Part shown: positions 1 to 64,000 of the stretch, one piece after another
How positions within the stretch are numbered: the stretch's first letter is position 1
Layout of the letters: each line of letters starts with the position of its first letter
Assembly: GCA_047602405.1 (NCBI GenBank)
Contig: JASGHJ010000001.1
Location: forward strand, 1,920,001 to 1,984,000
Length of the DNA stretch: 64,000 nt
Source of the DNA: Anaeromyxobacteraceae bacterium
GTDB taxonomy: Bacteria > Myxococcota > Myxococcia > Myxococcales > Anaeromyxobacteraceae
Reading direction: 5' to 3'
Translations under genes and position numbers: made by a program
Notes under the pieces: model-generated
What the model was told of the DNA's origin: nothing
Database searches by the model: none
The model's input: only the letters and a program-made list of their open reading frames with translations

Positions 1-1
1 C

Positions 2-844
2 CTCTACGGCGACCCGATCCTCTGGCTCCTCCTCCTCGCGAGCGCGCTCTACGCCCCGGCGGCCGTGCTTGTCGCGGCGTTCGGAACGTCGATCGGGATG
101 TTGAACCCGCTGCACGTGCTCGGCACTGCCTACCGCTTCGGAAGGGACTACCTGTACGCGGTGGGCGCCGTGCTGCTCGTGTTCTTCGCGAGCTACGTGT
201 TCGAGGCCGTCGTCCCGAGCGCGTTCGGCTCGATCTTCCTGGTGTCGGCCCTCCTCCGTGAGACGGCGGAGCTCGTCCCTTCGGCCTTCGCGGCCTACCT
301 GCTGGGACTGCTGGTGTTCGTACGAGGGGACGCGATCGAGCTCGGCCCGGCTTCGGACCATCTCGTCCCCGTACTGGGCGACGCCGTCCCGCGGGGCGCC
401 GCGCCGCCCGACCTGGCCACCGTGCCCGTTCGCCCGGATCGCCCGGAGCCCATCGCGCTCGAGCCGGAGCCGGCGCCAGGCCCGGCGGACGAGATAGCCC
501 GACTCGTGGCCGCCAGCGACCTCGCGGGCGCGGCGAGGCTCTTCGAGGCGCACCGGAGGACGCCGCTGGTGCTCACCCCGGCCGTGCTGTTCGAGGTGGG
601 CCGCGGCGCCTCGCAGGCGGGCGCGCACGCCGTCGCCGCGGAGGCGCTTCACCGCGCCGCTCGCAGCGAGGATCCTGCCGTGGCGCCCGCCGCGATGCTC
701 GTCCTGGCGAGGATCCTGGAACGCCGGCTCTCGAGGCCCGCGGACGCCCAGCGCCTGTATCTCCATCTCGTGCGGCATCACGGCGACACCGACGCTGGCC
801 GCCAGGCGAAGGCTGCGCTCGGGGTGGGCGCCCCCGGGGGCTGA
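2..844 (+). CDS. 5'-truncated membrane protein with C-terminal TPR-like helices
   Basis: Frame is open from base 2 to the TGA at 844; hydrophobic TM segments, a Pro-rich linker, then TPR-like helices. Confidence 0.7.
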   Translation, partial: LYGDPILWLLLLASALYAPAAVLVAAFGTSIGMLNPLHVLGTAYRFGRDYLYAVGAVLLVFFASYVFEAVVPSAFGSIFLVSALLRETAELVPSAFAAYLLGLLVFVRGDAIELGPASDHLVPVLGDAVPRGAAPPDLATVPVRPDRPEPIALEPEPAPGPADEIARLVAASDLAGAARLFEAHRRTPLVLTPAVLFEVGRGASQAGAHAVAAEALHRAARSEDPAVAPAAMLVLARILERRLSRPADAQRLYLHLVRHHGDTDAGRQAKAALGVGAPGG

Positions 845-1056
845 CCGGGCACGAACCCTCCGCGCCGGGCCAGGCCCCACCCTCGTGGACGACCGGCGCG
901 TGAGCCGGCGCAGACGTCTGCGCGCGCGGATCCGCTCGACCCGGACCCGGTCCTGCCAACATGGCAAACCGAGTTGTCACCCAGGGTTACGCCACGAAAT
1001 TGGCCAGTTCAAGCGCTTGAACCAGGCCCGATGTAGGGACCAGGGTCGGGACGCGA

Positions 1057-1380
1057 ATGTCCGTCGCCCTGCCATCTCCTGGGGCTGATCGTCTGACCGC
1101 GTCCGGACCGCGCGCAGACGTCTGCGCAGGGAGCCCCCGCGGGCCACGGTTTGATCTCCGGCGCCTTCCTGAGCGGACGGTGCTCTGGCAGGGGCTCTGC
1201 AGCTTCCACGCCGACGACGCTCCGCGGCCGATGGGCGAGCTCGCCGCCGACGGCTACGCGCTCCTGCGCGCCCGCCGCGCAGAGGTGGCGCGCGGCTGCG
1301 CGGACCAGCTGCTGGGCTCGTTCGCGGGCCGGACGGCCTGGTCCGGCTGGTCGGGACGGAACGAGGCCGTGCCGCGCTGA
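1057..1380 (+). CDS. possible small hypothetical protein or gene remnant
   Basis: Only the 3' half (from ~1150) has coding-like codon usage; the 5' half overlaps a palindromic region. Confidence 0.3.
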   Translation: MSVALPSPGADRLTASGPRADVCAGSPRGPRFDLRRLPERTVLWQGLCSFHADDAPRPMGELAADGYALLRARRAEVARGCADQLLGSFAGRTAWSGWSGRNEAVPR

Positions 1381-1388
1381 CGGACTCC

Positions 1389-1973
1389 TCACTCCACGGG
1401 GACGGCGGCCCGCAGCTCGACCGCGTGCGCCGCGAAGTCGCCGAGCAGGGCGCAGTACGCGCGCTCGAGCGTTTCCGCGTGGTCGCTCCCGTCCACGTAC
1501 ACGACGCGCTTCGTGGCCTCGCCGTGGAAGGTGCCGGCGTCCACGCCGCCGTCCGCCCGGACGACCCGCGCGGTCGCGACGATCTCGCTCGTGACCGGCG
1601 CGGTCAGCTCGAACCACCCCGCAGACTGCGAGCGGGTCGACACGCGCTGGATCCGGACCTCCAGGCGAGCGCCGGCGCTCGCCATGGCGTGCGGCGCGGC
1701 ACCGAGGAGCCGCGCGACGTCGTCGGCCAGCGTCCCGCCGAGCTCCGCGTAGTCGAGGGAGAGCGGGAGGTCGCCGTGCCAGTTGAACTGGGCGCCGATC
1801 CGCGTCGGCCGGGAAGGGGCCGGCGCCGGGACCACGGGCAGCGGGCTCGCCGCCGGCGCCGGCGCCGGCGGGGCCGGGCACCGGATGGCCCGGAACGTCT
1901 GCGGACGCTGCTGGAGCGCGCAGCCGTTCACGGCGGTGGCCAGCACCAGGGCCACGAGCGAGGTGCGCTTCAT
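1389..1973 (-). CDS. putative lipoprotein
   Basis: MKRTSLVALVLATAVNGC signal peptide/lipobox; GGAGG RBS before the ATG at 1973. Confidence 0.7.
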   Translation of the reverse strand: MKRTSLVALVLATAVNGCALQQRPQTFRAIRCPAPPAPAPAASPLPVVPAPAPSRPTRIGAQFNWHGDLPLSLDYAELGGTLADDVARLLGAAPHAMASAGARLEVRIQRVSTRSQSAGWFELTAPVTSEIVATARVVRADGGVDAGTFHGEATKRVVYVDGSDHAETLERAYCALLGDFAAHAVELRAAVPVE

Positions 1974-2163
1974 GCGAGCCTCCGCGCCGGGCTCTACGAC
2001 CGAGCGTCGGTCCTCGCTCCGCCCTTTCGGGACGGCGCGGACGAAACGGCGGAGGAGCGGGAAAGTTCGACGCCGGGGGCGTGAAGCGCCCGCGCGGACT
2101 CCCGGTCCCCGCCCGGACGGGGCGGAGGAGGTCACGCCCGGCGCGCCGTGAGATCCTTCGCTC

Positions 2164-2775
2164 ATGCGCCTCGCCGGTACGGTCGCTGCCCTCGCCCTCC
2201 TCGCCGCGGGTTGCGGGACCGCTCGCCCCTCGCTCGCGGCCCGTGCGCCGATCCATGGCGGCCTCGCCGACGCTCCGGTGGAGGTGCCGCGGCCGGCCAC
2301 CGTGCAGGGCCAGGTCAAGGAGGTCATCGCCGCCGCCGGGCCCATCTACCTCTCGGGCCAGCCGTCGGAGGCGGCGCTCCGCGAGCTCGTCGCGGGCGGC
2401 GTGACCGTGGTCGTGAACCTGCGCACGCCCGAGGAGATGGCGGACCGTGCGCAGGTGCCGTTCGACGAGGAGGCGCTCGTGAAGTCCCTGGGCGCGAGCT
2501 ACGTGCACGTGCCGCTCGGCGGGAAGGACCACCCCTACACGCCCGCCGCGGTGGACGAGGTCGCGCGGGCGCTCGCCGCGCACCAGGGGAAGGCGCTCCT
2601 CCACTGCACGGTCGCGTGGCGCGCCTCGCACATGTGGGCCGCCTACCTCGTCCGCCACCGCGGCGTACCGGTCGCCACCGCGCTCGAGCACGCGCGCGCG
2701 GTCAACGCCGGCACCCGCTGGCCGATGGCCGACCTGCTCGACGCGGACGTCGCCCTCGAGCCGCGCGGACGGTGA
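2164..2775 (+). CDS. DUF442/tyrosine-phosphatase-like (sulfur transferase-type) lipoprotein
   Basis: Lipobox LAAGC; SGQP, VVNLR and HCTVAWR (Cx5R-like) motifs. Confidence 0.8.
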   Translation: MRLAGTVAALALLAAGCGTARPSLAARAPIHGGLADAPVEVPRPATVQGQVKEVIAAAGPIYLSGQPSEAALRELVAGGVTVVVNLRTPEEMADRAQVPFDEEALVKSLGASYVHVPLGGKDHPYTPAAVDEVARALAAHQGKALLHCTVAWRASHMWAAYLVRHRGVPVATALEHARAVNAGTRWPMADLLDADVALEPRGR

Positions 2776-2888
2776 CGGCGACTCGAGGTACCACGGCCCC
2801 CCGGACCCTCCGCCTGGGTGCCGTCCTCAGGTGTCACGCTGGCGGCGCGGACCCCTCCCAGAGCCGCAGCTCAACCGCCGAGGTCCCC

Positions 2889-3371
2889 ATGCTCCCTGCG
2901 CTCCTCCTCGCCGCGGCGCTCGCCGCGGATCCCGTCCCACCCGCTGCGTGCGGTGCCCCGCAGCATCGCGCCTTCGACTTCTGGCTCGGCACCTGGGACG
3001 TCACCGCCGGGGCGAAGACCGCCGGCCAGAACCACATCGAGCGGATCCTGTCGGGCTGCGGGCTGCAGGAGCACTGGACCGGCGCGAAGGGGAACCGCGG
3101 GACCTCGCTCAACTGGTTCGACCCCGCCGACGGGAAGTGGCACCAGCTCTGGCTCGACGATCAGGGGACGGTGCTGAAGCTCGAGGGCGGGCCGCGCGAC
3201 GGCGGGATGGTCCTCGAGGGCGAGGCGCCCGGCCCCGGCGGGAAGCTCGAGCGCCAGCGGATCACCTGGTCGAGGCTCGACGGCGGCAAGGTGCGCCAGC
3301 GCTGGGAGGCTTCCGCCGACGGGAAGGCCTGGCGCGTCGTGTTCGACGGGCTCTACGCGCCGCGGGGCTGA
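2889..3371 (+). CDS. secreted hypothetical protein (FDFWLGTW family)
   Basis: Signal peptide MLPALLLAAALA; C..PQHRAFDFWLGTW motif; high GC3. Confidence 0.75.
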   Translation: MLPALLLAAALAADPVPPAACGAPQHRAFDFWLGTWDVTAGAKTAGQNHIERILSGCGLQEHWTGAKGNRGTSLNWFDPADGKWHQLWLDDQGTVLKLEGGPRDGGMVLEGEAPGPGGKLERQRITWSRLDGGKVRQRWEASADGKAWRVVFDGLYAPRG

Positions 3372-3372
3372 C

Positions 3373-3849
3373 TCACTTCTTCCCGTGGTGCATGAGCTTC
3401 TCGTGCCCCGCGGAGAGCTCGGCCTTCGAGAGCGAGCCGTCGTGGTCGGTGTCCATCGCGTCGAACATCCTCTCGGAGGCGGCCGCGTGCTCCTCCGCGG
3501 TGAGCACGCCGTCGCCGTTCGCGTCGACGGTCTTCAACTTCTCGGCCGCGGACAGCTCGCCCTTCGCCGCCTTCTGACCGGTCGCCTTCGCGTGCCCGGC
3601 CTCCATCTCCGCCGCGGTGACCTTGCCGTCCTTGTCGGCGTCCATGGCCTCGAACATCGCCTTCGCGGCGGCGGCGTGCTCGGCGCGGGTGACCTTCCCG
3701 TCCCCGTTCGCGTCCATGCGGTCGAGCATCGAGCCGTGGACCTTCCCGCCGGAGTCGGGCGGATCCGCGGCGAGCGCGGGCCGGCCGGCCAGCAGGGCGA
3801 GGGCGAGGGGGACGAGGACCGGGCGGACGAGCGACAGCGGGGTGGCCAT
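3373..3849 (-). CDS. secreted EF-hand calcium-binding protein
   Basis: Signal peptide plus four DxD/NxDG loops (DANGDG, DADKDG, DANGDG, DTDHDG). Confidence 0.9.
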   Translation of the reverse strand: MATPLSLVRPVLVPLALALLAGRPALAADPPDSGGKVHGSMLDRMDANGDGKVTRAEHAAAAKAMFEAMDADKDGKVTAAEMEAGHAKATGQKAAKGELSAAEKLKTVDANGDGVLTAEEHAAASERMFDAMDTDHDGSLSKAELSAGHEKLMHHGKK

Positions 3850-4018
3850 GTACGACCTCCGTGCGTCGACGATGTGGACGGCCTCCGCGCGTCGAAACCC
3901 CCCAGCGCACGGGCGTTCCACGAGCGAACGGTCGGCCTCCAGCCGACGCAGGGGTGAGCGTGAGGCCCCACCGGAGGACGTTGAGCGCGACGCGGGCGGG
4001 GGCGTAACGTCGTCCGTC

Positions 4019-4492
4019 ATGCCCGACGCCCCGAAGGTCGCCCTCGCGTTCGCCGTCGCTGCCGTTGCCCTCGCGCGTCCGGGCCTGGCGGGCGAGCCCT
4101 CCGAAGCCTCGCTCCGGGCCGCGGACGCGGAGCAGATGCGCATCATCGTGGAGGGCGACGCGGAGGCGCAGCGCGCCTTCATGCACGACCACTACATCCT
4201 GAACGGTCCGTCGAACCGGGTCCTCCGGAAGGCGGTCCTCGTGGACATGCTCGCGCGGGGGAAGATGGCGAGCGAGCGCTTCGAGCGCGTGATCGAGGGG
4301 ATCGCCATCACGGGGAACGTCGGCATCGTCATGGGCAGGGAGACCGTGCAACCCCGCGCCGGCAGCGAGCTCGCGGGGAAGTTCGGCACCGCACCCCTCG
4401 AGCGCCGCTTCACCAACGTCTTCCTCTTCGAAGGCGAGAGGTGGAGCTTCCTGGCCCGGCAGGCGAGCGTCATCCAGGCGCCCGGCAGGTGA
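4019..4492 (+). CDS. NTF2-like/DUF4440 family secreted protein
   Basis: Signal peptide; RFTNVF...GERWSFLARQAS C-terminus typical of DUF4440. Confidence 0.75.
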   Translation: MPDAPKVALAFAVAAVALARPGLAGEPSEASLRAADAEQMRIIVEGDAEAQRAFMHDHYILNGPSNRVLRKAVLVDMLARGKMASERFERVIEGIAITGNVGIVMGRETVQPRAGSELAGKFGTAPLERRFTNVFLFEGERWSFLARQASVIQAPGR

Positions 4493-4514
4493 GGGCGCAC
4501 CCTCCTCGCGCCCC

Positions 4515-6830
<2,316 letters not shown>

Positions 6831-6982
6831 GGGACCCTTACAGAGCGCAGGCGCACCCCCCCGTCAATACGCGCGGCGGCAGCGCACCCGGGCCGATGCA
6901 CCGCGCGTACGGGTCACCATCCGGAGGCTTACGCCCGTGCACCGCGCAACCGATCGTGCCCCAGGGCTCCGGGGAGGCGTCG

Positions 6983-9613
6983 ATGCGGTGCTGGCGGGTG
7001 GTGGCGGTCTCGGCGGGCCTCTGGCTCGCCGCTCCGGCGTACGTCCTGGGACAGGCGGGGACGCCCGGGCCGATCGCGGCCGAGAACGCGCTCCCGGGCG
7101 ACGGCGGCTGGCGACTCGTGCAGCGCGCGGGCCCGGGCCAGCTCGAGGCGTACTCCGACGCGCCGAGCGCCCCGCGCGGCGGCTCGTTCGGGATCCACGC
7201 CCGGGCCGACGCGCCGCACGCGGTCCGCTGGGCACTCTTCCGGATGGGCTGGTACGGCGGCGTGCGCGGGCGGCGGGTGGCCGAGGGCGGGCCGGTGGCC
7301 GTCGGACCGCAGGCGACGCCGATCCCGGATCCCGCCACGGGGCGGAGCGCGTGCGCCTGGCCGGAGACGTTCCGGCTCGCCACGAGCCCGTCCTGGCCGA
7401 GCGGCGTCTTCCTGCTCGTGCTCACGCGGGACGACGGCGCGCAGACGTACGTGCCGCTCGTCCTGCGGGACGACGCCCGCAAGGGCGTCGCGGTGCTGCA
7501 GGTCTCGGTCAACACCTGGCAGGCGTACAACTGGTGGGGCAGCGGCAGCCTCTACACTCCGGGCGTCTACGCGGTCTCCTTCGACCGCCCCTACGCGGAC
7601 GCGAACGGCGCCGGGCAGTACTTCCGCGTCGAGCACGACCTCGTCGCGTGGGTCGAGAAGCGCGGCCTCGACGTCACCTACCTGACGAACGTCGACCTCG
7701 ACCGGGACGCGTCGCTCCTCGCGGGGCAGAAGCTCTTCGTCTCGATGGGCCACGACGAGTACTGGACCCGCCCGGCGCGGGCCGCGCTCGAGGCCGCCAT
7801 CGCGGCCGGGACGAGCGTCGCGTTCCTCTCGGCGAACTCGATCTACTGGCAGGTGCGGCTCGAGCCGGGCGTGGCGCCGGCGGGCGGCGTCGCGGCGCCC
7901 GCCCGCACGCTCGTCTGCTACAAGGACACCGCCACCAGGCTGGACCCGCTCCGGGGCACGAACCTCACCACCGTCCGCTGGCGGCAGGCGCCGGTCTCGG
8001 AGCCGGAGAACGCGCTCCTGGGGTCGATGTACTCGGCGTGGATCCTCGCCGACACCGCATGGGTCGTGACGAACGCCGGCCACTGGCTCTACGCCGGCAC
8101 CGGCCTCGCCGACGGCGACGCCATCCCCGGCGTGGTCGGCTACGAGACCGACCGGCGCTTCTCGAACGGGGTGGAGCCGCCGGGGGTCGAGGTGGTGGCG
8201 CGCGCCGCGGTCGCCGACGTGGAGGGCCGGCCGGAGTGGCACGAGGCGGTGGTCCGCGCGACGCCGGCGGGCGGCTACGTGTTCGCGGCGGGCAGCATCG
8301 AGCTCGCCTGGGCGCTCGCGCGCACGGGGTACGCCGACCCGCGCATGCAGCGCATGGCCGAGAACCTGTTCCGCCGCGCGGGCGTGGTGCCCGAGACGCC
8401 GGACTCGCCCGCCGCACGCCCGGACCCGCTCGTGCTGTCCGCCGCCGCGGACGCGGTGGTGACGACGGTCGCCGGCGCGGCGTTCGAGGAGGGGCTCGTC
8501 GACGGCCCCGCCGCCGCGGCGCGGTTCCGGCGGCCCACCGCCGCCGCGGTCGACGCGCTCGGGCGCGTCTGGATCACCGACACCGGCAACCACGCCGTGC
8601 GGCTCGTCCTGGCGGACGCCGGGCGCACGGTCCAGACGGTCGCCGGCGACGGCGTGCGCGGCTGCGGGACGGGCACCTCGGCGCGGCTCGACGCGCCGCA
8701 GGGGATCGTCATCGACGCCGACGGGAGCGCGCTCGTCGCGGACACCGGCAACCACCGCATCGTACGCATCCGGGACCTCGGGGGTCGGTTCGAGGTCGAG
8801 CGCGTCGCGGGCGGGGACGGCTGGAACGGCTTCGCCGACGGCCCCGCGGACGACGCGCGCTTCTTCGGTCCCTCCGGCCTCGCGCGCGCGGGCGGCGCGC
8901 TCTTCGTCGCCGACCGCGAGAACCACGCGGTCCGCCGGCTGGACGCGGCGGGCCTCGTGACGACCGTCGCGGGCAAGGGCTACGAGCCCGGGCTCGCCGA
9001 CGGGCCCGCCGGGACCTCGCGCCTGAACCTCCCGAGCGACCTCGCGGTGGTCGGCGACGGGCTGCTCGTGCTCGACGCCGGCAACCGCCGGCTGCGCCGG
9101 CTCGCGCTCGACGGGCTCGTGCTCTCGTCGGCGGCGGGCGCGAACGACGGCGGCTTCGCCGACGGCGCCGCGGACGCCGCGCTCCTCATGGGGAACGCCG
9201 GGCTCTCCGCGCTCGCCGGCGGCGCCGGGCTCGCCTTCGCGGACGGCGGCAACGCGCGGATCCGCCTCCTGCGCGAGGGGATGGTGGAGACGCTCGCCGG
9301 CGACGGGACCCCCGGGGCCCGGGACGGCGCCGCGGCCGGCGCGCGCTTCGCGCTGCCGACCGGGGTGGCGACGCTCTCGGCGTCGGAGTGGCTCGTCGTG
9401 GACAACGGCGCGTCGACCCTGCGGCGCATCGCGGGGGCCTCGGCGCCGCCTCCTCCGCCTCCTCCGCCCGCCGCGAAGGGGCCGCGGGCGGGCGGGGGCG
9501 GTTGCCAGTCCGGCGGCGCGGGCGTGCTCGGCCTCGCGCTCGCCGGCCTGGCCTGGCTCGCTCAGGCGCGCGGGCGCCGGCGGGCCGGCAGGAGCGCGAT
9601 CACCGCGCCGTAG
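6983..9613 (+). CDS. N,N-dimethylformamidase-large-subunit-like domain + NHL repeats + MYXO-CTERM-like anchor
   Basis: NTWQAYN, SFDRPY, GHDEYW and GYETD motifs; repeated DG...ARF.xP.G and ADTGNH NHL units; GGC-TM-RRR tail; GGAGG RBS. Confidence 0.85.
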   Translation: MRCWRVVAVSAGLWLAAPAYVLGQAGTPGPIAAENALPGDGGWRLVQRAGPGQLEAYSDAPSAPRGGSFGIHARADAPHAVRWALFRMGWYGGVRGRRVAEGGPVAVGPQATPIPDPATGRSACAWPETFRLATSPSWPSGVFLLVLTRDDGAQTYVPLVLRDDARKGVAVLQVSVNTWQAYNWWGSGSLYTPGVYAVSFDRPYADANGAGQYFRVEHDLVAWVEKRGLDVTYLTNVDLDRDASLLAGQKLFVSMGHDEYWTRPARAALEAAIAAGTSVAFLSANSIYWQVRLEPGVAPAGGVAAPARTLVCYKDTATRLDPLRGTNLTTVRWRQAPVSEPENALLGSMYSAWILADTAWVVTNAGHWLYAGTGLADGDAIPGVVGYETDRRFSNGVEPPGVEVVARAAVADVEGRPEWHEAVVRATPAGGYVFAAGSIELAWALARTGYADPRMQRMAENLFRRAGVVPETPDSPAARPDPLVLSAAADAVVTTVAGAAFEEGLVDGPAAAARFRRPTAAAVDALGRVWITDTGNHAVRLVLADAGRTVQTVAGDGVRGCGTGTSARLDAPQGIVIDADGSALVADTGNHRIVRIRDLGGRFEVERVAGGDGWNGFADGPADDARFFGPSGLARAGGALFVADRENHAVRRLDAAGLVTTVAGKGYEPGLADGPAGTSRLNLPSDLAVVGDGLLVLDAGNRRLRRLALDGLVLSSAAGANDGGFADGAADAALLMGNAGLSALAGGAGLAFADGGNARIRLLREGMVETLAGDGTPGARDGAAAGARFALPTGVATLSASEWLVVDNGASTLRRIAGASAPPPPPPPPAAKGPRAGGGGCQSGGAGVLGLALAGLAWLAQARGRRRAGRSAITAP

Positions 9614-11442
9614 AGCGCGAGCAGGGTGGTCTCGCCCGCGCTCGTGCAGCCGCCGCGGCCGCGCTGGACCGTGGGCGTCTCGGTGACGGGGTCCGGAGAG
9701 GGCGTGGGGTCGGGCGTGGGCGTCGGGCCCGGGCCCGGATCCGGCGTGGGCGTGGGCGTTCCGCCGGCGAGCGCCTCGATGCGAGCCGCGATCCGTTCGC
9801 GCGCGGCCATGAGGTCCTCCGGCTTCTGCTCGGTCGAGTACGGGTGCGGGAAGAGCGTGAGCGCCTCCCGGCGGGCCATCGCCTCGTCGCCCGCGCTCGC
9901 GAGGAGCTTCAGGTACTCGTAGTCCTCCATGCCCTCGCGGATGTACTTGAGCCGCATCGAGGCGATGGGGATGTCGGTCGTGCCGCCGATGCGCGAGGTC
10001 TGCCCGGGGTAGAAGAGCGTGCCGTCGCCGTTGCCGGAGAACTGGTACACGCTGTTCCAGGGGTCCTGCCCGTACGCGTAGGCGGTGTCCCAGTACAGCT
10101 CGCCCGTCATCCGGAAGGTGAAGAGGAGCCACTGCATCGCGCGGTTCCGCACCGCGGACGCGTCGATCATGTAGCTCGGCCAGCCGGTGAAGTAGCGGTC
10201 CTCCTCGTTCGGCGAGCCCATGTTCACCGTGCCGCCGCAGCCGTGGCTCATGCAGCTCTGGTAGCCCCACAGCTCGCGCTGCGCGGAGCCGGCGAGGAAC
10301 CCGTCGTACTTCGGCCGCTGGTCGCCCGCCGAGCCGGAGCCGGGCTTGTCGTCCATGAAGTTGATGCAGGGGACCATCACGTCGATGGACGAGGTCACGC
10401 CGTGCTTGTCCGACTCGTCGATGGAGGTCGTGACGAGGGTCTTCACGTTGGCGGCGCGGGCGGTGGCGGCGCGCGTGGGGATGTCGCTCCAGGCGCAGGT
10501 GAGGGGCGGCTCGTCGCAGGTGTACTGGAAGAGCCGCGGCAGCCAGCCCTTCGACTGGAAGTGGCTCGACCAGCTCGAGGCGGGGCCCATGAGCTCGACC
10601 GCGGTCATCTCCGCGCCCCCGAGCCGCGTCGCGCCGCCGCCATCCATGGACGGGCCGTACCACTGATCGTAGTGCGGCATGGAGGCGTCACCGTCGTCCA
10701 CGCGGGAGAGCGTGACGCGGTGGTCGAGCGCCATGTTCCCGTAGCGCACGCGGAGCTGCGCGAAGGCGTCGCCGGAGGAGACGCCGTGCTCGGACGGGAT
10801 GGCACCCCAGTTGAACGAGAACGCCGAGCGGAGCGACGCGGTGGCCGGGAGCGTGAAGCGGCGGACCGTGAGCGCGACCGGCACCTTCGCCGAGCCGCCG
10901 GTCCAGGTCACGTCGACCGCGCCGGTGTACGCGCCGGGGGCCGCGCCGGCGGGCACGAACACCTCGACCCAGATCGCCCGGCTCTGGCCGGCGGGCACGT
11001 CGAACGGGAAGGCGTTCCGCTGCTGGCCCACGAGCTCGTCGACGTCGGGGACGAGGGGGTCGGGCCACGGCCCGGTGCCGCCGTCGAGCGCGGAGGGCTG
11101 CGTGAGGTTCAGCAGCGCCTCGCGGTAGAGGCGGACCTCGGAGATCGTCCCGGCGCCGGTGAGCGCGCTCGCCTTCGCGCGCACGCCGGTCGCGGGGCCG
11201 GTCACGACGATCTGGAACGCCTCGAACTCGTTCCGCGCGGCGGAGATCGCGGCGGACGGGCCCTGGCGGGCGGCGGTGGAGGGCCGGATCTTCTCGGTCG
11301 CGACCGCGGTCCACACCTCGACGGCGCCGGCGGGGGACGGCGCGGCGCAGGCGAGCGCCGCGGAGACGAGCGGCGCGAGGAGCAGGTGGCGGAGGTGACG
11401 TCGGGTGAAGCTCGGCAGGTCGGCGGGCAGCGGAGTCGGCAC
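9562..11442 (-). CDS. DUF4091/GH123-like surface protein with PT-rich linker and MYXO-CTERM-like anchor (start uncertain)
   Basis: ARNEFEAFQ, DEP, GDGTLFYPG and SMRLKYIREGMEDYEYL motifs; GGC-TM-RRR tail. Confidence 0.8.
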   Translation of the reverse strand: MPTPLPADLPSFTRRHLRHLLLAPLVSAALACAAPSPAGAVEVWTAVATEKIRPSTAARQGPSAAISAARNEFEAFQIVVTGPATGVRAKASALTGAGTISEVRLYREALLNLTQPSALDGGTGPWPDPLVPDVDELVGQQRNAFPFDVPAGQSRAIWVEVFVPAGAAPGAYTGAVDVTWTGGSAKVPVALTVRRFTLPATASLRSAFSFNWGAIPSEHGVSSGDAFAQLRVRYGNMALDHRVTLSRVDDGDASMPHYDQWYGPSMDGGGATRLGGAEMTAVELMGPASSWSSHFQSKGWLPRLFQYTCDEPPLTCAWSDIPTRAATARAANVKTLVTTSIDESDKHGVTSSIDVMVPCINFMDDKPGSGSAGDQRPKYDGFLAGSAQRELWGYQSCMSHGCGGTVNMGSPNEEDRYFTGWPSYMIDASAVRNRAMQWLLFTFRMTGELYWDTAYAYGQDPWNSVYQFSGNGDGTLFYPGQTSRIGGTTDIPIASMRLKYIREGMEDYEYLKLLASAGDEAMARREALTLFPHPYSTEQKPEDLMAARERIAARIEALAGGTPTPTPDPGPGPTPTPDPTPSPDPVTETPTVQRGRGGCTSAGETTLLALYGAVIALLPARRRPRA

Positions 11443-11633
11443 GTTCGGCGGGGCCTCGCTCTCGGGTGGGTGCCTGTCGGGCACAGGAGCAGCAGCCCGC
11501 ACTCCGGACGGGTGAGCAGCCGCTGCTTCCTCTCCGCGAACGAAGACGGCTCGTGTGGGTATTCCCTCGCCGGGTACACGGCGAGAGAAGCCAGGGGGTG
11601 AGGTGGGGGCGGGTGAGCGAGCGCGCGCAGCTC

Positions 11634-11701
11634 GCCCTACGACAGGCTCAGGGCGAACGGTGCTCGATCACCGCTCGTGGTGAGCCTGTCGAACCACGAG
11701 C
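11634..11701. repeat. inverted pair of REP-like palindromic units
   Basis: CGACAGGCTCAgggCGAaCGGTG faces CACCGcTCGtggTGAGCCTGTCG; same TGAGC/GTCGAA family as 26118 and 37043. Confidence 0.75.
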
Positions 11702-12153
11702 CGCTCGAGGTCGAGCGGCACGCCGGAGCCGGCGAGCACGTCGGCCACGACGTCGGCGACGGTCGCCGCGAGGTCGGTGCAGTGCGCGTGGCGCGCGGGC
11801 GACTGGAACTCGCCGAACGCGCGCACGAGGTCGTCGCAGACGTACGAGGGGCGATCCAGCCGCCGCCGGATCTCCGCCTCGTAGGCCGTCATCGCGGCGC
11901 GGAGCGCGGGCGTCACGGCGCCCGTGGGCGAGGGATCCCCGAGGAGCTCGCCCAGGATGAGCTGCCCCGCGACGACGGCGCCGCAGGTGCCGTGCCCGGT
12001 GATGCCGCCGCGGCGAAGCGCCTGGTAGGGCGCCGTGGGCCGGCCGAAGGTCTCGGCGAGTGCGATGCCGCAGCTCCGGTGCGGGGTCTCCTTGCCGTCG
12101 TAGAGGAACCGGGCGCGCTCGCGGAGCGCGGCGACGAGCTCTTCTCGGGTCAT
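11668..12153 (-). CDS. C-GCAxxG-C-C family putative redox protein
   Basis: SCG...TCGAVVAG...VC...HC cysteine pattern; ATGA overlap with the upstream gene. Confidence 0.8.
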   Translation of the reverse strand: MTREELVAALRERARFLYDGKETPHRSCGIALAETFGRPTAPYQALRRGGITGHGTCGAVVAGQLILGELLGDPSPTGAVTPALRAAMTAYEAEIRRRLDRPSYVCDDLVRAFGEFQSPARHAHCTDLAATVADVVADVLAGSGVPLDLERLVVRQAHHER

Positions 12154-13121
12154 GGCCCGCTCTCCTTCTTCGGTGGCTTCGGCGCCCGCTTCGGCTTCGG
12201 CGGCGGCGCCGGCCGAACCGACCCGAGCGCCGCGTTCTTCTCGAGCTCCTCGACCGTGCGCGGCCAGTCCTCCTTGAGGAGGCGGGCGAGCGAGCGGTCG
12301 GAGAGGATCTGGCCGCCCGTCTGGCAGCGGGGGCAGTAGTCGACCTCGTTCTCGGCCCGCTGGATGCGCTGGATGGCGGTGCCGCACACCGGGCAGGCCT
12401 GCCGGAACTTGCCGTGCACGGCCATCTCCGGCCGGAAGGCGGTCACGCCCTCGGGGAACTCGCCGCCGGCCTCCGCGCGCAACAGGTCGCGCCAGCGCAC
12501 GAGCACCTCGCGCGTCTTGTCGTGGAGGCGGGCGACCTCCTCGTCGGTGAGCCGCGAGGTGAGCTTCACCGGCGAGAGCCGCGCCGCGTGCAGGATCTCG
12601 TCCGAGTAGGCGTTGCCGATGCCGGCGAGGAAGCGCTGATCGGTCATGGCGCGCTTCAGGGTGTGGTTCTCGCGGCGGAGCGCCTCGCCGAAGGCCTCCG
12701 CCGTCGCGCCGAGGGGGTCGATGCCGCCGCGCCCGAGCGCCGCCACCCCGGCCTCGCCGCGCACGAGGTGCAGCGCGGCCCGGCGCTTCGTGCCGGCCTC
12801 GGTGAGCGTGAGGGTCCCGCCCGGGAAGTCGAGCGCGAGCAGCCCCACCTTGCCGGGGAGCTTCGCGCCCGCCTCCTTCCAGTGCAGCCGCCCCGCCACC
12901 ATGAGGTGGAGCACGAGGAAGAGGTCGTCCTCGAGCGCGAAGACGAGCCGCTTCTCGGCGCGGCGCACCCCGAGGACCCGCTTCCCCGTCGCCGCCGCGA
13001 GGGGCGGGTCGGCGGAGCGCAGCAGGAACGGGCTCCCGAGCCGGGCCGCGACGAGGGGCTGCCCGCGGAGGCGCGCGTTCAGGGCCTCGACGTAGACCTC
13101 GATGTCGGGCAGCTCGGGCAT
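12150..13121 (-). CDS. Fpg/Nei family DNA glycosylase
   Basis: N-terminal MPELP, HLM.AGR, H2TH GIGNAYSDEIL and a CxxC...CxxC zinc finger. Confidence 0.93.
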   Translation of the reverse strand: MPELPDIEVYVEALNARLRGQPLVAARLGSPFLLRSADPPLAAATGKRVLGVRRAEKRLVFALEDDLFLVLHLMVAGRLHWKEAGAKLPGKVGLLALDFPGGTLTLTEAGTKRRAALHLVRGEAGVAALGRGGIDPLGATAEAFGEALRRENHTLKRAMTDQRFLAGIGNAYSDEILHAARLSPVKLTSRLTDEEVARLHDKTREVLVRWRDLLRAEAGGEFPEGVTAFRPEMAVHGKFRQACPVCGTAIQRIQRAENEVDYCPRCQTGGQILSDRSLARLLKEDWPRTVEELEKNAALGSVRPAPPPKPKRAPKPPKKESGP

Positions 13122-13194
13122 CCCAGGAGCCCGGAAGTTATCACGCGCGGACCGTGACGACGCCGTGACCTCCGCCGGGTATCATCCCGGTCCC

Positions 13195-13956
13195 GTGCAC
13201 GCCCTCCTGTACCCGATCGGTTACCCGCTCGTCGTCCTGCTCATCTTCCTCGGCCTCCCGGTCCAGGCGCTCCTGCTCGCCGTCACCGCGCCCTTCGACC
13301 CGAACCGCCGCATCGCGGGCCGGTTCCTCCGGTTCGTGGGCTGCGGCATCGCGGCGTGCTTCCCGCCGTGGCGGCTCAAGGTGAGGGGCGCGTGGCCCGC
13401 GGGCGGGCCGTTCGTGGTGGTGGCGAACCACCAGTCCATCCTCGACATCCTCCTCCTCAGCCACATGCCCCGCGAGATGAAGTGGGTGGCGAAGAAGTCG
13501 CTCTTCGACATCCCGTGGGTCGGCACGATGTTGCGGATGAGCGGCGACATCCCGGTGCTGCGCGGCGACGCCGAGAGCGGCGGCGAGGCGCTCAAGAAGG
13601 CGCGCGCCTATCTCGACCGCGGCATGAACGTGATGATCTTCCCCGAGGGCACGCGCTCGAAGACGGCGCAGCTCCTCCCCTTCAAGTCCGGCGCCTTCCG
13701 CCTCGCCATCGAGGCCGGCGTGCCGGTGCTGCCGGTGCCGGTGTTCGGCACCGCCCGCGGCATGCCGAAGGGTGGCCCGTGGGTGAACCCCTGCCGCGCC
13801 GTCGCGCGGATCCTCGAGCCCGTGCCGACCGCGGGCCTCACGACCGACGACACGAACAAGCTCCGCGACGAGGTCCGCGGCAGGATCGCCGCGGTGCTGC
13901 CCGAGCTCGAGCGCGAGACGCAGGGCGGGGGAGAGCCGGTCACCGCGCACCCGTGA
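13195..13956 (+). CDS. plsC: 1-acyl-sn-glycerol-3-phosphate acyltransferase (PlsC family)
   Basis: NHQSILD and FPEGTRS motifs. Confidence 0.9.
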   Translation: MHALLYPIGYPLVVLLIFLGLPVQALLLAVTAPFDPNRRIAGRFLRFVGCGIAACFPPWRLKVRGAWPAGGPFVVVANHQSILDILLLSHMPREMKWVAKKSLFDIPWVGTMLRMSGDIPVLRGDAESGGEALKKARAYLDRGMNVMIFPEGTRSKTAQLLPFKSGAFRLAIEAGVPVLPVPVFGTARGMPKGGPWVNPCRAVARILEPVPTAGLTTDDTNKLRDEVRGRIAAVLPELERETQGGGEPVTAHP

Positions 13957-13961
13957 GGTCC

Positions 13962-14480
13962 ATGTCCCGCCTCGTCGCGCTCACGCTCGCCTTCTCGCTC
14001 TCCCTCCCGGCCTCGGCGGCGGCGGGCCCCGCAGAGCCGCCCCGCCCGTCCCGCCGCGTCTCCACGCCCGAGGACCTCGCCGCCATCCGCGAGGTGCTCG
14101 ACGGCTTCATGGCCGCCATCCGCACGAAGGACGGGAAGGCCCTCTCCGCGCTCGTGCTCAACGACCGGATCCTCTTCAACTCGCCCGGCGACCAGGCGCG
14201 GGTCGACGCCATCCGCCAGCACGACACGCACTTCGACGGCCTCGGGGCGCCCGGCTTCCGCGAGTTCGCCGAGTTCGTCGCGAGCGCGAAGGCGCCGATC
14301 GAGGAGCGCTTCTCGAACGTGCAGATCACCCAGGACGCCCACCTCGCCTGGGCGCTCTTCGACTACGAGTTCCTCGAGGGCGGGAAGGTCCAGAACTTCG
14401 GCGTCGAGGCCTGGCAGCTGCGCAAGACCGACGGCAAGTGGAAGATCTTCAGCGTCGTCTGGTCGCAGCACGCGCCGTGA
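13962..14480 (+). CDS. NTF2-like secreted protein
   Basis: Signal peptide; AWALFDYEF...L.KTDGKWKI.SVVW pattern. Confidence 0.8.
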   Translation: MSRLVALTLAFSLSLPASAAAGPAEPPRPSRRVSTPEDLAAIREVLDGFMAAIRTKDGKALSALVLNDRILFNSPGDQARVDAIRQHDTHFDGLGAPGFREFAEFVASAKAPIEERFSNVQITQDAHLAWALFDYEFLEGGKVQNFGVEAWQLRKTDGKWKIFSVVWSQHAP

Positions 14481-14594
14481 GTGGCGGCGTGGCAATTCCT
14501 TCGGTTCGTGAACGATGTCCGGACAGTCCGGACATGGTTCGGCGGGCGAACGATGCTCCGGCTCGCGAATGTCGGGCCGGGCTATGATCCCCCC

Positions 14595-14981
14595 GTGCTC
14601 CCCGAGGAGTTCGCCCGCTTCAAGGACTACTGGCGGAAGGTCTCCCGCGGCCGCGGCTTCACGGTCGAGGCCGTGGCGCGCGAGCCGCGGGACGCCGCCA
14701 TCCCGCGCGTCGAGGCCGCGGTGCAGGCCCAGCGCGGCTTCGTGCTCGACTTCAAGCTGTTCAGCGACCTCTCGCTCGCGATGATCGTCGAGCTGGACGG
14801 CCCGGGTGTCGCGGCGCTCGTCGACGCGCTCCGCGCGCTCGGATGGCCGGCGGACGTCTCGCCGCCGCGCGACGAGCTCGCGGCGCTGCCGGCAGGCGCG
14901 ACGGTGGAGGGCACCGTGCAGGTCACCTTCCCGGAGGGGAAGGGCGAGCACGTCATCCCGACGCCGGCGGTGCCGGGGTGA
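14595..14981 (+). CDS. hypothetical protein
   Basis: High-GC3 ORF ending in PAVPG; GTG start inferred. Confidence 0.65.
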   Translation: MLPEEFARFKDYWRKVSRGRGFTVEAVAREPRDAAIPRVEAAVQAQRGFVLDFKLFSDLSLAMIVELDGPGVAALVDALRALGWPADVSPPRDELAALPAGATVEGTVQVTFPEGKGEHVIPTPAVPG

Positions 14982-15013
14982 TCATCGGTAGACGGGTGCG
15001 CGACGAGGCGACC

Positions 15014-15466
15014 GTGACGAGCCGCCGACACCCGCCCCTGTTCACGTTGGCAGCGCTCGGGATGGTCGCGTGCCTGGGCTGTTCACGCCCTGGCTATCGG
15101 GTGCTCCTCCCGGTGAACTACGTGGGCTGGGTGGTGCTGAAGTGCGGCGTGCCGGGAGCTGGGACACTGCCTGAGGAGGACGGTTATGCCGTCCTGGACG
15201 TACCACCGGGCGGGGTCGTGGCGACCGAGCAGCGGTGTCGCGTCGGCGGATCGCGGGTGGTGACCTTCTGGAAGAGCGCGGACGGTCCGAGGAGCGCGCC
15301 CGACGCGCGGTCGAACTTCGTGACGGCGGGGCGGGACTACGACGATCGCCTGGGCAACGTGACCTACTTCTTCTTCTACGGCTCGGACGCGGCTTACGCC
15401 GAGTGTGGCCGCGAGCGCGACGCCGCAGGCCTCCCTCGGGCCGGGCGCTGCGCCATGTCGAGGTAG
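15014..15466 (+). CDS. putative lipoprotein, DUF6843-like
   Basis: LGC lipobox; LLP..YVGWV...G...L.E.DG...VP..G pattern; visibly lower GC than its neighbours. Confidence 0.55.
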   Translation: MTSRRHPPLFTLAALGMVACLGCSRPGYRVLLPVNYVGWVVLKCGVPGAGTLPEEDGYAVLDVPPGGVVATEQRCRVGGSRVVTFWKSADGPRSAPDARSNFVTAGRDYDDRLGNVTYFFFYGSDAAYAECGRERDAAGLPRAGRCAMSR

Positions 15467-15497
15467 CGCGGGGCGCCCCGGGCATGCACCGCGCGCC

Positions 15498-16289
15498 TCA
15501 ACTCCTCAACCGCCTCGCGAGCTCCCGCGTCGCGAGCCCGAGGTCGAGGTCCGCGACGAGCAGCCCCGCCTCGCCGTACGGCTGCCACGCGAGCAGCGTC
15601 CCGTCGGGCTTCACGATCGCGGAGGTCGTCGGCGAGCCCGCGCCGGCGAAGTTCACGCTCGCGATCCAGACGGTGTTCTCGGCCGCCCGGCAGAACAGCG
15701 CCTTCTCGTGGAAGCTGTTCGCCTCGTCGGCGAACCGCGCCGGGCGGTAGGAACCGGGCTCCGCCTCGCCGAAGTGCGGGTGGAGCACGAGCTGGGCGCC
15801 GCGCACGGCGGCCCAGCGCACCGTCTCCGGATACCGCCAGCCCTCGTGGCAGATCGCGACGCCGAAGGTGACCTCGCCCACCGTGAACACGTGGCGCTCG
15901 GTGCCGGGCGTGAACTGGCCGTCCTCGCTGGGGTCGAGCTGGACCTTGTCCTGCCAGCCGACGATCGCGCCGTCGGCGTCGGTCACCCGCGTCGTGATCC
16001 GGAGCGCGCCGTCCACGAGCCGCTCCGTGCCGAGCACGACGGCGACCCTGGCCTTCGCCGCGGCGCGGTCGACGGCGGCCCAGGCGCGGCCGAGGAACTC
16101 AGGGTCCGGCGGCGGGAGGGCGCGCGCCGGCGTCCGGTAGCCGGGGACGTAGCTCTCCGGGAAGCAGATGACCCCGGCGCCGCGGTGGCCGGCCTCCAGG
16201 ATCGCCGCCTCGGCACGCTCGACGGACTCCGCGGGCGAGGCCGGGAAGGGGAGGTTGGCGAGGGCGAGGCGGAGCGTCGGGGCGGGCAT
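15498..16289 (-). CDS. carbon-nitrogen hydrolase (nitrilase superfamily)
   Basis: Catalytic E (FPE), K (DKVQL) and C (ICHE). Confidence 0.9.
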   Translation of the reverse strand: MPAPTLRLALANLPFPASPAESVERAEAAILEAGHRGAGVICFPESYVPGYRTPARALPPPDPEFLGRAWAAVDRAAAKARVAVVLGTERLVDGALRITTRVTDADGAIVGWQDKVQLDPSEDGQFTPGTERHVFTVGEVTFGVAICHEGWRYPETVRWAAVRGAQLVLHPHFGEAEPGSYRPARFADEANSFHEKALFCRAAENTVWIASVNFAGAGSPTTSAIVKPDGTLLAWQPYGEAGLLVADLDLGLATRELARRLRS

Positions 16290-16299
16290 GCCCGGAAGG

Positions 16300-17623
16300 C
16301 TACCGCGCCGGCGCGGGCGGCGTCTCCAGGTCGGGCGGCGCGGCGCCCGACCTCGCGCGCAGCCGCGCCTCCGCGCTCGTCTCGAGGATGAGCCGCGCCC
16401 CGCGCCCGAAGGTCAGGTAGTGCCAGGCCCAGGTGAGGATCACGGCGATGCGGTTCCGGTAGCCGATGAGGAACCAGACGTGGACGAAGAGCCAGGCGAA
16501 CCAGGCGAGGAGGCCCGTCAGCCGCAGGCCGGCGAACTCGGCGACGGCGTGCGCGCGCCCGACGGTCGCGAGGTTGCCCTTGTCGAAGTAGGCGAACGCC
16601 GTCGTGGACTGCCCCTGGACCTGGTTCCAGATGTTGCGCGCGGCGTGGCGTCCCAGTCTGCAGCGCGGCGGGCGCCACGCCGGGGACCGGGCGGCCGTCC
16701 TTGCGCTTCACGGCGGTGAGGTCGCCCACCACCTGGATCTCCGGATGGCCGGGGACGGTGAGGTCGGGCTCCACCAGCACGCGGCCGGCGCGGTCGAGCG
16801 GGACCCCGAGCCCCCGCGCGAGCGGCGACGCCTGCACGCCGGCGGCCCAGAGCACCGTGCGCGCCTCGTAGCGCGTCTCCCCCACCGAGACGCCCCGCGG
16901 GTCGATGCCGGTCACGAGGGCGCCGGTGTGCACCTCCACGCCGAGCTCCACGAGCGAGCGGCGCGCGGCCTCCGAGCTCCTCGGGTCGAACGCGCCCAGC
17001 AGGCGGTCCGCGCCCTCGAGGAGGATGACCCGGGCGTCCGCGCTCGCGATGGCGCGGAAGTCGCGCGCGAGCGTGTACCGCGAGATCTCGGCGAGCGAGC
17101 CGGCGAGCTCGACGCCGGTGGGGCCGCCGCCGACCACCACGAACGAGAGCAGCGCGGCGCGGCGGGCGGGGTCCTGCTCGCGCTCGGCGCGCTCGAAGGC
17201 GGTGAGCACGCGGCGGCGGATCTCGACGGCGTCCTCGACGGACTTCAGGCCGGGCGCGAGCGGCGCCCACTCGTCGCGGCCGAAGTAGGAGTGCGTGGCG
17301 CCGGCGGCGACGATGAGGTGGTCGTAGGAGAGGGTGTAGCCGTCGGTGAGCCGGATGCGCCGGGCGGCGGGCTCGACCGCCTCGACGTCGGCGAGCACGG
17401 TGCGGGCGTTCGGCTGGCCCGCGAGCACGTGGCGGATCGGCGCCGCGATGTCGGACGGGTTCAGCGCGGCGGAGGCCACCTGGTAGAGCAGCGGCTGGAA
17501 GAGGTGGTGGTTCTTGCGGTCGACGAGGATCACGTCGACGGGGGCGTTGCGCAGGTTGCGGGCGGCCTCGAGGCCGCCGAACCCGCCGCCGATGATGACG
17601 ACGACCGGGCGCTTGGCGTTCAT
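16300..17623 (-). CDS. ndh: type II NADH:quinone oxidoreductase, +1 frameshift near 16652
   Basis: GGGFGG, HLFQPLLYQVA and GGGPTGVELAG motifs; removing one base restores GRHAARNI...YFDKGNLATVGR...AWLFVH up to the TAG at 16300. Confidence 0.9.
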
Positions 17624-17763
17624 GGTCAGCCCATCTCTGTCGGCATCGCCGCGTCGCGTCAACGCCCGGGAGCGACAAAGGAGGCGGTGACGGACGTGTG
17701 CGGGCGGGTTAGATGACGCCTGGACGAAAGCGGGCAACCGCTGGACACCCGTCCGGGTACAAC

Positions 17764-18663
17764 ATGGCGCTCCGCTACCCCATCCGCGCGGTCTCGAAGC
17801 TCACGGGCATCTCCGTCGACACGCTGCGTGCGTGGGAGCGGCGCTACGGCGTCGTGGAGCCCGAGCGCGACGAGCGGGGCCGGCTCTACTCCGAGGCGGA
17901 CGTCGAGCGCCTGAAGCTGCTCCGGAGCGCGGTGCAGGCCGGCCACGCCATCGGGCGCGTCGCCGGGCTGCCCGTCGCCGAGGTGCGGGCGCTGCTCGCG
18001 CGCGGCGTCGAGCGCGTCGAGCCGCCGGCGGCGGCCGCGCCGGTGGACCTCTCGGCGCTCCAGAAGGCGGTCGAGTCGTTCGACGGCGCCGCGTTCCGGC
18101 GGGAGCTCTCGCGGCTCGCGGCGGTGCTGCCCGCGCGCGCGTTCGCGCGCGAGGTGGCGCTGCCCTTCATGCACCTCGTCGGCGAGGCGTGGCACGAGGG
18201 CAAGCTCACCATCGCGCAGGAGCACATGGTCTCGGCCGAGCTGCGCAGCCTCCTCGGCGCGCTCGCGCGGCTGCACCCCATCCCGGAGTCGGCGCCGCGC
18301 CTCGTGCTCGCGACGCCGGAGGGCGACCTGCACGAGCTCGGCACGCTCGCCGCCGCGCTCGTCGCCTCGGCGGCGGGGCTCGGCGCGGTCTACCTCGGGC
18401 CGGGGCTGCCCGCCGAGGAGATCGTCGGCGCCGCGCGGCGCACCGGCGCGCGCGCGGTGGTGCTCGGGCTCTCCGGCGGCGGCGCCGCGCCGGCCTCCGA
18501 GGCCGTGGCCGGCGCGGTCGCGCGCGAGCTGCCGGAGGGCGTGGAGCTGTGGCTCGGCGGCCCGGCCGCGCACGCCGCCGCGATGGCCGCGGGGCCGCGG
18601 GCGGTGGCGCTGCCGGACTTCGAGGCGTTCGAGAAGGCGGCCGCGCGGCTCAGGGCGGGCTGA
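17764..18663 (+). CDS. MerR-family regulator with cobalamin-binding domain (CarH/LitR-like)
   Basis: TLRAWERRYG HTH; W-x9-EH (WHEGKLTIAQEH); DLHELG and YLGP B12-binding motifs. Confidence 0.9.
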   Translation: MALRYPIRAVSKLTGISVDTLRAWERRYGVVEPERDERGRLYSEADVERLKLLRSAVQAGHAIGRVAGLPVAEVRALLARGVERVEPPAAAAPVDLSALQKAVESFDGAAFRRELSRLAAVLPARAFAREVALPFMHLVGEAWHEGKLTIAQEHMVSAELRSLLGALARLHPIPESAPRLVLATPEGDLHELGTLAAALVASAAGLGAVYLGPGLPAEEIVGAARRTGARAVVLGLSGGGAAPASEAVAGAVARELPEGVELWLGGPAAHAAAMAAGPRAVALPDFEAFEKAAARLRAG

Positions 18664-18722
18664 GGCCGTCCCTCGTCTCCGCTGCGGCTGCGCCGCACGT
18701 GAACCTTGCTGCCAGGGAGGGG

Positions 18723-18769
18723 CCCCGCGGAGCTTTGCTCCGCGGGGAGGGGGGCGCCGAGCCCCCCTC
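18723..18769. terminator. tandem GC-rich hairpins between convergent genes
   Basis: CCCCGCGGAGC-TTT-GCTCCGCGGGG followed by GAGGGGGGC-n5-GCCCCCCTC. Confidence 0.55.
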
Positions 18770-18774
18770 GAAAC

Positions 18775-19542
18775 TCAGTGCTTCGACCCGTCCGCGTGCG
18801 TGTGCTCCTCGGGCTGGTGCGAGTGGCCCGGCTGGCCGAGCGCGTTCCGGTGCTTCAGCGGACCGCGGAGGTCGGCGAGCCAGCCGACCCACTGGTCCAT
18901 GCCGGCGCCGGTGCGGGCCGAGACCTCGATGACGCGCGGCTTCGGCATCACGCGGGCGAGCGCGTCGTGCACGGCCTTCATGTTCACGTCGAGGTGCGGG
19001 ACGAGATCGCACTTCGTGAGGAGCACCAGGTCCGCGGCCTTGAACATCACCGGGTACTTGAGCGGCTTGTCCTCGCCCTCGGTCACCGAGAGGACGACGA
19101 CGTTCGCGCGCTGGCCGAGGTCGTAGATCGCCGGGCAGACGAGGTTGCCGACGTTCTCGATGAAGAACACGTCGAGCTCGCGCCAGGGGAAGTCGTGCAC
19201 CGAGCGGTGGACGAGCTCGGCGTCGAGGTGGCACGCCTGGCCGGTCGTGATGGCGCGCGACGGGATGCCGGCCTTCTCGAGGCGGCGGGCGTCGTTGTCG
19301 GTGGCGAGGTCGGCCGAGACCGCGCCGAGCTTCCAGCCCTTCGACGCGGCGGCCTTCGCGGTCGCCTCGAGCACGGCGGTCTTGCCGGCGCCCGGGGAGC
19401 CCATGAGGTTGAGGGCGAGGACGCCCGCCTCCTCGAAGTGCTCGCGGTTGTGCCGGGCGGTGCGGTCGTTGCCGGCGAGGATCTTCTCGTGCAGCTCCAC
19501 CGGGACGAGCTCGGAGTCGCCACAGCCACAGGTCGTGCACAT
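18775..19542 (-). CDS. hypB: hydrogenase nickel incorporation GTPase HypB
   Basis: MCTTCGC, GSPGAGKT, CHLDA, ENVGNLVCP and EGEDKPLKYP motifs. Confidence 0.97.
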   Translation of the reverse strand: MCTTCGCGDSELVPVELHEKILAGNDRTARHNREHFEEAGVLALNLMGSPGAGKTAVLEATAKAAASKGWKLGAVSADLATDNDARRLEKAGIPSRAITTGQACHLDAELVHRSVHDFPWRELDVFFIENVGNLVCPAIYDLGQRANVVVLSVTEGEDKPLKYPVMFKAADLVLLTKCDLVPHLDVNMKAVHDALARVMPKPRVIEVSARTGAGMDQWVGWLADLRGPLKHRNALGQPGHSHQPEEHTHADGSKH

Positions 19543-19544
19543 TT

Positions 19545-19889
19545 CTACGGTACCTCCATCTCGATGCCGTCCAGCATGAGCGCGTCGCCGCCTTCGTCCA
19601 GCTTGGCGGGCCGGTCGCAGTCCGGGCAGCGCAGGATCGCCCCGCGCGCCATGGGCTTCTGGCAACCCGGGCAGGACCAGGTCGCCTCGATCTTCTTCAG
19701 GGTGAGGGTCGCCTCCGCGCACATCGTGCCCGCGCGGAAGGTGTCGTAGGCGGTCTGGAAGAGCTCGGGGTCGACGCCCGCCATCGATCCCACGCGCACG
19801 TGGAGCGACACGATCCGCGTCGCCTGCCGCTTCCGGGCTTCCTCCTCCACGCGGGAGACGAGGGCCTCGACGAGAGAGTATTCGTGCAT
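19545..19889 (-). CDS. hypA: hydrogenase nickel metallochaperone HypA
   Basis: MHE N-terminus and two CxxC motifs. Confidence 0.95.
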   Translation of the reverse strand: MHEYSLVEALVSRVEEEARKRQATRIVSLHVRVGSMAGVDPELFQTAYDTFRAGTMCAEATLTLKKIEATWSCPGCQKPMARGAILRCPDCDRPAKLDEGGDALMLDGIEMEVP

Positions 19890-19920
19890 GCGGTTTGACT
19901 GGACCGGCCCTGGGGGCCGG

Positions 19921-21057
19921 TCAAGCCACATCCTTCAGGTCGGGGACGCCCCCGTAGGTGTGCCAGATCCGGCAGGTCCCTTCCATCGAGACCATGCAGG
20001 CGCCCACGGGGTTCTCCGGGTTGCAGCCCTTCTGGAAGAGCGTGCAGTCGGAGGGGTTCTTGAGGCCCGCCATGATGTCGCCGCAGATGCACTGCGAGGC
20101 GAGCTCGTTCGGCGCGTGGTCCCAGAGCTCGTGCACGCGGATCTCGAACCGCTTTCGCGCGTCGACGTGCGCGAACTCGTCGGTGAGCCGGAGGTTGCCG
20201 TTCGGGATGTGCGCGATGCCGCGCCAGCGGCCGCCGTGGAGCCGGAACACCTTCCAGAGCTTCTCCTGCGCGGCGGCGTTGCCCGCGGCGGAGACGCAGC
20301 GCGGGTAGAGGTTCTCGACCGCCGGCCGCTTCTCCTTCACGAGCTCGACGAGCTTCACGAGCGCCCCGAGCACGTCGAGCGGCTCGAAGCCGGCCACGAC
20401 CACCGGCAGCTTGTGGCGCGCGACGAAGGGGAGGAACACGTCGGCGCCGGTGATGGAGGCGGCGTGCCCGGCGGCGAGGAAGCCCTCGACCTTGTTCTCG
20501 GGCATCTCCGCGACGATCTCCATCGCGGGCGGGATGTACTTGTGGGCCGACAGCACCGAGAAGTTCTTCGGCACGCCCGCGAGCACGGCGGCGGCGGTGG
20601 CGACCGCGGTGGTCTCGAAGCCGGAGGCGAAGAACACCACCTCCTCGTCCGGGTGCTTCTCGGCGATCTCGACCGCCTGCAGCACCGAGTAGACGCTGTC
20701 GACCTTGCCGCCCTCGCCGACCGCGTCGGCGAGCGAGCGGGACGAGCCCGGCACGCGCAGCATGTCGCCGTAGGTCGTGATGCGGACGCCCTGGCGCGCG
20801 AGCCAGACCGCCTCGTCGATCTCCGGGCAGTCGGTCACGCAGACCGGGCAGCCCGGGCCCATGATCACCTGCAGCTGCCGCGGGAACGCGGCGCGCAGGC
20901 CGAAGCGGGCGATCGCCTGCTCGTGGCTCCCGCAGACGTGCATCACCGAGACCGGCCGGCCGATGTCGTCGACGAGGCGCTGAAGGGTCTCGGCGAGCTT
21001 CTTCGCGCGGACCGGATCGCGGAACTTCAGCTCCTTCGTGACGTCGGCGGGGGCCAT
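19921..21057 (-). CDS. hypD: hydrogenase maturation protein HypD (distal copy)
   Basis: CGSHE, GPGCPVC, GFETT and GACMVS.EGTC motifs. Confidence 0.96.
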   Translation of the reverse strand: MAPADVTKELKFRDPVRAKKLAETLQRLVDDIGRPVSVMHVCGSHEQAIARFGLRAAFPRQLQVIMGPGCPVCVTDCPEIDEAVWLARQGVRITTYGDMLRVPGSSRSLADAVGEGGKVDSVYSVLQAVEIAEKHPDEEVVFFASGFETTAVATAAAVLAGVPKNFSVLSAHKYIPPAMEIVAEMPENKVEGFLAAGHAASITGADVFLPFVARHKLPVVVAGFEPLDVLGALVKLVELVKEKRPAVENLYPRCVSAAGNAAAQEKLWKVFRLHGGRWRGIAHIPNGNLRLTDEFAHVDARKRFEIRVHELWDHAPNELASQCICGDIMAGLKNPSDCTLFQKGCNPENPVGACMVSMEGTCRIWHTYGGVPDLKDVA

Positions 21058-21060
21058 GGT

Positions 21061-21915
21061 TCACCTTCCCTGGAAGCGCGGGGGACGCTTCCCGAAGAAC
21101 GCCTCGACCCCCTCCGCGAAGTCCGCCTGGTCGGCGGAGCGCGCGAGGTGCTCGAGCTCGACGTCGAGGTGGTGATCCAGCCGGTCGGCCTGGGCGCCCT
21201 GGGTGAGGAGCGCCTTCGTCATCGCGAAGGTGCCGCTCGGACCCTCGGCGAGCCGCCGGGCGAGCGCGGCCACGCGTCCGTCGAACTCGGCGACCGGGTA
21301 GACCTCGTTCACGAGCCCCCACTCGAGCGCGGTGCGCGCGTCGAGGCGCGGGTTGAGGAGCGCCATGCCCATCGCGCGCCGCAGGCCGACGAGCTTCGGC
21401 AGGAAGAACGTGGAGGACTCGGCGCCCGAGAGCGCAGTCTTCGCGTAGGCCCACTCGAACGCGGAGCGCTCGGAGGCGACCACGAGGTCGCAGCACATGG
21501 CGAGCCCGAGCCCGCCCGCCGCGGCGACGCCGTCCACCGCGGCCACCCACGGCTTCCCGGAGCGGCGGATCTCCGAGATGGTCGAGTGGAGGTACTCGAG
21601 GATCTGCTTGAAGACCGCGCCGAAGCCCTTCGGCGCGGGGCGCTGTCCGGGGGCGAGGTAGCCGAGGTCCTCCTGGGCGCCGCCCGCCTTGATGTACTTG
21701 AGGTCGGCGCCGGAGCAGAACGCCTTCCCGCCCGTGCCGCGCAGCACGACCGCCCGCACCGAGGGGTCGCGCGCGAGCTTGAGCCCCGCGGCCCTCAGGT
21801 CCCGCGCCATCGTCACGTCGAGCGCGTTGAAGCGGTCCGGGCGGTCCATCAGCAGGAACGCCGCGGCGCCGTCGCGCTCGATGCGGATGAAGCTCTGGGC
21901 GGGCGCGTCGGCCAT
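21061..21915 (-). CDS. crotonase/enoyl-CoA hydratase-isomerase family protein inside the hyp operon
   Basis: RPDRFNAL, AFCSGADL and AAVDGVAAAGG motifs; ATG overlaps the hypE stop (TGATG). Confidence 0.9.
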   Translation of the reverse strand: MADAPAQSFIRIERDGAAAFLLMDRPDRFNALDVTMARDLRAAGLKLARDPSVRAVVLRGTGGKAFCSGADLKYIKAGGAQEDLGYLAPGQRPAPKGFGAVFKQILEYLHSTISEIRRSGKPWVAAVDGVAAAGGLGLAMCCDLVVASERSAFEWAYAKTALSGAESSTFFLPKLVGLRRAMGMALLNPRLDARTALEWGLVNEVYPVAEFDGRVAALARRLAEGPSGTFAMTKALLTQGAQADRLDHHLDVELEHLARSADQADFAEGVEAFFGKRPPRFQGR

Positions 21916-22937
21916 CAGCAGATCCGGGGGAGGAGCTCGCCCTCCGGCTCCGCCAGCATGCGGCGGCCGAAGCCGGTGTCGAGGATGACCGAGCCGGGGC
22001 GCTCGGCGATGGCGGTCGCGATGATCGCGGCGTCCCTGCCCTGCGGGTGGGCGCGGAGCGCCTCGAGGACCTTCGCGGCGGACCGCTCGCGCACCGCGAT
22101 GACCGCCTTGCCCTCGTTCGCGACGAGCAAGGGGTCGATGCCGACCATGTCGCCCGCCGCGCGGACCTCGGCGCGGACCGGGACGCTGCCCTCGTCGATG
22201 ATGATGCCGACCTTGCCCTTCGCGGCCATCTCGTGGAGCACGCCCGCGACGCCGCCGCGGGTCGGGTCCTTCATGGCGCCGACGTCGTCGCCCGCGACCT
22301 TCAGGACCTCGCGGATCATGCCGTTGAGCGGCGCGACGTCGGAGCGGAGGTCGCCCTCGAGGCGCAGGTCGTGGCGGCGGGTCATGATCGCCATGCCGTG
22401 GTCGCCGATGTGGCCGGTGACGATGATCCTGTCGCCGGCCTTCAGGCCCGCGTCGGAGATGACGCGGCTCGTGAGCGCGACGCCGGTCGTGTTGAGCACG
22501 ATCCCGTCGACCTCGCCCTTGCCCATGACCTTCGTGTCGCCGGTCACGATGGGCGCGTTCGCCTCGGCGGCGGTCGCCTTCATCGAGGCGACGATCTTCT
22601 CGAGGTCCTCGCGCGGGAAGCCGTCCTCGAGGATCACCGCGCAGGTGAGGGCGAGCGGCTCGGTCGCGCCCATCATCGCGAGGTCGTTCACGGTGCCGGA
22701 CACCGAGATCCGCCCGATGTCGCCGCCCGGGAAGAAGATCGGGTGGACGACGTGCGAGTCGGTGGTGACGACGAGCCACCGGTCGCCGACGCGGATCGCC
22801 GCGCCGTCGTCCATCTCGGCGAGCCCGATCCCGTCCACCGGCGAGGCGAGCTGCAGGAACACGTCCTCGATGAGCTGGCGCATCGCGCGCCCGCCCGAAC
22901 CGTGCTTGAGCCCGATCCGGGCGCCCGGCCGATCCAT
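21915..22937 (-). CDS. hypE: carbamoyl dehydratase HypE
   Basis: HGSGG, TTDSHVV, GTVNDLAM, DPTRGG motifs and C-terminal PRIC. Confidence 0.97.
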   Translation of the reverse strand: MDRPGARIGLKHGSGGRAMRQLIEDVFLQLASPVDGIGLAEMDDGAAIRVGDRWLVVTTDSHVVHPIFFPGGDIGRISVSGTVNDLAMMGATEPLALTCAVILEDGFPREDLEKIVASMKATAAEANAPIVTGDTKVMGKGEVDGIVLNTTGVALTSRVISDAGLKAGDRIIVTGHIGDHGMAIMTRRHDLRLEGDLRSDVAPLNGMIREVLKVAGDDVGAMKDPTRGGVAGVLHEMAAKGKVGIIIDEGSVPVRAEVRAAGDMVGIDPLLVANEGKAVIAVRERSAAKVLEALRAHPQGRDAAIIATAIAERPGSVILDTGFGRRMLAEPEGELLPRIC

Positions 22938-22939
22938 CG

Positions 22940-24121
22940 TCACGCCTCCACTTTCCGAGTCGCAGCCTGAGGTGTCGCAGCCTTCGTGTCCGGCGCCCGC
23001 AGGTCGGGCGCGCCGCCGTAGGTGTGCCAGATGCGGCACTGGCCCTCGGAGGAGACCATGCAGGCGCCCACCGGCGCCTCCGGCACGCAGGCCTTCCCGA
23101 ACAGCGCGCAGTCGTTCGGCGTCGAGAGGCCCAGCATGATCGAGCCGCAGATGCAGCCCATGGCCTCGGCGCTGCGGGCGTCGTCGCGGACGCCCGAGGT
23201 GTCGATCGTGAACCGCTTGCGCGCGTCGAGGTGCGCCCAGTCGGGCTTGAGATCGAGGTTGCCGCCCTTCACCATGGCGATGCCGCGCCAGGTGCCGTCG
23301 ACGACGTCGAAGACCTTCCACAGCGACCGCTGCGCGGGGAGGTTGCCCTCCTTCGACACGCAGCGCGGGTAGACGTTCGCGACCTCGGGCTTCCCCTCGC
23401 GCACGAGGTCGGTGACCTTCACGAGCGAGGCGAGGATGTCGAGGGGCTCGAACCCGGCCACCGCCACCGGTGAGCCGGTCTTCCGCGCGAAGGGCTCGAA
23501 GATCTCCCAGCCGGTGATGATCGCGGCGTGGCCGGCGGCGAGGTAGCCGTCGATGCGGGTCTCGGGGCTCGCGGCGACGATCTCCATCGCGGCCGGCACG
23601 TACTTGTGCACCGACAGGATCGAGAAGTTCGCGGGCGGGTTCGTGAGGGCGACGGCCGCCGTGGCGACCGCGGTGGTCTCGAAGCCGGAGCCGAGGAACA
23701 CGACCTGCTCGGCCGGGTGCGCCCTCGCGAGCTCGACCGCCTGGGACACCGAGTAGACGATGTCGACCTTCGCGCCGAGCCCCTTCGCGTCGCCGAGCGA
23801 CTTCGAGGTGCCGGGCAGGCGGAGCATGTCGCCGTAGGTGCAGACCCGGACGCCGGCGAGCGCGAGCGCGACCGCCTCGTCGACCTCCGGCGCGTCGGTC
23901 ACGCAGACCGGGCAGCCGGGGCCCATGATGAGGTCGAGGCCGGGCGGCAGCACCGCGCGCAGGCCGAAGCGGGCGATGGCCTGCTCGTGGCTGCCGCACA
24001 CGTGCATGATCGCGACCTCGCGGCCGATCGCGTCGACGTTCCGGGCGAGCGCGTCGGTGAGCGCGCGCGCCTTCGCGGGGTCGCGGAACTTGAGCTCCGC
24101 GGTGAGGTCCTTCCCGCTCAC
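22940..24121 (-). CDS. hypD: hydrogenase maturation protein HypD (proximal copy)
   Basis: CGSHE, GPGCPVC, GFETT and GACMVSSEGQC motifs; GTGA overlap with hypC. Confidence 0.96.
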   Translation of the reverse strand: MSGKDLTAELKFRDPAKARALTDALARNVDAIGREVAIMHVCGSHEQAIARFGLRAVLPPGLDLIMGPGCPVCVTDAPEVDEAVALALAGVRVCTYGDMLRLPGTSKSLGDAKGLGAKVDIVYSVSQAVELARAHPAEQVVFLGSGFETTAVATAAVALTNPPANFSILSVHKYVPAAMEIVAASPETRIDGYLAAGHAAIITGWEIFEPFARKTGSPVAVAGFEPLDILASLVKVTDLVREGKPEVANVYPRCVSKEGNLPAQRSLWKVFDVVDGTWRGIAMVKGGNLDLKPDWAHLDARKRFTIDTSGVRDDARSAEAMGCICGSIMLGLSTPNDCALFGKACVPEAPVGACMVSSEGQCRIWHTYGGAPDLRAPDTKAATPQAATRKVEA

Positions 24122-24411
24122 TTCGCGTCCTTGCCCGCCGAGATCTCGCCGCGGACGTCCTCGGCCATGAGGTCGAGCTCGGCCTTCGCGCCGGTGACGT
24201 CCAGGATCTGGTCGAAGAGGGCGAGCGTCTCCTGGACCTCGCTCTCCGGGATGCGGCGGATGGCGAAGCCCACGTGGTTGAGCACGTAGTCACCCACCTG
24301 CACGGGCTCGTCGACGATGTCGAGGCGGAGCTCCTTCTTCACGCCGAAGAAGTCGACCGTCGCGTTCATGCCGTCGATGGCGAGGATCTTGCCGGGGACG
24401 CCGAGGCACAT
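24118..24411 (-). CDS. hypC: hydrogenase chaperone HypC
   Basis: MCLGVPG and GDYVLNHVGFAI motifs. Confidence 0.97.
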   Translation of the reverse strand: MCLGVPGKILAIDGMNATVDFFGVKKELRLDIVDEPVQVGDYVLNHVGFAIRRIPESEVQETLALFDQILDVTGAKAELDLMAEDVRGEISAGKDAK

Positions 24412-24428
24412 GTCCGAACTCTCCTGTC

Positions 24429-26802
24429 TCAGGCCGATGCGTCGGCCACGATGGCCTGCCCGAGCGCGATCCCCCCGTCACCGGGGGGGACGCGGCCGTG
24501 CAGGTATACCCGAAAATCGCTCCCCAGTTCCCCGAGGATCCCCTCGGCGAGCCGGGCGTTCTGGAAACAGCCGCCGGTGAGCACCACCGGCAGCCGCCCG
24601 GCCTGCCGCGCGGCGTCGCGGACGAGCGCGGCGCCGGCCTTCGCCAGGGCGGCGTGGAACCGCGCCGAGATGGCGCCCGGCGAGGCCTCCGCCGCGGCGT
24701 CGGCGGCGAGCGCCCGCCAGAGCGGCCTGAGGTCGAGCGAGGTGAGCGGGCCGGCGCGGCCGAGGTCGAAGGGGTAGGCGCCCGGCTCCGACGGATCCGC
24801 CGCCGCGTCGAGCGCGATGGCGACCTGGCCCTCGAACCGGGCGTCGCCGCGGCCGAGCGCGAGAGCCCCCGCGGCGTCGAAGACGCGGCCCACGCCGTGG
24901 GCGAGCGGGGCGTTCACGCCACCCGGAGATCATCCGCCGGACGGTCTCGAGCTCGGCGGGCGGCACGGCGCGGAAGAGGGGGAGCGACTCCAGCGGAGGC
25001 GCGCCGTCGAACGCGTCGAGGAGCGCCGCGAGCGCCGCGCGCCAGGGCTGGCGCACGGCGCGATCGCCACCGGCGAGCGCGAGCGGGCGGAACGTGGCGA
25101 GCCGCTCGAAGCGGCCGGCCTCGGCGAGGAGCAGCTCGCCGCCCCAGGCCGCGCCGTCGGTGCCGAGGCCGGTGCCGTCCCACGCCAGCGCGAGCACCGG
25201 CCCGTCGAGGCCGTGCTCGGCCATCGCCGCCGCGGCGTGGGCGTGGTGATGCTGCACCTCCACGAGCGGCACGCCGAGGGCGGCGGCGCGCTCGCGGGCG
25301 TACCGGGTGGACAGGTAGAGCGGGTGGAGGTCGCAGGCGACGACCTCGGGGCGCACCGCGAGGAACGTCTCGAGCCGCGCGATGGCGGCCTCGAAGGAGG
25401 CGTAGGTCTCGAGGTCGTCGAGGTCGCCGACGTGCGGCCCGAGCGTCGCCTCGTCGCCGCGGGCGAGGCAGAAGGTGTTCTTGAGCTGGGCGCCGACCGC
25501 GAGCACCGGGCGGCGGACCCTGCGCGAGAGCACGACCGGGCGGGGCACCCAGCCGCGCGAGCGGCGCATGACGAGCGGCTTCCCGGCGACGACGCGGGTG
25601 ACGCTGTCGTCGGCGCGCGACGCGATGGGCCGGTCGTGCACGAGGAACAGGTCGGCGATGCCGGAGAGGCGGCGGACCGCGTCGTCGTCCTCGAACGCGA
25701 TCGGCTCGTCGGAGAGGTTGCCGCTCGTCATCACGAGGGGCCTCGCCACGGCGGCGAGGAGCAGGTGGTGCAGCGGCGCGTAGGGGAGCATCACCCCCAC
25801 GAGCGGGCTCCCCGGGGCGAGGCCGGCCGCGAGCCGCGCCCCGTCTTCGAGCGGCACGGCCCGCCGCCGCACGAGCACGATCGGCCGCTCCACCGAGGCG
25901 AGCAGCGCCTCCTCCGCCGGCCCGAGCTCCGCGACCGCGCGCGCCTCCTGGAGGTCGCGCACCATGATCGCGAGCGGCTTCTCCTCCCGGTGCTTCCGCT
26001 GCCGGAGGAGCGCCACGGCCGCGTCGGAGGTGGCGTCGCAGGCGAGGTGGTACCCGCCGATGCCCTTCACGGCGGCGATCTGGCCCGCCACGAGCGCGCG
26101 GGCGACCTCTTCGATGGCGTGCTTCGACTCCCGCTCATGCTGAGCGTAGGCCCCCCGGTGCTCCGCACCGGGGGCCGAAGTCGAAGCACGCTCAGGATGA
26201 GCGGCCAATGAAGGACGGACCACCCACACCTTCGGCCCGCACGCCGGGCACGCGTTCGGCTGGGCGTGGAAGCGGCGGTCGCCGGGGTCGCCGTACTCGC
26301 GCGCGCAGGCGGGGCACATCGTGAACCCGGCCATCGTCGTGGCCGGCCGGTCGTACGGGACGTCGAGGGCGATGGTGAACCGCGGGCCGCAGTCGGTGCA
26401 GTTCGTGAACGGGTAGCCGTGGCGGCGGTCGGCGGGGTCGAGGAGCTCGCGCCGGCACGCCTCGCAGGTGCCGAGGTCGGGCGGGATGGCCACCCGGCGC
26501 TCGGTGGCGCCGCCGCTCTCCACGATCTCGAACGCGGCGGCGGCCTCGGCGGGGATCGGCGAGGCCTCGAGGGTCTCGATGACCGCGGCGGGCGGCCGGT
26601 CGGTGCGGAGCCGGGCGGTGAAGGCCTCGAGCGCCGGCGCGGGCGCGAAGGCCTCGATGGTCACGCCGGCGGCGTCGTTCCGGACGCGGCCCGAGACGCC
26701 CGCCTCGCGGGCGAGCCGGTAGACGAACGGCCGGAAGCCGACGCCCTGCACGGTGCCGGTCACGCGGATGCGCCGGCCTTCTCTGGTCTCGCTCTCGGAC
26801 AA
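24429..26802 (-). CDS. hypF: carbamoyltransferase HypF, +1 frameshift near 24922 (TTG start inferred)
   Basis: GTVQGVGFRP, two zinc fingers, KGIGG, QHHHAH and DGTG motifs; C-terminal GRVFDA...GGCFQN...DGGIALGQA continues in the next frame. Confidence 0.93.
26118..26204. repeat. REP-like palindromic element within the hypF coding sequence
   Basis: Two interleaved inverted pairs (12 bp perfect; 16 bp with 1 mismatch) plus an inner hairpin; homologous to 37043-37095. Confidence 0.75.
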
Positions 26803-26951
26803 GCGGTCGATCGCCCCGGCGGTTCCTGCGTGGAGGGGAGCCGGGGTCCACGTGAAAGGGTGCAACGGGCGGTCCAGGGACCCCCTGAAACGAACCCGCC
26901 GGAATCCTAGGGGATTCCGGCGGACGAGGCGCAGGCGGGGCGGATCGGGCG

Positions 26952-26965
26952 TTGATCTCGCGCAA
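26952..26965. promoter_or_regulatory. FNR/CRP-family-like box upstream of hypF
   Basis: TTGAT-CTCG-CGCAA versus consensus TTGAT-N4-ATCAA. Confidence 0.45.
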
Positions 26966-27025
26966 AGGCTTCGTGCGCGCACCGCCCAGGCGGTGACCCT
27001 CGACGGGCCCTGGGCGGGCGGCTCA

Positions 27026-28522
27026 GGGACCGTGAAGGAATGGCCCGGCGGTAGCGGAGGCGGCTCCCGGGCTGGCCGTCGCGGGCGGTGGGCGGGGTGA
27101 GAGGCCGACGACGGCCCTCACGCCTGTGGGCGGGATTCGTCGAGGACGATCGATCGGCTTCGCCCGATGTCAGGTCGCCGCGCTCGCGGCGACGACCCGC
27201 AGGAGGTTGAAGGTCAGGGCGGCGAGCAGCACAACCGTCTTCACTTTCACGATGCCGCGGACCTTGAGGCGATCGAGCCCTCGGTGTCCTCGAAGATCGG
27301 CGTTGGTCCGTTCGGCGAGCACGCCACGCTGGACGTAGATGCGCTTCGCATCCTCGGTTCCCATCCGGACGCGCCAGGCGGCTACGTTCGGTGTGTCGCC
27401 GCGCTTGGGGGCGTACCGGTCTACGGTGTCGTTCTTCGGCTTGGGGGTCGGCGCGTAGATCGTGGCGCCGCGGTGCGAGACGACCTCGATGTTCTCGAGG
27501 CTCGTGAAGCCGCCATCCACCAGGTACTCGTCCGGCACCTTGCCTGTGCGCCGCTCGATCTCATCGAGCATCGGCACGACGTGGGGTTGGTCCGTCCCGT
27601 GGTTCGTCACGTCGACGCCCACGATGATCCCGCTCTCGTCGGTTGCGAGCTGGACGTTGTATGCGGGCCGGAAGCCACCGTCCGCCATCTTCATCACCCT
27701 GCTCTCGGCGTCCGTCGTGCTGACGCGGATCTCCTTGCGCCGCTTGGCCTCGGAAGGCTTCCTCGCGTCGCGCTCCGCACGATCCCGCTCGATGATCGGC
27801 AGTTCCTTCAAGGCCGCCTCGATCGCGGCCTGGCGAGCCGTCGCCGCGCGCTCCTTCGCGGCCGAGACCCGCTTCGACGACGCGGACGGGTCCGACTCGA
27901 ATCTCTCGGCGCAGCTTACGAACCTGTTGCTCCGCCTCGTCGCGGCAGCGCTCCAGGGACTGCCGCCGCCGAAAACTCGCTGCACCAGCGCTCGCTCGGA
28001 CCTTCATCCCGTCCTGCGCGACACGCCGCAACTTCACCACGCCTTCCTTCATGAGGACGGCGAGCACCTGGGTCAAAAGGCCATCGAGCTTCTTCCCGTG
28101 GTCCACGCGGAAGTCCGCGAGCGTGTGGTAGTTCACCGGGACTCCGCCGCAGATCCACCGATACGGAGCATCCCGGACGCAGAGCTGCTCCAGCAGCCGC
28201 GCGCTACCGACACCCTCCGAGTTCGCGAACAGCCACAAGGCGAGCATCACGGCGGGATCCGTGGCGGGGCGCCCAGCGATGCTGCCTCGCGCGCGGATCT
28301 CGTCGTAGAACGCCGACAGGTCGAGGCGCTCGACCATGGCCCAGATCCCACGCACCGGGTGGTCGTCGGGCACCATCGCCTCGAGGTCCGTCGGCTGCAA
28401 CGCCAGCTGATTCCGGACCGGCCTCAGCACTCGCGGCGCGTCGTCGTCGCTCACGCCACCAGAAGATCACGGCCAGGGGGCCCCAGTCCATGGGACACCC
28501 CGGCCGATTCCTTCACGCTCTC
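27026..28522 (-). mobile_element. IS1182-family insertion sequence
   Basis: IRs GGGACCGTGAAGGAAT and (reverse complement) GAGAGCGTGAAGGAAT match 14/16; TCA duplicated on both sides (CTCAG if the ends are trimmed by 1 nt); single transposase gene. Confidence 0.85.
27170..28454 (-). CDS. IS1182-family DDE transposase, +1 frameshift near 27901
   Basis: DHPVR...LDLS, GRPA.DP, SAR, YHTLADFR, QDG.KVRA, STTDAESRVMK, PAYNVQ, VDGGF and R...AE motifs. Confidence 0.9.
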
Positions 28523-29050
28523 TCAGTCGAGCCGGGGCTTCTCCCACCAGAGATCGGGCTCGAGCGGCTGGGCCCGGAGCCTGGGCGTCACGCCGACCTT
28601 CTCGAGCTCCATCAGGACGCCCTTCACGGCGCGCGGGATGGCCGCCCGGACGACCGCCGAGAGCGTCTCGTTCGACTCGACCTGCTCCGGGATGACGCCG
28701 ACGAGCTTGAACACCTTCGGCAGCACCTCGTTGAACTCGGCGTTGAGGAGCGCCTCGCGCACGCCGGGCTCGTGCGCGCTCACCACGCCGGGCATCGGCC
28801 GCTTGAGGAGCTCGGCCCCGTCGACGATGTGCACCTCGCCCGGCTCGCCCTTCAGCTTCACGGCGTCGATGAGCACGACCGCGTCGCGGTCCATGATGAA
28901 CGTGGTGAGCTCGTAGCCGGGCGTGCCGAAGTCCTCGCAGGTGACGCCCTCGGGGAACTCGTACTGCGCCGCGAGCAGGCGCGCGACGGTGGGGCCGATG
29001 CCGTCGTCGCCGTTGAGGACGTTGCCGATGCCGATGATCGCGACGTTCAC
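28523..29050 (-). CDS. hybD: hydrogenase maturation endopeptidase (HyaD/HybD family)
   Basis: GIGNVL.GDDG.G, D.GT, IDAV and SAHE motifs. Confidence 0.92.
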   Translation of the reverse strand: MNVAIIGIGNVLNGDDGIGPTVARLLAAQYEFPEGVTCEDFGTPGYELTTFIMDRDAVVLIDAVKLKGEPGEVHIVDGAELLKRPMPGVVSAHEPGVREALLNAEFNEVLPKVFKLVGVIPEQVESNETLSAVVRAAIPRAVKGVLMELEKVGVTPRLRAQPLEPDLWWEKPRLD

Positions 29051-29080
29051 GTGAAGCCTCCGCTGCGCAGCCCAGAAAGC

Positions 29081-29114
29081 GAACATCCCGTCCCCTTGCG
29101 AGGACGGGATGTTC
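29081..29114 (-). terminator. hairpin/terminator after the large-subunit gene
   Basis: 13-bp perfect stem GAACATCCCGTCC/GGACGGGATGTTC followed by GCTTTCT on the minus strand. Confidence 0.7.
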
Positions 29115-29160
29115 TAGCCCTTCTGGTTGTCCGAGTGGAAGTGCTGACGGGCTAACCGGC

Positions 29161-30924
29161 TTACAGCACCTTCACCGAGGCGATCTCCTGGCCGTCGGCG
29201 TCCACCGTGTGGATGGCGCACGCGAGGCAGGGGTCGAACGAGTGGATCGTGCGGAGCGCCTCGAGGGGCAGCTTCGCGTCCGCGATCGGGTTGCCGACGA
29301 GGGAGGCCTCGTACGGGCCCTTCTCGCCCTTGGCGTCGCGGGGACCCGCGTTCCAGGTCGAGGGGACGACCGCCTGGTAGTTGTCGAGCTTCATCGACTT
29401 GCCGTCGGAGGAAGCGGAGACGACGCACCAGTGGGAGAGCAGGCCGCGGGGCGCCTCGTGGATGCCGACGCCCTGGTAGACCTTGCCCTTCTCGAGCTTC
29501 GCCATCGGATCGACGAAGATCGAGGTGTCGCCCTTGCCGATGTTCTCGACGAGGAGCTTCCAGTGCTTCAGCGCGAGGTCGCTCATGACGGCCGCGCGGA
29601 TGGCGCGGGCGCCGTGACGGCCGAGCGTGGAGTGGAGGACGGCCGGCGTGAGCTTCACGCCCGCGATCTTCCCGGCGGTCTCGAGCATCCAGGTCGCGTA
29701 CTTCACGAACAGCGGGCTGCCCGTGGCGACGCCGACGAGGACCTGGGCGAGCGGACCGACCTGGACCGGCTTGCCCTCGAGGCGAGGCGCCTTGACCCAG
29801 GAGTACTTGTCCGGGGCGGGCGTCTCCTGCTTCCAGTCGGCGACCTTCTGGAGCTCGTCACCCGGGAGCGGCTTCGTCTCGCCCTTCCACGGGTGCTTCG
29901 CGTCGGCGCCCTGGTAGAGCGAGTGGGCGACGGACTCGGTGACGTTCTCGCGGAAGTACTTGTCCTTCCAGTCCGCGATCTTCTGGACCTTGCCGAGGTC
30001 GGCGTTCCAGATGATGCCGCCGGGCAGGTCGAACTGCGTCATCTTGGCGTCGGTCGGGAGATCCGGGATCGCCATGTAGTTCGTGACGCCCGCGCCGTAC
30101 TTCAGCCAGTCCGGGTAGCTCGCCGCGATGGCGGCCACGTCGGGCAGGTAGACCTGCTTGATGAAGGTCGCGACCTCCTCGAAGAGCTCCTTGACCTTGT
30201 ACAGGCGCTCCATGTTGAGGGTCGCCGGGTTGTCCAGGTTGATCGCGTTGGCGACGCCGCCGACCGCGAGGTTCTGGATGTTCGGCGTCTTCGACCCGAG
30301 GATCGCGACGATCTGGTTGGCCTTCCGCTGCACCTCGAGGGCCTGCAGGTAGTGCGCGACGGCGAGGAGGTTCACCTCGGGCGGGAGCTTCATCGCCGGG
30401 TGGCCCCAGTAGCCGTTCTGGAAGATGCCGAGCTGGCCCGCGGCCACGAAGCTCGCCACCTTCTCCTTCACGGCGGTGAGCTGGTGGACGGAGTTGCCCG
30501 CCCACTGCTCGCCGAGCTTGTCGGCCAGCGCCGCGGCCTTCGCCGGATCGGCCTTGAGCGCGGAGACCACGTCCACCCAGTCCAGCGCGGACAGGTGGTA
30601 GAAGTGCACGATGTGGTCGTGCAGCGCGTGGGCCGTGATGATGAGGTTGCGGATCAGCTGAGCGTTCAGCGGGATCTCGAGGCCGAGCGCGTCCTCGACG
30701 GAGCGGACCGACGCGATCGCGTGCACGGTCGTGCACACGCCGCAGATGCGCTGCGTGAAGACCCAGGCGTCACGGGGATCGCGGTCCTTGAGGATGACCT
30801 CGATGCCGCGCCACATGGTGCCGGCGGACCACGCGTTCTTCACGACGCCCCCGTCGACCTCGCAGTCGATGCGGAGGTGACCCTCGATGCGAGTGACAGG
30901 GTCGATGGTGATGAGCTTGCCCAT
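29161..30924 (-). CDS. hybC: [NiFe]-hydrogenase large subunit, Hyb-type
   Basis: DPVTRIEGH; L1 QRICGVCTTVH; L2 SFDPCLACAIH followed by a cleavable extension; no Sec. Confidence 0.97.
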   Translation of the reverse strand: MGKLITIDPVTRIEGHLRIDCEVDGGVVKNAWSAGTMWRGIEVILKDRDPRDAWVFTQRICGVCTTVHAIASVRSVEDALGLEIPLNAQLIRNLIITAHALHDHIVHFYHLSALDWVDVVSALKADPAKAAALADKLGEQWAGNSVHQLTAVKEKVASFVAAGQLGIFQNGYWGHPAMKLPPEVNLLAVAHYLQALEVQRKANQIVAILGSKTPNIQNLAVGGVANAINLDNPATLNMERLYKVKELFEEVATFIKQVYLPDVAAIAASYPDWLKYGAGVTNYMAIPDLPTDAKMTQFDLPGGIIWNADLGKVQKIADWKDKYFRENVTESVAHSLYQGADAKHPWKGETKPLPGDELQKVADWKQETPAPDKYSWVKAPRLEGKPVQVGPLAQVLVGVATGSPLFVKYATWMLETAGKIAGVKLTPAVLHSTLGRHGARAIRAAVMSDLALKHWKLLVENIGKGDTSIFVDPMAKLEKGKVYQGVGIHEAPRGLLSHWCVVSASSDGKSMKLDNYQAVVPSTWNAGPRDAKGEKGPYEASLVGNPIADAKLPLEALRTIHSFDPCLACAIHTVDADGQEIASVKVL

Positions 30925-30938
30925 GGAAATGACCTCTA

Positions 30939-32219
30939 TTACCGGTGGGCCGCGGCGGCGCCGCTGCCGACGTTGGAGTGCGCGCGGTCTTCCACGACCA
31001 CGACAGGGAACAGGCGGGACACGACCACGAAGATGGCGATGCCGACGGCGGCCATGCCGATGGTCACGATGGACTCACCGAGCGACGGGAAGTACTGCCA
31101 CCCCGCCTCCCACGGCTTGCCGTTCGGCTGCCAGCCGACCGGACGGTAGAACGTGAGGTACGTGTCCACCCGGTAGAAGGCCCCGGCCATCACGGCCATG
31201 AACGCGGCGAGGAAGAGCTGCCCGCGGTTCGAGGCGACCTTCGTCGACATGAACATGAAGGCCGGCACGAGGAAGAGCGCCATCTCGAAGAGGAACCAGA
31301 TTGTCGGGAAGTTGAACCCGAGGAAGCTGAGCTTCGAGACCAGCACGTCCTGGCCGTTCACGCCGATCGTGTACTTCCCGACGAAGAGCTCGCCGATGCG
31401 GAGGGCGGCGTAGAGGAAGAGCAGCCCGCCGTTCACCTTGGAGAGGGACACGAAGAGCTTCTGGTCGACCTTCGCGTTCCAGGTCATCCCGAGGATGTTG
31501 GTCAGCACCACCACCGTCCCGTACCCCATCGAGAGGCAGGAGATGAGGAAGAGGGTGGGGAGCAGCCCGTTGTGCCAGAGCGGGTGGATCTTCGGCCCCG
31601 CGATGAGCATCAGGCCGCCCAGCGAGCTCTGGTGCATGGTCGGGAGGACGATGGCCGCCGCGATGAAGAAGGGCATCGCCTTCGCCATCACCGGCTTCCA
31701 CTTCTTCCCGAACGCCTGCCAGCCCTTGTCCTGGGCGACCTCGGCGGCGTCGAGCGCCGACGGGATGACCTCGATCCAGAGCACGCAGACGTACGCCATC
31801 ACGCAGACGGCGACCTCGAGCAGCGCGGAGGACAGGTTCCAGTACGGGATCCAGGGGAGCCAGTACGCGTTCCACGGACGGCCGAGCGCGATGACGATCG
31901 AGCTCGCGCCGAGGGTGTACGCGATGGCGCCCGTGAGCACGGCCGGGCGGACCAGGCCGTGGTACTCGCCCTTGTTGAGCGCGTAGCAGAGGAGGCCGAC
32001 CGCGAACGCGCCCGCGCCGATGCCGGTGAAGACGACGACGTTGACGGGCTCCCAGATGCCCCAGGTGAACCCGTCGGTCATCATCGACACGGGGCCGATG
32101 CCCACCGCGAAGCGGTAGATCATGACCACGGCCGCGACGCCGAACACGGCGAGCAGCTTCTTCATGAGCGGGTCGAGGAGAACGCCCCCGATCGCCTTGG
32201 GATGCTCGTGCGCGCTCAT
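30939..32219 (-). CDS. hybB: hydrogenase-2 integral membrane subunit (NrfD family)
   Basis: WGIW, LGRPW, LLEVAVC and LPTMHQSSLG motifs; many TM helices. Confidence 0.92.
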   Translation of the reverse strand: MSAHEHPKAIGGVLLDPLMKKLLAVFGVAAVVMIYRFAVGIGPVSMMTDGFTWGIWEPVNVVVFTGIGAGAFAVGLLCYALNKGEYHGLVRPAVLTGAIAYTLGASSIVIALGRPWNAYWLPWIPYWNLSSALLEVAVCVMAYVCVLWIEVIPSALDAAEVAQDKGWQAFGKKWKPVMAKAMPFFIAAAIVLPTMHQSSLGGLMLIAGPKIHPLWHNGLLPTLFLISCLSMGYGTVVVLTNILGMTWNAKVDQKLFVSLSKVNGGLLFLYAALRIGELFVGKYTIGVNGQDVLVSKLSFLGFNFPTIWFLFEMALFLVPAFMFMSTKVASNRGQLFLAAFMAVMAGAFYRVDTYLTFYRPVGWQPNGKPWEAGWQYFPSLGESIVTIGMAAVGIAIFVVVSRLFPVVVVEDRAHSNVGSGAAAAHR

Positions 32220-33206
32220 TACTTGCCCTCCCCGTGGGCTTCCTTGTCGCTGTTCTTCTTGATGACGAACGCGAGGCCCGCGTACAGCGCGATGGGCGTG
32301 ATGCCGTACAGGTACGGCGCGTGGGAGACGCCCTCGGAGAAGGCGCCGCTCGACTTCGCCGGCAGCTCCGGCAGGCCGAGCTGCTTGAAGTTGACGCCCG
32401 TCGGCGCGAGGTAGAGCACCTGGGTGCCGCCGCCCTCGGTCTCGCCGTAGATGTGCGGGTTGTACTTCTTGGGATTCCGCCGCCTGGCGCGCCTTCGCGA
32501 TCGCGAGGAGCTCCTTGCGCGTCCCGTAGATCACCGCCTGGGCCGGGCAGACCTCGCAGCAGGCCGGGTTGGCGACCGCGTACGCGGTCCCCTTCTTCTT
32601 CTCCGGCTCACGGCGGTGGTTGCACAGCTCGCACTTCACGATGAGCGGGATCGGGTCGTCCCACTGGAACTTGGGGACGTTGAACGCGCAGCCGATCTGG
32701 CAGTAACGGCAGCCGACGCAGAGCCCGCGGTCGTAGATCACGATCCCGGTGCCCTTCACCTCGGCGTACGGGCGGTCCTCGTGCTTGAAGAGGTCCCGCT
32801 TGCCGTGACCCTCCTTGTGGAGCGCGCCCATCATGCAGACGGACACGCAGGAGGGATCCACGCAGTGCATGCACTGCTGCTTCATGTAGGCGTGCTGGTC
32901 GCCGTCGACGAAGGCCTTGATGATGTTCTTCGTCGAGCCGTTGAGGTCCTGCGGCGCGTCGTAGACGCCGCCCTCGAAGGCGGCGTCCTTGCCCGCGGGC
33001 GTGACCTTGTCAGGCGGCAGGTTGTTGCTGACCTTGCACGCGGACTGGCAGGCGCGGCAGCCGACGCACTTGGTGGCGTCGAAGAGCATGCCGACGGCAT
33101 CCTCCTCGACCTCGTGCGTGTGCCGGGCCTCCGCGACGACGGGCAGGCTGGCGGCCGCGCCAGCGACCGCCGCTCCCTTCAGGAGGTCTCTCCGTGAGAT
33201 CGACAT
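32219..33206 (-). CDS. hybA: hydrogenase-2 ferredoxin-type subunit, +1 frameshift near 32475
   Basis: Tat signal SRRDLLK; four CxxCxxC-type clusters; IYGETEGGGTQVLYL and a C-terminal TM in the shifted frame. Confidence 0.9.
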
Positions 33207-33209
33207 GGA

Positions 33210-34317
33210 CTACTCCTTCTTGTCGTCCGCCGAGAGCTTCTTGGAGGTCGCGACGCCCATGCCGGCGATCACGCCGACCGCGGCAGCGCCAACGCCCACC
33301 GCGACCGTCGCGGCGCCGTTGCCGAGCACGCCGTGCTCGGGGTTGATGGCCGGGTAGGCCATCGGGGCCGTGGGGTTCGCGATCGGCATGTTGGTGTAGA
33401 TCGGCACGTTGAAGACGATGCCCTGCTCGGTGCAGCCGACGCAGGGGTGGCCGATGCCGATGGGCCACGCGCCGGGCATCTCGCAGAAGTCGAGCAGCGA
33501 GCAGTTGGCGTGGGTCTGGGGGCCCTTGCAGCCGAGCTTGTAGAGGCACCAGCCGGCGCGGTGACCCTCGTCACCGAACGCCTGCGCGAAGCGGCCGTTG
33601 TCGAAGTGGGCGCGGCGCGGGCAGTCGTCGTGGATCACGCGCGCGTACGCGAACGTCGGGCGGCCGAGCTCGTCGAGCTTCGGCAGCGTGCCGAACGTCG
33701 CGAACTGGAGCACGGTGCCGAGCAGGTTGTACGGGTTCGCCGGGCAGCCGGGCAGCGTGACGACCGTCTTGCCCTTCAGGATTTGCGGGGCGCCCGTCGC
33801 GCCGGTCGGGTTCGGCGCCGCGGAGGGCACGCCGCCCCAGGAGGCGCAGGAGCCGATCGCGATGACCGCGGCGGCCTTCTCGGCCACCTTCTTCAGCGTG
33901 TCGACGGCCTTCTTGCCGCCGACCTGGCAGTAGATGCCGCCGTCCTTCTCCGGGATGGCGCCCTCGACGATGAGGACGAAGCCACCCTTCTCCATCGCGG
34001 CCTCGAGGTTGGCCTCGATTCTGGTGGCCGGCCGCCGCGTGCAGCGTCTCGTGGTAGTCGACCGAGACGAGGTCGAGCACGAGCGAGCCCACGTCGGGGT
34101 GCGCGGTACGGAGCAGCGACTCCGTGCAGCCCGTGCACTCCTGGAAGTGCAGCCAGACGACCGAGGGCTTCTTACCCTTGGCCACATTCTCCGCCATCTT
34201 CTCGCCTGCCCAAGCGGGGAGGCCGACGGCGGCTGCTGCGGTGGTGCACACCTTGATGAAGTCTCGGCGGGAGACGCCCTTGGTCTCCAGCTCGGGGATC
34301 ACGGCAATAGGGTCCAT
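33210..34317 (-). CDS. hybO: [NiFe]-hydrogenase small subunit, +1 frameshift near 34019
   Basis: Tat signal SRRDFIK; ECTGCTES, GSCASWGG, PGCP, HDDCPRR and CLYKLGCKGP motifs; C-terminal TM. Confidence 0.93.
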
Positions 34318-34478
34318 TCCGTCCTCCGGGTGCGCGGAGACTACCGGGTCGAGTTCAAATTGCAACGCCGCAAAATTCGGGAATTTTTCGGCTCCCGGAG
34401 GACGCAAAGTCTTCGCGCGACACTCTGTCGCAGCAAACCCCGGGTGCATGAGCGAGCGCCTCGCACATCCGGATTTCG

Positions 34479-34492
34479 TTGATCACGGTCAA
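34479..34492. promoter_or_regulatory. FNR-like box upstream of hybO
   Basis: TTGAT-CACG-GTCAA (9/10 to consensus) in an AT-richer intergenic region. Confidence 0.65.
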
Positions 34493-34780
34493 GCACACCA
34501 ATGACGGCGCGCAAGAATCGGCACATCGTGGACCGGACGGGCCAATATTGACCCTTCGCGTCCGCAACATTTTTGCGTCACCCCGGATGGGCAGAAAATT
34601 CGACCCTGCGCCCGCGGCGCGAGGCGCGAGGCGCGATCACGCACCGGCTCGCACCCACCGCACGGGTCAGCCCGCACGGCGGTCCCGGGCGCGCGACGAC
34701 CGACGCACCGTCGAGATTCTCAGTCAGTGAACGAGGGGACAGCGCTGCGCGCGTCCCGCGCCCGCGCTACACCGTGGGCC

Positions 34781-36427
34781 ATGCTCACCCTCCTCGCCGC
34801 CCTCGCGGTCTTCGCCGCGCCGCTCCCCGGTCGCGCCGCGCTCGAGCGCGGCGCCGCGCGCTTCGCCCCCGTGGACCTCGCCGTCGACCTCCGCGCGCTG
34901 CCGCCCGGCGAGCGCGCCGCGCTCGCGAAGCTCGTGCTCGCGGGCCGCGAGCTCGACGCGCTCTACCTGCGGCAGGCCTGGGCCGGAAACCCCGGGCTCG
35001 TGCGCGCGCTCGCCGGCGACGCGAGCCCGCTCGGCCGCGCGCGGCTCGCCGCGTTCCTGCGCAGCCAGGGCCCCTGGGACGCGCTCGACGGCACGCCGCT
35101 CGTGCCGGGCGTGCCCCCCGCGCGGCCGCCCGAGGCGAGCTACTACCCGGCCGGCGCGACGCGCGAGGAGGTGGACCGCTGGCTCGCCACGCTCGAGCCC
35201 GCCGCGCGGGAGGAGGCGATGGGCTTCTTCACGGTGCTGCGCCGAACGCCCGCGGGCGGGATCGCGGTCGTGCCGTACGCGGTCGAGTACCAGCCCGAGC
35301 TCGCCCGCGCCGCCGCGCTGCTCCGCGAGGCCGCCGCGCTCACCGGGGACGCGAAGCTGCGCCGGTTCCTCGAGGCGCGCGCCGCCGCGTTCCTCTCGAA
35401 CGACTACCAGGCCTCCGACGTGGCCTGGATGGAGCTCGACGGCGCGGTCGACCCGACCATCGGGCCCTACGAGACCTACGCCGACGGCTGGTTCGGCGCC
35501 AAGGCGGCGTTCGAGGCCTTCATCGCGGTGCGCGACGACGCCGAGACCGCGAAGCTCGCCCGCTTCGCCGCGGAGCTGCAGGGCATCGAGGACGCGCTGC
35601 CCATCGACGCGGCGCTCAAGAACCCGAAGCTCGGCGCGATGGCGCCGATCCGCGTGGTGAACGAGCTCTCCTGCCACGGCGAGGCGTCCGGCGGCGTGCA
35701 GACCGCCGCCTACAACCTCCCGAACGACGACCGCATCGTGAAGGAGAAGGGCGCGAAGCGGGTGATGCTGAAGAACGTCCAGCGCGCGAAGTACGACGCC
35801 GTGCTCGTGCCCATCGCGAAGGTCGCGCTCTCGCCCACCGACCGCGCGAACCTCGCCTTCGATCCCTTCTTCACGCACATCCTGATGCACGAGCTCGTGC
35901 ACGGCCTCGGGCCGAACGCGATCGTCCTCGGCGGCCGCGCCACCACCGTGCGCGCGGAGCTGCAGGATCTCTACGGCACGCTCGAGGAGGCGAAGGCCGA
36001 CGTGGGCGGCCTCTTCGCGCTCGCGAAGCTCGCCGACGAGGGAAAGCTCGACCCGTCCTACGCGCGGACGCTCTGGCCGACCTACGTCGCCGGGATGTTC
36101 CGCACGCTGCGCTTCGGCACCGGCGACGCGCACGCGCGCGGGATGGCGCTCCAGATGAGCTGGTTCGAGGACGCCGGCGCGATCCGCGCCCGGCCCGACG
36201 GCACGTTCGCGGTGGACGCCGCGAAGGCGCGCGCCGCCGCGACGTCGCTCACCCGGGAGATCATGACCATCCAGGGCAGGGGGGACCGCGCCGCCGCGAA
36301 GGCGCTGCTCCAGAAGCACGCCGCGATCCGCCCCGAGGTGAAGCGCGTGCTCGACCGGCTCGGGGGCGTCCCGGTGGACGTCGCCCCGCGCTTCGTGACC
36401 GCGGACGCGCTCCTCGCGGCGCCCTGA
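34781..36427 (+). CDS. peptidase M49-like (dipeptidyl-peptidase III-type) zinc peptidase
   Basis: IGPYETY, AYNLPND, HELVH and EEAKAD motifs; signal peptide. Confidence 0.85.
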   Translation: MLTLLAALAVFAAPLPGRAALERGAARFAPVDLAVDLRALPPGERAALAKLVLAGRELDALYLRQAWAGNPGLVRALAGDASPLGRARLAAFLRSQGPWDALDGTPLVPGVPPARPPEASYYPAGATREEVDRWLATLEPAAREEAMGFFTVLRRTPAGGIAVVPYAVEYQPELARAAALLREAAALTGDAKLRRFLEARAAAFLSNDYQASDVAWMELDGAVDPTIGPYETYADGWFGAKAAFEAFIAVRDDAETAKLARFAAELQGIEDALPIDAALKNPKLGAMAPIRVVNELSCHGEASGGVQTAAYNLPNDDRIVKEKGAKRVMLKNVQRAKYDAVLVPIAKVALSPTDRANLAFDPFFTHILMHELVHGLGPNAIVLGGRATTVRAELQDLYGTLEEAKADVGGLFALAKLADEGKLDPSYARTLWPTYVAGMFRTLRFGTGDAHARGMALQMSWFEDAGAIRARPDGTFAVDAAKARAAATSLTREIMTIQGRGDRAAAKALLQKHAAIRPEVKRVLDRLGGVPVDVAPRFVTADALLAAP

Positions 36428-36552
36428 CCCGCGGGCCGGGCGCCGGGACCCTGCGGGCGAGGCCCCGGCGGGACGCCCCTCGTCTCCGGCCCGCTGCGCG
36501 GCCCCAAGCTCCCGGCCCACGGGGTGGAAACCGGGAGGCACCCCGGCTAGGC

Positions 36553-36566
36553 TTGATCGCCGTCAA
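36553..36566. promoter_or_regulatory. FNR-like box upstream of hemerythrin
   Basis: TTGAT-CGCC-GTCAA. Confidence 0.6.
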
Positions 36567-36590
36567 GTCGACGGCCCTCGAGGAGAAACC

Positions 36591-36995
36591 ATGGCGAACG
36601 GGCAGCCCAGCGGGCGCGATCTCTCGGTCGGGAACGACGTCGTCGACGGAGAGCACGGCGTCCAGGTGCAGCTCGTGGACGCCCTGCAGGCCGCGCTCTC
36701 CGGCGGCAGCGACCGCGCCGCCGCGGGCGAGCTCCTCGACCGCCTCCTCGTCTTCAGCGACATGCACTTCGGGAGCGAGGAGCTCCTGATGCGCCTCCAC
36801 TCCTACCCGCGCTACCGCGTGCACGTCGACGAGCACCACCGCCTGCTCGACACCCTCCGCGAGCTCGGCGGCCGCATCGGCCGCGGCGACGGCGCGGGGC
36901 CGCTCGTCGAGGACCTCCGCCGCTGGCTCGTCGGGCACATCACGGGCATGGACCGCGACTTCGCGAACCACGCCCGGGAGTTCCCGGGGGCGTGA
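36591..36995 (+). CDS. bacteriohemerythrin
   Basis: Full ligand set: DGEH, HFGSEE, HVDEH, HITGMD. Confidence 0.9.
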   Translation: MANGQPSGRDLSVGNDVVDGEHGVQVQLVDALQAALSGGSDRAAAGELLDRLLVFSDMHFGSEELLMRLHSYPRYRVHVDEHHRLLDTLRELGGRIGRGDGAGPLVEDLRRWLVGHITGMDRDFANHAREFPGA

Positions 36996-37042
36996 GGTCC
37001 TCGCGCCAGTCGGTGTCCCGGTGACCGCTCTGCCTGCAAGAA

Positions 37043-37095
37043 CCGCTCGTCCTGAGCGTAGGCCTGCCGCAGGCAGGCCGTAGTCGAAGGACGAG
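37043..37095. repeat. REP-like palindromic unit
   Basis: CCGCTCGTCCTGAGCGTA-GGCCTGCC-GCA-GGCAGGCC-GTAGTCGAAGGACGAG. Confidence 0.75.
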
Positions 37096-37172
37096 CCCCC
37101 GTCGGCAGACGTCACCCTGGGGGCTCGACGCGCCCCCGCGACGCCGGCCGGCTGCGTCGGTCCGTGTATGGT

Positions 37173-37830
37173 GCAGACGCCCGGAACCGGGGCCGCTGCG
37201 ATCGTTCGGGCCGCGGCAGGCCTGCGGTTGAGTTGCGGGTGACGGCACAGCGCGCTTCGCGCGCCATGCCGTCACCCGCCCACATCCCTTGGCCTGCAAT
37301 CGCTAGGATCCTGGAGACGTGGAGAGCCCGACCTCCGCCGGCCGGCGCTGCGGGGGCACGTCTCGCCTCCGGGGCGTGGCGGACTGCGGTCGGCCGATGG
37401 TGCTGGGTGGCGAGTGATTGACTGATGGTGGAGAAGCTGCGGCGGGTGATGGATGCTGCAGATGAACGCGCAGCAGGTCGCCCAACGCCAACGCCACCCG
37501 GTCGGTCGCTGTGCGCAACACCACTCCATTAGTCGTTCATCAGCACCCGGCATCAACGGCCGACCGCAGGGCGCTACCCCCGAGAGCCAAACGGGCCTCC
37601 GCAGCAGCGCGCAGCGAGCGACGGGCGAGGTACCGTCTCCACGTCTCGCATTGCAGGCCAAGGAACCATCGCGCGAGGACGGCGCCGTGCGCGCAGCGCA
37701 CGACGCCGTCACGCGCACATGGTCCGCAGGCCTGCTGCACGATCACCGCCGTGGAACGGCAACGGTTCCGGCGATCTGTTCCGTCTCAAACCCGTCCGAG
37801 CAAGCGCTGTCGCGGAGGCCCGTTTGGCTC
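37173..37830. other. long nested imperfect palindrome (candidate structured ncRNA or non-autonomous element)
   Basis: At least six nested long-range complementary blocks and two internal hairpins; no credible ORF. Confidence 0.7.
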
Positions 37831-37846
37831 CCGCGGATACAGCTGC

Positions 37847-40800
37847 CTACGGCTTGCCGGACTTCTTCGGAGCAGGAGCAGTAACCGGTGCAGTAGCCGG
37901 TGCAGGTGCAGGAGCCGGTGCAGCGGTCGGTGCTGCCGACGCGGGAGGGAGCTTCGCGAGGCGGCGCTGCGCGAGGACGTGGGCGTCGGTCGGATCCGGG
38001 GCGCCGTCGACGGGCTCCGCCTGGACGCGGGCGTAGATGGCGCGGGCGGCGTCGGTGAGGCCGAAGCCCTCGGCGGTGCGGCCCACGACGTACCAGTCGG
38101 CGCCCTGCAGCGGGCGGGTGGGGCCGACCGAGCGGAGGAAGATCTCGCGGGCCTCGGCCGGGCGATCGAGCTCGGCGTAGACCGCGGCGAGCGTGTTGAG
38201 CGAGGCGTGGTTGTCGCGGCCGCGCTCCTGATCCACGGCGCGGCGGGCCCAGTCGAGGGCGGCGGGGGTGGCGCCGCCGCGGAAGAGCTCGAGCCAGGCG
38301 GCGTTGTTGTAGGCGAGCGGGGTCGCCTGGCCCGAGTCGATGAGCTGCCGCCACGTCGCGGCGGCGCCGTCGAGGTCGCCGGCCAGCAGCTGGGAGGCGC
38401 CCAGCGCGGAGAGGACCTCGGCGTCGCCCGGGAGGCGGGCGAGCATCGCCTGGCCCGCCTTCGCGAGGTCGGCGGGGCGCTTCAGGCGCTGGAGCGCCCA
38501 GGCCTTCGCCGCGAACGCGCTCCGCAGCGACGGATCCTCGGCGAGCAGCGCCTCGGCGGTGGAGAGCACGAGCTCCGCCTTGTCGGCGCTGCGCGCGGCG
38601 CGCACGAGGGCGAGCGCCACCGCGCGGCGCTCCGGGCCCGCGGGGGCCTTCGCGAGGAAGCCCTCGAGCGCCGGGATCGTGGCGCCCTTGCGGTCGGCGA
38701 AGGCGAGGAGCGCGCTCGCGGCGCGGCGGACCGCGTCGGCGTCGGGCGCGTCGCCGGCGAGCGGGCGCCAGAGCGGGGCGAGGATCGAGGTGGGCGAGGC
38801 GGGATCGGGATCGGGGCCCGCGTCCTCGCGGGCCCAGGTCACGAGGCGCGCGGCGGTGGCGAGGTCGCCCGCCTTCGCGCGCAGGAGCGCCTCGTCGGCG
38901 AGGATGGGCCAGGCGAGGTCGGTCGCGAGGAGCCGCACCTGCCCGCCCTCGCGCACGAGGTACGCGGTGGAGCCGCGCTCCGCGGGGGTGAACGGGAAGC
39001 GCATCCGGACCCGCAGGACCTTCGCGAGGTCGCCGTCGCGGGAGAGCTCGAGCCGCGAGAGGACGAGGTCGAGGAGCGCGTCCTTCGGCATGCCGGTCTC
39101 GTGCAGCGTCTGCTGCGCCGAGGCGACCGGCACGGGCAGGTTGGCGCGCAGGACGTCGGCGAGGTCGGAGGCGAGCACGCGCGGCGAGAGCAGGGGCGCG
39201 ATGGCCTTCATCGGCTGGTGCTCGGTGAGCGCCACGACGAAGAGCCGCTTCGCGAGCCTCTCCGCCTCGTCGCCCGCGTCGCGGGTCTTCTCCCACGGGC
39301 GGATCTTCGAGAAGTCGTCGGCCTGGGCGCGCAGCTCCGCGGCGTTCGGCGCGCCGCGGGCGGCCTCGCGCAGCAGCGCCGCCGCGACGTCGAAGCGGCG
39401 CAGCCGCACGAGCCACGGCGCGGCGCCGCGCAGCGCCTCGCGCCGGTCCTCGCCGAGCCCCTCCGCCTCCGCGGCGGCGCGCTCGGCGCCGTCGGAGGCC
39501 GCCACCGCCGCGACCAGCACCGCGTTCCGCTCGGCGCCGGCCTTCACGTCGCGGGCGAGCGCCCGCGCGTCGGCGAACCGGCCGGCCGAGAGGTCGGCGG
39601 CGGCGAAGGCCACGTCGGAGTCCTTGAAGGAGAGGTCGTCGCGCAGGGCGCGGTACTCCTCGAGGGCCGCCGGGAGGTCGGCGCTCGGGCCGTGGCGGGT
39701 GCCGTCGGCGCCGGTGGCGAGCAGCTCGGCGAGCGCGGCGCGGCCGCCCGCGTGGCTCGGGTCGAGCGTCCTCGCCTGCCGGTAGGCCGCGATCGCGCCG
39801 TCGCGATCGAAGCCCGGACCGTGGAGGCGGCCGACGGCGTCGTGCTCGAGCACGTAGCCGAGCACCCGGTGCGCCCACGCGCGCCGGGGTTCGAGCGCGA
39901 TCGCGTCGCGCGCGGCCAGCAGCGCCGCGTCGCCCATCCCGAGCTGCAGGAGGGCGACCGAGAGGTGCAGGCGGTGGGCGGCCTCGCGCGGGTGCGCGGC
40001 CGAGAGGCGCTTCAGCTCGGCGAGCCCCTCCTGGACCTGGCCCGCGGCGAGCAGCGCCGCGGCCGTCCGCTCGAGCTTCACCCGTGGGCCGTCGCCCGCG
40101 ACGACCTCGCGCGCGCGCTTCAGGAGCGCGGTCGCGTCCGCCGCCGGGAGGCGCCGCGCGCCGGTGTCGAACGAGAAGGTCGCGGTGATGGTGCCGTCGG
40201 CCTCCACCGCGAAGCGCCGGGTGTAGGTCGCGGGGCCGAACCGCTCGGTCCCCGACTCGGGCAGCGGCCGCGGCCGGAAGCCGTCGGGCGGGAACACCCG
40301 GTACCGGACCTCCCAGCGGTAGGCGAGGGGCAGGAGCAGGTCGGTCTTGCGGGGCGGAGGCGGGGGCGCGTCGGCGGCCTCGCCGTGCGGCACGACCGAG
40401 AGCAGCGGCTGGAAGATCGAGTCGGGCGTGACCGGCAGATCGGCCTCGTCGTCCTCGGTGAGGACCGCGGCGCTCTCGTCGGCCTCGACGCGGACCACGA
40501 GCGGGGCGGCGGGCTCGTCGGCCCCCTTCACGTCGGCGCCGAGGAAGGTCTCCGCCCGGAAGACGCCGAGCGCGTAGCGCTGGTCGACGTCCGGCCCGGC
40601 CTCGCCGCGGAAGCGCCGCTCGCCGTCGGCGAGGGCGCCGGTGAGGGTGCGGGTCTCGACGATGCGGCCGCGGCCGACGGTGGCGAGGTGGAGCTCCCGC
40701 ACGGTGACGGCGGCGTTGTCGGCCGACGTCGAGACCGGCGTCCGCGCGAGCTCCTTCGTGCCGGGCGCCGCGACGAGGGCGAGCTTCCCCTGGATCGGCG

Positions 40801-42031
40801 GCGGCAGCCGGCCGGGCGGCGTGGAGGGGTCGGTCGCGTCGAGCCAGAGGGCCGGGCCGCCGTCGACGCGCACGACCACGTGGTCGAGCTCGCCGAGACC
40901 CGGGAGCTCGGCGGTGAGGTCGTGCCACTCGGTGGAGAGGAGCGCGAGCCGCGCCTGCAGCCCGGCCGCGCGGAGCATGCCGAGCACGAGCAACGAGAGG
41001 TCCTTGCAGTCGCCGAACCGCCGCGCGAGCGTATCGGCCGGCCGCGCGGGCACGATCGCGGCGTCGCCGAGCTCGAGCCCGGTGTAGCGCGCGTGCTGCC
41101 AGACCCACGCCGCGACCTTGCGCACGATCGCGTCCCGGTCCTTCGCCGGATCGGGGCGGGGGCCGGGCCCGAGCGCCTCGGCGAGCGGCCCCGCGAGGTC
41201 GGCGCCGGCGAGCTGCCGGTCCGCGAGCGCGCCGTAGCGCTCGGCGACGTCCGCCCACGAGCGCCCCCAGCCGAAGGCGACGTACGGGGACGGGGGCAGC
41301 TCGGGCGGCCCCGCGGGCTCGGGGCGCGTCGCGCCCTGCACGTCGCGCTGCTCGAAGGCGAGGGTGCGCAGGCCGTTCGTGGTCTTCTCGACCGGGGTGA
41401 GCTTCGTGCCCTTCGCGACCCAGCGGAGCGGCAGCGAGGCGGGCGCCTCGAGGCGGAGCCGCACGAGCCGCGCGGGCCCGCCGCGCCCGAGCCAGAAGCG
41501 GGTCGTGACCCCGCCCTCGAACGCGGGCCCGGTGTCGCGCACGCTCGTCACCTCCTCGATGACGGAGCCCGCCCGCACGCCGGGGAGCGGGCCGACGAGC
41601 GCGCGGCGGTCGGAGAAGCGGTCCGGGTCGTCACCGCCGATGCCCTGCTCGGTCAGCGTCGCGGGGTCGAGCGCGGCGGCCTCGCCCTTCGGGGAGATCA
41701 CCCGCACGCGGACGTCGGGGGGGGCCTGGTGCCACGGCGACCAGGCCCGCTCGAGGCGCGAGAGGGCTCGGGCGGCCTCGGCGGTGACCACCCTCACGAC
41801 GACACGGTAGGTGAAGGTCTGGGCGCCGTTCGCCTCGAACCGGTAGGTGCCCTCCTCGAGCAGCACCTCCGCGCCCAGGCCCCGCGGGGCCGGGAGCGCC
41901 TCGGCGGCCGCGGCGATCGCGCCCGGGTCGGCCGAGAACGGCTCGCCCTCCCAGGGGCGGCCGGCCGGGGGCGCGGCGGCGAAGGCGGCGAGGGGCAGGG
42001 CGAGGGCGGCGACGGCGAGCGTGCGGATCAC
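37847..42031 (-). CDS. DUF3857 + transglutaminase-like + TPR large secreted protein
   Basis: Signal peptide; GDCKD (Cys), DHVV (His) and LDAT (Asp) triad; TPR motifs such as AYNNAAW and NTLAAVYAE. Confidence 0.88.
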   Translation of the reverse strand: MIRTLAVAALALPLAAFAAAPPAGRPWEGEPFSADPGAIAAAAEALPAPRGLGAEVLLEEGTYRFEANGAQTFTYRVVVRVVTAEAARALSRLERAWSPWHQAPPDVRVRVISPKGEAAALDPATLTEQGIGGDDPDRFSDRRALVGPLPGVRAGSVIEEVTSVRDTGPAFEGGVTTRFWLGRGGPARLVRLRLEAPASLPLRWVAKGTKLTPVEKTTNGLRTLAFEQRDVQGATRPEPAGPPELPPSPYVAFGWGRSWADVAERYGALADRQLAGADLAGPLAEALGPGPRPDPAKDRDAIVRKVAAWVWQHARYTGLELGDAAIVPARPADTLARRFGDCKDLSLLVLGMLRAAGLQARLALLSTEWHDLTAELPGLGELDHVVVRVDGGPALWLDATDPSTPPGRLPPPIQGKLALVAAPGTKELARTPVSTSADNAAVTVRELHLATVGRGRIVETRTLTGALADGERRFRGEAGPDVDQRYALGVFRAETFLGADVKGADEPAAPLVVRVEADESAAVLTEDDEADLPVTPDSIFQPLLSVVPHGEAADAPPPPPRKTDLLLPLAYRWEVRYRVFPPDGFRPRPLPESGTERFGPATYTRRFAVEADGTITATFSFDTGARRLPAADATALLKRAREVVAGDGPRVKLERTAAALLAAGQVQEGLAELKRLSAAHPREAAHRLHLSVALLQLGMGDAALLAARDAIALEPRRAWAHRVLGYVLEHDAVGRLHGPGFDRDGAIAAYRQARTLDPSHAGGRAALAELLATGADGTRHGPSADLPAALEEYRALRDDLSFKDSDVAFAAADLSAGRFADARALARDVKAGAERNAVLVAAVAASDGAERAAAEAEGLGEDRREALRGAAPWLVRLRRFDVAAALLREAARGAPNAAELRAQADDFSKIRPWEKTRDAGDEAERLAKRLFVVALTEHQPMKAIAPLLSPRVLASDLADVLRANLPVPVASAQQTLHETGMPKDALLDLVLSRLELSRDGDLAKVLRVRMRFPFTPAERGSTAYLVREGGQVRLLATDLAWPILADEALLRAKAGDLATAARLVTWAREDAGPDPDPASPTSILAPLWRPLAGDAPDADAVRRAASALLAFADRKGATIPALEGFLAKAPAGPERRAVALALVRAARSADKAELVLSTAEALLAEDPSLRSAFAAKAWALQRLKRPADLAKAGQAMLARLPGDAEVLSALGASQLLAGDLDGAAATWRQLIDSGQATPLAYNNAAWLELFRGGATPAALDWARRAVDQERGRDNHASLNTLAAVYAELDRPAEAREIFLRSVGPTRPLQGADWYVVGRTAEGFGLTDAARAIYARVQAEPVDGAPDPTDAHVLAQRRLAKLPPASAAPTAAPAPAPAPATAPVTAPAPKKSGKP

Positions 42032-42139
42032 GCGCGCATTCTGTCGGGCATCCGCCCCGCGCGCCACCGCCCGGCGCCGGGCGCGGCGCCGAACGGGGCG
42101 GTTGCACGCAGGCCCGGAGCGCGGTAGGGAGCGGCCCCC

Positions 42140-42946
42140 GTGGTCGACCCCGCCCAGAAGCCCGCGTCCCCCGCCCGCCGCGCCCTCGTGCCCCGGGAGC
42201 ACGGCGCGTGGGGCCAGCTCGCGATGCCGCTCCTCGGCGGGCTCCTGCTCGGCCGCCCCGCGGTCGCCTCCGCCGCGCTCGCCGCCGCGGTGGTGCTCGC
42301 GTTCCTCGCGCACGAGCCGCTCCTCGTCGTGCTCGGCCAGCGGGGCAAGCGCCTCCGGGACGAGGAGGGCGCCCGCGCCCGGCGCTGGCTCGCGCTCGAG
42401 GGCGCCGCCGCGGCCGCCTGCGGCGCGCTCGGCCTCTGGCTCGCACCGCCGCTCGCGCGCGCCGTGCTCGGCGCGGCGGCCGCGCTCGGCGCGGTGGTCG
42501 CGGTCCTGGTCTCGCGCAAGCTCGAGAAGACCGCCCCCGGCGAGCTCACCGTGATCGCCGCGCTCTCCACCGCGGGCGGCGCGGTCGCGCTCGCCGGCGG
42601 CGCGGCGCCCGAGGTGGCGCTCGCCGCGACGCTCGCCTGGATCCTCTCGTTCGGGGCGGCGACCTTCGGCGTCCGCGCCGTGCTCGCCCGGCTCCGGTCG
42701 AAGGGCGCCGAGGACCCCGGCACGCGCCAGGCGGCGCTCGCGGCCGGCTGTGGCGCCGTCGCGTTCGGCCTCGCGGTGGCGGGCCTCCCGCCCGCGCTCG
42801 CCTGGGCGACCCTGCCCGGGGTGGTGGCGGGCGTCGCGATCGCGCTCGCCCGGCGGGCCACCGGCAAGGCGCTGAAGCCGGTGGGCTGGAGCATCGTCGC
42901 CGTCTCGGTGCTCACGCTGGGCGTGCTCGTGGTCGGGCTGCGGTAG
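42140..42946 (+). CDS. YwiC-like membrane protein
   Basis: VPREHGAW N-terminal signature; multiple TMs; K.VGW C-terminus. Confidence 0.85.
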   Translation: MVDPAQKPASPARRALVPREHGAWGQLAMPLLGGLLLGRPAVASAALAAAVVLAFLAHEPLLVVLGQRGKRLRDEEGARARRWLALEGAAAAACGALGLWLAPPLARAVLGAAAALGAVVAVLVSRKLEKTAPGELTVIAALSTAGGAVALAGGAAPEVALAATLAWILSFGAATFGVRAVLARLRSKGAEDPGTRQAALAAGCGAVAFGLAVAGLPPALAWATLPGVVAGVAIALARRATGKALKPVGWSIVAVSVLTLGVLVVGLR

Positions 42947-42958
42947 ACTCCGCCCGCC

Positions 42959-43918
<960 letters not shown>

Positions 43919-43993
43919 CGCCCCGGGCGGGCCTTGCGCGGCAGGGCGCGGCCCCGGAATGACCTCCCCGGGCCACCGGGGAGGGCCCGAGCG

Positions 43994-44410
43994 ATGACCG
44001 AGACCCACGCCTGGAACGCGCAGCTCGAACTCGGCCACGAGGCGATGGACCACGAGCACCACCTGCAGATCGCGCTGGTGTCCGCGTTCATCGAGGCCGT
44101 CGAGCAGGCCCGACCCGCGCTCGCGCGCCAGCTCGTCGACCAGCTCGAGCGCTACAGCGTGGTGCACTTCGGCTCGGAGGAGCTGCTCATGGACGCGACC
44201 GGCTACGCCGGCCGGGTCCGGCACGCGGGCGAGCACGCCGAGTTCCTCACCCAGATCCGCGGCCTCGCGGGCGACCTCGACGCGGGCGCGACCGACCCCG
44301 CCATCGCGAGCGCCATCGACCTGCGCGCCGCGCTCGCCGCGCACATGAACGAGGCGGACCGCCGCCTCGCCGGCCACGTCACGCCGCGGACGGTCGTCCG
44401 CGGGAGCTGA
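43994..44410 (+). CDS. bacteriohemerythrin (paralog of 36591)
   Basis: DHEH, HFGSEE, HAGEH, HMNEAD ligand set. Confidence 0.88.
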   Translation: MTETHAWNAQLELGHEAMDHEHHLQIALVSAFIEAVEQARPALARQLVDQLERYSVVHFGSEELLMDATGYAGRVRHAGEHAEFLTQIRGLAGDLDAGATDPAIASAIDLRAALAAHMNEADRRLAGHVTPRTVVRGS

Positions 44411-45503
44411 CCCGCCGCGCGAGCGCGGCCACCGCCGCCGGCGCGAACGCAGCCGAGACCGCGAGCGGCGCCAGCGCCAGCACGAGGTACTGCGGCCACT
44501 TCGTCTTCCACCAGAGCAGGAACGCGAACGACACGAGCGCCTGGATCGCCCACACCGGGCGCCGGCGCAGCGCCACCGGCAGGCCGACCACGGCGAGCGG
44601 GAGGAGCGCCACCGTGACCTTCCCGAGCGGGAAGACGCCCGCGTGCCAGCGGGTGGGCGCGGCCTCGAACAGCCAGACCACCTGCTGGTACCAGGGCAGG
44701 CCCGCGCGCTTCACGTGCTCGCTCTCGCCGTAGGCGAAGTGGTAGCTCGCCGACGCCCAGAGGCGGCCCGCCGGGTCGGGCCAGAGGTACGGATCGAGCG
44801 CCACGAACGCGGCGAGCGACACCGCGCCGAGCCCGGCCCACAGGAGCGGCCGGCGCGGGAACGCGACGAGCGCGAGCGGGGAGAGCGCGAGCACGCCGAC
44901 CGCGCCGAAGGGGTACTTGCCCGCGGCGGCCGCGCCGAGGAGCGCGAACGCGGCGAGCGCGAGCCTCGCGTCCGGGTCCTCGCGCCGCGCGGCGCCGCCC
45001 CGGCGCGTCGCGCGTTCGAAGAGGAGCAGCGCGAGCACGAAGAGCAGGCCGGGCAGGCCCTCGAGGTAGGCCTGGGCGGTGTACTTCGCGTGGTAGCAGT
45101 CGAGCGCGAGGAGGAGCCCGGCGAGCGGGTGCACCGCCGCGGCGACCGCCACCTGGCCGACGCCCGGCACCGCCGAGGCCCAGCGGGCCGCCGTGAAGGC
45201 CGGGCGCGCCGCCTCGGGCGTGGGGCGGCCGATGTCGATCCGCGCCCAGTCCGGCTCGGGCGCGGCCGCCGCCTTCACCGCGAGCCCGTACGTGAGCTTC
45301 ACGAGCGGCGGGTGCTCGGCGTTCTTCGTGACGTCCGGGATCTCGCCCCAGCGCCCGGGCGCCATCCGCTCGGCGTAGCGGTAGCCGGACGGGATGTAGT
45401 CCATCTCGTCGAAGTCCGGCGGGAGGCGCTCCACCGCGCGGCCCCGCTGCCAGGCCGCGACGGCGACGGCCAGGAGGCCGGCGGCGAGGTGTGCGCGCCT
45501 CAG
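44379..45503 (-). CDS. GT-C/PMT-like membrane glycosyltransferase (start uncertain)
   Basis: DFDE..Y and EHPPLVK motifs, many TMs, KWPQY; the frame extends upstream of the GTG at 45434 through a TM helix. Confidence 0.7.
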   Translation of the reverse strand: MRRAHLAAGLLAVAVAAWQRGRAVERLPPDFDEMDYIPSGYRYAERMAPGRWGEIPDVTKNAEHPPLVKLTYGLAVKAAAAPEPDWARIDIGRPTPEAARPAFTAARWASAVPGVGQVAVAAAVHPLAGLLLALDCYHAKYTAQAYLEGLPGLLFVLALLLFERATRRGGAARREDPDARLALAAFALLGAAAAGKYPFGAVGVLALSPLALVAFPRRPLLWAGLGAVSLAAFVALDPYLWPDPAGRLWASASYHFAYGESEHVKRAGLPWYQQVVWLFEAAPTRWHAGVFPLGKVTVALLPLAVVGLPVALRRRPVWAIQALVSFAFLLWWKTKWPQYLVLALAPLAVSAAFAPAAVAALARRVSSRGRPSAA

Positions 45504-45880
45504 GGGGGCGTCACCGGCACGCCGGCGGTCTGCTCGCCGCCCTCGGGCCCGTAGAAGAACACCCAGGTGAAGAAGTCCTCGGTGAAGTCCTCGAACCGGT
45601 GCTCCTCGCCGGTCGCGGCGAAGAGCACGTCACCCGGCTTGAACGCCACGCGCTTCTCGCCGCAGACGTAGGAGCCGGTGCCCTTGATCACGACGTAGAT
45701 CTCGTCGCGCGTGTGCGGGCGCTGCGTGTCGCGCCCCCGGGGCGCGAAGACCTGGAGCTGCAGCGAGCCATGCCGGAACAGGATCGCGTAGCGCTTGCCG
45801 CCGGCCCGGGGGAGCTGGGCGATGGCGGCGGCGGCGGTCACCTGCCGCTCGGCGTCGAAGACATCGAAGAGTTCCGACAT
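45500..45880 (-). CDS. cupin domain protein
   Basis: QRPHTRDEIYVV and PGDVLF...EHRF motifs. Confidence 0.88.
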   Translation of the reverse strand: MSELFDVFDAERQVTAAAAIAQLPRAGGKRYAILFRHGSLQLQVFAPRGRDTQRPHTRDEIYVVIKGTGSYVCGEKRVAFKPGDVLFAATGEEHRFEDFTEDFFTWVFFYGPEGGEQTAGVPVTPP

Positions 45881-45995
45881 GGTGCGAACGTCCTCCGGCG
45901 CGGAGTGTAGCGAAGGTTCCCGCGGGCCGGGAGAAAGAGAAGACCCGCGTCGCTCGCGCGGCGCGGGTCCGTGAGCCTCGAGGCGCGGGCCGGCT

Positions 45996-46508
45996 CTAGA
46001 AGGCCGACCACTCCACCTCGACGTCGATCAGGACCTCGACGGTGATGTGGGTCTTCGCGCCCCCCGGCGTCGGCGTGGCGGTGTACGCGACCGTGAGGGC
46101 GCCGTCGCCCTTGAGGGCGTTCTTCAGGATCGTGGCGGTCTGGTCGAGGTTCTGGGCGGCGTGCACGCTGCCCACGGCGACGGTCGCGGTGCCCGCGGCG
46201 AAGGTCACGTTGCCGCTCGCGCCGGTGAGCTTCGCGTCGCCGGCGACGCTCGTCGCGGTGTTGTCGCCGTGAACCTGGCGGATGACCGCGGTCGCGCTGG
46301 TGATGGTCGCGTCCTTGATCTTGTTCCTGTACTTCCACGCGTCGCCGGCGATGTCCTTCAGGTTCACCGCCACCGAGTTGGTCGCGGCGCCGGTGCCGTT
46401 GACCTCGATCTGCTCGGAGATGGTGAAGCTCTGGGTGCCGCTGCAGCCGGCGACGAACGAGAGGGCGAGGGCGCCGAGCGCGGCGCGTGCAATGGCGGTG
46501 AGCTTCAT
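45996..46508 (-). CDS. lipoprotein of unknown function
   Basis: VAGC lipobox; AGGAG RBS. Confidence 0.8.
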   Translation of the reverse strand: MKLTAIARAALGALALSFVAGCSGTQSFTISEQIEVNGTGAATNSVAVNLKDIAGDAWKYRNKIKDATITSATAVIRQVHGDNTATSVAGDAKLTGASGNVTFAAGTATVAVGSVHAAQNLDQTATILKNALKGDGALTVAYTATPTPGGAKTHITVEVLIDVEVEWSAF

Positions 46509-46649
46509 CTGGATCTCCTGTGAGGCGGAGCAGGGGAACGAACGCTTCATCTTCCCGGAAGCGAGGGCGAGATGCACACCCGGCGATCGGGGGACACCAC
46601 CCCGGGCCCGGTTCCCGCGGGCCACCCCGGGCGGGGCGGTGGGTGAGCC

Positions 46650-47601
46650 TCACCGCGTGTGGGCCGCGGAATCCATCCAGACTTCGAGGCCCTGCGCGTT
46701 CAGCTCGAGGTCGTTCCCGTACAGGGCCAGCGCCTCTTCCCTCCCCAGGGGGCTGCCCTGGGCCGCGAGCCCCGCGAGGAGGAGGTGCCCGAGGCCCTCC
46801 ACGATGGCGTCGTGGCGGCCGGGGCCCGACGGCGCGGCGCGCGCGACGGCCACGTGCCCGTCGAGCAGCCGGTGCAGGGCCGCGCCCGCGGCGGCGAGGT
46901 CGCCCGTCACCGCGCCGAAGTGCGTGAGGTAGAGCCGCTCCGGGCGCTGCCCGAGGATCCGATTCGAAGGTCGCGTGCAGCGCCGGCGGGTCGAGCTGCA
47001 CGGGCGTCGTCGTGGGGAAGAAGCACGGCCCGCGCGGTCCGTCCGCCTGCCGGTAGGAGAGGCCGAAGGAGTCGCCGGTGAAGACGCCGCGGGAGCGGTC
47101 GTCGACCACGACGAAGTGGTGGCGCGCGTGCCCGGGTGCGTCGAGGAAGGTGAGCGTGCGGCCGCCGAGGTCCACCGAGGCCCCGTCCGCGGGCTCGAGC
47201 ACGCGCTCCCTCGGCACCGGCACGAGCTCCCCGTAGAGCGCGCGGTACTTCTCCTCGCCGTACACGGCGATGCTGCCCGCGACGAGCTTCGCCGGGTCGA
47301 CGAGGTGGCGCGCGCCCTTCGGGTGCGCGACGAGCGTCGCGCCCGGCAGGGCCTGGACGAGCGCGCCCGCGCCGCCGGCGTGGTCGAGGTGGACGTGGGT
47401 GACGACGACGTGGCTCACCGCCTCGCGCGCGACGCCGAGCGCGTCGAGGGTGGCGAGGATGCGAGGGACCGAGGAGGTGACGCCCGTCTCGACGATCGCC
47501 GTCGAGCGGTCGCCGCGGACCACGTAGGCCGCGGCGACCCGCGGCCCCGTGTAGTGGGTGTCGACGAGGAAGACGCCCGGGCCGGCCTCGAGGAGGTCCA
47601 T
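46650..47601 (-). CDS. MBL-fold metallo-hydrolase, +1 frameshift near 46963
   Basis: THVHLDHAGG, PGHARHH and FTGD motifs; LYLTHFG continues in the shifted frame. Confidence 0.88.
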
Positions 47602-47620
47602 GCCCGGGAGTCTATGTCGC

Positions 47621-49036
47621 CTAGGGCTTGAGCGCCTTGAGGACGGAGGGGTCCTTCTCCTCCTGCGCGAGCACGGCGTGGCAGAGGTCGCAGTCCTGCT
47701 TGATGACCTTGCCGTCCTCCGCCTTGTGCTCGTCGTCATGGCAGCGGAAGCAGCCCGGGGTCTCCTCGTGGCCGATCTTCGAGGCGTAGGTGCCCCAGCC
47801 GATCTTCATGTTCGGCCAGATGTTCCAGCCGTAGATGTCGCCCACCGCCTCGGCCGTGGCGTCCACCGCCTTCGCGCGGCCGTCGAACGTGGCCGGGTCG
47901 AGCGTGCGGTAGAAGCCGACGAGCGCCTCGCGGATCTTCACCTTCGCGTCCTCGCGGGAGACGTAGTCGGCCTTGAGCGCCTTCACCGCCTCGCGGCGGA
48001 CGAACGGCAGGCTCCGGTCGATGCGGCCGGACTGGATCGCGAGATCGATCTCGACGCCCGGCTGGCGGAAGCGGTGCGACGCGCGGTTGTGGCAGTCGAC
48101 GCAGTCCATCGTGCGCCACGCCGCCTCGCCCGGGTCGGCGGCCGGCGAGTCCTTGGTCTTGAAGACGCGGCGCTGGCCGTCCGGGAAGATCGACTCGACG
48201 GTGGTGATGTTCTTGCGCTCCGGGTCGGAGAGGTAGCGGACCTGCACGCCGGGGGCGACGTGGGCGTGGATGCCGCTCGGGCGGCCCACCGCCGCGTCGG
48301 CGCCGCCGACGTGCATGAGGAGGACGGTCTTCTGCTCGCTGTTCTGCTCGTCCTCCGCGAAGACCGTCTTCACGAGGAGCCGGTCGCCGGCGAACTTCGC
48401 GGGCCAGTGGCAGGCCTCGCAGGTCTCGCGGGCGGGGCGCAGCGCGTGGACCGGGGTGGGGATGGGCTTCGAGTACAGATTGAAGGTGACCGACACGAGC
48501 TGCCACGCGCCGGAGAGCTTCGACTTCACGAACCACGAGGCGCCCGGGCCGATGTGACACTCGACGCACGCGACGCGCGCGTGCGGGGAGCGCTGGTAGG
48601 CGGTGTACTCGGGGTCCATCACCTTGTGGCAGGTCTTGCCGCAGAAGCCCGGGCTCTCCATCACGTGGAAGCCCTGGTAGCCGGCGAAGGCGACGATCAC
48701 GACGTTGACCGCGGTGATCGCGACGAAGGCGACGACCTTCTTGCGCGTCGAGCCCTCGTTGAGGTCGATGACCGGCAGCTCCGGCGCGGCGACGCCGAGC
48801 TCGGCCGCGCGCCGCGCGGCGCGGCGGGAGAGCCAGGAGCCGACGGGGATGAGGAGCAGCCCGCCGACGAAGAACATCGGCAGCACCAGGTACGCGATGA
48901 TGCCGATGTAGGGGCTTCCCGCGAAGCCGAAGAGCCCGGCGAGCGCGAGCCCGACGATCAGGACGCCGGAGACGATCGCCATCGACGCGCCCAGCAGCCC
49001 GAGCAGGTTCCGGGGAGCCCGTCCGTCCGTCGCCAT
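47621..49036 (-). CDS. NapC/NirT-family membrane-anchored multiheme cytochrome c (6 heme motifs)
   Basis: Three N-terminal TMs; CGKTCH, CVECH, CEACH, CVDCH, CFRCH, CDLCH. Confidence 0.9.
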   Translation of the reverse strand: MATDGRAPRNLLGLLGASMAIVSGVLIVGLALAGLFGFAGSPYIGIIAYLVLPMFFVGGLLLIPVGSWLSRRAARRAAELGVAAPELPVIDLNEGSTRKKVVAFVAITAVNVVIVAFAGYQGFHVMESPGFCGKTCHKVMDPEYTAYQRSPHARVACVECHIGPGASWFVKSKLSGAWQLVSVTFNLYSKPIPTPVHALRPARETCEACHWPAKFAGDRLLVKTVFAEDEQNSEQKTVLLMHVGGADAAVGRPSGIHAHVAPGVQVRYLSDPERKNITTVESIFPDGQRRVFKTKDSPAADPGEAAWRTMDCVDCHNRASHRFRQPGVEIDLAIQSGRIDRSLPFVRREAVKALKADYVSREDAKVKIREALVGFYRTLDPATFDGRAKAVDATAEAVGDIYGWNIWPNMKIGWGTYASKIGHEETPGCFRCHDDEHKAEDGKVIKQDCDLCHAVLAQEEKDPSVLKALKP

Positions 49037-49242
49037 CTTGTCTTCCTCCAGTGGCCGCCGGGTGCGGCCGCGGGCCTCGCGAGGGGAGGCACCGAGAAAC
49101 GCGCGCATCAGACAGCATCGCTCCGAGGACGGCAAGAGCGCTGCGCGCCTCCGCGCACCCGCGCCGCATCAAATCGCGCTTGGATCGCGCAAGGATTGCG
49201 CCGCAGCGCGGCGCAGCGGGTCGGCGCGCAAAGCCCGCGCGG

Positions 49243-50742
49243 CTACCGCCACGCCTCCCAGTCGATGTTCCGCATGTCACCGTCGGTGAGGAACTTCCGG
49301 TGCATGGCGAAGGCGAGGCTGAGCGACTGCGGCTCGTGCCCCTCCTTCACGAGGCGCAGGTACTGGCGGAGCTGGTCGCGGTAGGCGGGGTGGGCGCAGT
49401 GGTCGATGACGAGCTGCGCACGCTCGTGCGGGTCGCGGCCGCGCAGGTCGGCCACGCCCTGCTCGGTCACGACGATCTGCACCGAGTGCTCGCTGTGGTC
49501 CATGTGCGAGCAGAGCGGGACGATGGTCGAGATCTTCCCGGCCTTCGCGGTGGAGGGGCAGGAGAAGATCGAGAGGTACGCGTTGCGGGTGAAGTCGCCC
49601 GAGCCGCCGATGCCGTTCATCATCTGGCGGCCCACCACGTGGGTGGAGTTCACGTTGCCGCCGAGGTCGACCTCGATGGCGGTGTTCATCGAGACGATGC
49701 CGAGCCGGCGCACGACCTCGGGGTGGTTCGTGATCTCCTGCGGCCGCATCAGGATGCGGTCGTGGAAGACCTCGGGGTGGTCGTTGACGCGCGCGAGCGC
49801 GGCATCGGAGAGGGTGAGCGCGCAGGTCGACGCGAACGTGCAGCGGCCGGACTCGAGCAGCGGCACCACCGAGTCCTGCAGCACCTCGGTGTACATCTCG
49901 AACGGAGGCACGTCCGGGTGGGCGCCGAGCGCGGCGAGCACCGAGTTCGCGATGTCGCCGACGCCGGACTGCAGCGGGAGGAAGGTGGGCGGGATGCGCC
50001 CGGCCCGCATCTCGCCGACCAGGAACTCGGCGACGTGCTCGCCGATCTTCGTGGTCTCCGGCGTGGACGGCGAGAACCCGGCCGTCTCGTCGGGCATGCG
50101 GGTGAGCACCACGCCGGCGATCTTCTTCGGGTCGACGAGCAGGATCGGCGAGCCGATGCGGTCGGACGGCGCGAAGATCGGGATCTCCTGGCGCGCGGGC
50201 GGGTCCTTCGGCTCGAAGATGTCGTGCATGCCGAGCAGGCTGGCCGGCTGCGCCGAGTTGAGCTCGATGAGGATCTTGTCGGCCTTGCTCGCGAAGGTCG
50301 GGGTGGCGCCGACCGACGTGGTGAGCACGAGCCCGCCGCCGTGGGTGACGTCGCAGACCTCGATCACCGCCCAGTGCACCGGGCCGAGGAAGCCGTAGCG
50401 GACGTTCTGCGGGAACGCCGACAGGTGCATGTCGACGAACCGGACCTTGCCCGAGTTGATCTGCGAGCGGAGCAGCGGGTCGGACTGGTACGGGGTGCGG
50501 AAGCGCACGGCCTCCGCCGCGGCGAGCGCGCCGTCGAGCGAGGTGCCCGTCGAGGCCCCGGTCAGCACGCCGATCTGGAAGGGGCGTCCCGAGCGGTGCT
50601 CCTCGCGGGCACGATCGGCGATGGCCTTCGGGATCGCCTTCGCGGAGCCCGCGGCGGTGAACCCGCTGAAGCCGATGGTCTGGCCGTGCTGCACCAGCGT
50701 GGCGGCCTCGTCGGCCGAGAGGATCGGGTACGGGAACGGCAT
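49243..50742 (-). CDS. acetyl-CoA hydrolase / succinyl-CoA:acetate CoA-transferase family
   Basis: FSGFT, TGAST, LQSGVG, YTEVLQD and MMNGIGGSGDF motifs. Confidence 0.93.
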   Translation of the reverse strand: MPFPYPILSADEAATLVQHGQTIGFSGFTAAGSAKAIPKAIADRAREEHRSGRPFQIGVLTGASTGTSLDGALAAAEAVRFRTPYQSDPLLRSQINSGKVRFVDMHLSAFPQNVRYGFLGPVHWAVIEVCDVTHGGGLVLTTSVGATPTFASKADKILIELNSAQPASLLGMHDIFEPKDPPARQEIPIFAPSDRIGSPILLVDPKKIAGVVLTRMPDETAGFSPSTPETTKIGEHVAEFLVGEMRAGRIPPTFLPLQSGVGDIANSVLAALGAHPDVPPFEMYTEVLQDSVVPLLESGRCTFASTCALTLSDAALARVNDHPEVFHDRILMRPQEITNHPEVVRRLGIVSMNTAIEVDLGGNVNSTHVVGRQMMNGIGGSGDFTRNAYLSIFSCPSTAKAGKISTIVPLCSHMDHSEHSVQIVVTEQGVADLRGRDPHERAQLVIDHCAHPAYRDQLRQYLRLVKEGHEPQSLSLAFAMHRKFLTDGDMRNIDWEAWR

Positions 50743-51199
50743 CGCGCCTCCTCGGGGTCGGACGCCCGCCTGGAAAATGCGGCAGCGGGCCCGCCCGCGC
50801 GGAACGTTTACCACCGCTTCGGCCGGGTCGCGACGACGCGTGAATGAACGTCCTTGCAGGTGGCGCGGCGTACGCGCTCGGCGGGTCGAATGCTCCGCGG
50901 GCGCACGCGGGGTCCGGACGACGTGGGACGGATGACGGACGGACGGCACGCCCGCGGCCATCCGCGTGCACCGCCGGGGAGGGTCGGACCTCCGCCCACG
51001 TGAACGCCGGCGCAGGGCGGCCGGGAGAAGGGGGGAGGCACGAGCGGGGGACACGCGGGCGGCTTGACGGTGTGTGAACCGGTTCGCGGCGCGCTCGACG
51101 GGGCCTCGCGAAGGTGGGAACCGCGGTGCCGGTTTGTCCTCCGCCCGAAGCCTCCTGTCAGGACGGCCACTTGGGGTGGTTGCGGGCGAGCGGCCGGTA

Positions 51200-51220
51200 T
51201 GATATCAATGTGCTATTGAT
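51200..51220. promoter_or_regulatory. AT-rich palindromic operator candidate
   Basis: TGATATCA overlapping ATCAAT-N5-ATTGAT just upstream of the SPFH RBS. Confidence 0.5.
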
Positions 51221-51239
51221 TCGATAGGAGGGACGCACC

Positions 51240-52142
51240 GTGATGACCGAGACTCCCCGCAGGTCCCAGACCACGATCCAGGAGAAGGTCCGCCGTCCGA
51301 CCTCGGGCTGGTCGGCGTTCGGGATCCTCGTGCCGGCCGTGCTCGTGACGTTCGCCGCGCTCATCGGCGCCGCCGCGCAGGGCGCGCCCGCACTCGTGGT
51401 GCTGCTCGTGCTGTGCCTCGGCTTCGAGGCGTTCATGTTCGCCGGGCTGTTCGTCGTGAACCCGAACCAGGCGAAGGTGCTCCAGCTGTTCGGCGAGTAC
51501 GTCGGCTCGGTCCGCCAGGCCGGCTTCCACTGGGCGAACCCGCTCTTCATGAAGCGCGGCGTGTCGCTCCGGGTGGTCTCGTTCGAGAGCGGCAAGCTCA
51601 AGGTGAACGACCTCGACGGCAACCCGGTCGAGATCGCCGCCATCATCGTGTGGAAGGTGGTCGACACCGCGCAGGCCGTGTTCCAGGTCGACGAGTACCG
51701 CGAGTACGTGAAGGTCCAGAGCGAGGCCGCGCTCCGCAACCTCGCCTCGCGCTACACCTACGACGCGCACGACGACAGCCACGTCTCGCTGCGCGGCCAC
51801 ACCGTCACCGTCGCGCAGGAGCTCCAGCGCGAGATCGACGAGCGCGTCCGGCTCGCCGGCGTGGACGTCATCGAGGCCCGCATCAGCCACCTCGCGTACG
51901 CCCCGGAGATCGCGCAGGCGATGCTGCAGCGCCAGCAGGCCGGCGCCATCATCGCCGCCCGCCAGAAGATCGTGGAGGGCGCGGTGGGCATGGTCGAGAT
52001 GGCCCTCGAGCGCCTCGCCCGAAACCAGGTCGTGCAGCTCGACGAGGAGCGCAAGGCCGCGATGGTCTCCAACCTGCTCGTGGTCCTGTGCGGCGAGCGC
52101 TCGCCGACGCCGGTCGTGAACGCGGGGACGCTGTACACGTAG
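51240..52142 (+). CDS. SPFH (band 7) domain membrane protein
   Basis: Two TMs; [27 protein letters not shown] and VVNAGTLY motifs. Confidence 0.92.
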
Positions 52143-52148
52143 GCGACC

Positions 52149-52307
52149 ATGGCGGAGCGCAAGGCCTTCCTGCTCCGGGTCGACCCCCGCCTCCTCGAGG
52201 CGCTCCAGCGGTGGGCGAACGACGATCTGCGATCGCTGAACGGGCAGATCGAGTTCCTGCTGAGAAGGGCGCTGAGAGAGGCGGGGAGAGAGGAGAAGAA
52301 GGATTAG
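52149..52307 (+). CDS. Arc-like ribbon-helix-helix protein (52 aa, missing from the ORF track)
   Basis: [52 protein letters not shown]. Confidence 0.85.
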
Positions 52308-52487
52308 GATCAGGATCGGGATCAGTAGCAGGATCAGGATCAGGAGCAGGAGCAGGAGCGGGAGCAGGATCAGCAGAAGCAAGAGGAGCAGCAGGAGCAG
52401 CAGGAGCAAGAGGAGCAGGGGCAGCAGGGGCAGCAGGAGCGGGCATCAGCGTCGGCGTCAGCAGCGGCGTGAGCAGCAGCGTCAGCG
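52301..52487. repeat. degenerate hexamer array (GGATCA/GGAGCA/GTCAGC), left arm
   Basis: Directly visible tandem hexamers. Confidence 0.9.
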
Positions 52488-52811
52488 TCAGCGCGTCATC
52501 GTCCAGAGCATCGCGCAGAGCTCGTCGCAGAGGCCGAGGGCTGCCTGCACCGAGTCGTGCTCGACGTGGCCCCAGGCGACGGCGACGCGCAGCGCGGTCC
52601 GGGCCTCTTCGGCGCTGCCGCTCGCGACCTTCCAGTGCTGGAGGCGGTCCTTGCCGGTCCGCTTCCGTCCTTCGCCCAGGTTGAGGGCGATGGACGTCGC
52701 TGCTCGGCGCAGCTGGTCGGCAAGGTCCGGGTCCCGGGAGGTCAACGAGGCAGCGTGCGGCCGAAGGGTCTCGATGAGCTGGACCGCCCTGTCGAGCGCG
52801 ACGAAGGTCAT
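52488..52811 (-). CDS. four-helix-bundle protein (23S rRNA IVP / Avd-like family)
   Basis: LADQLRRAATSIALNLGEG...ASGSAEE signature; 107 aa. Confidence 0.9.
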   Translation of the reverse strand: MTFVALDRAVQLIETLRPHAASLTSRDPDLADQLRRAATSIALNLGEGRKRTGKDRLQHWKVASGSAEEARTALRVAVAWGHVEHDSVQAALGLCDELCAMLWTMTR

Positions 52812-52917
52812 GCCGCGTCTCGATTGCAGCCGCCGCGCCATGGCCAATCGCTTGATTTCCCGGATCTCGCCGGGCTGCCCCGGTCCGCGCATCGGCCGCA
52901 GGGTCCGCGTTTCGGCC

Positions 52918-53203
<286 letters not shown>

Positions 53204-53220
53204 CCCCCCGCCCCGTCCCT

Positions 53221-53802
53221 CTACGGCTGCAGCATCCTGACTCTCCACCCCCCGCCTTCCCGCTCGAACCTCTCCCGGAAGTGCAGCCTCCCCGCTCCTT
53301 CCTTCCACATCTCCACGGCCTCCGGCACGATCAGGTACCCTCCCCACCGCGGCGGCCGTGGCACCTCGACGCCCTGGAACCGCTTCTCCGCCCCGGCGAG
53401 CTGCGCCTCGAGCTCCGCCCGCGAGCCGATCTCCTCGCTCTGCCGCGACGCCCAGGCCCCGAGCTGGCTCGCCCGCGGCCGCGTCGCGAAGTACGCGTCC
53501 GACTCCGCGTCGGAGAGCTCCGCGACCGCTCCCTCCGCCCGCGCCTGCTCCGCGAGCGCCGGCCAGTGCAGCACGATCGCCGCCCACGGGTTCGCCGCGA
53601 GCTCCCGCGCCTTCCGCGAGTCGCGGTTCGTGAACACCGAGATCCCCCGCGGCTCGATGGCCTTCACGAGCACCATCCGCACCGACGGCCGCCCGCGGGC
53701 GTCGGCGGTCGCGAGGGCGGCCGCGGTCGGGTCCAGCGGGGACGCGGCGCGGGCACGTGAGAGGGCGTCGTTCAGGCGGGCGATCGGGTCGTGGGCGGTC
53801 AC
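53221..53802 (-). CDS. pdxH: pyridoxamine 5'-phosphate oxidase
   Basis: LATAD..G.PS.RMVL.K, TN.DSRK, YFATRPR.SQLGAWASRQS, RP..WGG and RLH motifs. Confidence 0.95.
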   Translation of the reverse strand: MTAHDPIARLNDALSRARAASPLDPTAAALATADARGRPSVRMVLVKAIEPRGISVFTNRDSRKARELAANPWAAIVLHWPALAEQARAEGAVAELSDAESDAYFATRPRASQLGAWASRQSEEIGSRAELEAQLAGAEKRFQGVEVPRPPRWGGYLIVPEAVEMWKEGAGRLHFRERFEREGGGWRVRMLQP

Positions 53803-53853
53803 GACCGGTCATCTAGACGATGCGACGCCCCCGCGCACGTTATGCTTCGGGGC

Positions 53854-55236
53854 GTGCCGCTCGCTCCCGCGCTCCTCGCCGCCGCGCTCGCGGCCTCTCC
53901 CGCCGCGGCGCCCCCGGCTCCGGCACCCTCGCTCCCTCTTCCCCGGCTCCCCCCCGCCGACGCCCTCCGCGAGATGGACGCGCTCCTCGCGCGCGCCTAC
54001 CCCGACGACGAGCCCGGCGCCGCGGTGATCGTCGTCCGCCGCGGCGAGGTCCTGCTCCGCCGCGCCCGCGGCCTCGCCGACGTCGCCGCGGGCGCGCCGG
54101 TGTCGCCCGGCACGCCCTTCCCGATCGGCTCGATCACGAAGGGCTTCACCGCCCTCGCGCTCGCGCTCCTCGCCCAGGACGGCCGCCTCTCCCTCGACGA
54201 CCGGCTCTCCTCCCGGCTCCCCGGCTGGCGCGCGCCGAACGGCGACCCCACGCTCGCGCAGCTCCTCGCGCACGTTTCCGGCGTCGACTCGACGGCGCCG
54301 GGCCATCCGCTCGCGTTCCCGCCGGGCACCGCCTACCGGTATGGCAACGACGCGTACCTCCTCGCCGCCGAGGTCGTCGCCCGCGCGTCCGGCGAGCCGT
54401 GGGCGACGTTCGTCCAGGAGCGCATCCTCGGGCCGGCGGGGCTCGCCGCGACCGGGCTCGAGGCCCGGCCCGGGCTCGCGAAGGGGTACGTCCGCGGCGA
54501 GCGGGGCTGGGCGCCGGCGGCGCCGATCGACGGCGCGGCCCACGGGGCCGCGGGCGGGCTCGCGTCGACGGTCGACGACCTCGCGCGGCTCGAGGGCGCG
54601 CTCCTCGCGGGCCGCCTCCTGCCGCGGCCGGCCCTCGACCGGCTCCGCGCCACGGTGGCGCTCCCGGACGGGACCCCGCTGCACGCCGGGCTCGGCTGGG
54701 CGCTCGGCGAGCTCCTCGGCGGGCCCACCGCCGAGCACGGCGGCACGGTCGACGGGTTCGCGGCGTACCAGCTCGCGGTCCCCTCCGAGCAGGTCTTCGT
54801 GGCGGTGCTCACGAACCGCGAGGCCGGGGAGCCGCTCCCCGCGGCCGTGGCGGCCGGGCTCGCGATGCTCGCGCTCGGCGTCCGCCCGCCGGCGCCGGTG
54901 GCCGTGCCGGTGCCGCAGGCCACGCTCGACGCCTACGCCGGGACCTACGGCTCGCCGGGCGCGCCCCGGCACGTCCGCCGCGCGGGCGACGGGCTCGAGC
55001 TCGAGCGGCCCGCGCAGGACGGCCGGCCCCCGCTCGTGCGCCGGCTCGTCCCGGTCGGTCCGGACACGTTCGAGTGCCCCGCGCTCCCGCGCGTGCGCCT
55101 CACCTTCGAGCGCGGGCCCGTCCCTGGACCTCGGTCCGGTGCGCGGGCCGACGCCCCGGAGGCACGGGGCGCGATCACGGCGCTGCGCGTGCGCCAGCAG
55201 GCGGGGCCGGACGACGTGCTGCCGCGGGTCCGCTGA
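53854..55236 (+). CDS. serine hydrolase, beta-lactamase/class C-like
   Basis: SITK, YGN and HGG motifs; signal peptide. Confidence 0.88.
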   Translation: MPLAPALLAAALAASPAAAPPAPAPSLPLPRLPPADALREMDALLARAYPDDEPGAAVIVVRRGEVLLRRARGLADVAAGAPVSPGTPFPIGSITKGFTALALALLAQDGRLSLDDRLSSRLPGWRAPNGDPTLAQLLAHVSGVDSTAPGHPLAFPPGTAYRYGNDAYLLAAEVVARASGEPWATFVQERILGPAGLAATGLEARPGLAKGYVRGERGWAPAAPIDGAAHGAAGGLASTVDDLARLEGALLAGRLLPRPALDRLRATVALPDGTPLHAGLGWALGELLGGPTAEHGGTVDGFAAYQLAVPSEQVFVAVLTNREAGEPLPAAVAAGLAMLALGVRPPAPVAVPVPQATLDAYAGTYGSPGAPRHVRRAGDGLELERPAQDGRPPLVRRLVPVGPDTFECPALPRVRLTFERGPVPGPRSGARADAPEARGAITALRVRQQAGPDDVLPRVR

Positions 55237-55270
55237 GCCGCGCGCTCGAAGCGGGCTGGAGCCCCGCGGG

Positions 55271-55610
55271 TCAGCGGTACGACGCGAGGATGGCGTCGAT
55301 GCGCGCGACGAGCTGCCCCTTCGAGAGCACCTCGTCGGCCCCGGCCGCCCGCGCCGCGGCGATCTTCTCCTCCTGCACGTGGCCCGCGAAGGCGATCACC
55401 TTGAGCCCCGCGGCGAGCACGTCCGGGATCGCCTCGAGCGCGCCCGCGTCCCCGAGGTCGAGGAGCGCGACGCCGTGGCCCACCGCCTTCGCGGCCTCGC
55501 CGAGCGGCTTGTCCCTCGGCGCGAGGTCGAGCTTCACGCCGAGGCGCTGGGCGGCGGAGTCGATGCGGGAGCGGAACAGCAGAATCGCGGCAGGCGACGA
55601 GGACGGCCAT
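55271..55610 (-). CDS. small receiver-domain-like protein, +1 frameshift near 55584
   Basis: After removing one T it reads MAVLVACRDLLFRSRI...LLDL...VIAFAGHV...AGADEVL. Confidence 0.7.
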
Positions 55611-55614
55611 CGGC

Positions 55615-55950
55615 TCACTTCACCTCGATGTCGCCGAAGAACATCCGCATCGCGCACGAGTAGCGGAGCTTGCCCGCCTGCTTCGGCGTGAACGTGATGG
55701 TCACCGGCTGGTTGAGCGGCAGGGGGACGTTGAGGTTCTCCTCCGGCATGAAGAACTCGGTCGCGCAGGTCTCGTCGGTGGTGCGGGTGACGACGAGGGT
55801 GAGCGGCTGGCCGGCCTTCGCGAGGACCGTGGTGGGCTCGTAGCCGTTCTTCGTGACGGTGATCTTCACGGGCCCGCCCCCGTCCTGCTTGCAGGCGGGG
55901 AGGGCGACGGCGAGCGCGGCGCAGGCGGCGAGGGCGAGGAGGGAGCGCAT
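55615..55950 (-). CDS. cupredoxin-domain lipoprotein
   Basis: LPAC lipobox; GYEP, TCA and FTP...G...YSCAM.M motifs. Confidence 0.85.
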   Translation of the reverse strand: MRSLLALAACAALAVALPACKQDGGGPVKITVTKNGYEPTTVLAKAGQPLTLVVTRTTDETCATEFFMPEENLNVPLPLNQPVTITFTPKQAGKLRYSCAMRMFFGDIEVK

Positions 55951-55959
55951 GGCGCCGTT

Positions 55960-56868
55960 CTACACCCAGGCCCGCGGCGCGCGCAGCACCTCGAGGAGCG
56001 CGGCCTCGCGGCTCCCCGCCGCGGGTACGTGCCCGTACACGAACTGCACCCGCGGCGGCAGCGACATCAGGATCGACTCGGTCCGCCCGCCGGTCTGCAG
56101 GCCGAAGACGGTGCCGCGGTCGTGCACGAGGTTGAACTCGACGTAGCGCCCGCGCCGGATCTCCTGCCAGGTGCGCTCCGCCTCCCCGTACGGCAGCGCG
56201 CGACGGCGCTCGAAGATCGGCAGGAGCGCCGGGAGGAACGCCCGGGCGGTCTCGCGGCAGAGCGCGAGCCCCTGCTCGAGCCCACCGGCGGGGTCCTCGA
56301 AGAACACGCCGCCCACGCCCCGGTGCTCGCCGCGGTGCGGGAGGAAGAAATACCGGTCGGCGTGCGCCTTGTGCTCGGGGTAGGAGCCCGGCGCGGCGCG
56401 CTCGCACGCGTCGCGCAGCGTGCGGTGGAAGTGCGCCGCGTCCTCGTCGAAGAGGTAGTACGGCGTGAGGTCCGCCCCGCCGCCGAACCACGCCGCCGCC
56501 CCGCGCCGGAGGAACCGCACGTTCATGTGCGCGGTGGGGACCATCGGCGAGCGCGGGTGGAGCACGATCGACAGCCCGGTCGCGACGAAGTCGGGCCCGT
56601 CGCCCGGCAGCCGCGCGGCGAGCTCCTTCGAGAGCGGGCCGTGCACGAGCGAGACGTTCACGCCCGCCTTCTCGAGGAGCGCGCCGCCGGCGAGCACGCG
56701 CGAGCGCCCGCCGCCGCCGCCCGGCCGATCCCAGGCGTCCTCCAGGAAGCGGGCCCCGCCGTCGGCGGCCTCGAGGCCGCGGCAGATCTCGTCCTGCAGC
56801 TCGCGCACGAAGGCGGCCATCTCGCCGGCGAGCCGGTCGAGGACCTCGGGCGCCGCGGTGCCGGGCAC
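55960..56868 (-). CDS. hemF: oxygen-dependent coproporphyrinogen III oxidase
   Basis: EKAGVN.S.V.G, WFGGG.DLTP, RRGRYVEFNL.DRGT.FGL and ESILMSLP motifs. Confidence 0.96.
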   Translation of the reverse strand: MPGTAAPEVLDRLAGEMAAFVRELQDEICRGLEAADGGARFLEDAWDRPGGGGGRSRVLAGGALLEKAGVNVSLVHGPLSKELAARLPGDGPDFVATGLSIVLHPRSPMVPTAHMNVRFLRRGAAAWFGGGADLTPYYLFDEDAAHFHRTLRDACERAAPGSYPEHKAHADRYFFLPHRGEHRGVGGVFFEDPAGGLEQGLALCRETARAFLPALLPIFERRRALPYGEAERTWQEIRRGRYVEFNLVHDRGTVFGLQTGGRTESILMSLPPRVQFVYGHVPAAGSREAALLEVLRAPRAWV

Positions 56869-56872
56869 GGCC

Positions 56873-57349
56873 CTAGGACTCCTTGCGCAGCTGCTGCGCG
56901 AGGTAGTTCTGGATGCCGACCTGCTTCACGGCCTCCTGCTGCGCCTCGATCCAGTCGGCGTGCTCCTCCTCGCCCTCGAGGATGTCCTCGAGGAGCTCGG
57001 CCGAGCCGTTGTCGCCGACGTTGCGCGCGAACGCGATGCCGCGGTTGAGCACCGCGATCGCGTTCGCCTCGGTGTCGTGGTCGATCTGCAGCATCTCCTC
57101 GACGCTCTCGCCCACGTTCACCTTGCCGAGCCGTTGCAGGTTCGGGAGGCCGTCGAGGTAGAGGATCCGCTCGATGAGCGCGTCCGCGTCCTTCATCTCG
57201 TCGATCGACTCGTCGCGGAACTTGTGGTGCAGCCGCTCGTAGCCCCAGTTCGCGCAGATCTTCGCGTGCAGGAAGTACTGGTTGATGGCGGTGAGCTCGT
57301 TCGTGAGGACCTCGTTCAACAGGTCGATGATCTTGGGGTCGCCCTTCAT
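56873..57349 (-). CDS. bfr: bacterioferritin
   Basis: [27 protein letters not shown] and EEEH.DW motifs. Confidence 0.97.
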
Positions 57350-57463
57350 GGAGCTCTCCTCGGGTGGTGGGGACGGTGCCAGCGACGGACGAGGGTCCGG
57401 AGATACGCGGCCCCGGCGAGGGGCGCGTGTCCCGCTCGGGGCGGGGACGACCGGTTCGTGGCG

Positions 57464-57685
57464 TCAGGCCGCGGTGCGCGGCGCGCCGGCCGCGGGCACG
57501 TTCGCCGCGGCGCGCTCGGCCGCGACGGTGGCCTCGGCGGCGTGGATGCGGGCGACGGCGAGCAGGCACTGACCGCAGGACGAGCCGGCCTTCGTGAGCG
57601 CGAGGATCTGCTCCAGCGAGCGGCCTGCCCGGGCGTGCTCGCGGATGGTGCGGTCGCTCACGTCGTTGCAGATGCAGACCTTCAC
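57464..57685 (-). CDS. bfd: bacterioferritin-associated ferredoxin ([2Fe-2S])
   Basis: VCIC..VSD..I...G..CGQC motif; adjacent to bfr. Confidence 0.88.
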   Translation of the reverse strand: MKVCICNDVSDRTIREHARAGRSLEQILALTKAGSSCGQCLLAVARIHAAEATVAAERAAANVPAAGAPRTAA

Positions 57686-57915
57686 GCGCGCCCCCACTTC
57701 TGCCGTGCGGGGGCGGGGTCGCGCTGGCAGTCGGCGCAGCAGCCCGACAGCTCGACACGGCCGCGGAGCGTCTCCCAGCCGAGCGTGCGGATGAGCTCGG
57801 CGCGGGCAAGGTCGAGCACGCTCCGGTCGAGGGCGATGGAGGAGCCGCACCGGGTGCAGGTGAGTGCACCGAGAAGGCCGCTGGGGCGACCCTGGGCGAT
57901 GCGACCTCCGTTCAT
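57682..57915 (-). CDS. small protein resembling the Fur C-terminal (Zn/dimerisation) domain
   Basis: LTCTRCG...VELSGCCADC; RBS; GTGA overlap with bfd. Confidence 0.6.
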   Translation of the reverse strand: MNGGRIAQGRPSGLLGALTCTRCGSSIALDRSVLDLARAELIRTLGWETLRGRVELSGCCADCQRDPAPARQKWGRA

Positions 57916-57963
57916 CACGCCTTCTCCCTTGGCGAGGGGGATGACCTTGCCCGCGCCGTCTCA

Positions 57964-57999
57964 TGAGAACGAGTATCACAAGGCGCGGCGCGATGTAAA
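57964..57999 (-). promoter_or_regulatory. sigma70-like promoter overlapped by a Fur-like box
   Basis: Minus strand TTTACA-16 nt-GATACT; TGATACT-C-GTTCTCA matches TGATAAT-N-ATTATCA at 11/14. Confidence 0.65.
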
Positions 58000-58105
58000 C
58001 CCGGTAGGGGTCCATCGAGGGTCGTAAGTAGTCGATCCCGGCTTTGCAAAACGCGCGTTCTGGCGCGACCGAGAGTCGTTTCCCGGTCTTCTCCGCAGGT
58101 TCCGT

Positions 58106-58146
58106 GGGACCCCGTTGTTGCGACTGGACTACAACAAAGGGGTCCC
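58106..58146. terminator. stable hairpin downstream of the 58180 gene
   Basis: GGGACCCC-g-TTGTTG...CAACAA-a-GGGGTCCC. Confidence 0.5.
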
Positions 58147-58179
58147 CGCCCGGGCCGCTGCACCCTCTCGGGACGCGCG

Positions 58180-58584
58180 TCAGCGGTGCTGCTTCGCCTC
58201 GAGCTTGAGCAGGACCGGCGTCGAGTCGTCGAAGTCGAACGTGGCGCGGACCTCGTCGCCCTCCCGCAGGTCGGTCAGCCGGGCGGGCCGATCGTCGAGC
58301 ATGATCTGCGTGCCGTCGGCGACGTGGAGCCGCGCGGGCGGACCGTCGTTGCGCATGACCGTGATGCTGCGGTCGATCCCGAGGAGACCCTTGCCCACGA
58401 CGCCGAGGCGGCCCTCGACCTCGAACGGGTTCCGCGTCTGGGACGCGGCGCCCGTGGACGGCCTCCGGTCGTCGCGCCGGTCGTCCCGGCGGGCGGATGG
58501 CGCGTTCCGATCGTTGCGGTCCTGGAGCGGCGTGGAGCAGGCGGCGAGGCAGGCGACGGCGGCGGCGGCGAGCAGGCGGTTCAT
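58180..58584 (-). CDS. lipoprotein of unknown function
   Basis: LAAC lipobox; T.I..D.....L.DL..GD.V pattern. Confidence 0.75.
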   Translation of the reverse strand: MNRLLAAAAVACLAACSTPLQDRNDRNAPSARRDDRRDDRRPSTGAASQTRNPFEVEGRLGVVGKGLLGIDRSITVMRNDGPPARLHVADGTQIMLDDRPARLTDLREGDEVRATFDFDDSTPVLLKLEAKQHR

Positions 58585-58684
58585 GGGTCTATCGTTCCCT
58601 CCGCCTGGAAGGATGCGAACGGGCGGGCGCGAGGGGGAGCCACGCCCGCCGCGGGGCGAGGCCGGCGCCGCCCCGGCCCGCTCG

Positions 58685-59353
58685 TCACCTCGGGTGAATC
58701 CGGAGGGCCCGGTACCGCACCGAGCGGGCGAACGCCGGCACGCCGGTGGGCCGGTCCCGCCAGGCGTTCACGGCGATCGCGAGCCGCAGCGGGGTCGCGG
58801 GCCGGAGCGGGCCGTGCGGCACCGCGCCGTCCGCGTCGAGCACGCCGTGCGTCGCGTCGCCCGGGAACAGCGCGAGCCGGTTCGGCCACGGCCGCACGAG
58901 GTCGAGCGTGGAGAGGTCGGACGGGGCGCGCGCGGGGTTCCGCTCGTCGGGCGGCTCGGGCGACACGGCGAGGAGGCCGCCCCGGCACCGGTTCAGGAAG
59001 ATCACCGAGGAGGCCGCGGGGTGCACGAGCGGGCCGCCGCGCCGGAGCAGCACCTCGTCGCAGTCGGCGTGGAAGTCGACGGCCACGTCGCTCGTGCGCA
59101 TGCGCGAGAGCCACCACTCGAAGCCGGCGACATCCGGCGGGTAGTGCGGGCGGAGCGCCACGATTGCCTCCTCCACGAGCGAGGCGGGCGCGACCCCGGC
59201 CGCGAACCAGAACGTGGTCTGGTAGCCGCGCCGCAGGTTCTCGGTGCCGAGCGCGACGACCGCGCGCCGCAGCCGGGCGAACCGCGCCGGCGGCAGGGCG
59301 CGATCGACGACGCGGACGAGCGGGCGGGGGCGACCGCCGGTGCGAGGGCTCAC
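58685..59353 (-). CDS. putative 2OG-Fe(II) oxygenase-like protein
   Basis: HxD (FHADCDE), NRL.LF.G..THGV and RL...VN.W motifs. Confidence 0.7.
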   Translation of the reverse strand: MSPRTGGRPRPLVRVVDRALPPARFARLRRAVVALGTENLRRGYQTTFWFAAGVAPASLVEEAIVALRPHYPPDVAGFEWWLSRMRTSDVAVDFHADCDEVLLRRGGPLVHPAASSVIFLNRCRGGLLAVSPEPPDERNPARAPSDLSTLDLVRPWPNRLALFPGDATHGVLDADGAVPHGPLRPATPLRLAIAVNAWRDRPTGVPAFARSVRYRALRIHPR

Positions 59354-59362
59354 GAGAGCCTT

Positions 59363-60784
59363 CTACCGGATCCGGGGCTGCTTCGCGTCGAGCTCGCCCG
59401 CGCCCGGGCCGTCCCCGGCGGGGGCGGGAGCGGCGGGGCCCGCGAGCGCCGCGAGCTCGCGCAGGGTGAGGTCGTTCGGCGAGGCGCGCCGCTCGCCCTC
59501 GAGCGCGGCCGCGAGCGCGCGCAGCCCGGGCGGCAGCCGGCGCTCGAAGCTCGCCCGCGCGCCCGCGGCGCCCGGATCGCGGCGCAGCGCGTCCGCGACG
59601 TCGCTCACCCGCAGCGTGCCCGGGTCCCGGCCGGGCACCCAGGCGAGGTCCACCCCCGACACGGTGCGCGCCAGCACCCCCGCCCGGACGAGCGCCTCGA
59701 GCACGTCCTCCGCCACCGCGGGCGACACCTCGGCGTCGGCGGCGAGCGCCGCGGCGCCGCGGCGGGGCGCGCCGGCGAGGAAGTCGGCGGTCACGCGTGC
59801 CACGAGCACGAGCGCGAGGGTCTCCCGGAGCGCGGGGTCCGGCGGGTGTCCTCGCAGGCGCTGCCGCTCCGCGGGTTCGTGCTGGTGGCTCGCGGCGACC
59901 TCCGCCCCCACGAGCACGATGAGCCAGGAGACGTACGTCCAGACGAGGAAGATCGGGATCGCGCCGAGCACCGAGTAGAGCGCGTTGTAGTTCGCGACGC
60001 CGACCTGGAGCTTCACCTGTGTCACGAGCGCGCCCTGCCAGCCGAGCGCGGCGAGCGCCCCGCCGAGGAGCGCGGAGCGCGCCTGCACCCGCACGTTCGG
60101 GAGGATGAGGTACATCGCGAAGAGCCCCGCGCCGACCGCGAGCACCGGCGAGAGGTCGAGCACGAGGTCGATGAGCGCGCCCAGCCCGAGCCGGTCGCGG
60201 AGGAACTCGACTGCCGCGGAGCTCTGGGCGGCGGCCGAGACGGTCGCCGCCGCGAACACGAGGAGCGGCGTCGTGACGAGCAGGGTGACGTAGTCGGTCA
60301 CCTGCCGGAGCAGCGGCCGGGTGGCGCGCGCGCCGAAGATGCGGTTGAGCGCGTCCTCGACCGAGGACACGAGCGAGATGGCCGCGTAGACGAGCAGCAC
60401 GAGCCCGACCGCCCCGAGGCGCGAGGCGTCGGTGCGGTCGACGAAGCCGAGGATGCGGTCGACCGCCTCGTGCAGGGCGGGGTTGGGCGAGAACGTGCCG
60501 AGCAGCCAGGGGCGCAGGGTCTGCGCGGCAAAGGTCTGGTAGGCGCCGAAGCCCTTCAGCACGCTGAACGTGAAGGCGAGCAGGGGCACGAGCGACAGGA
60601 CGCTGTAGTAGGTGAGCGCGGCCGCCCGGACCGTCAGGTCGTGCGAGAGGAAGCCGCGCACCGCCGCGTGGCCGATCCGGAGCGCGCGGAAGGCCGCCGC
60701 CTTCGCCGCCGGGAGCTCGCCGGGGCGGACCTCCCAGATGCGGATCGCGAGGAGCTGGCGCGCGTGCTGGAGGGCTCCGGCCAC
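59363..60784 (-). CDS. YihY/virulence factor BrkB family membrane protein with C-terminal HTH-like region
   Basis: AAALTYYSVLSLVP, LNRIF and PIFLVW.Y.SW.I.L.GAE motifs; start uncertain. Confidence 0.9.
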   Translation of the reverse strand: MAGALQHARQLLAIRIWEVRPGELPAAKAAAFRALRIGHAAVRGFLSHDLTVRAAALTYYSVLSLVPLLAFTFSVLKGFGAYQTFAAQTLRPWLLGTFSPNPALHEAVDRILGFVDRTDASRLGAVGLVLLVYAAISLVSSVEDALNRIFGARATRPLLRQVTDYVTLLVTTPLLVFAAATVSAAAQSSAAVEFLRDRLGLGALIDLVLDLSPVLAVGAGLFAMYLILPNVRVQARSALLGGALAALGWQGALVTQVKLQVGVANYNALYSVLGAIPIFLVWTYVSWLIVLVGAEVAASHQHEPAERQRLRGHPPDPALRETLALVLVARVTADFLAGAPRRGAAALAADAEVSPAVAEDVLEALVRAGVLARTVSGVDLAWVPGRDPGTLRVSDVADALRRDPGAAGARASFERRLPPGLRALAAALEGERRASPNDLTLRELAALAGPAAPAPAGDGPGAGELDAKQPRIR

Positions 60785-60951
60785 CCGCACAGCCTGCGCA
60801 CGCCGCCGCCGGCCGACAGCCGCCCACAGCGGGAGCACCTGCCTACACCCGCAGCGAACCCCCCCCCGGCGCGGAATGCATCGCGGTGCGGGCGCGGTTG
60901 GGAGGGGCGCAACGCGACCTTCACTTGTAGTCATCGCACCCGCGCGCACCC

Positions 60952-62643
60952 ATGCCCACCTCGCTCGTCCTCGCCCTCGCCCTCGCCGCCTCGCTCCGGT
61001 CCCCCGCCGATCGCGTCGCGATCGCCGAGGGGCTCCGGGACGCGATCCGCGCGCGGTACGTGTTCCTGTCCGTGAAGCCGCCCGTGGACCTCGACGGCTG
61101 CGTCGCCGCCGAGGCGGCGATCAAGGACGAGGAGGACCCGCTCCGCTTCTACGACCGGATGCGTCGCTGCACCGCCGCATTCCAGGACGGCCACCTCATC
61201 CTCTCCGTGCCGGACCGGCTGCCCCCGGTGGCCCTCGGCGTCGCGTTCCGCCGGACCGGGGACGGCGCGGTGCGCCTCGCGGGCCGCTCGCCGGGCCTCG
61301 TGCGCTGGCTCGAGGCGGAGGGCAGCGTGCCGGACGCGGACGCCGTGCTCGCGGCCGGCGCCGAGGTGGTGCGGATCGACGGCCGCCCGGCCGCCGAGGC
61401 CCTCGAGGCGCTCGTGCCCTACGTGCAGGGCTCGAGCCCCGGCGCCCGCCTCGAGCGCGCCGCCGACGCGCTCGGCCGCCGCGACTTCGCGTACCCGGGC
61501 GCGCGCGCGGCGACGCTCGTCGTCGCCCACCAGGGCGGGCTGCGCACGGTGACGCTGCCGTGGTGGATTGCGCCGGGCGCCCGCGAGCACGCGGTCGCGG
61601 GCGCGTACGCGCGGCGGATGGAGCTCCGCACCGCGGACTTCCTCGACTGGAGCGGCACCCCGGCGTGGGCGAACGCCGACCCCGGCCTGGGCGCCGCGCG
61701 CGGCGAGCCCGCCGTCCCGCCCGCGGACGCCGCCGTGCTGCGCCCGTTCCGGACCGCCTCGGGGCGCGTCGCGGCCCGGCTCGGCGAGGCGACGTCGGCG
61801 GACGGCCGCCGGTACTGTTACGCGCAGATCCTCACCTTCCACACCGAGACGCTCGACGGCGGCGCGGGTCCCCGGCCGCTCCCGGAGGTGCTGCGCGACC
61901 ACCTCGCGGGCTGCGCCGCCCGCGGCGAGGACCTCGTGCTCGATTCGAGGCAGAACGAGGGTGGCTACCTCTCCCACGCGACCGCGGTCGCGCGCCTCCT
62001 CCTCCCCGCAGGTCGCCCGCTGCCGGCCGCCGCGCTCGTCGTGCGCGCCACCGAGCGGAACGAGGCGGTCTACAAGGTCCGCGCGCCGGCGCCGGCGCTC
62101 GGGACCGTGCGCGCGCTCGTGACCGGCGGCCGCACCGAGGCCGAGGAGGTGCTCGACGCGGTCCGCGACGCCCGCGCCTCGGGCGCGGAGTTCACGCCCG
62201 CGTTCCTCGAGCGCACCGCGGGCGAGGGCGTCTTCGCCGGGCGCGTCGTCGCGCTCGCGTCACCCGCCTGCATGAGCGCGTGCGACCGGCTCCTCGCGAC
62301 GCTGAAGGCCGCGGGGCGCGCGACGATCGTGGGCGGTCCGACCGAGGGCGCCGGCGGAAGCCAGCAGGAGGCCGGCGACCTCTCGGCCCGCTGGACCGAT
62401 CCGTCGAGCCGGCTCACGCTGTCGATCCCGAACGCCGCGATGGGCGTCGCGCCCGCCGGCGCGGGCCGCACCGAGGGCGCCGACCGGTTCTTCCGGACGA
62501 GCGCGCTCGAGAACCGGCCCGTCGAACCCGACGTGCCGTACGCGACGGGCGAGGAGGACCTCGCCCGCGCGAACCAGGGCTGGCGCGCGGCGGCCGAGGC
62601 GGCGCTTGCGCCACCGCGGCTCGCTCGCGCACCGCAGGGCTAG
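60952..62643 (+). CDS. S41-family peptidase
   Basis: DGH, PDZ-like IDG, LD.R.N.GG, SACD and G.PT.GAG motifs. Confidence 0.82.
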   Translation: MPTSLVLALALAASLRSPADRVAIAEGLRDAIRARYVFLSVKPPVDLDGCVAAEAAIKDEEDPLRFYDRMRRCTAAFQDGHLILSVPDRLPPVALGVAFRRTGDGAVRLAGRSPGLVRWLEAEGSVPDADAVLAAGAEVVRIDGRPAAEALEALVPYVQGSSPGARLERAADALGRRDFAYPGARAATLVVAHQGGLRTVTLPWWIAPGAREHAVAGAYARRMELRTADFLDWSGTPAWANADPGLGAARGEPAVPPADAAVLRPFRTASGRVAARLGEATSADGRRYCYAQILTFHTETLDGGAGPRPLPEVLRDHLAGCAARGEDLVLDSRQNEGGYLSHATAVARLLLPAGRPLPAAALVVRATERNEAVYKVRAPAPALGTVRALVTGGRTEAEEVLDAVRDARASGAEFTPAFLERTAGEGVFAGRVVALASPACMSACDRLLATLKAAGRATIVGGPTEGAGGSQQEAGDLSARWTDPSSRLTLSIPNAAMGVAPAGAGRTEGADRFFRTSALENRPVEPDVPYATGEEDLARANQGWRAAAEAALAPPRLARAPQG

Positions 62644-62924
62644 CGGCCGGAGCCGCTCGAGCTGCTGGAGCCGCTCGAGCTGCCGGACCGCCCGGTCGTG
62701 CCGCTGGAGCCGGAGCCGGTCGAGCTGCCCGACCCGGTGCCCGAGTCCGATCCGCGCGTGCCGCCCGAGTCGGAGCCCGAGCCCTGCGAGCCGCGCGAGC
62801 CCTCCGAGGACGAGCCCGAGCCCGTCCCGCCGGAGCCCGACCCGCTGCCGCCGCGCGGGCAACCCGCCGCGCCGGCGAGCAAGAGCGCGCCCGCGATCGC
62901 CATCCAAGTCTTCCCGTTCTTCAT
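62640..62924 (-). CDS. small Gly/Ser-rich lipoprotein
   Basis: AAGC lipobox then a G/S low-complexity tail; GGGAGGGG RBS. Confidence 0.65.
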   Translation of the reverse strand: MKNGKTWMAIAGALLLAGAAGCPRGGSGSGSGGTGSGSSSEGSRGSQGSGSDSGGTRGSDSGTGSGSSTGSGSSGTTGRSGSSSGSSSSSGSGR

Positions 62925-62984
62925 GTCCGTCCCCTCCCGAGGTCGAACCCAGAAGATGAAGGTCGTGTCGCAGGAGGGAAGGGG

Positions 62985-63827
62985 TCACTCCGCGGCGAGC
63001 GCCGCGAAGGCGAGCGAGTAGGCCCGGACCCGGCCGACGTACGCGGCGAGGTCCTGCCCGCCGCACCGCTCGCCGGGCGATGGCCGGAAGCCCCGGTGGG
63101 CGAACGCCGTGGCCCGCTCCGGTCCGCAGAGGTGCGCCGTGGCGACCAGCGCGTCGCGCTCCGTGGGCGCCGGCCGGCGCACGCCCGGCCTCGCGAGGAT
63201 CGCCTGCGCGGTCACCGTGAGGTACGCGGAGGTCATCTCGATCGCGTGCGACGGCACGGTCCGGACGTAGAGGCCGTTCAGGAAGCAGCTCGACGGGTCC
63301 CACCACGGGCCCGTGCGCGCGACCGCGTGGTCGTGGATGCACAGCTCGCGCGCGAGCGCGTAGTTGCCGTCGGTCATCTGGAGGATGCCCACCGCCGAGG
63401 AGGGCGGCGCGTAGACGCCCCGGGGATCGACCGTCAGCCTGAACCGCCAGTCGGGCAGCGCCACCGGGTCGCCCGAGCTCTCGGCCTGCACGAGCGCGGC
63501 GAGGAGCTCGGGCCGCACGAGCGCGGTCGAGTGCTCCTCGAAGAGGTCGCCGTACGTGCGCCAGGTCTCGGCGGGCGGCTTCGGGGAGGCCGGGGTGACG
63601 AGGCCGACGAGCTCGGACGGCTTGCGGTACACCTGGTACAGCGCGTTCGCGAGCACGAGCAGCAGGAGCGCGAGCGCGGTCCACGCCGGGGCGGGCAGCC
63701 GCCGGGCGCGGGTGACGACGAGGTCGAGCCGCGTGCGCCAGCCCGGGCGGCGCCGGCCGCGGCCCGTCCTCGACCGCGGCGATGCGGTGGGCCTCCTCGC
63801 GGGCCGCCGGGCGGGTCTCCTCGCCAC
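62985..63827 (-). CDS. lytic transglycosylase SLT-domain protein
   Basis: TM segment; AESSG (catalytic Glu) and GILQM motifs. Confidence 0.8.
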   Translation of the reverse strand: MARRPARRPARRPTASPRSRTGRGRRRPGWRTRLDLVVTRARRLPAPAWTALALLLLVLANALYQVYRKPSELVGLVTPASPKPPAETWRTYGDLFEEHSTALVRPELLAALVQAESSGDPVALPDWRFRLTVDPRGVYAPPSSAVGILQMTDGNYALARELCIHDHAVARTGPWWDPSSCFLNGLYVRTVPSHAIEMTSAYLTVTAQAILARPGVRRPAPTERDALVATAHLCGPERATAFAHRGFRPSPGERCGGQDLAAYVGRVRAYSLAFAALAAE

Positions 63828-63867
63828 CCCGGGATCGTACCGCGGATCCGTGTTATCTCCCGGGCCG

Positions 63868-64000
63868 ATGGCGGGTCCGTCGGGTCGCTACTCGAGGCAG
63901 GAGCTGTTCGCGCCGGTGGGGCGCGAGGGGCAGGCGCGCCTCCGCGCCGCGCGCGTGCTCGTGGTCGGCTGCGGCGGCCTGGGCTCGAACGCCGCGAACC
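63868..64000 (+). CDS. ThiF/MoeB family adenylyltransferase (3'-truncated by the window)
   Basis: RYSRQ...GQARL...VLVVGCGGLGS motif. Confidence 0.88.
   Translation, partial: MAGPSGRYSRQELFAPVGREGQARLRAARVLVVGCGGLGSNAAN

Follow-up and report, generated by a model that had tools for sequence, protein, structure and literature searches.

A stand-alone crotonase is encoded within the hydrogenase-maturation (hyp) operon of an Anaeromyxobacteraceae bacterium, in the 64,000-nucleotide stretch of DNA analyzed here (the window), and the family to which it belongs is confined to hydrogenase-maturation operons. We favor, at a probability of roughly 0.6, the reading that the protein is a formyl-thioester decarbonylase that would feed CO to a HypD of its own, judged from its sequence to be like the C-terminal half of HypX without being a HypX. 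How organisms other than HypX-bearing aerobes obtain the CO ligand is named in passages of a 2025 review as the most pressing open question (PMC12134894), and the crotonase family offers a small, directly assayable candidate enzyme for it. The literature covered, most subscription journals being outside its scope, yielded no description of a stand-alone crotonase in hyp operons. The crotonase and its surroundings in the window are as follows:

21061..21915, minus strand: hyp-linked crotonase of 284 amino acids, a candidate formyl-thioester decarbonylase; residues of note are Tyr157, Glu166, Gly164 and Ala133 and, invariant in a helix, Glu107, Tyr108, His110 and Glu115
19921..21057, minus strand: hypD2, the HypD type adjoining the crotonase (His283, Asn286), 64% identical to hypD1
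19887..21912, unstranded: crotonase+hypD2 block of 2,026 bp, spanning from the start codon of the crotonase to that of hypA, with a 3-nt ambiguity
21915..22919, minus strand: hypE, whose stop overlaps the crotonase start; its own start is taken from the translation
22940..24121, minus strand: hypD1, the resident HypD of the genus, without His283 and Asn286
24118..24411, minus strand: hypC
24429..26802 (upper end approximate), minus strand: hypF, split over two frames in this assembly, with an extra base near 24925
19545..19889, minus strand: hypA
18775..19545, minus strand: hypB
28523..34187, minus strand: hydrogenase-2-like structural genes, comprising the small subunit, hybA/hybB, the large subunit (29161-30924) and a maturation protease

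Along the minus strand the order is thus small subunit, hybA/hybB, large subunit, protease, an insertion sequence, hypF, hypC, hypD1, hypE, crotonase, hypD2, hypA and hypB. The crotonase ATG and the hypE stop overlap as TGATG, and the crotonase TGA is followed after 3 nt by the ATG of hypD2 at 21057; the gene position and the motifs quoted for the protein in the initial annotation were both borne out. The protein matches Pfam ECH_1 (E 2.7e-47) and no other domain over its 284 residues, and its neighbors are, by domain, HypE (AIRS domains) and HypD. The best NCBIfam model for the large subunit is hydrogenase 2, at 794 bits and under the cut-off of 969, and the closest named loci are those of Anaeromyxobacter sp. 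(81-83% identity). A promoter and terminator scan gave nothing above chance, and short pieces on the crotonase in metatranscriptome contigs from four runs, with small word shares, show neither transcription nor habitat.

Several other features of the locus were recorded. Relative to a close genome (G118), frameshifts are present near 24925 (hypF), 29053 (protease region) and 32471 (hybA/hybB); the small-subunit gene, hybO, near 33900-34450 is also split over two frames, and purU, at another place in the genome, is split as well. Strains in two runs do not have the extra hypF base. The frameshifts in hypF, the protease region, hybA/hybB and the small subunit are probably assembly indels, or they may be real decay. 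The insertion sequence, at 26986-28528 between the protease gene and hypF, carries a DDE transposase in two frames and does not occur in G118; a copy 99.8% identical to it lies at G000:C1:1105368. A MerR/B12-binding (CarH/LitR-like) regulator (17713-18663, plus strand) converges on hypB, and divergent from it lies a pyridine nucleotide-disulphide oxidoreductase (15983-17737, minus strand) that seems out of frame near its end. Two more hydrogenase-like clusters in the genome (L132, G000:C2:~833300-838400; L133, G000:C2:~1486000-1491000) read from their translations as one NAD-linked and one membrane-bound energy-converting type, and the products of hypD1 and hypD2 could serve different hydrogenases.

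The resemblance to HypX is concentrated in the active site. Aligned with C. necator HypX (WP_011153943.1; BLASTP E 8e-10, 29% identity over 201 columns), the crotonase places Tyr157 on HypX Tyr439 and Glu166 on HypX Glu449, the same register being obtained with hhalign (probability 96.9); the equivalents in Aquifex aeolicus HypX are Tyr416 and Glu426. Mutation of HypX Tyr439 or Glu449 leads to a HypX-minus phenotype, as stated in sections of a HypX study (PMC6802093). Both residues are invariant in the aligned family members (36/36 and 68/68), and the 9-residue spacing between them is common to the family and four of ten diverse HypX proteins. Specificity was assessed on the 150 best 50%-cluster representatives, of which 5 were dropped for gaps, 32 were family-like and 113 formed the outgroup, the filter having misplaced one row each way. 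Tyrosine occupies column 157 in 82 of these 113 nearest other crotonases, and Tyr157 was rejected on this ground as a HypX signature, so that from the HypX-like motif proposed initially the Tyr/Glu register stands and the supposed rarity of 'AY' does not. Glutamate at column 166, on the other hand, is carried by a single row of the 113, itself a broken member of the family. At position 164 the outgroup has Pro in 93/113 rows, whereas the family and 20/20 HypX rows (every sixth of 120 close matches) have Gly; position 133 is Gly in 111/113 of the outgroup and Ala in the family and again in 20/20 HypX rows. Ala133 corresponds, in a PDB alignment, to Aquifex Ala392, which is described in part of the HypX study as lining the neck round the pantetheine arm (PMC6802093). 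Absent from the crotonase alignment are the Asn-Pro-His before the Tyr and the Tyr-Trp after the Glu of HypX, and the family-only invariant residues Glu107, Tyr108, His110, Glu115 and Glu154 have no HypX counterpart. Two divergent relatives (P0250 and P0251) lack Glu166. The case for a decarbonylase would thus rest on few columns, Tyr157 being common outside the family.

Catalytic residues of better-known crotonases are missing, as had been noted initially and as PDB alignments bore out. Neither member of the classical glutamate pair is present, in contrast with the genome's own hydratases, and the catalytic Pro-Asp of PaaG (D136) is replaced by Gly164-Ala165, in a position where 104 of the 113 nearest relatives carry Asp. 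The protein scores 172 bits against the PaaG model TIGR02280, whose cut-off is 345, and none of the 25 NCBIfam matches listed reached its curated cut-off.

Linkage to hyp genes was examined in genomes and metagenomes. At least 120 relatives share 68-95% identity with the crotonase, many of them named PaaG by their source. A peptide-pattern scan (two exact patterns, one genome per species) found 436 relatives, and hyp or hydrogenase genes were present in all 80 genome loci kept as the best 80 of the 436, which span several phyla. Directly upstream of the crotonase in these loci were hypE (65), a formyltransferase (11), hypD (2) or no gene within 300 nt (2). Myxococcota and Acidobacteriota account for most of the hosts, and the remaining few come from Rokubacteria, Binatota, Methylomirabilota, Planctomycetota, Gemmatimonadota and Chloroflexota. 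Metagenomes were scanned with a distant member as seed, which gave 64 family loci, many of them near-duplicates, and 16 more distant loci that served as PaaG-type controls, 15 of the 16 being recognizably PaaG-type with the Asp. Beside the family loci, hyp genes were present in 55/64 cases, and in 42/45 when the flank measured 1.5 kb or more, versus 0/16 for the controls; the neighborhood survey proposed in the initial annotation therefore came out in favor of hyp linkage. The protein atlas held generic crotonase clusters only, and the plasmid collection no close family member.

These data bear on the possibility that the protein is a PaaG-like enoyl-CoA isomerase whose catalytic acid sits one position away from the usual place and which is a passenger in the operon. 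The closest solved relatives and the database names are indeed PaaG-like, but the TIGR02280 score lies far below its cut-off, the Pro-Asp is absent, and the family is hyp-linked in several gene orders over several phyla, as the PaaG-type controls are not; we regard this explanation as highly improbable.

A few members of the survey merit mention in their own right. One locus carries a transposase-like ORF between hypE and the crotonase (L056:6205-7476). A very acidic family member, about 57% identical (P0393/P0398), suggests a halophilic host. In 15 of the 80 loci (L032:8838-9524 and 14 others) a gene 3' of hypB or of the crotonase encodes a membrane protein whose N-terminal motif is rich in His; this protein gives a weak Pfam match to DsbD_2 only and is probably a nickel transporter.

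Within the order of the window's organism (121 genomes, with 20 candidates scored per genome and kin that are not independent), the gene occurs in 13 genomes, all among the 71 that bear hypD, and in 0/50 hypD-less genomes. It is absent from 58 of the 71 hypD-bearing genomes, including 12/12 of the same genus, and is accordingly optional. The 58 genomes have neither the crotonase nor HypX: the crotonase is not the universal HypX-independent route, and CO supply in organisms with neither protein would stay unexplained. HypX itself was found in one of the 121 genomes, which is without the crotonase, in 0/50 crotonase genomes searched, and not in the window's genome.

The crotonase does not move alone. 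In a same-genus genome (G118, locus L092) that is 92-97% identical over the operon, hypE is joined straight to hypA by TGATG, and the same joint (19886 to 21913, skipping 2,026 bases) is present in contigs of 4/4 DNA runs from four studies; because all of these make the same hypE-hypA joint, the block is exactly crotonase plus hypD2. The initial annotation saw that the crotonase sits beside a hypD, as it does, and missed that the gene travels with a HypD of its own. The arrangement hypE-crotonase-hypD recurs at L001, L003 and L006, two of which have a second hypD upstream. In a HypD tree of 101 rows, hypD1 groups with the crotonase-less HypDs of the genus, and hypD2 is joined (support 99) by five HypDs, each adjoining a crotonase. 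Two residues distinguish the latter type within this HypD subfamily, 12 distant rows having been left out: among HypDs beside a crotonase His283 is found in 72/72 and Asn286 in 70/72, and both are found in 0/17 other HypDs, including hypD1, although 14 of these 17 form one clade and represent few independent events. At further loci both residues were present in 38/38 HypD stretches covering the loop. In both window HypDs (19921-21057 and 22940-24121) the first Cys is embedded in His-Val-Cys-Gly-Ser-His-Glu, and both fall in a subfamily that lies on a long branch from the C. necator-type HypD and holds every crotonase-linked HypD in the tree. HypX binds HypCD, according to portions of the HypX study (PMC6802093), and by analogy we infer that the His283/Asn286 signature may be the sign of a physical crotonase-HypD partnership.

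The same observations lend themselves to a different explanation, in which the crotonase is a maturation factor and partner of HypD for which free formyl-CoA is not the substrate, the C1 unit coming from another carrier or acyl-CoA, or the protein serving as a CoA-binding adaptor that shields Fe-CO on HypD2. The gene is gained or lost with a specific HypD and not with a transferase, the transferase being missing in 69/80 genome loci, and the invariant Glu107, Tyr108, His110, Glu115 and Glu154 suggest other chemistry or an interface. Against this, the Glu/Gly/Ala trio matches the HypX active site and a formyl-THF transferase is repeatedly the direct neighbor, and we consider such a role conceivable but unlikely.

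That neighbor is a PF00551 formyltransferase, found between hypE and the crotonase in 11/80 genome loci, all of Acidobacteriota, and in 27/64 metagenome family loci. It keeps the His of formyl-THF transferases and, in the adjacent copies, the Asp too. The transferase is PurN-like, with an hhalign probability of 8% against the HypX N-terminal domain, and since it barely aligns to that domain the transferase+crotonase pair is not a plain split HypX; simple HypX fission was rejected for the transferase half on the same ground. Of 201 Acidobacteriota genomes, the core crotonase occurs in 9 and the transferase in 9; 8 have both, and in 7 the two are side by side. These counts include the center genome, which was selected because it was known to be positive. 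For 49 of the 69 genomes whose locus is without a transferase, the whole genome was examined: two have a copy at another site, behind a second hypC, and the other 47 have none beyond PurN-level matches. Members of the transferase family away from a crotonase (L085:2880-4015, L086:7889-9017, L154:1172-2310 and L150:1483-2166) are located between hypF and hypB or follow a lone second hypC, in two instances with a radical-SAM-like gene next; they lack the usual Asp before Gly-Pro. Two apparent natural transferase-crotonase fusions (P0396, P0397) were set aside, as they look like frameshift read-through. A search for long forms gave five matches, two of them with both domains (singletons with out-of-frame stretches), which is weak evidence of absence.

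The organism of the window belongs to the majority. Its genome (98.4% complete) contains no dedicated formyltransferase, profile matches being restricted to PurU, PurN and Fmt, so that the missing transferase module reported initially for the window extends to the whole genome. Among formyl-CoA sources, neither Frc nor Oxc scored above cut-off in this genome and neither PFL nor Fhs was found; two unassigned family-III CoA transferases are present. Substrate supply in genomes without the transferase, as here, is the weakest step of the decarbonylase reading. Crotonase-fold thioesterases exist, and this favors a further alternative, namely that the protein is a hydrolase of formyl-CoA, or of a short acyl-CoA, that clears or recycles a C1 by-product of maturation and releases formate instead of CO. 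Of the two mechanisms proposed for HypX, one employs a water activated by Glu, as given in part of the HypX study (PMC6802093), and such a water could attack the thioester instead. A transferase and a hydrolase together would, however, merely duplicate PurU, which is present in the genome, and a hydrolase leaves both the absence of HypX and the HypD signature unexplained, which makes it a very unlikely function.

Under the favored decarbonylase reading, CoA would be bound in the folded crotonase mode, and Glu166 with Tyr157 would take the formyl proton, directly or through a water, to yield CO and CoA, as proposed for HypX. The crotonase would dock on HypD2-HypC, possibly at the His283/Asn286 loop. 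Where the transferase is present, formyl-CoA would come from this partner; where it is missing, as here, a low flux of formyl-CoA might be provided by PurU, PurN or a family-III CoA transferase. Little flux may suffice, because in C. necator about 10 nM CO is enough to outcompete the endogenous precursor, as reported in passages of the 2025 review (PMC12134894). The protein would act as an optional booster, given that close relatives maintain the same operon in its absence, and would probably be useful when O2 limits the default route. One feature of HypX counts against the decarbonylase reading: HypX holds CoA in a cavity common to both of its domains, according to sections of the structural description (PMC6802093), and the lone crotonase domain does not have such a cavity.

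The evidence on descent is divided. A tree of all columns (62 rows, 36 of them from the outgroup) unites the family and the HypX C-terminal domains in one clade (98/93), on which the HypX stem measures 4.2 changes per site. With the motif columns removed, a quick tree places HypX with the family only inside a broader group that includes three PaaG-like rows, and the fit improves when the tree is constrained to leave HypX out (log-likelihood +29, p-AU 0.89). Shared descent and convergence with the HypX C-terminal domain are thus inseparable on these trees. The description of the protein as a half-HypX in the initial annotation accordingly holds for the Tyr/Glu pair and for the transferase gene paired with it in many relatives, but is not supported as to descent, where the sequence is PaaG-like, the tree link is gone without the motif columns and the transferase is PurN-like. 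Four PaaG-like proteins (P0273, P0316, P0317 and P0352) have Gly-Asp for Pro-Asp, the three of them placed in the tree adjoin the family, and they may be evolutionary intermediates.

Two structure models were compared with solved structures. In the first, loop 161-170 has a pLDDT below 50; the best Foldseek matches are PaaG-like (about 33% identity), and HypX is not among the matches listed. The second has a mean pLDDT of 86.7, with 67 for the loop, and superposes on HypX 6J0P with Z 29.3 (rmsd 2.7 Å, 257 residues), on PaaG 3HRX with Z 28.2 (rmsd 1.6 Å, 213 residues) and on its best match, 3P5M, with Z 33.3 (rmsd 1.8 Å, 252 residues). The HypX Z value is within about 1 of that of PaaG and under those of two mycobacterial crotonases; such comparisons of predicted structures would speak to fold, not to function.

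A wider proposal, which we put forward tentatively and at somewhat less than even odds, is that of a second, modular CO-ligand route. A stand-alone decarbonylase would dock on a dedicated HypD subtype through its His283/Asn286 loop and move as a crotonase+HypD cassette, with the formyl group drawn from a recruited PurN-type transferase or from housekeeping C1 metabolism, and would take the place of HypX in uncultured Myxococcota, Acidobacteriota, Rokubacteria and Binatota. Should the family prove to be such a CO-releasing enzyme, a maturation gene would be added to several poorly cultured phyla and a common PaaG misannotation corrected. Strains with 94-97% identity over the operon that differ by exactly the crotonase+hypD2 block constitute a natural plus/minus pair, and the enzyme could become a compact tool for aerobic hydrogenase production.

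Compared with HypX/HoxX (C. necator pHG1; A. aeolicus 6J0P), the protein shares the crotonase domain, with the Tyr/Glu pair, Gly164 and Ala133 in register, a gene placed directly after hypE and, in many relatives, a linked formyl-THF transferase. It differs in being a stand-alone protein of 284 residues, 29% identical and without a fused N-terminal N10-formyl-THF transferase domain, in lacking the Asn-Pro-His and Tyr-Trp of the HypX motif, in having a partner transferase that is PurN-like and here missing, and in traveling with its own HypD type. With PaaG, the 1,2-epoxyphenylacetyl-CoA isomerase (TIGR02280; 3HRX, 6SL9, 4FZW), it shares the best sequence and Foldseek matches, the scaffold and an Ala-Tyr/Phe at 156-157, whereas the PaaG Pro-Asp has given way to Gly-Ala-Glu, the score is half the TIGR02280 cut-off, the neighbors are hyp genes and an insertion of about 15-20 residues follows the first oxyanion loop. 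With the classical enoyl-CoA hydratase it has in common the fold and the first oxyanion motif, but neither catalytic Glu.
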